DNA of 59,594 nucleotides, the filler included, from Platydemus manokwari (taxonomy: Eukaryota), in the NCBI GenBank assembly GCA_037951405.1. It is 6 parts of 6 records of this genome, joined end to end, with 100 filler letters (N's around TTAATTAATTAA, not from the genome) between each part and the next. Parts side by side here need not be neighbours in the genome. Positions count along the whole stretch, not along the records: positions 20,961 to 29,584 come from JBBMOY011350538.1; 5 more parts are not named here. One strand, given 5' to 3'. Below, piece by piece: positions 1-59,594 of the stretch. Every line of letters begins with the position of its first letter. The first letter of the stretch is position 1. The position numbers were made by a program, and so were the translations under genes. Under the pieces are notes generated by a model that ran no database searches, was not told the origin of the DNA, and saw only the letters and a program-made list of their open reading frames with translations.

Positions 1-1596
1 TTATTTTTTATATATTCTTCACTTATCTTCGAATAGAAAACTATATTTAGTGATGAAATGTAAAAAAGTGTAAAACGTGTTAAGGAAAACGGCAAGAAGA
101 ATAAGAAAAAATTCGAGTACCCCTTATTATGTTGTAACGAAAAATGAAAATAAATCTCAACATAAAACATACAACATATGTTTATTAAGAATTTCATTTC
201 ATTCCTGAACATGCAGCTGTTTGGTTGAAGATTTTAAAACAAAACCATATCGATTATTTTCTATTGTTGAACATTTGAAAAACACCCAAAGCGTTTTGCC
301 ACATCTCTTTTATATTTGCTACTTTACGCAGGTAAACAGACAAAGTAATGATGGGATTTCTTTTTATTTAGACAATAAAAGAAATTCAAACGAAAATAAA
401 TTTTTCTTTTTCTTTTAGTTTTGTTTAAATGAATTGAAAAAAAAATTGAAAAGGAAATTATTTGAAAAAATAATTTTAAAAAAATATGAAGAAACAGTTC
501 ATTTTCCAATTCATTTAGATTAACTTTCTCATTTTTCAATTGAGATGTTTGTTTCTAATAAAGTTAAAAAATAAAACATAAATAACGTCTTATTCTCAAT
601 AAACATTACATTTATATGTGTATGTGTTCACAGGTAGATTAATTTGAAAAGATATCTTTGAGATATTTGCTTATAAATCTAATCACGTGGAAATTAAATG
701 GTCAAGTATCCTTTTACCCCTTATTGGTCACGGTTTTGTGTTGATCTCAACTTTATATTTATAATGGCTATCCGGATTATGTATAATATTCAATAGATTA
801 CTTAACTTGAATAAACCACATAAATATAGATTTAGTAAACCGTGATGGTTTTGGACATGATTATCAGAAAAACTGTAGCTTAGCCTCTAAACTTATGGTC
901 CAATAAAATAAATCAGAAGAATATAAATTCTTTAAATTATAAAAATATTAAGTGAAACTAAAAACGAAAACAAAAATAAATTGAATTAAATCAACGTTCG
1001 AATATGTAAAATATAAACATAAAAAATAATTTTAAAAAGTCTTAACAAATATACTTAAAAGTATTCCCAAAGAAAATCAATAATAATTCTTTTTACTGAA
1101 ATCAAGAATACAAATTAATAAAATATTCTAGAACAATTTATTTGAATGAATAAATTTAATAATGTGTGCAAGAACCTTATAAAGAGTCTATTTTTGATAA
1201 CAATTACCGACAATTCTTAAAACACTTAAAATAGTATTTATAAAATAATATATTGGTATATATAATAATTATTATCAGTAAATATCTAAAACAATAATAT
1301 CAGTAAAATCCATCTAGAACACGTCCATTAAAATTTCATAAATAACAAATTAAATCATAAAAGAACAACTCGTAAGACATTATCGAGCAATAACATTGAC
1401 AATTAAATAGCAACATATTATCGCGCATATTAAACATTCACTGAATAAAACATTAAGTCGACTAAATTTAATCAAAGAAAATATTTCTCTTTATAGCAAA
1501 TTAAAAAACAGAGAGAACTTCTCTTCACAAAAAATAAGCCCTAACCTGAAAACAATAAATGCATTGGCATTGAATTTAACAGCATAGAATATTTAC

Positions 1597-1798
1597 GAGT
1601 GACTCATCACTGCCTGTATAAGGCCACAGTCACATTTAACACTATTACGGTGACATATTATTGAACAAACAGCTGCACGGTATCACGGTTATATTTTGCA
1701 ATAAATAACAGCACAAGGAGAAGTTCATTCAGTGTCGAAGATCAGGATTCACTATATGCCACTTTTCCTTCTGGAAGACCCAACAGTAAAATACATTT
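1597..1798 (+). repeat. Dispersed repeat, LTR-like promoter module (copy 1)
   Basis: Shares ordered blocks with 51203-51331: TGACTCA..TGCCT(G/A)TATAAG and GGATT..ATATGCC..CTGGAAGA..AACAGTAA..ATACATTT. The LTR identity is inference. Confidence 0.5.
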
Positions 1799-4700
1799 AT
1801 ATAAAATACTTATCAAAATTATATATGTTAATAGTTTATTTGTTATTAACAAGCTGTGTATCGAGAGTGTGGGCGTTATAAACCATCGCTTAATCAAAAA
1901 AGTGGGTAAGATTCGTCAATTAGTTGATGTATAGTGTAGCAGTAAAATCAATTTGTAATGTTTATTTTATTATTTTACTTGTTTGTCAGCTTGTATCAGT
2001 GTCATTTTGTAATAGAGATTTGGAGTAGAAAGCCTTACTTTTTGAATAAATATGAATGATAAATAATCGCTCATTATCATTGGTTTTCAGTGACTTTCAA
2101 AATTCAAATAGACGGCATAGGTTTAGATTGATAATTGAGATATATCATTATTGCAACATACGTAATAAAGTAGTGTGAGGTGAAGATTAAACAAAATAAG
2201 GTAAATTATACCTATTGCCTTAATCCAGAGTTCATTTAGACTGATTAAAACAATAGTGATATCAGATAGAAATAAGGTTATTAAAACAATAAAATCAACA
2301 AGGCTCGAATAGAGCACTAATAGATCATCATAAAAGGGTTCCAAAAAGTTCATTGATTATCACAGGAATTAATATTGAAAGTGCTAAACAGTTGTTATCA
2401 TATCGTCGTTTTAATACTGGAATATTGTGACGTATTCAAATATAAATCGCTTTCAAAAATTCAGAAATTATTATAACATTGTTGAAAATGGAATTAGTTA
2501 ATCATAAAATGAATGTATGTTGGGTACATTAAAAATCAATTAAAAAGGTCACAAGAACCAAGGAAAAACTCTAAACAGAGTTAATACACACAAACCCAAA
2601 AACACGTGTTGTTAACCAATCAGATTCGTTTTAATGTTAATCCATAATTAGAAGCTATGAATCAACAGGTACCTCCCTACAAAGGACATCAAGCTCAAAT
2701 ATCCGCCAATGGCACGAGAGATGTAAGAAAAAGCTTAAGTATATCGATCCACGAACAAATTCAGCAAATGGATAAGGAAGATTCTCTACATCAAGCAGAT
2801 AGACTCGATATTTCTTTAAAAGAGGTTAAGTTCTATCGATATCTGCCAGTATTTTTTGGTCGGTAACTTCAGAGCTTAGTTTATGTGTGATTTCAGTAAT
2901 CAGTTTTTTTGATTACTTTTCATTCTGTTTTGACTTTCGAGCGCTGAGTGATTTTTTTGTGAATTGAGTAAAGATTTGCTATTGTTGTTGTTGATACAAT
3001 GCTTTAGTTAATACAAATTTTCAGATCTAAATTGTTGATTGATAACCCAACAGGTATACAATATTAATTATTCATCAATCTTATATATGGCTCAACCTTA
3101 AGCGGCTGTTTCAATGACTGGAAAAATGAGATTCTTCACAGTTAGATTCTGTGCTGTTTTATCTATCAATCTTTATACTAAAACTGTTATCTAAGAATGA
3201 TTACCAGACCCAATGTTTATCCCTTATGGATTTCTTATTTCTTTTTTTATATATTCTACTAATTTTTAAAAAGTTTTGATATATTTTCATAAACTGGTTG
3301 GCATAATTGCTATATCTATTTTATTTATCACCTTTTGTGGTCCTAAATACTAATTTAAAATAATTTTTAAATTCATTTTTACTCAAGCATAAAATCAAAT
3401 TTTAAAAAAAGCTTATTCTCATTCCATAAAAATTCATTTTTCATTCATCACATCAATAATGAAATTCTGTTTATTTTGATATTTACAAAAATCACAGATC
3501 TTTTTATCTTTTAAAAATCAGAGGACAAATCATAGAAGTAGTGTCTGTTTGTCTTTGAGTTTTTCATCATTAAGTTGCAATAATTTGCTTGATCGATTTT
3601 CGTTGTTGCTCATCATTTTGATTTGGCAGGTCACCAACATATATTTATTAAGATGACTTAAACCAAACTGTTGCTAATAACCTTGGATTTAGCGAAAATG
3701 AAATAGATTTTTATCTTTGAATTAATTTATGGACGATATCTGATCTGAAATCACCTTAATTGAGACCATTTTCTAAATTTCTGAGTTGAAAAAATCCTAG
3801 AATATATAAAATTTTTGGAAATAAAGAACATGATGGTCAGCATTAAAAATTGTTATGTTTTGGAATTGGATAAAGGTATTTATTTTTAACAACAATCGCG
3901 CATATCTTATTTGAAAAAGGTCATTGTGAAATATAAGACACCACATTATCATTTCATTATTTATGCCTGACATTAAATAGTTGGATTATTTTAAAAATTT
4001 TCCAATCTTATAAAAGTTTTTGCCACCAACTCAAAAAACGACAAATTAAACTCTTATTTGTAGCCGCCCAAATCTCAAAGTGTTCTAAGATGGAAATTTG
4101 AAAGAATATATTCTATAGTTGTTATTTATTCAGAATTTTTAAGTATTTTAAAATGATATCGAGTGATGTAGGTGTTAAAGATTTTTCTAATTTTGCTTGG
4201 TGAATTTCATTTTGTAAAAGAATTATAGTCCTGAAATGGAATATAAAAACTCCACAAAAACTTGAAATCAAATAATGAATTCAATTAAATCTGAGATATC
4301 AAGTCCAAAAATTTTTATAATATTATGAAAATATTTATAACACGATCCATATGATTATATATTGCAAAATTCTTTAAATAAAAACAAAGAAAAATTCTTC
4401 AAGAATTTCGAACAGTGCTTGTATTATTATAAATCGATTAATATTTTTCTCCAGTGAGAAATAAATTGCTGATAACATTGAAATGAAAACTGAGAATAGT
4501 TCTAATGATGTTGAGCTTTGCAATTCTTAAAAATCGAAACATTTCTGCAAGATCAATAACATAAACAATTCTATCAATGCATTAACACTGACAAATTATC
4601 TCAACAAACCGGTGTAATCAACTTTTTAGTGTGTATTTTAATAATAAATATTAAATAATCCTTCATCAAATGGATGCCAAGTTAATTACTTATTCAATAT

Positions 4701-5546
4701 CTCAGTTATTTTCCCCGGCTAAATGTTGACAACGAAAATTGATAATGATTCCTTTGGAATATTAATAAAGCAAAATTTGATTTAAAACTAGCAAATTTTT
4801 GTTTGAAATAAGTCAAAAGTTTGAACTATTTTCAAAATGAATATTTTAGCATGATTATATATTTTTAGAGCTTTCTACAATTTAAAATCAAACTCCTTGT
4901 TAGTGGAAAAAGATGGAGATGTGGAATTTTTTGTTGTTTTTAAATTACACTGTGTGCTATTTTTATAAATGATGTGAGTCTGTATTAATTTATGTTATTC
5001 ATTTCATGTATGATATATGAACATTTTTCATGAAATCCTCCCATGGAAAAACATTCCCAAAGATATTGAAAGAAAAGTATTTATAAGGTTTGTGACGCCA
5101 CTTGAACTGATCGGAATCATGTTAGCAATATATTTCAATTGAAGAACATATTTTATCTAACTTGCACAATGAGTAAAAACAAATACGTCTTTCTGAAATA
5201 TTTTAATTACACTATACATACACTATATATATCAATATTTCAAGGACGCAAGATGATAAAACGAGTCCCAAGTTGCCGTACTTAGTTCAGAAATATATAT
5301 TAATCATAATAATAATCGTTTGCAAGCACATTAAATCAATGTGAGTCCATACTACTTTCCAAATTTCCATAGTCTATTTCTCTATTTAGTTTTCCTATGT
5401 CGTCTGGAGAGAATGGCCACATTTACATATAATTTTACTAGTGTAAATCGTACTTATTCTCAAAATTATTTTAATAAAATTTCAAAAATATAATATAAAA
5501 ATTTTAACTGCAGAATTTTCACGACATAAATTAAAAAAGGGTCCTC

Positions 5547-6111
5547 TGACCTACTTTATTTATAATGAATTTTCGCGTATGAGATAAGTTTAAATTAATT
5601 TTATGTATAACTGCTTGTTTGATTTATTCATATAATTCAGTTAATATATCATATTTTAAGATGTCTAATAATGACAAAATATAATTTTAAAACCAAGTTT
5701 CCATTCTAATCACAACATGTTTATTCGGGATTTTAAATTTGAATTTTTATAATTATAAATCGAGTTAGTTAATTACGGATATATTTACTAATATCATTGG
5801 CTATTTTTTATAAAATAATTGTAAAAATTGAGAATCTCTCAATTTGCTTCTAATGTTAAAAAAGAGGTCTTCAATAATTTTCAATAAATTGCAATTCGTC
5901 CTACTTTGATCAAACAAATAAAATAATCAAATTTTAAGACTTTTAAGCTCTAGATTATTTAATATTTGTTTTCATACAACTAAAAGTCTTTTTAAGAACC
6001 TAAATAAAAAATTCAAAATGTTTATAAAGAATATAATTGAGTAAACAATATAAATTTTTGCAATACAATCAACAAATTAAAAATTTTATTTTATGTCCAT
6101 TTTGTTAACTT
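5547..6111 (+). repeat. AT-rich dispersed repeat family A, about 570 bp (copy 1)
   Basis: Colinear with 55557-56132 and partly with 12025-12338 (e.g. TGACCTACTTT..ATAATGAATTTTCGCGTAT, TTCTAATGTTAAA, TTTTCAATAAATTGCAATTCG, AACAAATTAAAAATTTTATTTTA). Confidence 0.85.
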
Positions 6112-9100
6112 CATCCAATTTCACTATTTAGACATTTCACTATTTATTTAAAAATTAAAAAAGAATAGATAAAATTGTAATAATACAGATTTTATTCATT
6201 TCACAGAACCAAATAATATTAACATCTATTTCCAATAACAAATTTTTAATGATCATAAGGTTATGAATAACTATTCACTGTATTGAATGTCTAGGGACTC
6301 TTTCGTTTACCGTCGAAGGCAGATCAATTTCAGCAGTTACATGCTTAAGTCTTAAATTAAACTGCAAGATAAACATTTCGCTAAACAGCTTTGTTTTCCA
6401 CGAAGAAATCGATTTTCAGATGACTTATGTAGAACGAACAACAGAAGAATTCCAAGCTCTTGTCGGTGATTAATAACACGTGTTAGAAACTTGTTTTTTT
6501 TGATGAATTGACATATCTTGTGATGTACGAGTATGGAACCACAAATATTTCGTTTGTATTTCAATCGTCTATTCATTAAATATCTTGATATTTCGACTTA
6601 ATTAAGTTAAGAAAAAATAACATAAAAATCATTACTAAAATTTTGAAGAACATATCGCATTAATTTAAAGCAATTTATTACGGCTCTGAAATAGTTTTCT
6701 ACAAGTTGGATCGTATGGTTTCAGGCCAGTAGCGATTTGGGTCTCGAGGGATATCTATATATGCAATAAATGTGAAAATAAATGACTTACTTTTTAAAAT
6801 ACGATATCAAATTTCATCGGACACAATAATAAAATATTGAGAAATAGATTATCCATATTAATAGGTAATTCAACATTGGTGTAACCCAAGCATTAGAAAA
6901 ATAGGTTTTCATCACTGCTAACACCATTATGCTAATTTGATAGAAGTTAATTTAAGATGCGAAACAAAGAAAATCCATTCATTTTCAAGCCTTTAAACAA
7001 AATAAAGAAAATTGCGATGAAGTGTCTTTGAAAATTTCTTTGTGACGAAAATTCAAAAATATCTCGAAGAAGTTACACGAAACTTAAAGTTCTCAATTTC
7101 AAAAATGCTTCGGCAACCTTTCTCACAATGGAATACTTATGTATAACATAATGAAGGCTTGATGTTCACACTGATAGAAAGATATAGTATAGTAGTAGTA
7201 TTGAAGTAATATAATTTTAAATCAAGGTGCAAGGATCATATGTTGCACAATAAAAGCAGTGATATTACATAATCCCGCCATGCAAAGTTTTTATCGATAA
7301 AAAATAAATGATAAAATAAAAATGAAAAAGATTCCAGGTTCAGAAAGAACTAAATAGAAACAAATATATGTGGAAGACATAAAATTGATCAGATACCTAA
7401 CAAAAATCAATAATAAATTCATTAAAGAATTTAATTCCTTTAGTCATAAAGAAGGAACCGAATGACTCGGTTGAGGAGGTCAAACTAACGGAATCAAATA
7501 AAGAAATATCAAAATTGATTAATACCTACAAAGCTCCAAAACCATCAAAAATCAAATTACAAAAATCATTCGTGATGACGAATGGATCAAGACTACTTTA
7601 TAAATGATAAATTCAATATATTCAAGTAATTAAATTAAGAAAATCATTGTGAACAACTACAAAATAAAGTTTTAGTATGTTTATTGAAAAAGACTTAAAT
7701 CATAACAAGATATGTTAATAAATAAGAACCTCAAACTATAAGAACATGTTAGAAAAAACATTTAGAATAAATCAAAATTTAAAAATCGAATTGAGAATCC
7801 ACAAATGATTTAAAAGTTTTCGAAAAAATGTTCACAAGAGTTTTGGGTATCTACTAAGGCCAAATTTTGAAAAATGTAACAATGATCACAAAATTTCGCT
7901 TTAAAATAAAATTTTCAATATTTGCTTCATAAATTACGCCAAGGGAGAAAAGTAAAATAAAATTTAAGAACGGGATAAGTATCCAAAAAATAAATCAGTG
8001 AAATGAATAGTGACTATAAAAGATTGATCATCAGAAAAACTTCGCACAAGTATAGGCAAGTATAATGGTACCGACCATGAAATACTGATAGTTTCTCCCT
8101 AGATTCAGGTCATTTATAAACCTATTATGTATGTTTTCTTGTTGTTGATGATCACCGATTGATGGTTGAAATCTATTGCGCTCATTGAGTCTATGTCTAT
8201 CGAACATTTTGAGGTTTATTCAAAAGTATCCAAAGGTATCTTTCTTGTTTTTGTACCCAATTATCCTGGAATATTATTCGGAATAGAAAGTCTGCCAAAA
8301 ATGAAAGAAGAAAAACTTGATTTATTCCAAGATATGGAAAATTCCTGTGCCTACAAAAATTAAAGGGGATTGGAATTTTTTGTATTTCATGTCAATAAAT
8401 AATAAAGACAAGTTAAGTAAAAGATGAAGAAATATTATAATAAAAATATTTTAAACTAAGTAAGTCCAAAAGATTAAAAATTCATTGGAGTAACATGTTT
8501 TAACAAATGCAATATAGGGGAACTATTGGTGATTCCAAGGAGCATTAATAATACAGCCCCAATATGGATATCAGTGATGCTCCAGAGGAACGAAACACTG
8601 ATTTTTAATTATTTAATAACATTGGGGAAGAAGAAACCTTGATATGTGCCACGATCCAGACACAATTAACATATCAAGCGAAATTATTTTGCAAAAGTGA
8701 GTCTAGAAACAAAATTCATGTTGACGTTACTCAAAGATCAAGGTCATGCTAACAGTTTTCTTAAATAATCTTGGTGTTGTGCATTATTAAACTCTGAGTG
8801 CTATGCATATTACCTTTGCATTTGATATCTTTTATGTGTAGGTATTTTCCTCAAGATGTAAGCATTTTCCGCTTTGTGCAACACGTTAGTGCTCTGTCTG
8901 AAATATCATATTCTTCCAATAATCGGTGTCCACCTCATTACTCAAAATATAATGAACTCGGAAAACCGTTCCTGGATATAGATCGGACTCGATTGAGAAA
9001 ATAAGAATTGAAGAAGGTACTGAAGGTTATTTTGGAAACCAACTTAAACAATTGTTTAAAAATTGGAATCCACAAAGGAGGATAACTCTGAAGGTAATGG

Positions 9101-10622
9101 AATCTATTTTTAAAAATTATAAAAATTACATTTTATTTTAAATTTCGAATCATATTTGATCTCAATATATCGGTAAATGTAAAGATTACGTTTTTGACAT
9201 ATTCAGTTATTATTTTTAATTAATTTTATTAATATATGCAAGCATTTGCGTTCCTGAGTATTTCTTTTTAGGATTGTTGAACAGAACTCCTCTCTTTGTA
9301 CATAATTGATCTTATGCAGTTCTTGTATTCACTTCACAATACAATGACATAAAATTTTGATCTTCAGAATTTGTTTCACAATTAATAATGACTTTTAACA
9401 CTGTTGAGTTACTTTTTATTTTCTTAATTAAATTATCTGCATCCTGTGAGAAACTTTATCATATGAAACCAGTATTAAATAGAAACTGATGTTCACAGCA
9501 TATTCGATTCAATGAGTTGGTGAATGAGAACTTTTTATAGAGGAATTATTTAGTTACATCAGTACGAATGACTTTGAAATCGTTCTAGTGTATTGCGATG
9601 TTTGTGATAGGTCACAAAATCAACTAAAATGTTCACAGGAACAATGAAAATAATCCTTAAAGTGTTGATACACAGTGATCCCATAAACGCACGTGCCAAC
9701 AGCCAATCAGATTCATTCTAATATTGATTCATATTTAGGAGTTAGTAATCGAATGACTCATACCAACAAATGGAAACAAACACAGATATACATATATGGC
9801 ACACAAATTATAAGCATATTTATATACGAACTAATTGAACTAATAAAAAACGAATCTCCAGGACATCAAACGTACACAAAATAATAATCAAGTTTAAGTT
9901 TCCAATTTTAACATTAAAAACTTGTTATCATTAAATAAAATTTTTGAAATTAAAAAAACTTAAAACCCAGCTCAAATCCACCAAGTCATGTCGAATATAA
10001 GATTTTATTTTCAAAAATTAATATGGCTTAAAAACCACCAACAGTTTGGTAATGAACATTATATTTCCAAAATTATTACTATAAATCACACATTGATTAA
10101 CTTCTGAACGAATAGCAGTTACAAATACCGCCAAACATAGCATAAAATACAATTCAATACTACAATCACAGGCATTTCATTCAAATGTTAAACGCAGAAC
10201 ATAATCCAATTCGGGATTAAATTTTTTTCTTTCAATATCATCTTTTAAATAAAAATAACGACAAACGAAATGAGTCGATATTTTTTCAAGTTCAATAGAA
10301 TTGCTTACAGTAAACCACTTGGACCATGAAATTGCCATACATGTATAATGGAGTAATCAAATACTATTCTTCACAATTCCCATCAATATCCATATTAAAA
10401 TGAAATTAATGTAAAAATTAATTGATTTTCTTTCTTATTTGAATTCAAAGAAATAAATTCCAATAAATCATCAAACATATATCGTTGGATAGATAACATT
10501 ACTGAGTAAAGATGCTATTTGACAAGATATTATTATTAATAAATGATAACATTTATTGTAAAATGCTTAAATTATTTCAACAATCTTTATCCAGAATGGA
10601 TTTATTGGCCATTGATTGCCCT

Positions 10623-10994
10623 TTAACTTGATTTCAATGTCAGGTTTCGTTTTCCGTTGAATCTATTTGTACACAAATCGTGATTATTCGATCGAATGTT
10701 AGAATTGGTAAAGTTCGTTATGAGAATACTCTGATATCTTTGTCTGCCGTGATAAAGAAATTGTAAATTTTTCATAAATCCAATACGAAAATTCTTCGAA
10801 AAGAAATAATAAATCCATGGATTAACGCAACTATTGCTACTACCAAGCCATTGAATTATCGGAACGATTATAGCATATTCATAATATTGAATATTCGTTC
10901 GAACATTACCGAATAATTGAAGCATGTTGTAAGAATAAAGTGGTAACCAACTGAAAGCGAACATGATTACTACAATCACTAGCATTTTTATCAC
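10623..10994 (-). CDS. Last coding exon (TM6-TM7-helix 8-tail) of a rhodopsin-family neuropeptide GPCR, SIFamide/NPFF-receptor-like; upstream exons not found on this contig
   Basis: Acceptor TTTATACAG precedes VIKMLVIVVIMFAFSWLPLY...QWLGSSNSCVNPWIYYFFSKNFRIGF, which has the FxxSWLP and NPxxY motifs. QWLGSSNSCxNP is typical of SIFamide receptors. Confidence 0.85.
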   Translation of the reverse strand: MIKMLVIVVIMFAFSWLPLYSYNMLQLFGNVRTNIQYYEYAIIVPIIQWLGSSNSCVNPWIYYFFSKNFRIGFMKNLQFLYHGRQRYQSILITNFTNSNIRSNNHDLCTNRFNGKRNLTLKSS

Positions 10995-11354
10995 CTGTAT
11001 AAAGGATGATTATGAAATAAAATAATAATTTATGTAATATTTATGTAAAATAAATATTATTTTGAAATAATAATGATGCAAATAATAAGTGGTGATGTGA
11101 TTAACATTCCACCAAGGATCGTCAATATTTTCAACTCATTAAAGTAATTTTTAATCAATTTTGGTAAAATAAATGTAAGCAGTTTGTTGAAATAATATCA
11201 TAAAATATACTTTTATTGGTTGAACATCTTTAATCGTTTTCGATTCGTATTTGGTAAATTAATAACTGGATTCGATTCTGATAAGATGATATAAAGCAGA
11301 TTAGAGTTGGATAGAAGATAAAAATTTCGTTGAGTAAGATGAAATTCTGCAAAA

Positions 11355-11663
11355 AGAAAAACGGGTTTGCACTATAAGCACTACAAACATTTGAATGTCT
11401 ACACAACCATGCAGGCATAGCAACCAACCAATCACAGTGAAGTAAAATAGTAAACCACCATTGGAAAGAGAAGCATATCCACACAAAAACACTCACTTAG
11501 GGATTGACCAATTCCACTTATGCAAAAAGCATAAAAATCCAAAAGGAATATGCAAAAGAAAAGATAGAATTAAAGTATGATACAATAACAAAAATTACAC
11601 ACAGATCTCGAATATAAATATCGATATAAAGATGGCCATCTGTCAATTTGAAGCAAAGTTTTT
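11355..11663 (+). repeat. Dispersed repeat family B (copy 1)
   Basis: Reverse-complement similarity to 57810-58082 (CAGGCATAGCAACCA, TATGATACAA, ACAGATC.CGAATATAAA.ATCGAT.TAAAGATGGCCA.CTG.CAATTTGAAGC). Confidence 0.8.
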
Positions 11664-11705
11664 GAAACATTGTATTAAATTTGAAAGTTGTACTGAGTAG
11701 TACGC

Positions 11706-11866
11706 GTTTTAGTTGTAATATAGTCAAGTTTTAGTTGTAATATAGTCAAGTTTTAGTTGTAATATAATCAAGTTTTAGTTGTAATATAGTCAAGTTTTAG
11801 TTGTAATATAGTCAAGTTTTAGTTGTAATATAGTCAAGTTTTAGTTGTAATATAGTCAAGTTTTAG
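11706..11866. repeat. 22-bp minisatellite (GTTTTAGTTGTAATATAGTCAA), about 7.3 copies, running into the contig end
   Basis: Direct head-to-tail repeats with one variant unit and no spacers. Confidence 0.97.
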
Positions 11867-11966
11867 NNNNNNNNNNNNNNNNNNNNNNNNNNNNNNNNNN
11901 NNNNNNNNNNTTAATTAATTAANNNNNNNNNNNNNNNNNNNNNNNNNNNNNNNNNNNNNNNNNNNN
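11867..11966. other. Artificial contig-joining spacer
   Basis: N44 + TTAATTAATTAA (stops in all six frames) + N44; identical at five places. Confidence 0.98.
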
Positions 11967-12024
11967 ATTTTGAGAGAAAACTCAAGTACCTTGTTCCTGG
12001 CACTTCTCAATAATTTCGAAGTCA

Positions 12025-12338
12025 CTTTTTTATAAAATAACTACAAAAATTTTAGATATCATTCCAATTGCTTCTAATGTTAAATGAAGGGGTCCTCGCT
12101 AATTTTCAATTAATTGCATTGTGACCTACTTTGACCCGTTTTTCAAATAATTAATTTGTAGGGGATTTTAAAAATCCTATGCATGTATTATTTGATTCTA
12201 AATAACTAAAATTTTACTTAAGTACTTAAATAAAAAATTCATAAAGTTATTAAAGAATTTAATTAAATAATCTATATAGATTTTTGCAATATACTCCACA
12301 ATTTTAAAATTTTATTTTAGGACTATATTTTTTAACTT
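12025..12338 (+). repeat. Repeat family A (3' partial copy)
   Basis: Matches the 3' half of 5547-6111 and 55557-56132. Confidence 0.8.
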
Positions 12339-15300
12339 TAGTTATAACATTATTTACTCAGTATTATTTATGTTATTTATTTACTTGTTTATTCAATTTT
12401 TGTAATTCGTGTTTATTCACATATATCTCTTAAACATATATGCTGAATCTTGTGAAAGTAAAAGAAACCCAAACTCTCAGATGACTAACTGTCAGTGAAT
12501 AATAGACATCATTAAATAACATGTGTTTATTGTATTTATTTGGTTTGTCTACGACATATATTTCCAACACATACGTGCATTCTGAAGTGGATGCAATATC
12601 AATAATTAGGTAATTTGAACATATTGTAGACTCTTTATAACAACGTTATACATGAAGTGAGATTAGTGATTATCATATTTGACAATATGTTATTTTAAAC
12701 GTAAACCTATATTCGTATTATTCGGAATGTCGTCATCGTTGTCATGGTGATGGAACATTTCGCTGAAAACTCTAATATTGTTTTTATGTTAATAATATCA
12801 AAGTTTTGCCGTGAATTATTAGAAAATTGACCATTATATGTGCGATAACAATCAGAAAATACTCTAAATTGTGCCGATATTGAATATTTTCTCATATCTT
12901 ATCACAAATGACGATTATCTTTTGTCGACTTCCAGCTATAAATATTTAATTTTGTTTTAAAAGTGAGATAGCTGGTTTTTATCCAAATAAATTTTTACAA
13001 AAAAATAATAATAATAATTATTAGATAAATTGAAATTTCGAGTTTGTTATGTATGATTTATGTTCAATGAAATTTTGATATCATTTATTAGTTCTGAATT
13101 TATCAGAAATGTTGTTTAAATTCAAAATAGCCTCAATTTGATTTGCTCTATTTTTTGCGAACGTTCTGGTTTTGATTTTATGATAATAACACTATTGAGA
13201 ATTTATAAAATAATTAATAATAATACAAAACACTAAAATATATAAAAAAACAAAAGCAATGCAATAATTTTATAGGCATTCAATTGATTTCGAGGATTAT
13301 TGTTACGCAATAAAACTCAAAGAAAACAGTATCTAGTGAACCGTTTCATTATCCAACCATCCTCGTTAAACAAAAAGTAAGTTGGAAGATAATAATGTTA
13401 TACAAGCTGGTATTTAATACAGAGATATAAAGTGACAACAAAACGAAACAATAATATTTATTCTATTAAAACAATTAATTTAAAACACAGAATTTATTTA
13501 AAAGGGGTAGCCTAGTGCGCATTTCGGCACCCTAAAACATGAAGTAAAATAAAATATTGTTAACAAACTTTATATATCACGAATTTTTAAATTTAAACAA
13601 TTTTTTACGTCTTTATAATATTTTTCAACTATTTATACTAGTTGATAATATGTACTTTATATAATAATTATAATATAATTATTATTTTTAATTTATTATC
13701 CATCATACTCGTAGCTCAACCTGTAATCCATTATGAATTTGATTTTCATTCTCCAACAGGATTTATCCTGACGGCAATAATGTGCCAAAATTTATTGACT
13801 GTCAGTGCTTTAAAATTCCGTCCTGTTCTGCGTGAATTTTTTACCACAATATAGTAATCCCGGGTTTTGATTTACTTGATGATTTGGTCTCAAAATTAGT
13901 ATATAAACAGATAGCTTTTTTTAGTCTTATCCGTCACTGGTCTGAGGTCCATGAAAGGCCTGCTTAACAATATCAATGAAATTACTTGAGTTCATTATCA
14001 TAAATCATGGACGTAAAATTAAACCTCATTATATAAATGCTTGCACTAGTGTTTTCAAATTAATCACGAATATCTTGTGTCGAATCTGGTGTGCAAGCAG
14101 TTTATTTAGCTATTTTCATTCAGGTAAGTCACGTGTTATTTTCGTTATCGTTAGTAATTATCTATGATTGGTGACTTTTGTTACTAATGTAGTGTGTCTA
14201 TCTTTGTGTTTTTATAGGTAATGTTTGTTACCAATTTTATATATCACCAACTTAGCTCATCAAAATCGTGATGAATCATATCCATGAAGTAAACTTAAAT
14301 AATTTTATCTTTTATGCTGGAATATTTAGTTTTTGATATTTTATTTAATATTTTATTGTTATAAATTCTATAATTTTGGAATTCCATATTATTAGGCACC
14401 AGAACCACCCGTGATTTTTGGTCAAAGTATAAAATCAATTATATATTAGCTTAACTATAATATAATCAACCCAGTTAGCTGAAAATCCAGAAAAATAATA
14501 ATTAGTAATAAAATACATGGTTTGAACTTAATAATAAACTCACATAAACATCACTTTAGATAAACAATAATATTTATAAGCTAATTTCGATAATGCATGT
14601 ATGAAAATGAACTTGTATTGTGTTTAATACACGAATTTAATTTCATGGGTCACATTTATGTTCATTCATATCGTTAAATGACATGATGATTAAATATCTT
14701 CAATAATATTCGAGAAAAATTATACCTTTGTCAAATATAGAATTAATTTTACGTATGTAATTACTTTTGTAACATTTCATATCGGTTTGGGGGAATATTG
14801 CACTTGTTGGATGAGTGGCAAACATTAATGACTAATTCGACTATAAATCACGTACTTCGAATAAACACCAATCAGTATTTATATAGCATTCTCTGTAAAT
14901 GTTTGTCAACCAAAATATCACTAATATCAACCATTGACCATTAAAATAAACATTAACACAGAATTAAGAAACAAAAACATGCAGAAACTCCGGGAATGAT
15001 TTTCCTGTTTTTCATTACAGAAAATAACATAATTCATGGAAATAAACATTTGAATAAAATTAGGTTAAAATATTTAATAATAACACTGGTTAAAACTAAA
15101 TAAAAATCTTATAATCTATACCTACAATGTTTTCATAACAAAAATACAATTTAAAAATATCGGATTAATATAAATATTCAATGTTTACATAGAACCTTGA
15201 AATCAACGTCAGTGGGCAGATGAAAATTGTCAGACATTGTTTTGTGTCTGGTGTAATAATAATAGAGAATTGATTAACTTAAAAAAAAACATCCAATCAA

Positions 15301-15497
15301 AATTAAGATAGCAATGACACATACTCGATTATATTGTGAAGATAATTTAGCGATTAATAAATCGTTGGAAAATATTATCCTGCAAATTCAAAGAAAGTTT
15401 ATCGTTTATTAAAATGGAAAATTATAGAAAAAAAATCCAATAAGTATATCGATTTATTGATTATATTTGAAATATAATTTATTTATCATAGTATAAA

Positions 15498-16721
15498 ATG
15501 GACGAACAATGTAAATCTAAAAGAGAGAAACTTAGTAATTCGTCGATTTTTGCCAAAATTGAAAATCTCTACACAACCATTAAAGAAATGTATGAAAACG
15601 GAAGCAAACAATCGTTTATGACATTGAATTTGCAATTCATGATTTCGCAATTGCTTGCTATTTCGAAAGCGGCGCCGGAAGATTTTGCCGAATCAAATAT
15701 TAAAATTAAATCGATAATAACTCGTGATGCCAAGTCGTTCTACAAAGACTACCAGAATAAGGGATTTTATTTAATAGAGAATTATATTGGATTTGTATAT
15801 TGTTTGTTGACTCTCATGTCCAAAAGCATGATAATGACATCGACGGTTTATAAGATTTTAAAGAGTATTGGTTTCATTGATACAACGAAACTATTCCAGT
15901 CGAGAGAAATCGTTTTGAAAAACCTTTTGCTAAGTAATAGATTAGAAAACATGAACTTTCTTTATCTGTCAGAAACGTTTGCACCGAACGACGACGAAGC
16001 CAAGGTTTTACAGCCTTTACTTGTGGGTCCACCGAAAGTAACGGTAACTGCACTGGAAAGTTCGGAAATAAAGGATAAAGAGGTGTCGACGGCTGTTATG
16101 GAGAATATGCCGGTTAATATTGAGAAAATAATTTTGAAACCATCACCCTTCGAAGGCAACTTTTCGGCTTATTATAATGAATTACTATCGCAAATCCCTA
16201 AAGCCAAGGAACATCCATCAGATCATTATATCGAACCCGCCAAACCGTTAGCAGCGGAAACAGATAAAAATAATATATTGGACAAAAAATTGGGTAAATT
16301 GACTGAGTTGAGAACCAAAGCCAAACAAGAATCGTTTGTCCATTTGCCGAATGTTACTCAGGAGAAATTGTCGAATACTTCAAGAAATACATTTGGTAAT
16401 CCAATGGGGAAATGTTCCAACTCTCATAATGATGGGAATTTGTTGAAATTGGTGAAAAATACTTCAATGGAAACTGGTGAGAATACAAACCAGTCTATCG
16501 ATTTCAATAAAACCAATAAAAATAAAGAAAAAAACCACAAAACACCGATGAAGAAAGAAAAGAGAAAAGGAAATAAATTACCAACAGATATCAAAACGTT
16601 CTCTTTAGAAGAATCAAGTCGCAATTTGAACGAGATCGATTTCAATACGATGCTGGAAATTATGGAGATACCCAAACGAAAGAATCTGGGAAAAAGTTCG
16701 AAAAATGAAAATCGATATTGA
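15498..16721 (+). CDS. Intronless 407-aa protein of unknown function (helical N-half, K/N/S-rich disordered C-half)
   Basis: A 1224-bp ORF in very AT-rich DNA with raised GC. A possible 5'UTR intron 15444-15491 (GT..CATAG) ends 6 nt before the ATG. Confidence 0.8.
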   Translation: MDEQCKSKREKLSNSSIFAKIENLYTTIKEMYENGSKQSFMTLNLQFMISQLLAISKAAPEDFAESNIKIKSIITRDAKSFYKDYQNKGFYLIENYIGFVYCLLTLMSKSMIMTSTVYKILKSIGFIDTTKLFQSREIVLKNLLLSNRLENMNFLYLSETFAPNDDEAKVLQPLLVGPPKVTVTALESSEIKDKEVSTAVMENMPVNIEKIILKPSPFEGNFSAYYNELLSQIPKAKEHPSDHYIEPAKPLAAETDKNNILDKKLGKLTELRTKAKQESFVHLPNVTQEKLSNTSRNTFGNPMGKCSNSHNDGNLLKLVKNTSMETGENTNQSIDFNKTNKNKEKNHKTPMKKEKRKGNKLPTDIKTFSLEESSRNLNEIDFNTMLEIMEIPKRKNLGKSSKNENRY

Positions 16722-18646
16722 TAGGAAAAAATCAATAAATTTCCCAAACAGAAAACAATCACACTCATTCTATATTTTCCAGATTTAATAATTTATTATT
16801 TTTTCAGTCTTGGAGACAAACGGATCGATTTTGTTTTCTGTAATATTTGAGTAAATACTTTTTAGTGTTGAATTGATTGTTGTGATCTCCAAGGAATATC
16901 AAGTAAAAATGATGATAAATCATTCTGGGATAGAATTGTTTAGCTGATAAATTATTCAGAAAAATGACAAAATAAACCGACAGCGCTTTATAAACGTTAA
17001 TGTCAATCAGTAGATAAAATTAGGAATTTTTTCTAAAATATATTTCTAGCAGAGCAAATTTAATAAATCGAAGGTCGAATAAAATGGACAAATAGCGACA
17101 ATGTTGTGTTGTCCGATAATCATTAAAATTTGAAAAAAAGCTTTGAGTTCCTGAAAATGATAAATAAACAAATTAATCTCTGAAAATGTTTGTATAAAAT
17201 TATCATTGATCGAAGGTGAGAATTTGAAAGGTTTGATATTTAATTCTTAAATGGTAAAATAAAATACATAAAAATGATAACTTTATTAAATTAATAATTT
17301 TTTATATTTTATTTATTGACTTCTTTGATGGTTGATGAGTTACTTGAAGTTGCTTGCGCTTTAACCTACTACTGGTTCTTAAGGGGCGTCGATAACGGGT
17401 GTGAAGATAACGCCATCGGTAAATTTATCGAAAGCATCTAAAGGTTCAGTTAAAGCGAGTATCACCCTAACTGACTTACGTTAATTGTAATGAAAAATCC
17501 GAGTCCGCTTGTTGTTCTCTAAAGTTAATATCGAGATTAATGTTTTGGCAAATTTAGTTAGCTATTAATATTTTTGGTAGTGTAGCATGTGTGCTATATC
17601 TCTGTTGCTATTATTTTACACCAAACTCAATTCAAGATAAGATCTATTAATTGATTTATTTAGAAAAATAAAAGATAACAAAAGCCGAAACAATAACCAA
17701 AAAAATTCGTTCAATTGTCAGCACGTCGTCAAAGCAAGTAGCTGACAAAATCCGAAAGCGGACGGAGCAGTGGTCAACAATAAGAGATTAAATTTTGGCA
17801 GATTTGGGATAATAATTAGATTTTGATAATTGGCAATAATATGAAATTATAAAAAATGAACCGTTTCAATGCTAATTACTTAATAATGATAAATGACAAA
17901 AGGTAACACCAAGACAAATTGGGTAAGCAAAAACAAAATTGTAAACAAAATTGTTGATGACAGGAACATATGAATTGGCGTGTCCAGTCCTTTTGGATTT
18001 TCACTTGGAGGTTGTTTCACTTGGGTGTTGCTTTTGGGTTGTCCATAGTCAAGGGTGGTGTTATATTATGTGGATGTAATTGTTATATACATGGGTTATA
18101 ATATATAGCTAGGTTGTGTGGTAATTTGTTAAGTGGATGCTCCCAAAAACTTGTTTGAATATTATAGTCAAATATGCTTTATATGTCGACTTTCATAAAT
18201 TTGTTTTCAATGAATGTTTTATGAGATAGAAGTGTTTGATATAATACACAAATAATCGGAGATATAATACTTAAATAATTAATATAAAATTTCAAATCAC
18301 CATGATTATTCATCATAAATGATTCCCATTGCTGCGGTGATATTCTGAAAAATTATGGATTTCTAAATTTAAATGCAAATCACCACGACAACGTGCTAAA
18401 TAACAATGGGGAATTTACAAATGAGCATAAGACGAATAATAATAACAATTTAAAAACTATAAAAAAGGTTATTCGCACAATAATCTCAAAATTATAACCG
18501 AGTGATTTCATAGATTTTCTCATATATATGCGAAAACATTAGAAGGGCTCATACTGGGTTATTACTCGTGGACATTATTCATGTAGTCACAATATTTGTT
18601 TTTAAAATCTAACATCGTATACTTGTTAATTTGTTTTATTTATCGA

Positions 18647-18712
18647 TTGATTTAATACAAGCACCTAACTATCTGTTAGTTGCCAAATCATTGGGTGCTT
18701 GTATTAAATCAA
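18647..18712. repeat. Near-perfect 22-bp inverted repeat (hairpin)
   Basis: TTGATTTAATACAAGCACCTAA (18647-18668) and TTGGGTGCTTGTATTAAATCAA (18691-18712); one G-T pair, 22-nt loop. Confidence 0.9.
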
Positions 18713-18892
18713 ACCGTAAATGAAGATGAACAATATGATAATCAAACTCACAAATCAACAACTTATTGTACGTCATAAAAATACTTTAATAATCGATAAT
18801 AAATTGTTGATTTGAGTTAAACTGGTCACTTCATTAATTTGCATCAGAAATAACTAGCGTTTAGTTCATTTCATTTATCGTTAAAATTAGAT

Positions 18893-19186
18893 CAGCGGTT
18901 TTCAACCAGTCTCCAGCGTAACCTTCCACAAGGACGCTTCAAGGGTTCCGCGATTTCTAAATTAGAAGAACGAACAAATAAACCATATGTTAAATTCAAT
19001 TTCGAAAATCTATTTTATTATTATTATTATTATTTCATTATTATTTGTATTAGTTCATTATTACTTGTTGCTTAAATATACTAAATTTAACATAATTAAA
19101 CTCGGTACATTATTGCACAGAGGTTCCTCGAGCCAGGGGAATGTTTCCATCGGGTTTCTCTCCAGCAAAAAGGTTGAAAACCATTG
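18893..19186 (+). mobile_element. 294-bp non-autonomous hAT (Buster/Charlie-type) MITE
   Basis: TIRs CAGCGGTTTTCAACC and GGTTGAAAACCATTG; perfect 8-bp TSD AATTAGAT (18885-18892, 19187-19194) with a central TA, as in Buster-family elements. Confidence 0.93.
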
Positions 19187-19654
19187 AATTAGATATTGGG
19201 TCACAATAGATTTGAGGTATATTAGCTTAAGAATACCCTACTATATACACATATAATTTGGGGCAGTTTACACATAAGGATGAAGTTCAATTTAGTCTTC
19301 TCATTCACATGATATCTAGTCCTCAACACCGGTGATTCCGGTGAAACATGCGCAATGCATACACAGAGATATTAAACAGTCTTTTGATTCCCGAATGAAT
19401 TCTTGCTTCAAATGTTGAATATTTTTACATAAAAATGGTTTTCCTTGATTCGATAATTCTTACTCATTAAATGCAAATAATATAATTATATTTTTGTAAT
19501 AAATAGATTAATTTTCCCTTCACAAGAATGATGAAGAATGATTTATTAGTTCATTTACAACAATAGGCCAATCATCGAATATCTAATGAAAATATACATG
19601 TATAATTAAGATGGGAATTGTTATGTCAGTCAATAGTTACTCTCAAAAATCAAG

Positions 19655-20475
19655 TTAATCGTGCGAGATCATATGTCTCGTCAAATGGTGCCTTTCGCGA
19701 AAAGATTCACCACAAATCGAACAGCATAATTTATCATTTCTTTTCGATTTTTCCGAATTTCGCTTACGATCAGTGAAGTGATTGGAATCACTTTTATGAT
19801 GGGTTCTCATATGATACACCAAATCACTAGTCATTCTGAACGATGTGCTGCATTTTGCACACCAATTTTGTGCGATATTCAACGGCACTCCATTGCACAG
19901 GCGGCTGGAAAATGTGTTCTCCATGACACTGTTGAACGGTTCCGGTGAAAGTGCACTTTTCAGTAGATTTTCAACCATTGGATTTTTAATTTTATTAGCT
20001 TGAAAAGCTTGTTGAGAATTAGTAAGAAGAGATTTGATGGAATTTTCTTCCGATTTCGTAAAGATTTCCGATTCGAGAATCGAATCTGGTGAAAAACTGC
20101 TGAATTGTTTCTCGAATAAAGATAAAGAGAAATCAAAATCGAAGCACGGTAAAGAATTTGAAGAGCCATTTAGAAAATTATTGATTCTCGTGGAACTAAG
20201 CATGAGTTTCTCAGAGAAATTTGGAAGATTTGGATATTTATCCGGCCTTGACCATGAATTGGAAAACGTCTGAGATATTTCTCGATACGAATCAGAAGAA
20301 GTAGGTGATAATCGTCGTTTACGATTCGGTTTCGGTTGGACAAGCTGAGTTGAGTTCGGTTGAATTTGCGAATCCATTTTAATAGTGTTCTTGTTTGATA
20401 TGCATTTAAATAGTCTATGACAAATTAAGACGTAATTGTTCTCAAACACCATTGAACATCGAAAGCATGACAAAG
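19655..20475 (-). CDS. PRDM8: Last exon of a PRDM8/ZNF488-like C2H2 zinc-finger protein; upstream (PR/SET) exons not on this contig
   Basis: AQNWCAKCSTSFRMTSDLVYHMRTHHK and CSICGESFRERHHLTRHMISH match the PRDM8 terminal finger pair. N-terminal CxxC..HxxFxC atypical finger. Acceptor TTCTTTTTAG at 20476-20485. Confidence 0.85.
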
Positions 20476-20522
20476 CTAAAAAGAAATATCACGGATCAAA
20501 TTAATTAAAATAATAATTTTAA

Positions 20523-20730
20523 CAATGATAATGATAATAATAATAATAATGATAATAATAATGATAATAATAATGATAATAATAATAATGAGTATAAATA
20601 TTATAATAATAATGATAAATATAATAATAACAATGATAATAATAATATTGACAATAAAGATAATAAGAATAACAACAATAATAATGATGACAGTAATAAT
20701 AATAATAATAATAATAATAATATTAATAAT
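20523..20730. repeat. Degenerate (AAT)n microsatellite, intronic
   Basis: Long run of AAT/GAT/AAC triplets. Confidence 0.95.
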
Positions 20731-20860
20731 GGCAGTCGATCACGAGCGATGATGACAACAGCTTCTGTCTTGTGCAAGTGCATCTAAATTTTTAAAATAC
20801 ATACAGAAACAGCAAATTTAATGGTTTGCTCATCTCGAAAGAATGTCATAGGGGCTGTCC

Positions 20861-20960
20861 NNNNNNNNNNNNNNNNNNNNNNNNNNNNNNNNNNNNNNNN
20901 NNNNTTAATTAATTAANNNNNNNNNNNNNNNNNNNNNNNNNNNNNNNNNNNNNNNNNNNN
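20861..20960. other. Artificial contig-joining spacer
   Basis: N44-TTAATTAATTAA-N44. Confidence 0.98.
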
Positions 20961-21620
20961 TTAGAAATTTAGCTAAATGTTTGTGTATAAAATAAACTTA
21001 TAAATTAGTTATGAACCCTAGTTGTAATATCAATTTAATGCGTTTTGGAAAAAACTTTAATGAATGTGGTTGTCGAAAATTCTATTTCATTTTTCATTAA
21101 ACAAAATAGACTACCACATTTGATTGACTAATAACATGTAATATATAGCTATATTAAATTAAAGATTTTTATTATCTTTATTCAATTTTTACCATGATAT
21201 TATTATTTCGATATCATTGTTGGATATGAAATGATATCTTTTACACCATACCAATGTAATGTAATTGGGTATCAATATTAGCGTGCACTGAATATATATA
21301 ATTACAAATGCTGGAAAATTATTTAATTAGTTTATGTCTTTTTCAGATATTGTAGTAAGGTTTAATATTATAAAAATATCATGGAATAATTCTTATGTTT
21401 TACACTTAGAAAATATCAAAATGGATGATAATTAATTTAAGTAACATTCATAAAGTTTACATATATAAGGATTTAGCAATTAATTATGATTACTTTAAAT
21501 CTTTTCAGTTTATTTATACATTTTAAAGGGGTTAATTGATATTTCAAATTATTTTGATTGAATTTTAACTTTGTTTATATAATTAATCCTTATTGTGTAA
21601 ATTTTAAATTAAAAAACTAA

Positions 21621-24600
21621 ATGTCTGAGGATAGCTTTGTTATTACTTATAATGATCGAAGTAAAATAACTTAATTAAATGTAATATTTTATTTTATCTT
21701 TAGCCAATTTTCAAACATTAACTGATATTTATGAAAGCTGTCACAAACTTAAAAATGAGGTTACGCTTTTGAGGAAAAAAAATATTGAACTTGAAGGTGA
21801 ATTAGTACAACAAAAGAATCTCAATTCAGTATAAATCATCATGTAATGTAAGACTTATTTTTTATTAGGTAGTAGATCGTAAACTTCAAAGAGCACTCCA
21901 AGATGTTGAACATTATAAAATGAAGAAATTAATTGAAAAACCAGCAATTGTTGTTACCAATGATGAATCAATGGATATTGATTACGATGGTATTTATTCG
22001 AGCAATGAAGAAAGTCTTAAGGTGTACAAATTCTTTAAAATTATTTTTAATGATTAGATCCAGAAACAGTTATCTTTAGAAATGATGAATTGTGAATTAG
22101 AACATAAATATAAAGAATTAGAGCAAAACAAATTCGATTTACAACAAGAAATTGAAAACATGACCATCAAATACGATAATCTCAAAAATTCTCATGATGA
22201 ATTGAAATCATTTGTGGAAAGTAAAAAAGCCGAATTATTAGAATTGAATGATTTGAAAATGAAAATAAATGTATTGAATGAAATGGTTTGAGGAAAGCGT
22301 TAATAATCTGATTGTTTACATTTCAGGATTTGGAAATTTCATCGAATAACAATGGAAATTGTGAATCTAGTATTTATTTAAGTTTAGCCAAAAATGATGA
22401 ATTGCAAGTAAAATGTTTCAAATTAGAAAACGAAAACAAAAAATTCAAGTAAGTATTGAATGAGATTATTTTTATTTATGTTTTATAATGAATTTTTTAA
22501 TTATATTTGCTTTGAAGTGGAAAGTCTCGATATTTTTCGTTAAAAATTAATAGATAGAGGAGTTTTAATCGTAACAAGATTTATTTTTCGAATGATTTGT
22601 GATGAATATTTTAACATTCTCGCTTGTTGATTGTGATTCAGGAGAATTAAAACAAACCCGGTGATAACTTTTTTGTTTTTTTTAGAATTTTATCATAATT
22701 TTATTTATCGATTTTATGGTTTCATTTAAACATAAATCAATACCCATTTGTAGATCTTGTTTCCTCTTGCCATTTTCCTCCAATGAATTTCCATTCTCCC
22801 CACCTCACATCTGCACAGATCTAAATTTATTCCAATAATTCATCTATATTTATCACAATAAACCCTATTTTAAAATGATATTTTATTCATTCACAATCAA
22901 CCAGATCATTTATTTTATTGGTTCTCATTGAAATGCGATTATAAATATTGATTTTATTTTTTTATATTTAAGTTAATTATGTTTTTTCATTTTTTTCGTA
23001 TTTTTTTGTTTCTAGCTTCAACCATATCGAGAAATATTCAAATAATTTCGAATGTTGTTCTATCAATATCAACCATAGGTTTATAAGATCTTAATTAGAA
23101 ATCCATTCGAAATGATTTATTCCATTTGATCTCACTGTAAGACTTCATTTTTTATTTCACTGCTGGTTATGTTTGGTTGGCTGATTTGATAGACAAAACA
23201 TGGTATTCGCTCTCGTTTCATTTGGTGATGTATTTTCGTAACTTATTTAATGTGATCAAACATTTATCTTGCTATAAATACACATTTTACTGTCCTGGAT
23301 GAGTAGTCTGATTGAAAAACTAGCTATTCTGATATTTCTAATAAAAATGTTTTCCTAATCAGATTATTTAAAAATAAACAAAAATCCAATCTCTGCACAT
23401 TCGAATTCAATTGATATCATGTATTTTATTTTTTGTAAATATTGATTAATTAAAATAGCAAATGTAGTTAAATCTGATTGGCTGTCGTGTCACCAATTAC
23501 AAAAAAACAACTCAAGGTGGATTAACAGTTCTTATTCGATTGGTCACGAAGTGATTTTTAGTTAAATGTGAATTGAAAATAGTTATTTGTTGTATTTATA
23601 GTTGCTATCTCAATTTAAACTGTTATTAATAATATGATAATAAACTCGATTGATATGATTATTATTATTTCTGGTATCGATGATGTGTTATTAACTGAGC
23701 TATAATATAATCATTATTGATATCACATTTCTCAACACAAATTGATCTAAAAATATATCATCTTTGGATGAAAATTACCTTTCTAGTAGTGCTATTGTGC
23801 CATATTATTTGTTGGAAATAATAATTCATTTAATCAGAATATAAAACATGTCATCTCAAAGCAAAACTTCTCCAACAATTTGATCCGAAATTATTGGAGT
23901 TCTGTGATGACAGATGTTTAATGATCTGAATTGATAATATATTTTAGGATATAACTTAATATTTGTTTGATTTATAAAGTGACTGTGATAGTATAAGATA
24001 TTATTGGATCTTTCTGTTGAGAAGATAAACATATCTTCATCATAATGACATCGACACTCGATTTACAGAGATTTTACATATATGGAATCGGTTAATGTCA
24101 ATAAATATTTTACAGACACAAATAGAAATACTAATAGACATTCTGGTGCCATTTCTATGACTGTTGTAATTAGATATTTTTACATTTGATAAAAATAACA
24201 AAAAAGATGTCCTTTAGCATTGATTTATTTTCAATTTCAACATTATATTCTACATTTTATATTACTATTTTTTCAATTATTATTATTATATTTATTATTT
24301 TTATTAATCATAAATTGATGAATTTTTATCAAAGATATTTTTGGGGTATTTTTCGACCATTTTCAGATCATCATTTATTATTATTTTATTTCCAATAATA
24401 TCGATCAGTAGCGGGGGATATGATTTATTTAACAAATGAAATATATATATGGCCTCATCATTGATTATGATCTTTATGGATCAATGAGAAATGATGTGAG
24501 AATCATTTGGAATTTTCTGTCAATTTTTCTGTTATTTTAATCCCTGATCATGGAGAATTGATTATCATTTATTTGAGCACATCAAGCAGCACCTTTTTTC

Positions 24601-27112
24601 TCCATCAAATGTTAATGTTTAAAACAAAATAAAACTATTTCCGTGGTTTATTTTGTGGCCATTTTATTATTATTTATTTAATGCTTTCAACTGTTTTCAT
24701 TGGTTTTTGACAATGATTTATAATTCTGTAGAGAGAATCACATGAATTTATTGTTATTAGTTGAAGAGAATACATCTCTGATTAATAAATGTGAAAGATT
24801 AGAGGAGAGATTGATCGAATATGAGAATCAAACTGTGATCATCAACAATCCCAATGATTGTTTAAGCTCAATGAGCAATGTTTGATTTATTGTTTCTCTC
24901 ATATAATGGTGTGTTTGATGGAGTGTTTTGTTTGAATAGGTTCAAGATTTAGCAGCTCGTAAATCGCGTCATCTTGAACGGGAAAACGAAATCTTGAAAT
25001 CCGAACAAACACAATTATTGGAAAAGAATTCCGAATTTGTAGCAAAGATTAATTTATTGAATCAGAAAATGTGTGCTCTCAAGCAAAGGGATAACACGTT
25101 GCAAGCACTTTTCGAGCAGAAAAATGAGCAGATTGAAATGATAAATAGCGATTATCATTATTTGACGAGAGTATGATATTGATGATAGCGAGATATATAT
25201 GACGAGATTTGATATCAGGAATGTGAGAGCCTTAAAAAGGTTTTATTTCAATTTTCCAATCAAACATCACTCGATGAAGAGAGCGTCACTGAATTGATTG
25301 GTAATTTGAGAGAATTATACGATTTAGTTGATGGTCATCAAATCACCATTCAACATCAACGGGCTGTATTGGACGATTTGACCAATGTTGTCAAATCTCG
25401 ATTGGATCAATTGGATAAAAATGGTGCTCAATTTTCATTCGAAGAAGCTCTTTCTGGTGATCGGAAAATGATTATCGAGCTCCGACAACAGGTGGAACAT
25501 TTACAGGACGAATTGGAAAAGAAGACGGCTGTATTGAATGGATTGGACAGATCAAATCGAATCGAGAACATTGCCATTGATTCTTCAATGGAAGATGATA
25601 ATGTGGCTTGTCAGCATTATTACAGTGAAATGGGATTTTGTAAAGATGCAGGTGATTAATTATTGATTTCTCTCCTTTAATCGAAGGCGGGGCGAACAAA
25701 TATTTGGATTGATTATTTGGGGGGGGGGTAAATGTTGATATCGTGTCGAGATCTTATTAAATATCACTCGAATTGTTTGGACAAGTCAAGCATGGATTGG
25801 ATTGATTTTATAATAATCGGTGTGAATTTTTATTGATTTTTGTGCTTTATAAGAATCTTATAATTTGTTTTAATGGTCTCAATCAACCGTTCCATCAAAT
25901 CAACCGTATCAATAAACGCACCTCTGTACTGCAGTCAGATATCGATTATTCTTCTATAAAATGACAATTTTTAATATTGATTTTTTCTTTTGGGAGGAGT
26001 GGGTAAATGTTGATATAATGTCAAGATCTTATTAAATATTACTTGAATTGTTTGGTCATGTCATCAAGGGTTGTTTTGATTTTATAATAATCGATATGGA
26101 TTTTTATTGATTTTGTGCTTTATAAGAATCTTATAATAATTTGTTTTAATGGTATCAATCAACCGCGCAATCAAGTCAACCGTATCGATAAACAAACCCC
26201 TGTATTGCAGTCAGATATCGATTATTCATTTATAAAATGACATAATTTGTTTATATTTATTCTATATATTTAATATTGATTATTTATTTTTAATAAAGGG
26301 ACAAATATTTTTTGTTTGGGGAGGGGGGTAAATATCGTACCAAATATTATTGAATATCATCCATCAAAATCTTATTAAACATTGCTCGAATAGTTCGGAC
26401 ATGCCAACCATGGTGTTTTGTTTTTAAAATTGGACCGATTTTATAATAATAGGTTTTAATTTTTAATGATTTTGTGTTTTAATCTTATCATAATTTGTTT
26501 AAATGGTCTCAATCAACCGCGCAATCAAATCAATCATTTTTATCAACACATCTCTACAGCAGTCAAATATTGATTATTCCTCTAATCTGTCATACTTTTT
26601 TTAAATATTTTTAACAGAGAGGAACAAATATTTTTATTAATTATTTGGGGGTGGGGTAAATATCTTGTTAAATCTTATTAAATATTTTAATTCTTTTGCT
26701 CTCTATTTTCCTTTCTAATATTTTATTATCGATATCCATCAATACAGCACTCAACACAGACAATGAAAAAAATCGAAAAATATTCAAGAAACTCAGCAAT
26801 GATCTTTTGGAAGCTGTGAAAAAGATTTTCGGTTATTCTTTGGAATTAGGACCGAATGGATATTTTACGGTTCAGAGTTGTTTCGTTGAAGATTCATCTC
26901 AATTGTTGGAATTCAAAGTGGTCAAACTCATTGGTCAGTCCGGATTTTAATTGATCTCTTCATTTCAGATCGAGAACGAGCCAATTCTCATCGACAACGC
27001 TTACTCGTTATCGCTCAGAAAACAAATGGATTTCAAAGAGAACTTCCCGGCACTTCTGGCGAGCATTACTCTTGGTTTGATGGAGCAGAAATCATTGGAA
27101 TTTGTGTCATAG
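21621..27112 (+). CDS. MAD1L1: Divergent MAD1-like spindle-checkpoint protein, 10 exons, 597 aa: 21621-21660, 21704-21828, 21869-22021, 22058-22285, 22327-22448, 24732-24879, 24940-25170, 25219-25651, 26748-26917, 26969-27112
   Basis: All introns are GT-AG and phase-compatible, giving an open 1794-nt CDS. Long coiled coil. The C-terminus KIFKKLSNDLLEAVKKIFGYSLEL..YFTVQSCFVEDSSQLLEFK..NFPALLASITLGLMEQ aligns by eye with the MAD1 RWD domain (human [59 protein letters not shown]). The donor of intron 9 could be 26918 or 26921. Confidence 0.8.
25690..26690. repeat. Degenerate tandem repeat, unit about 280-330 bp, just over 3 copies, filling MAD1 intron 8
   Basis: Recurring G-run+GGGTAAAT..ATCTTATTAAA at about 25721, 25995, 26320 and 26648; GATTTTATAATAAT and TCAATCAACCG..GCAGTCA recur in the three full units. 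Confidence 0.85.
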
Positions 27113-29584
27113 AAATATATGTTTGTTTAGAATTCGTTTTTATGGATTTTTTATTTCACTTTCTTTCGTTGTGACTGAGTTTGATTTGGTTGTGCAATGT
27201 GTGTGTGCGAGTACCACCGATAGGCGAGTGGTTTTGTCATTGGAGTATCAACTGTTTACAAATCACACATGGAATCCCATGATGCCATAGATATCGATAC
27301 ATTCCAAATAAACAGAGCCAGAACCCCATTTTATGTTCATGTAATGTATGGCAATGCTCTGGATTTTTTGCGATGATTAATAGCCGACATCATTTTGCTC
27401 CAATCAGTGGGATTGTAGATTTTTTTATATAATTAGTTTACCTTATCACAATTGAGATTTTATCGACATGATCGTGGATAGATTTGAATGTAATTCAATG
27501 ATAGATGTAGTCGATAAATTTTTTATTTACTGTTGTTCCTTTGCTTAGAAATATTCTTCAAGACCAAATACTGTTTACAAGACAAATGTGTGGTGCATAT
27601 ATTATTATTCACCGATCGATATATTTTTATATATATTCAATCACGATACACAAAATATATCTCCGAGAAAATGTTACAATTCGAATTTATTATTTGAACT
27701 TATTATGTTCAGAGAAAAAAATATTTGTTAACATGGTCTGCTTAGGAAAAATTCAAGGCATATTGAATTTAATTGCCTAATACTGTGTTGTTCTAGTTTG
27801 AGACAGACTTCTCCGAGTGGACTGACGTTTTTTATGACTCTCCTTAGCATTGCGATAGGAATGAAAACGGCCGATAGAGCAACTTTATTGTCCAGTTGCG
27901 AGAGCTAATTAATTGAAGCTCGAAGCAGAATAATTCTCGTGGGGAGATCGTCAAGAAGTGTAACGAAATAAAGATAACTTGCTCGCTTCGCGGATAAGGA
28001 GTTATCTGGAGAAAAAAAATTAAAGATAAATTATAAAATGAATTTCACTTTTCATCAATGCGAGGCCTATCGATGGTGATAAGGAGTTCGTTTTCAATTT
28101 TCAGACCCCCCTCAATTAATGCTTTACTTCGATGACATTTGTTGGAATTATAACCACTGATTTTTAACTGCCGGAAAATCTACTCAGAAAAACAAACAAC
28201 ATGATGTCAATAAAAATGTAATGTCAGAAATAACCTTCAATAATAAAGCAATAAAAAAATCATTAAACGTCACCAAGTCGTAATGATCAACCATAAACAC
28301 ATCAGCAGACTTACTCGACCATATCCAATCAAGGTGTGTGATTTATATAAAACTCAACAAGTCGGTATGTGATTGTGTATTAGAAATGATATCGATTTCT
28401 CACGTATTCCTGGCAACAAAATTTATGGTACAACTTTAAAATCGTGAAGAATTTTCTGCATTTGGTGAAATATGGTAAAACAAAAATTATAATTTTCAAG
28501 TGAATATATAAGTAAAAACCTTGACAAAACCCGTTCACACAGCGATACGCATCAGCTGTTACAATTAAATACGTTAGACATCGTGGCTATATGGTCTCTA
28601 AGGTTTAATGCGAGTTTTATCGACAGGCTTAAGTGGTTTTCTTATCTATAATATATGGTGTGTCGTTTGTCAGCGATTTGTTTTCCTGTGTCAACAACAT
28701 CGGTAATTGACATGATGAGGATAAATTTTTGTCAAAACACGACTTTTATTTTGTTGAAATCCAAATTAGAAAATAAACGACTCTCTCTCGCTCTTTCTCT
28801 ATCTCTCTATCTCGCTTGCTTTGGTGTATGTTTTACTTTTATCGCATGTCTATATATGAGTTTCTCGCATGAACAAATTACGTCATAACTTTCATTAAAG
28901 GCTATATTAATAACGGTCATTTTGACAGATTGAAAGGTGTAGTTATTTGAGTTGGATACAAAAATATTCTATATACAATCACAATTGGTATTCTTATGCA
29001 ATTTCCCATCAACAGCCGATGATGATTTGATATTTTGTTTTCCCAATTCAAAATCGCATCTGGTCAATTACTGAAAAATCTTATTTTTTTACGATTATCA
29101 TTTTAAATATCAATGGCGTGTTAATGAAATCATCGGCTTTAGTCTGAGGTTGTTATGTGCTCGATCGATACCGATGAAAGAGGTCATTAGAATGTATTGA
29201 TTTATAAATTTATTATATGGACCAATCTGAACAAAAAATGAAATTAATCAATATATTGATTGGCACCTAGCAACGGATTCTTACTCAAATTAATAAATCA
29301 AAAGAATTTTGTCTGTGTTTAGCGATACTTTTTTCATTTCTTCAAGTCATGAAATTGTGAAGAAACCTCCATTAATGGTTATAATGGTTATATATAATGA
29401 ATTTCTATACATCAACCAATCAAGAGTATTATCAAACATATCAGAAGTTCCTTTTGCGTAACCCTGATTCTATTATTTCCATTTCAACCTAATGACATAC
29501 ATTGATATGGGATATGATGAATTTATGAATATGTTTGAAATGGAGTCTTAAAATGTCTTTTATTCGGTGTTGCAGTAAAAATGT

Positions 29585-29684
29585 NNNNNNNNNNNNNNNN
29601 NNNNNNNNNNNNNNNNNNNNNNNNNNNNTTAATTAATTAANNNNNNNNNNNNNNNNNNNNNNNNNNNNNNNNNNNNNNNNNNNN
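29585..29684. other. Artificial contig-joining spacer
   Basis: N44-TTAATTAATTAA-N44. Confidence 0.98.
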
Positions 29685-31655
29685 ACCGTATGACCCAGGA
29701 AATTCAATTTTCTAGTGCCAAAAGTGCATTTCTCGGGATTGATTTTCAAACCTGATGATTTTATTAACCTGAATACCTTTTCAACTTTCTCACTGTGTTC
29801 CTCTAGCGTTCTTTTATACAATAAACAAGAACGCTTTTGTAAATCAAGTCCTTGAATATAGTATTCATTAGACTCTGAAACGTTGCTGGCGCGATACATA
29901 ATCCAAAAGGTAGTCTGTTGAAACAGAACTGCACAGTTCTAGTGCTGAACGCCTTTTTCATTTTAGAATCTTCCTCAAGTTCCACCTGATAATATGCTAT
30001 CGTGGAGAAAACTGCTGCTCCATACACTGAGTCAAATAACGTTTATATATCAGGTACCGGAAAAGAAAACTTTACAGTCTGTTCGTTTAATTTTCTGACT
30101 TCTAAACACATCCTGATTGATCCATCTTTCTTAGTAACCACTACGAGAGGAGAGATCCAAGGGCACTTGCATGGCGTTACGACATTGCCTTCGAGAAGAT
30201 TTTCTATCAATTCATGAATTTTGGTTTCTAAATTTATAGTCTGCCTTCTGAGGTTTTGAGCAATAGGTTCCCCTTTGTACGAATCTCATGCTTCACCAAA
30301 CCTATTAGTCCCAAATCACACCGAGAAGCCATAAAAATTGAGTCAAATATTGTACTTACTCTTCAGTGCCATTTCGATTCTGTCTTGGTCACTGTATTTC
30401 TTTCTCACATCCTTGGCATTAATTGAATTTATCCCTGCAAGAAAAATTCCACAAGTCTTCATCATATCAACTCTTTTGATAAATTCTGGTGAAATTTCAT
30501 TTACTACAATGATCTCCTTTACTAGAATTTTGTTGTTCCAAACTATTGGGATCCTTATTTTAACTAGACACGATTTGTGTGTATTGCAGAATATACCAGC
30601 CAATCGCACATCAGAATTTTTAATCTGTTGCTCTCCAATGCGCCTCCAATTACTCTCATTCATTACTATTATTGATACACCAGGATCCCATAACATTTCA
30701 ATATGTGTACCATTGCATTCAATTTTACTCCACTGTCTACCATCTACTTTCTGATCCTCTGTCTATGCCTCTTTCTTCTTTCTTTCTTTTCTATCTATAC
30801 CTGATATATGTCCTATTGACTCAACCCAACTAACAAGATAGGCATAGGAGGTTGATTCCAGTTTTTTCTCTTCCATGAAAAGTGAGCTAACACAATCACT
30901 TGCTTCACTTTCAGTTTGAATATCGGCTTCATCTTCTTCGTCATAAATGCATAATATTATCCTCGGATTATTGTAATTAGGCTTTCTGGCTAAATGACAA
31001 TCTCTGAACGAATGTCCTTCTATACCGCATATCAAACATTTATTCTGCAGTGGACATTCAAACTTCCGGTGTCCAATCTCACCACATCAAAAACAAGCTC
31101 CTGGTTTCAAATAATCACTATCTGGTGTGGGTTTTACTCTACAATCGTAAAATTTAGAGGTAATAGCCTTCATTGATCTCGTTGCTCTATCATCGTTTGG
31201 ATATTCAATGCGATTAACTGGTGCTCGTACACTGTTTTGGCATGCGAAAATTTTTTTAAAAATCATTTCTCAATTTCATCATTTGAAAAAGCCTCTTTGG
31301 AACCGCTGAGTTCTTGCCACAGTTGTTTGGGGTCATCTCTTAACAGCATGTCAAATGCAAATGATAAGTCCATTTGATTAAATGTCGCGAATTCTTTGGT
31401 TGTTTGGAACCATTTCTCTGCATCTTGGATTGATGAATCGAAGAATGAGGGTTTCGGAAATAATAACTCCTTAGTTTTTTGTGGTAAATTCGCTAAAATT
31501 TTCTGCTTCTCTTCTCGTTTAGCTCTAGTCAGAGCATTAATTTCGGCGTGGTAGCCAGTAAAAACACAGGTTACTTCCATCAACATTATATTTTTATTCT
31601 AAAAAAATCACACGCGTTTTTTAAAATAAAAACAAATCGCATTTTTATCTAACTA
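29685..31655 (-). mobile_element. Decayed Ty3/Gypsy LTR retrotransposon (gag-protease-RT), truncated by the contig end
   Basis: Two CCHC knuckles (CF*CGEIGHRKFEC, CLICGIEGHSFRDC), protease-like LWDPGVS, and RT motifs AYYQV, FNRLPFGLCIAPATFQ and GLKINPEKCTFG..LNFLGH. Frameshifts and stops present; the YxDD motif is disrupted. Confidence 0.93.
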
Positions 31656-31719
31656 AATTACTTTTATTTTTATATTTGTCTACTATGGAACGTTTTCTAC
31701 TCATATGCATTTTACTCTT

Positions 31720-31856
31720 TTCAACGCTTTTGCGGAGTTAATAGCAAACTTAGTAACACTTATCAACGCTCAATGCGGAATTTAATTTATTAAATTTATC
31801 GGCGCTTCATGCGGAATCAAATTTATCAACACTAAATGCGGAATTTAATTTATCAA
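31720..31856. repeat. Four short degenerate repeats of about 28 bp in the putative Gypsy 5' leader
   Basis: ATCAACGCT..ATGCGGAATTTAATTT-like units. Confidence 0.7.
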
Positions 31857-34800
31857 CTAGATTCAATCTGCCAACCCTCACAATACCTCTAATTTTTTCC
31901 AAGTTATTCTCAATGTGAAATTAGTGCCTAAAGTTAAATGAAACTTGTAACTCTCCAATTCACGCAGAAATTTATTGAATGCGCCTCATTAATTAATTTA
32001 TCAAAAGCTCTTTGGCTTAATTTAAATTTCAATTTGCAGCTTATTGATTTTTATTTTCACACATTTTAATCATCACCATCGCACCGGTTCTTAGGAGGTT
32101 CATTATTTTATTTCTCATTCAATTCTCAAATTGTTGATTATTTTCTGACAAGAAATTTACTTCATTTATTGATTTTATCAAAATTTTCTCCTTATTCGGG
32201 TCTTAAAACCAAATGTTTTATCTTAATCGATTTTGTAGTTGTTGCTTATTATATTTTTTCAAAATCTTTTTCCTTACTCGGGTCTTTTTAAACTTTTATT
32301 AATTTTAAACCAACTTTTCTCCGCACTCGGGGTGCAGTTCTTGCTTTCCGGCCTTAAGCCGTCATATATTCAACATTTTATTAAATGATTCTATGCTGAA
32401 TATCAACGTTGTTTTAATCAGTAATAATAATGAGTAAAAATTGCCAATGTGCGAAGACAGAAAGTAAAATCACATGCAATTAATATAACAAAAAGTCATA
32501 TATAGTTTTAACCAACAATATGAGGAAGAAAAAGGCTTATGAAACGTGGCAATCAATTACTTCAAAGCCATTTTTCGTGAATAATATCACGTGAGCATAA
32601 CATTTCTAAATAAAGTAATTTGACTTCGAATCCTCTTGATATATTGTTTGACTAGGATCACTATAAATGACTAGACGACGCACTATATAAAGATTTATGC
32701 AATAATTCATATTTAAGAGTTCTGATATTTAGACCACTAATATCTGGTTAGATATCTGTGTTAATTTATACCTTCTCGAGCCACTTTTTATTAATATAAC
32801 CACTCTTTGGTTTTATTGTTAAATATGTTTCCCAAAAATTTCATACTTTATTATCATTTTATGAAAATTAAAAAATAAACACTTCATTATAAAACGATTT
32901 ATTAAACGATAAGAATGATATACCATTTGTTTGATTCAATGAATAATTTAAGAAAAAATTTTAAAAAAATAAAGATAAATAGTCAAAAGCACGAGTATTT
33001 GCTTTAACTGTGAGATTCATATTACAGAATTTAATATAAAACACGGTCTGCTGTGTGACTCTTCAAACAATATGTTATTATTTATTACACAGTTAATGAT
33101 GTTCAAATTTCCAAATGTTTCTATGGTTTTCTGCAATCAAACTCCTCGAAAGAATAGCAAAATTCCAGTAAATACAGTAGCAGAACTGTGTTTAAGTTAT
33201 TAACATATTTAAATTATTCACAAGTTTAAATGGTTTACAAGCTTCCAACTATTCGCTGGTTTCAATATCGTTTTAATGTGTCACTTCCCTGCCTGGCTGT
33301 TTTATTTATACTAGTATTCTTCGATTTTTCAGCTACCAATTTTTAATACTATCTGATTCATTCGTGCTATATTCTTATTATTTATTTAAACTGTCGAACT
33401 AGTTATCTAGCCATGTTTCTAAAAATAATTATTCCATTTATTTAATTTATTAAGCTGATTAATAATTCATAAAAGATTATTTTAATATTGCTGATCTGGT
33501 TTATCAGTTGATATTTTCTACAACTTTCTTCGAGATTTAGGTTTTGTTAATGATCATTTTTAATATCATAATTATAAGTTTAATTTTTTTATTAAATTGT
33601 TGCTACCGATTGTTGTAATATTATATAGGTACGAAATATAATCATAGTATTATATTTAATTATATATTATCATACACCCTCACCAAACACCCAATAAAAC
33701 ATATCAACGCGTTTTTTATTTATGTGATTTCTTTTTGTTATACTTATCGATAGCTGTTCATTGATACCATTATCTTGGCTCAATATTCGATTCATAATCA
33801 TTCATTAAAAATTTTATGGACTAATTTCTTTTAAAAAATTCTACAACTTTCTAGAATAAACCCTTCCCATTTTCAATGATATTTGGAGCTTGTTTAACAG
33901 CTCGTGTCAAATCCGATTTTTTAAAATCAATTTTATTTATGAATCGAATATTCACAAAACGAACTATTCAATTCTCAACAATCATCATTGATAATAAATC
34001 CCTCAATCGCTTCAAGAAGGAAACTATTTCTACAATTACTCTTGATTAATTAAAAATTAATGATTCGAACCATTATATGAAATTATAACTTATAAATTCA
34101 ATATTCATTTAACTTGATTTCATTTAAAATCCTTTTGTCGAATTGATTGTATATTAAAATTTAAAAGCTGCAAATCATTTTAAACAATAATGTAAGCTAA
34201 AATTCATGATTTTTATTCAAGAATACATTATTTGTAAATTGCATGATGTACATTTTATTAATGAGAAAAGGGCGATACAATAAACAGTAAAATATTCGAG
34301 AAACTCGATAGTGGATAAATAAATGATCAATAAGACAATACATCCGAGTTTGTTAACTAATGGAAATGACAGATACAAATACTACTGTCAAATTGAACAA
34401 CAACGCCCTTTGTATCAACTGAACTGTTCAATAAGCCTTTATTTTCATCAGCCACTAAACGTATCAATAACTTATTTAATTTTAAGCAACAAAAAATTAA
34501 GCATATTTCACTGTGATCGCTCAAATATCACAGATTTATACACCTTTCAGAATCTTGAAAAACTAGTTTTCTAGTATTAAGAAATTATATTATTGATTTG
34601 TATTTTTAGTTGATTCTAATTAAGTAAATCGAAAATAATTATTTTTTCATTATATTGATAGAATAAAATTTTAGTCATTGTATGGATGTCAAACGCCTAG
34701 CTTGAAAATGTAAATATTATTAAATCTAAATTAAACCAAAGAAAAATTTCGATATTTTGAGAAAAATCCCGATTCATTTATTGATATTTATCATATTATT

Positions 34801-35853
34801 ATATATTTACCTAAATTCTTTTTAAGGCGATTACTATCAGACAACTTTTCATCAATAACGTTTATACGTAATACATTTTTTGAGAACGGTTTTAGAATAT
34901 TGGCAATTTAAAAATAGTCCAGCCATACACAACGGTCAGTATAATATTATTTTAATGAGTCGTAACAAGACTATTATTATAAAACCAAAATTCGAAATCA
35001 GTTCAAAATGATTACATAGACAATTACTTCAAATTAAGCCCATAAGCCATTGGTATAATACGGAATTATGTCACAAAAATTGATATTATTTATGGAAAAT
35101 ATAATTTAAATTTGTTCTCGACTAATTCTATAGTAACACAACTACCAATTAATTCTAACAAACACTAACAAGAGATAAACTGATAAAATTATTAACCATG
35201 AAATCAAATATTGTTTTAAAAAACTAAATTAGGAAAACGTTTTTAAACTAAATAAAAAATAATGTTAGTTCCACATCTCAATCTTGATACATATATAAAA
35301 TAATAATTCTGGTCAATGCTTAGAAGCAGAAAACCATTAAAATTAATTGGGCGACCAAAAATAAAACGAAGATATCAATTCAAAACAATATCGAAAACAA
35401 ACTTATCGACTTATTTTTATTGCTAGCAATTAATAAAATCTTACTTATTAAAAAATCATATCAGGAAACCAAACATTCAATGGATAAAAAACTAAAAATA
35501 TACTTTAAAAAATGCACAGGTAATTTATAAATATCAACACTTTATCTTTCCAGGCGCCAATTATAACATTTTTAGATATGAAATTTGTAAAGTGAATTAA
35601 GGCTACAATGTATAAACTTCATAATTATAAATACCTTTTGTTTACTTTAAATCAACTAAGACAATTGATGAGATGACTTTTCAGCATTGAAATTATACTT
35701 ACTTAATGGCAATTCCTGTAATTAGATAGAAACCATTTAACTTAGAGAAGTTTGTCTATTAAAAAAGCTAAAAACAATCTCATTATGTATTATTAAATTA
35801 TTAATTAAACATTATTTCTACATCAACCCTTCACAATTTCACTTAAATCGTAA

Positions 35854-36546
35854 TTAATTTCGCCTGCGTCTGGAATAATGATAATCCCGATTATCATCTC
35901 TTTTATCTCCGCGTCTCCTATCATTTCCTCTACGCCTATCGTATGAACCCGATCTGGATCGGCGCTTTCTTTGCATTCGCAAATAGCTACGAAGTTGATT
36001 CTCGGCTTCGCGGGATAATTTTTTCACGTGCATGAAATTACAATGACCAGCTCTTGAACACGTGTTTTGTTCATATTGAGCACAGCAAGCATCACGGAAA
36101 TCTGTAACTGGTGAAAATTCAGCGAATATTGGTCTTTTACCAAACCAACGATTGTTCAATCCGTTAATGGCTTTTTCGGCGTCTTCTTCACGTCGAAACA
36201 TAACATAAACATTTCCAACAAGATGTTCACCGAGATTATCGCAAACTCTCATTTCTTCAATCTCTCCATATCGGTCGTTAATTTCAATAAATATTTCTTG
36301 ATAAAACTCATCAAATTTTTTCTGAGCGTCTTCTTCACAGAGAAATATATGAGAACCATCTCCAGTCAATGCCATATTTTCTGGTGTGATGTAGAGATTT
36401 TTAAGCAAAACTGTCTGACTAAATGTAGGCTTGTTGTGAATTCTTGAGCAATTATCACCATGCCTGCAAGCTCCAATCTTATAATAAAATGAACAGTTAA
36501 CTTTATCTTTTTCAGTTCCAAAAATCGATGCAAGATACTCAGCCAT
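35854..36546 (-). CDS. U2AF1: U2 snRNP auxiliary factor small subunit (U2AF35), intronless CDS, 230 aa
   Basis: MAEYLASIFGTEKDKVNCSFYYKIGACRHGD, UHM (VCDNLGEHLVGNVYV, NNRWF), second CCCH finger, RS/RD tail. Confidence 0.97.
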   Translation of the reverse strand: MAEYLASIFGTEKDKVNCSFYYKIGACRHGDNCSRIHNKPTFSQTVLLKNLYITPENMALTGDGSHIFLCEEDAQKKFDEFYQEIFIEINDRYGEIEEMRVCDNLGEHLVGNVYVMFRREEDAEKAINGLNNRWFGKRPIFAEFSPVTDFRDACCAQYEQNTCSRAGHCNFMHVKKLSREAENQLRSYLRMQRKRRSRSGSYDRRRGNDRRRGDKRDDNRDYHYSRRRRN

Positions 36547-37965
36547 ATGTTATATTCAGTTACCTAAAGAATATATATAATATTTAAACAATTTTAATAA
36601 CATTATTCCATAAATGTTTAATTTTTTCCGCCTGATAATGCAATGTCAATTTTAATATCAATTGGATTATTTATAAAATTAATATTAAACTTAGTTTTCA
36701 TTATAAAGATTTGTTTATCGAAAATTATAATTATTTTTCTTGTTGGAAAGACTAATCAGTAGTTTTCAAAAATTTAATTACAAAGAAGCTTTAATTGACA
36801 ATAGAAGTCTCGACATTTATACATCATATTTGATTGAAACAATAATTACCTATAATTTGGAAAACTTTTATCTCAAAAACAATTAAAGAACTTTGTAAAA
36901 TTTAAAATCACATACATCAAAAACTTATTTATTAAATGACTTTTGAAAAATCCTAAAATTCTGCAAAGAATTAATATAGTAAGATTATTGAAAATAATAT
37001 TAGCTGTACAAAGAAACTAACTAGGTAAAATGAAATTATATTCTGTTTATTTTATTATATATTGCATCCATATTCAAATTTAAAAGATATGAATATAATT
37101 TCATGTAGTAAATAATAATAAAGTGAATAGTCTTAATCAAAAAAATTATCAAACATACTTACTTTGGATTTTTTTATCCAATTAAATTATCGTCAATTTA
37201 ATCTAGATAAACAAAGAATAAGTAAGATAACTTAGTTCATTTAAAATAGATTTTGGTTAATATTTTGGTTAATATTTTTAGTATAATTCCTACTTAATTG
37301 CATTATGTTTAATAAAAAATTTTCGTTAGAATAATACAACTTAAATAAGATTGCAATTTTTAAAGATAAATAAAGATCAAAGATATTTAAATCACAACAT
37401 AAACAAAAATTCTTTGGAAAACTTTAAATGGACGTCTTGATTTATACTAATTACTTGATTGACATGTTTAAAATCATCCCTATTGTCAATCAATCAAATT
37501 AAATATCTAAATTACATCTAACTATATTTCACATTTTCAGAATGTACGAAAATTTGTCACTCTTAAATTCAAATTTTATACAAGAGTCAAACAACTAATG
37601 AGAATTAAATAAATTAATGAATAAATTTAAATAATCTATTGTCATGTTTCGTTGCTTAAATTGTGTTAATCAATTTATACCACGTATTTTGTTGTTAAAA
37701 TTAGGTTTCACAACTTGGTAATAATATTCATTATTGATGTGAAAATTTAATTATACAAATGAAATATTTTCCAATTCAAAGAAGTCCTCAATATATTGTT
37801 AACATAAACAAACCAATTATCCAAGCAAAACAAATTACGAATACCTTGGTACAGAGAAACTACGTGCATCAAAAGTGCGTAATCACCATTTTGAAAAACA
37901 AAATCAATCCAAAAATGAAAAAATATATTTGAAAACAAATTGTAAAATCACTTGTTCTACAAACT

Positions 37966-38038
37966 TTTGGTTGATAACATCAAAGTAAAGAGATCTTCAA
38001 ATGAAGATTTTCCCTTAACCTATCACTGAATAACCAAA
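37966..38038 (-). promoter_or_regulatory. Type II SECIS element (GUGA core) in the SELENOT 3'UTR
   Basis: Helix I TTTGGTT/AACCAAA; core GTGA (38026-38023) with TGA (37982-37980); helix II AGGTTAAGGG/CTCTTTACTT; unpaired AAA 11 nt after the core; mini-helix ATCTTC/GAAGAT. Confidence 0.88.
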
Positions 38039-38070
38039 CAAAATAGAACAAATAACTAATCAGTTTTAAA

Positions 38071-38981
38071 TTAATTATGGGACGTAGTTGGGGGATTATT
38101 TGAATTTTTAATACCAAAATTTTGATTTTCAATTATCTGAAAGAGTTCTTGAGGTGATGGTACTCGACCTGTTTCCAATTTTGACCATATAGGATAACCT
38201 AATCACATATAAAATTTGAAAACACAACTTTATGAATATACCATTATATTGAACTTCAAATGCACCTGTTGAGATTAACTGACTTTCGATAGCATTGCTC
38301 AAAAAGAAAACCATCATGCAAAAATAAATCTAAACAATAATTTAAATAAATGCTTAATCTAAATTTAATTTAAAAAATTTATGCTTCAAATGTTAAAAAA
38401 TTACATAGCATATCTAATTTAACATAAAAATGCATTTAACACAAAGATCTATTTTAAAAATATTATGAGAAAAACTCGTATAAAAGTTAGTTGAAATCCA
38501 ATTTAGTAAAAATATTCCAACCTTATTATCATATGCATATTGAAATACTCTAGGAGTTTCTATGTTCAAAAACTGGAATGGGTTAATACCAAGAACAACG
38601 GCAATAATAAGTAGGAGTTTCACTGAACTTAACAATGACGCTAATGTCTTACGAATGGGTGGAGGAGGATAATTATCACCTTCGATTCTCAACAATGGAT
38701 AACGTTGTTGGATCATTTGAGAAAACTCCTCAAACACCCTTCGATACCCTCATGAATAACTAAAAATACATATGAAAAATAAAATTTTGTTAAAATATTA
38801 ATAAATCATACCAATATAAAAACTTTAATGTGGGTACTGCAAGACTGGACATTTTAGGTTTAGGAATACTTTTTGGGCTTTCTTGTGCATTACTAGAACT
38901 GGATAAATCACGCCATGTTAAAAACAAAACACCCAAAACTAAGGAAGCAATTGTCATATAATTCATATTAGCATCCACCAT
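38071..38981 (-). CDS. SELENOT: Selenoprotein T, 4 exons (38981-38812, 38759-38522, 38329-38242, 38198-38071), 207 aa, Sec UGA at 38752-38750
   Basis: Spliced reading gives LKFLY-CYSU-GYRRVFEEFSQMIQQRYP..IEGDNYPP..CMMVFFLSNAIESQLISTGAFEV..WSKLETGRVPS, matching SelT (human CVSUGYRRVFEEY). GT-AG introns of 52, 192 and 43 bp. Confidence 0.95.
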
Positions 38982-40615
38982 AACTTTTCATCGTATTAAT
39001 TTTAAGTTATTAAAACAAAATCGTGATTTACTATTACAAAATATTTAAGTTAAATAACAAAATTATTATTTTAATTACTTAAGAAATTAATTAATATTTA
39101 TTGAAGTTTCCTAGTAGCAATAAATAAATTAAATAAAAAAATGATATAAATCGTATTTAAATGGTTTCAAATAAATAAGACATAATAGAATATCATTGAT
39201 TGATGGTTAATTGGTGTATATTTTATGAAGCAAAAGAAAAGGATTAATTCACCCGAGTTTTTTAAATAAATAAATTCAGAAATACTAAAGAGAATACTTT
39301 AATTCAAAAATGTGGAAAAAATGAGAAATAGGTGCATGAATTTATTTATACAAACAAATATATTTCTCGATATACTTATGTAGAAAAACACTAAACCATG
39401 TGAGATAGAAAGTTAAGTCAGCCTGCCTAAAATAAACCTGCTGGGAATTTTTCGGTTTGCAGCTCTTTTCACTATTTTCATCAGTAAAAATCATCACGAG
39501 CACTCCTTAAACCACCAACAATTTCAATGTCTTAAATCTCTCTAATCATCAGATAATAAAACCTCAAATCGTAACCTTAGCTTTATTTCTAGTTTGAAGT
39601 ACCAATCTCTAAAATTTGCAAGTACTTATAAATTGCTGTAATCTGACATCTTATAAATAAAATTATAGCAATTTAAACAACAAATATTGAAACGGTTATA
39701 ATATAATTTAATATAATGTTAAATAATAGTAATAATATTAAAATTAAATAATTATTGGTTGATTTTATCGTTGCAAGGCAACTAAGACAGGTAGTTTAAT
39801 AACGCTCTTAAAGAAGGCAAAGCTAAATTACAATGTAATATTATGATATCATATCTCAACAGTGATGTAAAGTATAGCTTTGAAGATATAAAATAATGAC
39901 TGATAAATTATAAAAGTTTGAAATAACGATCACGTTCTGGTAGAATACAGAAATAATAGATGGCCTTCATTTACCGCTATTTTTGCAGATCGGTTACTAG
40001 ACCGATATATGATAAATAGATCCACATACTGCGTTTCACTCACGCGAATACCACGCGTTAACGGAATGAATTTTGATAGCTATGAATAGAGTAAATTTAG
40101 ATTATCAAATCTATGATGATCGAATAATCAATGTGTTATAAGAATAATCTTATACCGCTTGATCTATTCTGATTTTACTACTTATTTGATTCTCTCGGGC
40201 CTTATTGGTTCTACTGTTTTATTAAGTTTATTTCTAATTTGTATAACTATTGTCTTAATCATTCTCTATGAGCGCTTGATTCATGCCACACTTGTACCTA
40301 CCTTATTTAGTTTAATCTTCACCTCGAACAACCTTATTGTGTGAAGACAATAGGTGTGGCAAATAGTGATATATCTTATATCTCATATATCTTAACTATT
40401 TCAGTTAATGCAACCTTTTTAAATTCCTAATTATGCTGACACCAAAGATAATAAGCAATGATATATATTTAATCAAAAAACTGAGGATGGTTACTACAAA
40501 TATTTATTAATAATTTTATTTTACAAATTGGTTAACAAATGAAATGTCGCGATAATACCCATGCAGGCTGCAAGTCTATAAATTACATAATAATCCTATA
40601 AATTACAGATGATAC

Positions 40616-40617
<2 letters not shown>

Positions 40618-40656
<39 letters not shown>
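40618..40656. repeat. (AAT)13 microsatellite
   Basis: Perfect triplet run. Confidence 0.95.
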
Positions 40657-40661
<5 letters not shown>

Positions 40662-41140
40662 CCGAAAACCAACATTAATTAAAATATAGGCGTATGAGCG
40701 GAATGATATTAATAATAGATATAAAATATTTTCGACAAATTATTAATCCACGTTGTTATGGCAATCCAAAAATATAGCCATAGAAATTCAAATTTAAATA
40801 CAAATTGCCATGACAACGGTGGTATTACTACGGAAACCCACAAATCAGGAACAAAATTAATCATTCGCCCACATTTCAAATCCGTATAAATACTGAAGTA
40901 AAATTCAGTATTTTCGTCACAATTTCTCACGACACATAGTGATTATAAAGTCAAATATCTAGGTCGGGATTTCAGTTCAAATATTCCATTCGGAATTCAA
41001 CTTCAAGTTAACAAGCAAATCATCAAGCATTCATTCAAGCCTCCGGTAATAATTGTTATTACTTGATCAGTGCAAATATTATTCAAATGGTAAAAATTCG
41101 TTATTGTTTCGCTCACCTGATATCATTCTCCGAAAGGAGA

Positions 41141-41240
41141 NNNNNNNNNNNNNNNNNNNNNNNNNNNNNNNNNNNNNNNNNNNNTTAATTAATTAANNNN
41201 NNNNNNNNNNNNNNNNNNNNNNNNNNNNNNNNNNNNNNNN
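41141..41240. other. Artificial contig-joining spacer
   Basis: N44-TTAATTAATTAA-N44. Confidence 0.98.
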
Positions 41241-43235
41241 ACATTAATCAGTGAATAATAATTAATATCAATGAGTATAAATATGTGAGTATAAATTATA
41301 TTGTGTTTTGTTGTTTTTTTAGTTTTAGAGACGGAGACTTATAAATCGTGGGGTATTTATATACATATGTGTGTGTAAAAATGAAAAATATACTTGTTAA
41401 AATTACAACAAAATTAAAATTTTATAAAAAAGTTTTGTGATCAATTTTTCAAAGTCAGATATTCTGTGATTAGTAAAATTTGTTTTCCAACGGTAGGATA
41501 AGAATTGTTACAACATTCTATGTAAAATTATGTAATAATTGATTAATAATATAACTATATAATTATATTTTAATTTTTATAGATCATAAATCAGTAAGTT
41601 TTCTGGGCCCTTTATTTAATGGTTCTTCCATACATCAGAAAACAAATCCTTCATGTCACGACAAATCTCTCAATGAGAGCCACCTTCAAAAATTCCGTAA
41701 ATCGATAATCTGTCTCCAAATTCCTATAACTTTGGTCAGCCAGCTTTCCTCGTCTATCTTAAATCAAATATCAATTCGTTTAAAAGTTCAATGATATCCA
41801 TACCGATCATAACCAGCTGATATCATATAAAAGGAATTAATTAAGAAAACAATGACATCTATAAAATAAAGGGTATAAAATAAACAAGAAAACATCAATA
41901 AATACAACAAAATTAAAAATAATTATTTTTGAACAACAAACATCAATTAGATTAAGGCATTTGTGTACGGAACAAGTCGATATAAAATCGGTTTATATAT
42001 TAATAGTAAAAAAATAATTTTATCTTCAATTCCATAAATGTTTTACAAATTATATTGATTCTAACAAAGGAAAAATTTTAACTGGATTAGAACCCGATAA
42101 CGAGTTAATTCATTAAATATTAAAAGAAGAAGCACTATTTTTTACAATTTTTGCAAACTCAATATTTTACATTTAAGGAAGAGTATCATCAATTTATACT
42201 CACAATAATTGCTCACGCTTGTTTGTCCACACCACAAACATCAAACATTAACATTTGCTCTATTGAGCGTTTGGATTACTGGTTTAGCTAGTATATCCGT
42301 ATAAAACATTCCAATATCAGAGATATCTATTGAATAAATACTGCTTATTTCACTATTTATAACATACTCACGCATAACGTCATTATATATTATCATTATT
42401 CATAAGTTCCGTCATTTAGATTAACATTTTATTCACTTCAATCTGAATTAACAGAAATTATCAGATTCTTCTTGATATGTTCAATAAAGCCTCTATTGTC
42501 CAAAGGATATATAGTATCTTTCAATTTCATGATAATAAATTTTATGCGCTACAGATTTTATTCATAAATTTACATGTTTTACAAATTTGAAATTCCACAA
42601 TGGAATTAATAACTTCTTCAGATTAAGTTTGGTTCGAGAAATTTGTGTAGAAAGGAAAAGGTAATTGAAAGAGAAGCAAATGGAAAGATAATATCTGGCC
42701 ATAAATGAAAATTAAATAAAGAAATACACCAAATATTGAAATGATATAATCAGAGCATTAAATAAATAACACGACATCAATTGCTTAAGTTTATTTTTCT
42801 TTTTTGTTAACAACAGATTCTGTGGAAAGGCACTTTTAAATCTAATCATATATCGGTTGCATTATTTTTCATAAGTTTTCTTCTCGTATTTCAGTTATTT
42901 ATCTCGTGTTAAGAGTCTGTTCACCTTAACATCATCTGCTTGTTTTGTCGATATTAATTAAATATAATCCCTTAAATTTGTGCGCTTAATGGATGGATAT
43001 CAAATATGCTCCTAGGATGATTACCATCTTGTGTTTACCATTTTGATAGAATATGTAATGCAGGAATTCGATTGATTTAGATGGAGTGAAGAATAAAAAT
43101 AGTTGTAAACAAATTTGTTTTCTTAATATTGATGGTAATAAATTGTTATTTATTTCGATGTTGGTCACATTCAGTAAGTTAGTCAAATATCAGAGATTGC
43201 TATTATTTTTCTTACTATATTCCTATCATTGGTCA

Positions 43236-43388
43236 TGTAAGCCGCTACTATTTTATAAACCACGCATCAAAAATGATTTGCAATTATACAATTTATTAAA
43301 GAAATTACTATAATTTTTTAAAATCATTTTATACAAAATCAAATCTTTGAAAAAATTTAATTCAACTTAAAATTCCCACTAGTCACTT
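43236..43388 (+). repeat. Dispersed repeat family C (begins TGTAAGCCGC, possible LTR 5' end)
   Basis: Similar to 52305-52470: TGTAAGCCGC.ACTATTTTATAAA.CACG and AAAAATTTAATTCA..TAAAATT. Confidence 0.65.
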
Positions 43389-45039
43389 GAAAAAACCAAT
43401 TTCAAAATAATGTAAACAAATCACATCGATACAAGATCAATGTACATGAATACAACTAACCGATAAACAGGATAAACCTACAATCTCAAATCGATCGATT
43501 AAATTACTAGGAGTCCAATTAGTTATAAACGGTGTGAAGCTTATTATATCACTTAGATCTGTTTCTATCTACTGACGAAGAAAATATTTGAAAAAATTGA
43601 TTAGAATATTGACAGACAAAATGTAAAAATACCGATTATGAAGACGATCGATATGAATTGAACTTGCAAATGTGATGTCGGTAGTTTTAGAAATAAATAG
43701 GATTAAAGACAAAGTCAGATAAATGAAGTTCTTTAAGAATACTCTTTTGCAATGATGGGATCGGAAAATATTCAAATAAAATTGTACAAATCATGATAGC
43801 TTTATAAAAATAATAAGGGGGAAGTTTGATTCTAGTTTAAAACGTCAATAAAAAAGTGAAATAACAAGATTTTTCATATCTAAAAATTTGCGAAAAAAGA
43901 TGTTAAAAGCCCATATTAAATAGCTTTATATCCCAGGATTTTTGAAATAGGTTGATAAGGTTTAATTTACTTAAAGGTGGTTAGTCGTAACTATTAATAC
44001 TTGTATAATCGTTTTGTAAAAGTATGAAAGTTACCTATAGAGAAAAGCAATTCGAAAGTGGATGCATGAAGCAAGTTTGGAATCAAATAGGAAATAATTT
44101 TTACTTATTATCATCAATTCAATCGAGTAGTAAAGTGCTGAAGATTTTGGTGGATAAACTAGAATCAAATCGTCGACATTCGCTCTTTAAATCACAGTGT
44201 AAAGGCAACGCGATTGGCACTGTTTATCAAAATGATCACACAAAGGATTTTGACAGATTGAAAGACAATGAAGAACTGGCAGTTGCTCTTGAGATTCAAC
44301 TCCTTTTATAGAATTATTGTGTGTGTTCACTTACTGTCTTTTATCTCGCTCTCTATTTATCAGAACAGTCAAAAATCTGGTTTATTAATAGATCCTCTTC
44401 TTTATCTAATGTCACCAGCGCATCACGATGTTCATTGACTGTTGTTAGTGTGCACCACTTGACATTCAAATTATATTTACCGATTGATCTTTTAGAAACA
44501 TCTGATTGGCTTCTGATATATGGGCTCATCTTATCTGTCTATATTGACTTCTTGAGATTTATTTCATTCTCTCTGTTTTGTTTTTACCACTCATTCAACA
44601 TTATTCAAAAAATTTATCGAATAACGAGTAAGAGAAAAATAAAATATAGTATCTAGTAAGATAGCAGTGGTGGACAGAATTCTATTAGGAAATATAATTT
44701 TCAATGTGGAAAATTATTAATGTTATAGAAGAATACTCAGAAAGACTGAAAAGTGATTATCAATATGATAAACCATTTGAAATCCAGAGATTCCGAATTA
44801 TATGTTATATAGATATCATAACATAACATCGAAACCTATAAAATATTCGCTAGAATGGAAATAGTCTCAACTAAGAGCAAGTTATATATAAATCAGTATA
44901 TAAAAAACTAATTTATAATAACTGTTATAAATAAACTTTTGAGACTATAAACATAACAAAATAAAATTAGAATCATAAGAAATACATTATTATTTATAAT
45001 AATTAATTATCAAAATTTATAATACTAGGGCTCGATAAT

Positions 45040-48000
45040 TTATTTGGGTATTAAAACGGCAATTTTTTCTGCAATAAAAGGAAAAATAACAATAATAAGC
45101 ATCATTGTAGCTAAAACACATACGAAGAAATTGACTATAATAATCAGAAAAGTAAATGCAAACATTTGGTAATAATTGCTTTTCCATCTGAAAGCACTAG
45201 CTTGTTCAAACATTGGATGACTACCACAGTAATTAGGTTCACAGTATTTAACTTGTCTTCTTTCACCCAAACAATCATAACCATTGCAAAATCGAACTCG
45301 AACACTTCTCCTGACTGGACCACAAATAGGATCACATGTTGACCACGGTAACCAACGACCCCAAATTGATCTTTTGAGATTACAATACTCACCGGTTAGT
45401 TCTGGTGGGCATACACATCGTGTCGTTTGTCCATCTTTCGATGAAACACAATCACCACTTTGACATACACTTTTTGAACATAAATCACGAAAGGAAAGGC
45501 AATTACTGACAGAGTACGAGTAATCTTGAGTCCATGATTTCGAACAGCTTTATAAATAATGTTTATTAATACAATACATTTACAAATAATTAGAAAATTT
45601 AAAATAAATATTTTCTCAATCAAAAGAATATAGAATTAATAGAACATTCTGAAACTTTTTGTTTAAATTGATTACTTTAATAATCTGTGCAGGATTATTA
45701 GAGAGAAATAGCCAGTCTTTTTGGTTGATAATTATTTTCATGTATTTATTTTGTTTATCTTAAGCTTTAAGAAAGCGTAAACAGATTTCAGTATATTATA
45801 TTTTACTATTTTCAAGCTAGTCGTTAATCGTTACAAATACCACCACCATATTATTTTAAATTAGTTAGTTAATACAATTAATTAATTAATCAACTGTTAC
45901 CATAGGAATTAATTGAAAATTTTTTGAAAATCAATAATTTCTAATGATAATTTTAAATTGAATTAAATTTTTAAAGATAATTTTATATAAAATTATATTA
46001 ATTTGTTTATATAATGTTATTTAAATACATAATTTGGTTTCGTTACTTTTGAAGTTGAGTTTTAATATGTTCCATTGATGATGAAGTCTATCCGAGGTAT
46101 TAATTTATCCCAAGCCTGTTTCTCCGATACCATCGTTGTTACCACCATGCCTCCCACCGTATTAATCATCATTTCGGCTAAGCCATTTGCCTGATGTTTG
46201 TATGGGGAGGTAAATTCTTGTTTTATTCCAAAACATATCGCTATTTCTTTCATTTCCCTCCCTTCGAAGACCCTACCGCTATAAGTGAGCATTGGTATTG
46301 GGCACCATACCTATAGATCCATTTATTGATGATGGACTTGGAAATACTGATTTCGTCTTGTCGAATAAGTGGCACCAAGCTTACTAAATTACTGAATCTA
46401 TTTGCAATAACCAAAAAATATCTGGTTTTAGTCATAAATTCCCCAAAGTGCGCAACATAAACAACGACCTGTATCAGATGACCAAACTCTTCCCTGGGAA
46501 TCATAATCTCTTTAGTCCGTCCTTACTTTTATCACAAATATCACAATTCCGTACCTCAAGTTCGATGCTTCGTGACATAATTGACCAGAAGTAATTTTTT
46601 TGAATGTAATCGACCAATTTCGTATTACCAATATGGTACAACTTCTCATGAAGATATCTCGTAAGTTTCTGTGAATAAACCCCTGGCACATAAATTCGTT
46701 TCTTTAGATTCTCATTATACACCACCATATCTTCAAACAATTCATATTTCTCTAAACTGTTAAAATATTTGCTTTTCTTGACCTCTTCATTTTTCTTTTG
46801 TTTTCCCTAACCATTTCGAATGGAATCAAGTACAGTGTTTTTCTGGTTGAATCTTTCTTAGTTCATCATTATTTGCAATTCTCGACAACATTAATAAATC
46901 GAGTTTTTGGTTTACCTTCTTTAGCTCCCTGGGGCTGAGTTAAGCTTTGTGAACAAAATGCTTCGCCTATTCTTCAGTGTCCATCTGCATTTCCATGATC
47001 TGATCCCTTCTGATATTGAAGTTCGATATTGTATCCCGATAAGTTTTCAAACCATCTTTGAAACTGAGGGCTAATCGATTTGTTAGTTTTCATCATGTAT
47101 GTCAAGGCTTTGTGATCGGTGCGAGTCAAAAATTTCTTTCCCAACAGATAATGTTTAAAATGGATAGTGAACTCATGAATTTTCTGAAGTCTAAACACAT
47201 CCTGATCGATCCATCTTTCTTAGGAACTATAAACAAAGGAGAGTTCCAAGGAAGATTTTCTATCAATTCTTGCATTTTGGTTTCTAAATTTATTGGCTGT
47301 CTTCTGTAGTTTTGAGTAATAGGTTCCCTTTTGTATGGATCTTGTGTTTCACCAAATCCATTAGTCCCAAACCGAACCGAGAAGTCATAAAATTGAGCCA
47401 TTTTCTTTTATACACCTATTCAATGAAATATCGTTCTTATCAGCAATACTTTTCAGTGACATTTCGATTCTGTCTTGGTCGGTGTATTTTTTTCCCGCAT
47501 TCTTGGCATCAATTGATTTTATCCCTGCAGGAATATTCCACAAGTCTTTATCATATTAACTCCTCTGATAAATCCTGGTGAAATTTCTTTTACTACAAGG
47601 ATCTCCTTTACTAGAATTTTGTTGTTCCAAACTATTGGGATTTTCCCTAGACACAATTTGTGTGTATTGGAGAATACACTAGCCAATCAAACGTCAGAAT
47701 TTTTAATCTGCGGCTCTCCAATGCACGGCCTTCTTCTTCTATCGACTGACATTGCAGGGTCGATTAAAAAACTCTTTCAATTCCTTGCTATTTAGACCTT
47801 GCATAATAATTAGTCTTGAAATTTCTTCAAAAGTGTTTTTCATGTCAAACACCTCCGAAACTAGCTTTTGTACCTGAAGTTCAAAACTGCGATATTTTTC
47901 ATTTGGTCTTTGTTCCATTGATGCCAAATCATAAACCTTGTCGTACACTCTTTTGGCACGTGAAAATGTTTCCAAAAACCATTTTTCAATTTCTTTATTT

Positions 48001-50041
48001 GAAACAGCCTTTTGAATTTGCTGAATTCTTGCCACAGATATTTGGCGTCATCTCTCAACAGCATGTCAAATGCAAATGATAGTTCCATTTGATTATATGT
48101 TGTGAAATCTTTGGTTGTTTCAGTATCTTGGATTGATGAATAGAAGAATAACGGTTTCGGAATTAATAACAGCTGAGTTTTTTTGTGGCAAATTCGCAAA
48201 AGTTTTCTACCTCTCCTCTCGTTTAGCTCTAGTCAGAGCGTTTATTTTGGCGTGGTCGCCAATTGTTTACAGCAATATTTTATTTTTATTTAAAAATCAC
48301 ACGCGTTTGTTTTTAATATTAAAACAAATCTCATATTTTATTTAACTAATCTGATAAGAAAATTCATAATATTAATATAAGTCGTAGGATTTTTTCTTTT
48401 AACTTAATCCATGAAACGCAACAGGTAATTTAAATAATTCTTTTTAAAATAAAATTATATATATATAATTAAAAATTGAATCGATTCTTACACGCATTCA
48501 AACTGATCTGTTCCAGGAATACCAACACATTGATTACCTTGACCAGTATTACAGTACATATTACCGGACATTTCAGTATGAGAAGAGGTTTCTATACACG
48601 GATCTCTGAGAATTGAACACGTACCTCCCATATAAGAAACCTTAAACAATTTAATTAACAAATACATAAAAACTATATGAATTTATTACAGTGCGATTGT
48701 AAAACATGAATTTGAATTCATAGCTGAGTTAGCTGAATACGTGAGTGGTAAGATCGTATAGCAAAAGTTGGTTAAAAACAAATTATTTCTGTTTATTTTA
48801 AAATTATTTTTCAATTTCAACTACAATTTCTTTTTTATAAAGATTTGATATAAAATGAATTAATTGGAAATTTGGGTCGTTAAATAAATAATTAAGAATA
48901 TAAAGATTATCACTGCGAGGGATATTTTGATATGGAATTAAAAGAAAATTACAGCACATTCTCAATGGTAATTAGTTTCAAACTTAAGGAAAGTAATCAT
49001 GAAGGTGTATTCTCTAATCTTCAAATTAAAAGATTGCGAATTCTAGGTAGAAAGAACTATGAACCCGATCTATCGGAGAACTATTAATAAATAAACCATT
49101 ATAGTATTAATAGTGGATGAGAAAATTTTAACATAAACATTTACCATTTAATTTATGAATGGAAATGTAATTAGGAAACCAGGACTTTTACTTACTTTAC
49201 ATTCACACCGACTTTCCATTTTATCTGGAATATAAACGCATCTGAATGTCCCATGCTTATAGCAGACATTTTCTGTTAAACAAATATCAAATGGCTCACA
49301 GGTTTTTGTTGATGGTTTCCAGTTAAATCCATGTCTACATTGGCATCTAAAATCATTTTCAAATAGCCCAAGTTTGTCTTGAAAACATATTTCAGTAGCT
49401 ACATTTGGTGTACTAGCGCAAGGACTGCGTTTGCAAGGATCTGGGCAAATAGGATCATCAAGTCCTCTTTCTCTAATTCGAGAACACATAAGATAAATAT
49501 ATGAAGCACTGACTTCATCGGCAACGGTGACTTTGTTTGGCATTTCTGAATTGTCCGGAGGCAAATAATAAGCGCTAGTAAGAAACCACAGAAAAAAAAG
49601 TTGCCAGGACGACATAATATCTCGTTGATCTATTACTTTCTGCATTTCCGCTTGAAAGATTTTTCGTTTTGTCCACAGATACATCAACAGATTATCATAA
49701 TCATAAAATGAATCCAAAAATGAAGAGTTCATTAAACTCGTTATATTACTAAATCGATCCTTACCGAATTTTTCCAATACCGAATCACTTAAGAAAACCA
49801 TAACATTGTAAACTTTAAAATTTAACTTTTCCGCAAAATAATTATCTCGATATTCTTCAAGAAACCCATAACCCGACTCTCGAACACCGAAATGCATCAT
49901 TCCAAGAAAATGTACGAAATGAGGATAAGTAAACTGGATTATTTCAGGTTTTTGAGGTGCTAAAATATTCAGTTTATGAATATCAGCTGTTAGCACAAAT
50001 TCCCGATATGTTGTTAATAATACAAGTAATATAAATATCAT
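45040..50041 (-). CDS. Type I membrane protein, 500 aa: signal peptide, unrecognised ~180-aa domain, 4 EGF-like repeats, TSP1 domain, C-terminal TM; exons 50041-49196, 48640-48492, 45547-45040
   Basis: Phase-compatible GTAAG..AG junctions (CECK|VSYMGGTC and FECV|CSKSW). Four 6-Cys EGF patterns. TSP1 motif WGRWLPWSTCDPICG..RRSVRVRFC..CLGERRQVKYC. Hydrophobic C-terminal segment. Confidence 0.88.
46062..48349 (-). mobile_element. Internally deleted, decayed Ty3/Gypsy element, same family as 29685-31655, inside intron 2 of the EGF/TSP1 gene
   Basis: gag homology (MELSFAFDMLLRDD), RT start (PWNSPLFIVPKKDGSIRMCLDFRK), RNase H end (HYLLGKKFLTRTDHKAL..GSDHGNADG), integrase zinc finger (LHEKLYHIG..CDIC) and core (SPYKHQANGLAE). 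Confidence 0.92.
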
Positions 50042-50151
50042 GGCGTATTCTGATATTTAATACATAATTCACTGCTAATGTGAATATTAAGTAAAATCTA
50101 TTAAAATTAATCAATACATGTATTAATATTATTTAATTATTCGATTAAATA

Positions 50152-50251
50152 NNNNNNNNNNNNNNNNNNNNNNNNNNNNNNNNNNNNNNNNNNNNTTAAT
50201 TAATTAANNNNNNNNNNNNNNNNNNNNNNNNNNNNNNNNNNNNNNNNNNNN
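50152..50251. other. Artificial contig-joining spacer
   Basis: N44-TTAATTAATTAA-N44. Confidence 0.98.
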
Positions 50252-50680
50252 TAAACTCACATAGATTTGAATGACATGTTAAAATATAAGTTTCACATAA
50301 ATTTTGTTTTTCCAAAGCTGTTTTTATATTTTTAAATGGTCTTCAATGAAATATTGTATATCAATGAAATGGAATACCAATGTGATAAAGTGAGTATATT
50401 GTAATAATCACTAAGTTAGAAAATGTATGTCATAGGCCTTGAATCACGAACAAGACATTTGTTAAAGATTTACTAAGTCGTTATTAAAGTGCATCTAGTC
50501 AGCTTCATATAGTAAGGATTTTTAATACCCTTATGTAAGTCATAAAAAATTATGTTAATTATGCATCATCAATAAAGTACAATTATGATTAATTTATTCA
50601 GTTCTCACGAAACATTTCAATCGATGAAAAGAATGTTGAAACCAATATTAAATTTTAAAATAAAAAAATTTCAAATATAC

Positions 50681-50989
50681 CTTGGAATATTTTTATTCAC
50701 AGTCAATAATCCATAACAAAATACGAGAATGCCAACAATTGAAGCCGGAAGAAGCCACTCTGTGTACATTCCTGTCCATAAATTCCAAAATTAAATTTAT
50801 AAAACTACATTATCAAAACTAACCCAACCAGGCAAAATAAAGTCCTATCTTTTCTCCATAATATTCTCTTATATGATCCAATGGTTGATATTTATACCAC
50901 ATGGACCAGCGAGCCCAATTTTTGTAAAGTAATTGACGACAATTTAGCTGTTTAAATTCTTGATTTTTGCTATATAATTGAAATGGCCC
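50681..50989 (-). CDS. Two internal exons (50989-50824, 50771-50681) of an anoctamin/TMEM16 gene
   Basis: [42 protein letters not shown]|[20 protein letters not shown] is the anoctamin pre-TM1/TM1 signature; 52-bp GT-AG intron. Confidence 0.92.
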
Positions 50990-51202
50990 CTGTTTTAAAT
51001 TTTTCAACTAATTTTTCGATTATAAATATTATAAATATAAAAGATTTAAAATTAAATATGGAACTAATGATAATTCCCATATATGTGTGTATATTTATAT
51101 GCATAAAATGTAGACATACGTAATAATAAAACAATTAATAAAAAACTTAAAATAATAAACATATATACACTGCATTAAATAAAATTCACAGTTAATATGT
51201 GT

Positions 51203-51331
51203 GAATGACTCACTGTTGCCTATATAAGATAGTAACCGTAGTTAGCACTGCATAATAGTTAAGACCGGGACCGGGATTAAGATATGCCCATTATTTTCTA
51301 CTGGAAGAACAAACAGTAAGGTAATACATTT
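51203..51331 (+). repeat. LTR-like promoter module (copy 2)
   Basis: Related to 1597-1798; includes TGACTCA, TATATAAG and a donor-like AAGGTAAT. Confidence 0.5.
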
Positions 51332-52304
51332 AAAATTACATATTGATATTTATATTGATTATTCTTCATATTTATCAAACCAAGCTCGGAAAATCTTCTT
51401 GAAACGGACATTTATCCTATAGTCACTAAGGGCCTTGTTGGTCCACAATCTGCTTCCCTGAATTGTATATTAAATCCATCGTTTATGTATATATAAGTAG
51501 CTTAAAAATTATAATTTTATAAAAGTATTGAATTTGTAAAATTAAATTCTAATACATATTTTGGTGTTAAAAATTAGTTTTGATATTAGCATTTGACATT
51601 CATAAATTCATTATTAAGTAGTTCGTTATCAATAATCACCTTTTAAAGTTATTCTGGTGCATTATTAAATTAATTGAGACAGATAGTGAACTCGATAACA
51701 TCGATAAAACAAATAAAAGGGGCATTGATAGGGTTTAAATAAATTAAAGAGATTTCTACTCCGTTCCTCTTATCTTCACATAAATTGAGAACGTCGAGGC
51801 GAAGCAAGGTCAATTTCAATATGTTATATAACTACCCGAGGGTCAAGACGGACTGAGAACTGATTAAGTCGTAGATCACGATCAAATCCAATAATAATCA
51901 TAAAAGAAATAAACGCAGTGACCCCAAAACATTACAATTTATACAAAAAATTAAAAATATAAAATAAATAAACACAATAAATAATATTTTTGCAATATGC
52001 AAATCTTAGCAGTCACAAACATATATTTCGTTAAAATAAATAGAACAAACGCATTATAAGTAACTATATTTCCCATAATAAATACAGTTAAATTGTCTAT
52101 AGCCACGATCATTAGATGCAGATAGTATCAGTATTTCTAATTAAATTTTTAATTGAACCATTCATAATTTAAATCTTCTATCATTATTCAGATTTTATGG
52201 ACCACTAGAAACTTTCGCGGATAGTTCATTGTCATATTATAACCGATATACCTATAATATCAAGGTGTTACCAAACTCGATTGATATATGATAAAAATTA
52301 TCAC

Positions 52305-52470
52305 TGTAAGCCGCAACTATTTTATAAAGCACGTATTGAAATCGAATTGAAAAGTCAAGACATTAAATTATACATTTAATTGTAATCATTTAAAAAAACT
52401 AATGTAATTTTATATAAAATCTGAATTAAATCGGTAAAAATTTAATTCATCTAAAATTTCTCACAATCAT
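52305..52470 (+). repeat. Dispersed repeat family C (copy 2)
   Basis: Similar to 43236-43388. Confidence 0.65.
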
Positions 52471-52684
52471 GATGCCATAAAAAATTTTCCTTAATGCGGT
52501 ATAAGAGAAAAAATAATTTTATTACGATTTATATTACTTTGATCATTATTTTTTAAAGTACCATTGTCGATTATTTATTTAAAAAGTTATAATTATAATT
52601 AAAATATTAATTTGACTACAAAAAATAATATAATTTAATGTAACTCATAAAAGTGTATCTGAAATAATTGAAGTGTTCTGGGTT

Positions 52685-53359
52685 CAGATATTTTACTTTT
52701 CGCAGAACCTTAGGATTCCCACCAATATAGTCCAGGGGTTCCGCAATTTCTAAATTTCTAAATTAGAACAACAAATAAATAAACAGCATGTTAAATTCAA
52801 TTTCAAAAATCTATTTTATAATTATTATTTCATTATTATTTGTATTAGTTTATTATTACTTATTGTTTAAATATACTGAATTTAACATAATTAAACTAGC
52901 TACATTTGAAAGATCACTTTGTCCTACCACTATTAGGTTTGCTTTTATATATATTTTTGTTGCTGTTTGAAAGGAATATCCTGTATTTCCTCAGTAGGCG
53001 CTACGGCTTCTTGTGCAATTTTCAACCACATAATTGTGTGAATTTGGATTTTCAGCTCTGACAACCATCAAATACAAGAAACAAGCTATCTGTAGAAGAT
53101 TAACTTCATGCGTGTCAGGCAAAAACACGACAGAATCTTAAAGAGTTGTGCAAGAAACACCAGGCTCAAATTTATTACTGAGTTTTTTATGAGAAAAAAA
53201 CTAGTCTATTCAAACATGTACAATACTCTAAACATAAATACTTTTATTTCATTTTTAAAAAGAAATGCTCTTTTCTGCATAAAACAATTAAATTATTGCT
53301 CAGTGGTTTCTCGAGCCAGAGGAATGGTTCATCTCCAGTAATAAGGCTGAAAACCACTG
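52685..53359 (+). mobile_element. Longer derivative of the same Buster-type hAT element, retaining a transposase 3' relic; left end approximate
   Basis: About 52735-52906 and 53292-53359 match the 18893-19186 MITE. Right TIR GGCTGAAAACCACTG. 52974-53181 reads EYPVFPQ*ALRLLVQFSTT*LCEFGFSALTTIKYKK..KELCKKHQAQ, the hAT C-terminal dimerisation domain. Confidence 0.88.
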
Positions 53360-55556
53360 TTCTTAACAAATCAAGATCAAATCATAAATTTAATCATAAA
53401 AAAATAAAAAGCTAATAAAATATTATATTTTAATTTTAAAAATTACAGGGAATATGAATATTTTTCATTCAAAGACTTGTAATTTAGTTGATAAATATTT
53501 TGACGATTAATTGATCTTGAACAAGAATCATTCTTGAACTACCATGCATGAAAATTGTTCACTCCGATTTGCAGAACAAATTTAGCCTAAGTTCAATGAT
53601 GATAATTCAAATCAAATAAGCATTGGAGAATGAATAACACAATCGCCTTAATTTTTATATTTTATTCGAAAATCAATAGACGAATCTATAATTTTACAGT
53701 ATATAATCATCGGTATATTGTAAAAGTTTCTAGGGAAATTTCTTTGGAATACATTGCAAAATCGAAACAAAAATCCAATCGATTTTCGATATTTTAACCA
53801 GTTGTTTTTCATAGAGAACATTATGAAATTTTGATATTCATAAAATATTAATGAAAAAGTGGTTAGAGCATCAAAAAGTTTCAAGAGCACCGTCACGAAC
53901 TCAGGGTTTAATGAAATAATTTGAGAAATTTTGAATTAAATTTTTAGCTGTCTTTAGTTAACGAAACAATTGAATCTACTAAAACTTCTGGAAGATTTTT
54001 CACAAATAGAGAATCAAACACTGAAATTATTCAGGTTGTATTAATAGTGAATTGCTTCACTACAAGGTTGAAACAAAACATCAATACACTTGGGCGAAAT
54101 TCACTAGTCGAGGTATTCATTTCTAATCTCTCTCTCGGCAGGTAGCTTCTTAGTACTGAACTTTCGGAGAAATTAATTTACTATCAAGAGAAGTACAGTG
54201 GAAATTCTGTTTCATAATCACTTTAACCAAGAAAATCCATCAATGGGTAGAAATAAAGAAAAATCATATTAGAATTTTAGAAACAAGTAATATTTTTAAA
54301 GCTCATTTCATTAAATCCAGATAACTGCATTATTCCATATCTAATAAATGAAAGCTATTACTTTCTTAGTTGTGTTGAAAATCTTCCAATAACAAATTTT
54401 TCTACCCAATTTATTATTTGATTTTAAAAATACGAATCAAATATGGAAAAGAAAATCAATTGGTTATTCTAAATGAGGGAAAATAATATTTTTTCTCCTA
54501 AAAAGACCAAAAAAATATCTGAAAATTCTTTCAGTTCTCATACAAGTTGACATTTATTTTTCTTTCCCGTTGAACGATTTTTGGGGTAATAAATTATGAT
54601 AATCTAACTTCAAATCTTTGATTTAACAAAAACAATAAAAAAGTGAAATCGATTGGAAATAAATGACGACATAAAACCCATTTGAAATCCTTTTCAGAGC
54701 GTCTTACGTTTCAGAAAACATCTTTTAATAATTAATATCAAATTTCTGCATGCAAGCCGAGCAGAAATTCAATTTCCACCAGGGAAAACTGTATCTGTGA
54801 AAGAAATGAACTATACATATTGGTTGATTGTCTATAAAAGTCTCTTATATTTTATTAATTCTAATAGTTATAACAATTTCGTTTCAAAGTGATAGACGTA
54901 TTCCATTATTTGGCGTCCATTACGAATTATTTGATGTGTTAGTCTGAATTTGTGCTTCTGTAAAGATGCGTATGAATTGTGAATGTTATTTCATAAATAA
55001 AGTTGATCCATGAAGTGAAAAGTAACATGGTGGATTAAATATTATAATACTTATCCAAAAATCAATAAATCCAAATTCGTGTCGGTATCAATTAAATCAA
55101 AAATCCACTCTAACGTTTAAAATAAATACGACATTTAAAAGATAATAAAATATTAAAAATAACTCCACAAAGATGTCGTTATTAACATAAGAGTTTTTCT
55201 TGTAACTCAGTAGTGTTTTGCTTGTATCTTATCTTTCTTGTATCTAATCTTTCTGAATTACAACGATGTGTTTTGTTCAAATGTTAAAGAAAAAAATATC
55301 ATTGTTTTTTGGTTGTCTTTAAACAAATTTTATCATTTTTCGTTTACTTTTCTTATTAAATTCAGACAGTATCACAAATTTCCTTGGAGCATAAGACTCA
55401 AAATCAACCGAGTTGAATTATATCATGTTTACATTATATATATAATAACTATAGATTTTATCTGAACTGTATTCTATATTCTTAAAATAATCCAGTATGA
55501 CTAATCATTTTTCAAATAAAATTAAAAAATTGAAAATAAGAATTATTGGCTTACGT

Positions 55557-56132
55557 TGACCTACTTTCTTAATAATGAATTTTCGCGTATAAGATAATTT
55601 TATAACTTATTTTTTTATAAATAATTTCGTTGTTCGATTTATTCCTATATTTCAGTGATATCTCACTTTTTAAGATATCAAATATGAACAAAGCATAGAT
55701 TTTAAACCAAGTTCCTATTTTAATCACAACACTTCTGTACGATTACTTGATTTTTTTAATTTACAATTTTTAAATAATAAATCGAGTTAATTAACTACAA
55801 ACATGTTTTATAATATCATTGGTTATTTTTATAAAATAATTGTAAAAATTTAAAGTATCTCTCAATTTGATTCTAATGTTAAAAAACAGGTTCTCGCTAA
55901 TTTTCAATAAATTGCAATTCGACCTACTTTGATACTTTTTTCAGATAAACAAGTTTTAGGAAATTTTGGAGCTCTAGTTTATTTCGATTTCAATCAATCA
56001 AAATTCTTCTTAAGTACCAAAACAAAAAAAATTCAAAATGATTTTAAAGAATTTAATTAAATAAACTATATAGATATTTACAATACACTCAACAAATTAA
56101 AAATTTTATTTTAGGATCCCTTCTCTTAACTT
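55557..56132 (+). repeat. Repeat family A (copy 3)
   Basis: Colinear with 5547-6111. Confidence 0.85.
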
Positions 56133-57809
56133 AGGCAGAATTACTTTTTATCATTCGACTGTTTTGACTAAATAATAAATAATTTAATCAACCATTTCTT
56201 GAATAATTCCAATACAGGTATAACCTGAGTCAACTTAGTATTAAAGTTCATGACACGATATATTATCAATATAGTATTAATAAATTTTAAATCCTGAATA
56301 ATAATTCGGCGAAATCGAATACTTATTATAAACATAACGATAATTATAAAAAATTACTAAATATTATTTATATATTTAAACAATCGTTTTTAATATATAA
56401 ATCCATTTTTACTTAATTTTAATTGTTTTTTTCAAAAAAAATCATTTTGAGAAATTATTTCGAACAAATAATTATTAAATTATATTTCATTTCATTTCAA
56501 CGTCATTAGATTCTTATGTTATAAAAGAACATGGTTTAATTTCAAATCCAAATAAAAAGCGTACTCGTATGGAGTGTTTCTTTTAATACCAATTTTTGAA
56601 AGGCTCATTTAAAAAATGTAACATATTATTTTCTATGAAATTTTTAGAAGTGCTTAAAGAAAAGGTAGTCAAGAAATTATGATTTGTATTTATTCAAAAT
56701 GGTTTATTTTTTGAAAATTAGTCTTCAGGGATGATATTCACTTGTATTATATAAGTATCGGATAGAATTTATAAACATATGAAAGATATTTTTTTAATTA
56801 ATTTTAGACTAAGCTGTAATCAAAAAAGAAACTGAAAAATATTTTGTTGATCACTTGAAATTAACAAAGACCTCGAAATCTAAATTTTTAACAAAGACAA
56901 CTTGAAATGGCACCAAAACGTGTATTTTTAATATAAAATATATCTTTGATTATTCTTAAATTACAAAATATTCTTTTAAACCTAATAAACAATTTGTGAT
57001 TGAAATGATAAGTAACAAAATTTTGAATGTAACACCCGGTTTGTCAGTGGAATTTTAGACTTTCAATAAATAAATTTATATTCAAATTCTTGAAGGTGCA
57101 TTTAAAGATATGAGTATATGTTAATTATTTATATCATATATTATCAAATCCATACCAAATAATTGGTTCTCATTACATTTTGGACTAATAATTTTGTATT
57201 TCTGTAATGTGGTAGTGAGTTTGAATATACGAATTTTAATGCATTGTTGAGATTTGTGATTTCAAATAGCGCATAAAAATCACAAAGATAAATATCGTTT
57301 TAACAGAACTAAGTGCATTTTATTATCTAAATACACTTTGATATAATATTTCCAGTGAAGTATTAGTGTGTTGTGTGAATCAGGATGGGTTGGATGGTCA
57401 TCGAGATCTAAGGGTATCTGAAGTCGTCATATGCCAATACATCGAAGTAGCGATTGGAAATGGACTTCGAATAGAAGTAGTAAGTACTAAATCTGATATA
57501 ATAGTGGAAACAGCTAATCAATGTTGGTAAACTGGATTAAATGCATGTGAAGTTATCATATATCATTATTTTAATACTTATAAAATACACAGCAACCACG
57601 GGTTACGATTCTGGAAACGTTTAAGAACTGTTTACAATCTTATTGAATATATAATAAATTGTAAAGATTCACAGCATTTAAATACACAAATATACTGTTG
57701 AGTCCTTCACAATTAATTAAATGCTGACTCCAAAATAGAAGGCTAACATATTTTCTTGTGTACTAATCGGTACACTTACACAAACTGTATTGCATAAAAT
57801 ATCAACCAA

Positions 57810-58082
57810 AATTTGGCTTCAAATTGGCAGTTGGCCATCTTTACATCGATTTTTATATTCGCGATCTGTTTGTATTTTTTGTGTTATGTTGTATCATATT
57901 TTGATTCGATATTTCCTTTTCCATGTTCTTATTGAGTTTTAAGTTTTTGCTGTATACGTTGTTGTGTAACTATGCGCACTTTTCCAATTGTTGACTGGTT
58001 GCTATGCCTGTATGATTGTGTCGGTTAGCAAATGTTTAAAGCGCTTAAACAAGGGTTTCAAGGTTGCAATTCCGTTTTTCTT
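57810..58082 (-). repeat. Repeat family B (copy 2, inverted)
   Basis: Reverse-complement match to 11355-11663. Confidence 0.8.
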
Positions 58083-59594
58083 CAACAATACATTATATTT
58101 CATTTAATTAAATGATAATATATTCTACACAAATTTTAAATGATGGGTAGAATAAATAAAAAAGAGAGGAAAAGATTCAATGAAAAGCTTTCAAAGTACT
58201 TTTTTACAAACCATAGTGCTTAAAATAGTATTATCAGTTGCTAGTTGATTTCCAACTTACGTTTTAGTGGCTCTTGATATAATCGTGTTGGAGAAAATGA
58301 AATAAATCATTTATGATTTATTCATCTATTTTGAGACTTTCCGTGAATTTTAATGCTGAACTCCGATAACTTATAAAATAATCGTTATTTTACTTGTTAA
58401 TAATAAATTGAATTAAGGGGTTTGTCAGGATTTGTAATGAATTTAAATTTTATAAAATATTTATAATTTTGAATAATTGTAATAAAAATATTAATGAGTA
58501 TCGTGACTCTTCAGTTTGTTTCCAATGCGTGCTTTATGAAACAGTGACCACGCATTTGGATTCGATTTTGAGAATGTCTATGGTGTGGAAATATAAAAGT
58601 GAAGGATGAATATATAGAAAAGATGTAAGGAAAATATGACAAAATTGTTTAGAGGTGTGGAGATGAGTGCTTAAAATAGTAGCAGTTTACAGCGTTATAA
58701 AAATGTGCGTGAGAGCAAGAATTGATCCGATAATTTGGGGATGGTTCAATGACAGTGGTCTCCAGTATTGATAATAATTACTACGAGAAAACATACTTTT
58801 TATTTTCAACTTTGTTACCCAACTCGAAATATTAAGCCAATATCTAATTACAATTTTATCTCTGACTGTATTTATCAGTAGTAATGTCGAGAAAATTATT
58901 TTCTAAATTAAGTCACAAATTTGATTTAATTGTAGTTGAAAATTAAATAAAATAGTGAAGTGATTTAATGGGATATAAATTTCTTGAATTATTTTTTCCA
59001 ATTCAGGATAAAAGTGAAAATTACACAGGAAATCGATCAGATTTGTTTATTTCGTTTATTTATGAAATTATGTTTTCTAAATTAAAAAGTAAAAACTCTA
59101 TTTGTGAGAAATTGACAATTATATCTTGATTATAAAAATATCTTAAAATTTGTTTTGGCAACAGAAATCAAATGTGAGAATTAATTGCATATCGATATGA
59201 AATATATCCAAACAGATTCCATTAATGATTTTTAACTAACATAATTAATTTTCTTTTGGAATATCTGAATGAATTTATGAGATATTAATTGCTAGATTGG
59301 TGCCATAATTGGAGATGATAAAATAATTCATTTATGAGATGGAATTTGATAGATATTGGAGATGGATTTTTGAATTTATTAAATGATTCCATCATGACTA
59401 AGACCAATGATCCTACGAGTGTGTGTGTGTGTGTTTATATTTAAAAGATGATGTTTATATTTGAGCCCTTGATTATGAAAGTGGTATAAGTCATTTCAAC
59501 CTTTCAAAACCAAATTACCATTTAAAAATGGTAATAAATTTCACAATCATATTAAATGCTGATTTACCGGCGCTAATTAATTGTCAAAATATTT

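Follow-up and report, generated by a model that had tools for sequence, protein, structure and literature searches.

Can a MAD1 gene persist after losing the short motifs that bind MAD2 and BUB1? The question has some weight because papers, the most recent a preprint from October 2026, describe planarians that are without MAD1 and MAD2 and yet delay mitosis in nocodazole. It is raised here by a gene at positions 21621-27112 (+ strand) of the window, the whole stretch of DNA analyzed, which is 59,594 nucleotides long with filler included. An earlier note had read it as a MAD1-like gene that appeared to lack both motifs and, if from a triclad or similar lineage, could be an overlooked MAD1.

Gene structure and relatives

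The note had described a clean ten-exon gene for a 597-aa protein, and an independent rebuild arrived at the same model. The gene is intact, every intron is GT..AG, and the coding sequence of 1794 nt translates to 597 amino acids plus a stop, with a TAA in frame immediately 5' of the ATG. The surrounding DNA has a GC content of 28.7%, and a chance origin of a 597-codon spliced frame in such DNA is ruled out. Seven of the introns measure 36-60 nt, with intron 5 at 2283 nt and intron 8 at 1096 nt. The gene is conserved across three species, and protein searches brought up just two relatives. P0001, a 575-aa protein from another species that looks like a computed gene model, is 44.5% identical over 562 aligned residues and collinear from Met1 to the C-terminus, a level of similarity that chance does not explain either. 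L001, from a third and GC-richer species, is 50% identical over 244 residues spanning exons 6-8, with introns between the same residues.

All exons lie on the + strand. Exon 1 (21621..21660) carries the start codon and residues 1-13, opens with an MSED that is identical in P0001, and ends in phase 1 at the donor GTAAAA. Exon 2 (21704..21828, residues 14-55, donor GTATAA) has confirmed AG/GT sites, and its end at 21828 agrees with the P0001 alignment ...IELE..V..NL. Exons 3 (21869..22021, residues 56-106) and 4 (22058..22285, residues 107-182) were both matched by tblastn of P0001, the former with the conserved V[DE]RKLQ...LEHYKMK.LIE, the latter a coiled coil with nothing but generic coiled-coil noise in Pfam. 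Exon 5 (22327..22448, residues 183-223) is 61% identical to P0001 over 36 aa and ends in phase 2 at the donor GTAAGT. The start of exon 6 (24732..24879, residues 223-272) is ~80% identical to the matching L001 exon. Its counterpart is absent from P0001, where the matching region is aberrant, which probably reflects an error in that gene model. Exon 7 (24940..25170, residues 273-349) is a coiled coil with a conserved RHLERENEILK, kept in both P0001 and L001 and sharing its intron positions with L001.

Exon 8 (25219..25651, residues 350-493) contains the end of the long coiled coil followed by a low-confidence acidic linker, and is 43% identical to P0001 330-477 (E 8e-20) and 42% identical to P0002. 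Exon 9 (26748..26917, residues 494-550) would encode the stem helix of the C-terminal domain (CTD) and the first strands of an RWD head, and exon 10 (26969..27112, residues 551-597, stop at 27110-27112) the rest of the RWD strands and the C-terminal helices; they are 47% and 59% identical to P0001, respectively. The strongest-looking donor of exon 9, G/GTCAGT at 26934, is out of phase. The model instead uses the weaker AAA/GTGGTC at 26918, which the P0001 alignment favours, and splicing from an alternative donor at 26921 would lengthen the protein by a single Val.

MAD2- and BUB1-binding motifs

The canonical MAD2-binding motif (MIM) follows the pattern [RK][ILV]2X3-7P and is located after the long coiled coil. 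No match to this pattern occurs anywhere in the 597-aa protein. A low-confidence AF2 model that includes exon 8 has a mean pLDDT of 56.4, and in it the last of the long helices stops at about residue 465, with pLDDT < 50 beyond it. Directly after this helix and 38 residues before KNR, the expected MIM position is R463-S471 (25558..25584, + strand), which reads RIENIAIDS, also fails the pattern, and is at most a degenerate remnant. The note's claim that a canonical MIM is absent holds. At the residues aligned to RIENIAIDS, P0001 has HTANTAVDN and L001 a stretch rich in Ser and Asp, and neither a canonical nor a positional MIM was found in the window protein, P0001, or L001 exon 8. The sole match to the MIM pattern in P0001 sits inside the folded CTD.

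It might be argued that the protein continues to function as a MAD2 receptor, since RIENIAIDS lies exactly at the place expected for a MIM, right after the last long helix, and resembles the human MIM, KVLHMSLNP, in being basic at position 0 and hydrophobic at +1, +4, and +6. However, RIENIAIDS lacks the Pro and carries Glu where the second hydrophobic residue would be, even relaxed published patterns fail there, and the sequence is not conserved in either relative. A further point in favour of a receptor is that 14 lineages keep both Mad1 and Mad2 yet have no canonical MIM, in a set of 90 species (van Hooff 2017, PMC5579357). We consider a working MAD2 receptor very improbable.

A second motif is also affected. 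The RLK motif in the stem of the MAD1 CTD binds phosphorylated BUB1 CD1. In a profile-to-PDB alignment (7b1f/4dzo), the columns of human MAD1 R617-L618-K619 are occupied by K501-N502-R503 (26768..26776, + strand), confirming that RLK is replaced, as had been proposed. P0001 has KKE in these columns, showing no conservation with the KNR of the window protein. The coil between the MIM and RLK, which the note had called nearly absent, is shortened: the segment from the MIM position to the CTD is ~38 residues versus ~76 in human MAD1, about half of the human length.

A MAD1-type C-terminal domain

With these motifs missing, assignment to MAD1 depends on the C-terminus. The Pfam family MAD (PF05557) is the best match of exon 9 (positions 559-612, E 0.0023, 16.9 bits) and the sole match of exon 10 (positions 622-659, E 0.12, 11.1 bits). 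The two matches are collinear on the 661-position profile, with neither exon reaching the gathering cut-off of 30 bits when searched as a separate piece, and full-length P0001 gave no MAD match in Pfam. A three-row profile searched against 177,635 PDB sequences ranked the human MAD1 CTD (7b1f, 4dzo) first, aligned end to end, with an E of 0.097. In the Atlas, MAD clusters are the language-model neighbours of P0001 470-575 (0.89) and of exon 9 (0.93). The exon 9 match is the first of its search, with 193 shared features; MAD appears in 38 of the 100 matches listed, and a Csm1 cluster in that search is at rank 11 (0.79). The FPALLASITL of exon 10 aligns with the C-terminal stretch of human MAD1.

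The fold model of the CTD is that of the P0001 orthologue, to which the exons of the window contribute only as alignment rows. This AF2 model has the topology H-E-E-E-E-H-H, and its fold, at a mean pLDDT of 57, is closer to the solved MAD1 CTD than it is to other RWD proteins. In a Foldseek search with the model, the top four matches are the human MAD1 CTD (4dzo/7b1f; E 3e-4 to 5e-3), with other RWD kinetochore proteins at an E of 0.4 or worse. VIA-align gave the MAD1 CTD Z scores of 7.0 and 6.9 versus 5.3 for the next match, and a scan of 48,161 representative chains independent of Foldseek placed it at rank 1 (Z 6.9, 96 aligned, rmsd 4.6), all of these structure Z scores being below 8. A Foldseek/AlphaFold-type check of the C-terminus puts human MAD1 on top, and the MAD1-type RWD C-terminus proposed in the note is supported, with the MAD1 CTD ahead of every other RWD protein by Pfam, profile, Foldseek, and structure scan.

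The same domain is predicted to form a homodimer. P0001 455-575 scored 0.77 versus 0.00 for the best control, a value that may stem from the method having memorised the solved dimer of the MAD1 CTD. Among proteins solved as pairs of one chain, 21 of 30 reached this mark, as against 0 of 23 solved as single chains. At least 70% of contacts are shared by the three runs, and the partner pLDDT is at least 74.

Could the protein instead be some other coiled-coil protein ending in an RWD-type domain, for instance a kinetochore protein such as Spc24/Spc25, Csm1, or CENP-O/P, or else a paralogue restricted to its lineage? No MAD-specific signal was found by Pfam or Atlas upstream of the C-terminal ~100 residues; the neighbours of exon 8 are generic coiled-coil proteins, and exons 4-8 gave only coiled-coil-type Pfam and Atlas noise, their long helices being an AF2 prediction. 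The Pfam scores are below threshold, and RWD kinetochore proteins stand just under MAD1 in the structure lists. Spc24/Spc25, Csm1, CENP-O/P, and the KMN junction RWDs share with the window protein a helix followed by a dimerising RWD-like head, at Z 4.4-5.3. They nevertheless score lower in every comparison, match at no point in the sequence searches apart from the Csm1 cluster at rank 11, are much shorter, and have other partners. As a candidate identity, the Spc24/Spc25/Csm1 type was rejected at a Foldseek E of 0.4 or worse and a Z of at most 5.3, always below the MAD1 CTD. Sequence-based methods point to MAD, the MAD1 CTD is first in three structure comparisons, and ~600 aa with a coiled coil and a C-terminal dimeric head fits MAD1, not the ~200-aa Spc24/25 or Csm1, which makes a non-MAD1 protein very unlikely. 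Individually weak lines of sequence and modelling evidence converge on the C-terminal ~100 residues being a MAD1-type CTD.

Completeness of the gene model

A MAD1 with a hidden MIM would also explain these observations if an exon or alternative isoform in intron 8 or intron 5 had been overlooked here, in the note, and by the predictor that produced P0001. The exon model is predicted from DNA, P0001 itself seems computed and has at least one wrong exon, and the L001 exon matching exon 8 ends ~18 codons earlier, which indicates that exon structure varies in this region. Intron 8 (25652..26747, + strand), where the note had allowed for a MIM-encoding exon, consists of decaying tandem repeats, ~3.3 copies of a 276-354 bp unit at about 25694-26690 (TRF; repeat families D1-D6). 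Only four short AG..GT segments in it are in phase and free of stops, and none of them resembles a MIM; the MIM pattern is absent from all frames, so a search of the sequence offers no plausible exon of this kind. The peptide quoted in the note, DDNVAC...KNRKIF, is residues 475-506 and crosses the exon 8/9 junction just as given there. P0001, the apparently computed orthologue, is continuous across 25651/26748, and its similarity reaches both edges, with HY.EMGF.K[DN]A on one side and ...K..IF on the other. Since P0001 looks computed, its support for the junction is below transcript grade. We regard a missed MIM exon as highly improbable.

The best conserved parts across the three divergent species are the CTD (47-59%) and the N-terminus (47%). 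A decaying relic, that is, a MAD1 gene released from selection after MAD2 loss and becoming a pseudogene, might be suspected from the loss of the MIM, RLK, and ~40 linker residues, the strong divergence, and the repeat expanded in intron 8, but the 597-codon frame is intact over ten exons with every splice site present, and collinear conservation in three species argues for purifying selection on the gene, leaving such a relic barely credible.

A probable MAD2-independent MAD1

The most satisfactory explanation, which we hold to be likely from sequence and predicted structure, is that the gene encodes a strongly diverged homologue of MAD1, most probably the MAD1 orthologue of its lineage, that no longer serves as a MAD2 template. 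The protein comprises ~465 residues, predicted to be mostly helical and of coiled-coil type, a ~35-residue acidic linker, and the MAD1-type CTD. In the predicted structure, the CTD consists of a stem helix and an RWD-like head of four strands, followed by two C-terminal helices, and it is predicted to pair as a symmetric homodimer. The absence of the MIM and RLK fits a rule already in the literature, by which loss of Mad2 is followed by loss of the MIM from Mad1 (PMC5579357). Such a MAD1-like protein may act as a MAD2-independent dimeric scaffold. By analogy with canonical MAD1, its N-terminal coiled coil could anchor it to the nuclear-pore basket or the kinetochore corona, and the conserved CTD head may still bind some partner, among the known CTD ligands most plausibly CDC20.

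A more specific version is that the window comes from a planarian or allied flatworm reported to be without MAD1 and MAD2, in which MAD1, too divergent for standard methods to detect, has given up the motifs for MAD2 and BUB1 binding and is retained by selection as a dimeric scaffold built on its CTD. It would then be a component of the mitotic delay of planarians that is sensitive to nocodazole, independent of MAD2, and so far unexplained, for example through direct binding of CDC20 or cyclin B. This full scenario is rather unlikely. The link to triclads comes from AT-richness and mini-introns only. If the DNA is from such a planarian, "MAD1 lost" would become "MAD1 kept but uncoupled from MAD2," and the gene would offer a concrete target for RNAi in the study of the checkpoint-like response, which is so far unexplained. 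Irrespective of lineage, this is a clean natural case of protein-motif co-evolution in which the MIM, RLK, and linker are lost and the CTD fold and predicted dimer interface are kept. A standard Pfam screen misses the orthologue entirely, as seen with full-length P0001, which calls for caution with claims of gene loss.

Comparison with known systems

Human MAD1 is 718 aa long, compared with 597 aa for the window protein. Its CTD (PDB 4DZO, 7B1F/7B1H/7B1J) has the stem helix, the RWD-like beta sheet, and the pair of C-terminal helices in common with our model, and residues 10-108 of the model align with human 597-704 end to end. The two also share the C-terminal helix motif [FI]P.[FL]L.S.TL and a symmetric homodimer through the stem and last helix, which is predicted in our case. 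They differ in that identity is only about 15-18%, KNR stands in place of RLK, and there is no upstream MIM in the window protein.

A planarian MAD1-like gene has been mentioned before, in contrast to the reported loss in Schmidtea mediterranea: An et al. 2018 (PMC6114478) list MAD1L1 among the genes found in the draft genome of Dugesia japonica. The mention takes up one line and comes with no sequence, motif analysis, or validation. Together with the precedent of MIM-less Mad1 (PMC5579357), it weakens the idea of an "overlooked" MAD1. In that survey, species without Mad2 but with Mad1 never have a canonical MIM, so a MIM-less MAD1 in a MAD2-less species is a pattern already published. MAD2 absence is putative for the genome behind the window protein, which was covered here by one 8.6-kb piece, and the protein differs further in being without RLK and under the Pfam threshold. 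What it shares with the Mad1 of Mad2-less eukaryotes (PMC5579357) is a Mad1 homologue without a canonical MIM at the conserved position.

Gene model and splicing

A ten-exon gene on the plus strand of an AT-rich part of the window (20961-29584, 28.7% GC) probably encodes a divergent homologue of MAD1 that lacks a functional canonical MAD2-interaction motif (MIM). Its model was built from frame-wise open stretches and GT/AG sites, and the boundaries were then adjusted to an orthologous protein of another species, P0001. Exon 1 (21621-21660) begins with the ATG, immediately upstream of which is an in-frame TAA, and is followed by exons 2 (21704-21828), 3 (21869-22021), 4 (22058-22285), 5 (22327-22448), 6 (24732-24879), 7 (24940-25170), 8 (25219-25651), 9 (26748-26917), and 10 (26969-27112). 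All 9 introns are GT..AG, with 7 mini-introns of 36-60 nt, an intron 5 of 2283 nt, and an intron 8 of 1096 nt. The coding sequence of 1794 nt translates to 597 aa, exactly the length given in the earlier note.

Exons 9 and 10 share one frame with a single TAA between them, within intron 9 (26918-26968). The strongest-looking, most consensus-like donor after exon 9, G|GTCAGT at 26934, was rejected since it is out of phase and has no in-phase acceptor; the frame therefore requires the weaker AAA|GTGGTC at 26918 or GTCAAA at 26921. The latter would add one Val (598 versus 597 aa), and the sequence LLEFK-ID.. of P0001 at the end of exon 9 favors 26918. A contig of the DNA-type run X1 is identical to the window at 21703-24305, this run possibly being the assembly's own source; mapping of X1 contigs is uninformative on splicing, and its zero-depth bins carry no weight.

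Intron 5 contains a 15-nt AT-rich tandem array at 24204-24389 (core 24255-24304). In the bin holding it, X1 contig depth sums to about 35,000, versus 5-37 in other bins, and loose ends and false "joints" are numerous; the array has the look of a low-complexity repeat that occurs throughout the genome. The flanks at 27113-29584 (2.5 kb downstream) and 20961-21620 (0.66 kb upstream) yielded no gene, RNA family, or Pfam-recognizable open reading frame (ORF); the six longest non-exon ORFs of 20961-29584 had no match in Pfam, and this part as a whole had none in Rfam.

Conservation in three species

An exhaustive protein search with exon 8 found two relatives, P0001 and P0002, the latter from a third species. 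Word-index protein searches with exon 8, full-length P0001, and P0001 440-575 gave no match beyond the query, and a metagenome scan with exon 9 found no relative. P0001, whose sole label is UniParc UPI00060499FF and for which a contig look-up by exact sequence gave no match, has 575 aa. It shares 44.5% identity with the window protein over 562 aligned residues (47% in the N-terminus, 43% in exon 8, 54% in the C-terminal domain [CTD]) and is collinear with it from the initial MSED (residue 1) through the C-terminal helix. Its C-terminus is 7 residues shorter than that of the window protein. P0002 is encoded on L001, a 1152-nt Logan contig of SRR33002330. The contig is genomic and comes from a species with GC-richer DNA, at 51% GC in the exons and 36% in the AT-richer introns. 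L001 carries exons 6-8, with 50% identity to the window over 244 residues, and its introns of 59 and 49 nt fall between the same residues as those of 60 and 48 nt in the window. That the gene is collinear and open in three divergent species speaks for its being under selection rather than being a pseudogene or a frame open by chance.

At the position of exon 6, residues ~209-255 of P0001 form an Asn-rich, non-coiled stretch. The exon 6 sequence ENHMNLLLL.EENTSL.NK.ERLEERL is well conserved between the window and L001, and this aberrant stretch suggests that P0001 is probably a computed gene model, mis-predicted at this exon, rather than a cDNA.

The C-terminal domain resembles that of MAD1

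The window protein was compared exon by exon rather than as one spliced sequence of 597 aa. The best Pfam match of exon 9 (residues 494-550) was PF05557 (MAD; E 0.0023, profile positions 559-612), which was also the sole match of exon 10 (residues 551-597; E 0.12, positions 622-659 of 661) and collinear with the first, both matches lying below the Pfam gathering cut-off of 30 bits. Full-length P0001 gave no Pfam MAD match, which illustrates how such a gene can escape notice. Searches of the PDB by phmmer with exons 8, 9, and 10, each alone, gave no MAD1 match, which was found only by a profile made from A1, the alignment of P0001 455-575 with window exons 9 and 10. Against 177,635 PDB sequences, this profile placed the human MAD1 CTD (7b1f, 4dzo) first, at E 0.097, in an end-to-end alignment that takes in FP.LLA..TL.

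The AlphaFold2 model of A1, of low confidence (pLDDT 57), consists of a helix, four strands, and two helices. The human MAD1 CTD took the first 4 places in Foldseek (E 3e-4 to 5e-3, probability 1.00), with E 0.4 the best value for any other kinetochore RWD protein. VIA-align gave the MAD1 CTD Z scores of 7.0 (98 aligned, rmsd 4.9) and 6.9, with the next match at 5.3, and when 48,161 representative chains were scanned independently of Foldseek, 4dzo came first (Z 6.9, 96 aligned, rmsd 4.6), followed by an unrelated chain at Z 5.5. In the Atlas, a protein-language-model neighbor search, MAD clusters were neighbors of both P0001 470-575 (0.89, 184 shared features) and window exon 9 (0.93, 193 features; 38 among the 100 matches listed). 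The predicted homodimer of P0001 455-575 scored 0.77 (best control 0.00). Among proteins solved as one-chain pairs, 21 of 30 reach this value, and among those solved as single chains, none of 23; the score may be the method's memory of the solved MAD1 dimer and so speaks for likeness, not for binding. The predicted interface is symmetric and formed by the stem and final helices, the runs agreeing in at least 70% of contacts with a partner pLDDT of at least 74.

Although each of these lines is weak alone, together the sequence and model comparisons point to the MAD1 family and no other. The C-terminus had been proposed to be of MAD1 type, and a better fit to another RWD protein did not emerge, the MAD1 CTD ranking first by both profile and structure comparison. 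The coiled-coil body gave no MAD-specific signal in exon-wise Pfam, phmmer, or Atlas searches, and the Atlas neighbors of exon 8 were generic coiled-coil proteins (CEP128, TNIP2, and similar) with no MAD among them. Orthology thus rests on the CTD and the overall architecture. ECESLKKVLFQFS may resemble a conserved central MAD1 motif, and S592 may resemble human T716; neither likeness is counted as evidence.

Absence of the MIM and RLK motifs

The published consensus of the MIM is [RK][ILV]2X3-7P, and its position is conserved (PMC5579357). This pattern has no match in the entire 597-aa window protein, which contains only five prolines. The single match in P0001, KILGYTIEMGP, lies within the folded CTD, away from the MIM position. 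In the AlphaFold2 model of exon 8, which is of low confidence (mean pLDDT 56.4), the final long helix stops at about residue 465, and pLDDT is below 50 from there on. The expected place of the MIM in the window protein is occupied by RIENIAIDS (R463-S471, 25558-25584); P0001 has HTANTAVDN there, and L001 a Ser/Asp-rich run. To judge from its sequence, RIENIAIDS is at best a decayed remnant of a MIM.

The question arises whether a MIM could be encoded by an exon hidden in intron 8 (25652-26747), which is unusually long and separates the coiled-coil exon from the CTD exons. Nearly all of it is a decaying tandem repeat with a unit of 276-354 bp, present in ~3.3 copies (25694-26690, 71-90% identity), each unit beginning with a G-run (GGGGGGTAAAT). 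It holds four in-phase, stop-free AG..GT segments, all short; none of the four is MIM-like, and the intron shows no MIM pattern in any frame. P0001 reads straight over the exon 8/9 junction with both flanks conserved (HY.EMGF.K[DN]A, then ...K..IF). The junction (25651/26748), which had been proposed without a MIM exon, is thus well supported by the sequence comparison, if not proven.

The BUB1-binding RLK motif is likewise neither present nor conserved. In the profile alignment, the columns of human R617-L618-K619 hold K501-N502-R503 in the window (26768-26776) and KKE in P0001. Only 38 residues separate the MIM position from K501-N502-R503, versus ~76 between MIM and RLK in human, so that the helix and linker between the two sites are largely gone. 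The earlier note had described both motifs as missing and the intervening coil as nearly absent, and all three descriptions hold.

Just upstream of the CTD stem, the window (25612-25638, residues 481-489) and P0001 (467-474) share a short conserved motif, HY[YR][SE]MGF. We know of no counterpart in canonical MAD1, and the motif could be a lineage-specific docking site replacing the lost MIM/linker segment. Exon 8 of L001 ends ~18 codons earlier than that of the window, after SMEDSVDS, so there the element lies in a later exon or is absent.

Possible role and relation to known MAD1 proteins

Sequence and model comparisons show a long helical protein that ends in a predicted MAD1 CTD of dimer type, has neither MIM nor RLK, and is conserved in three species. 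Such a protein would be a MAD2-independent scaffold. Conservation is among the highest in the protein for the CTD (47-59% identity) and for the first ~100 residues (47%), which suggests that a CTD ligand and an N-terminal anchor have been retained. By analogy with the established biology of canonical MAD1, the protein would be anchored at the nuclear-pore basket or the kinetochore corona and would most plausibly bind CDC20 through its CTD; any particular partner is proposed with much less confidence than the homology to MAD1. The intact MAD1-like gene without MIM and RLK is confirmed, and the interpretation that had been placed on it is borne out in part.

According to papers citing Grohme et al. 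2018, MAD1 and MAD2 were lost in planarians, as were BUB1 and BUBR1 by one account; other flatworms retain MAD1 and MAD2, and a nocodazole-sensitive delay persists in planarians. Our literature search found no description of a MIM-less MAD1 in flatworms. The novelty of the gene is lowered by An et al. 2018, who list MAD1L1 in the Dugesia japonica draft genome among genes reported missing in S. mediterranea (PMC6114478), and by van Hooff et al., in whose species set a Mad1 retained without Mad2 never carries the canonical MIM. These authors conclude that the MIM disappears once Mad2 has been lost, and count 14 lineages that possess both Mad1 and Mad2 yet likewise lack a canonical MIM (PMC5579357). 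MIM-less MAD1 is already known as a kind, and the present gene adds a member to it.
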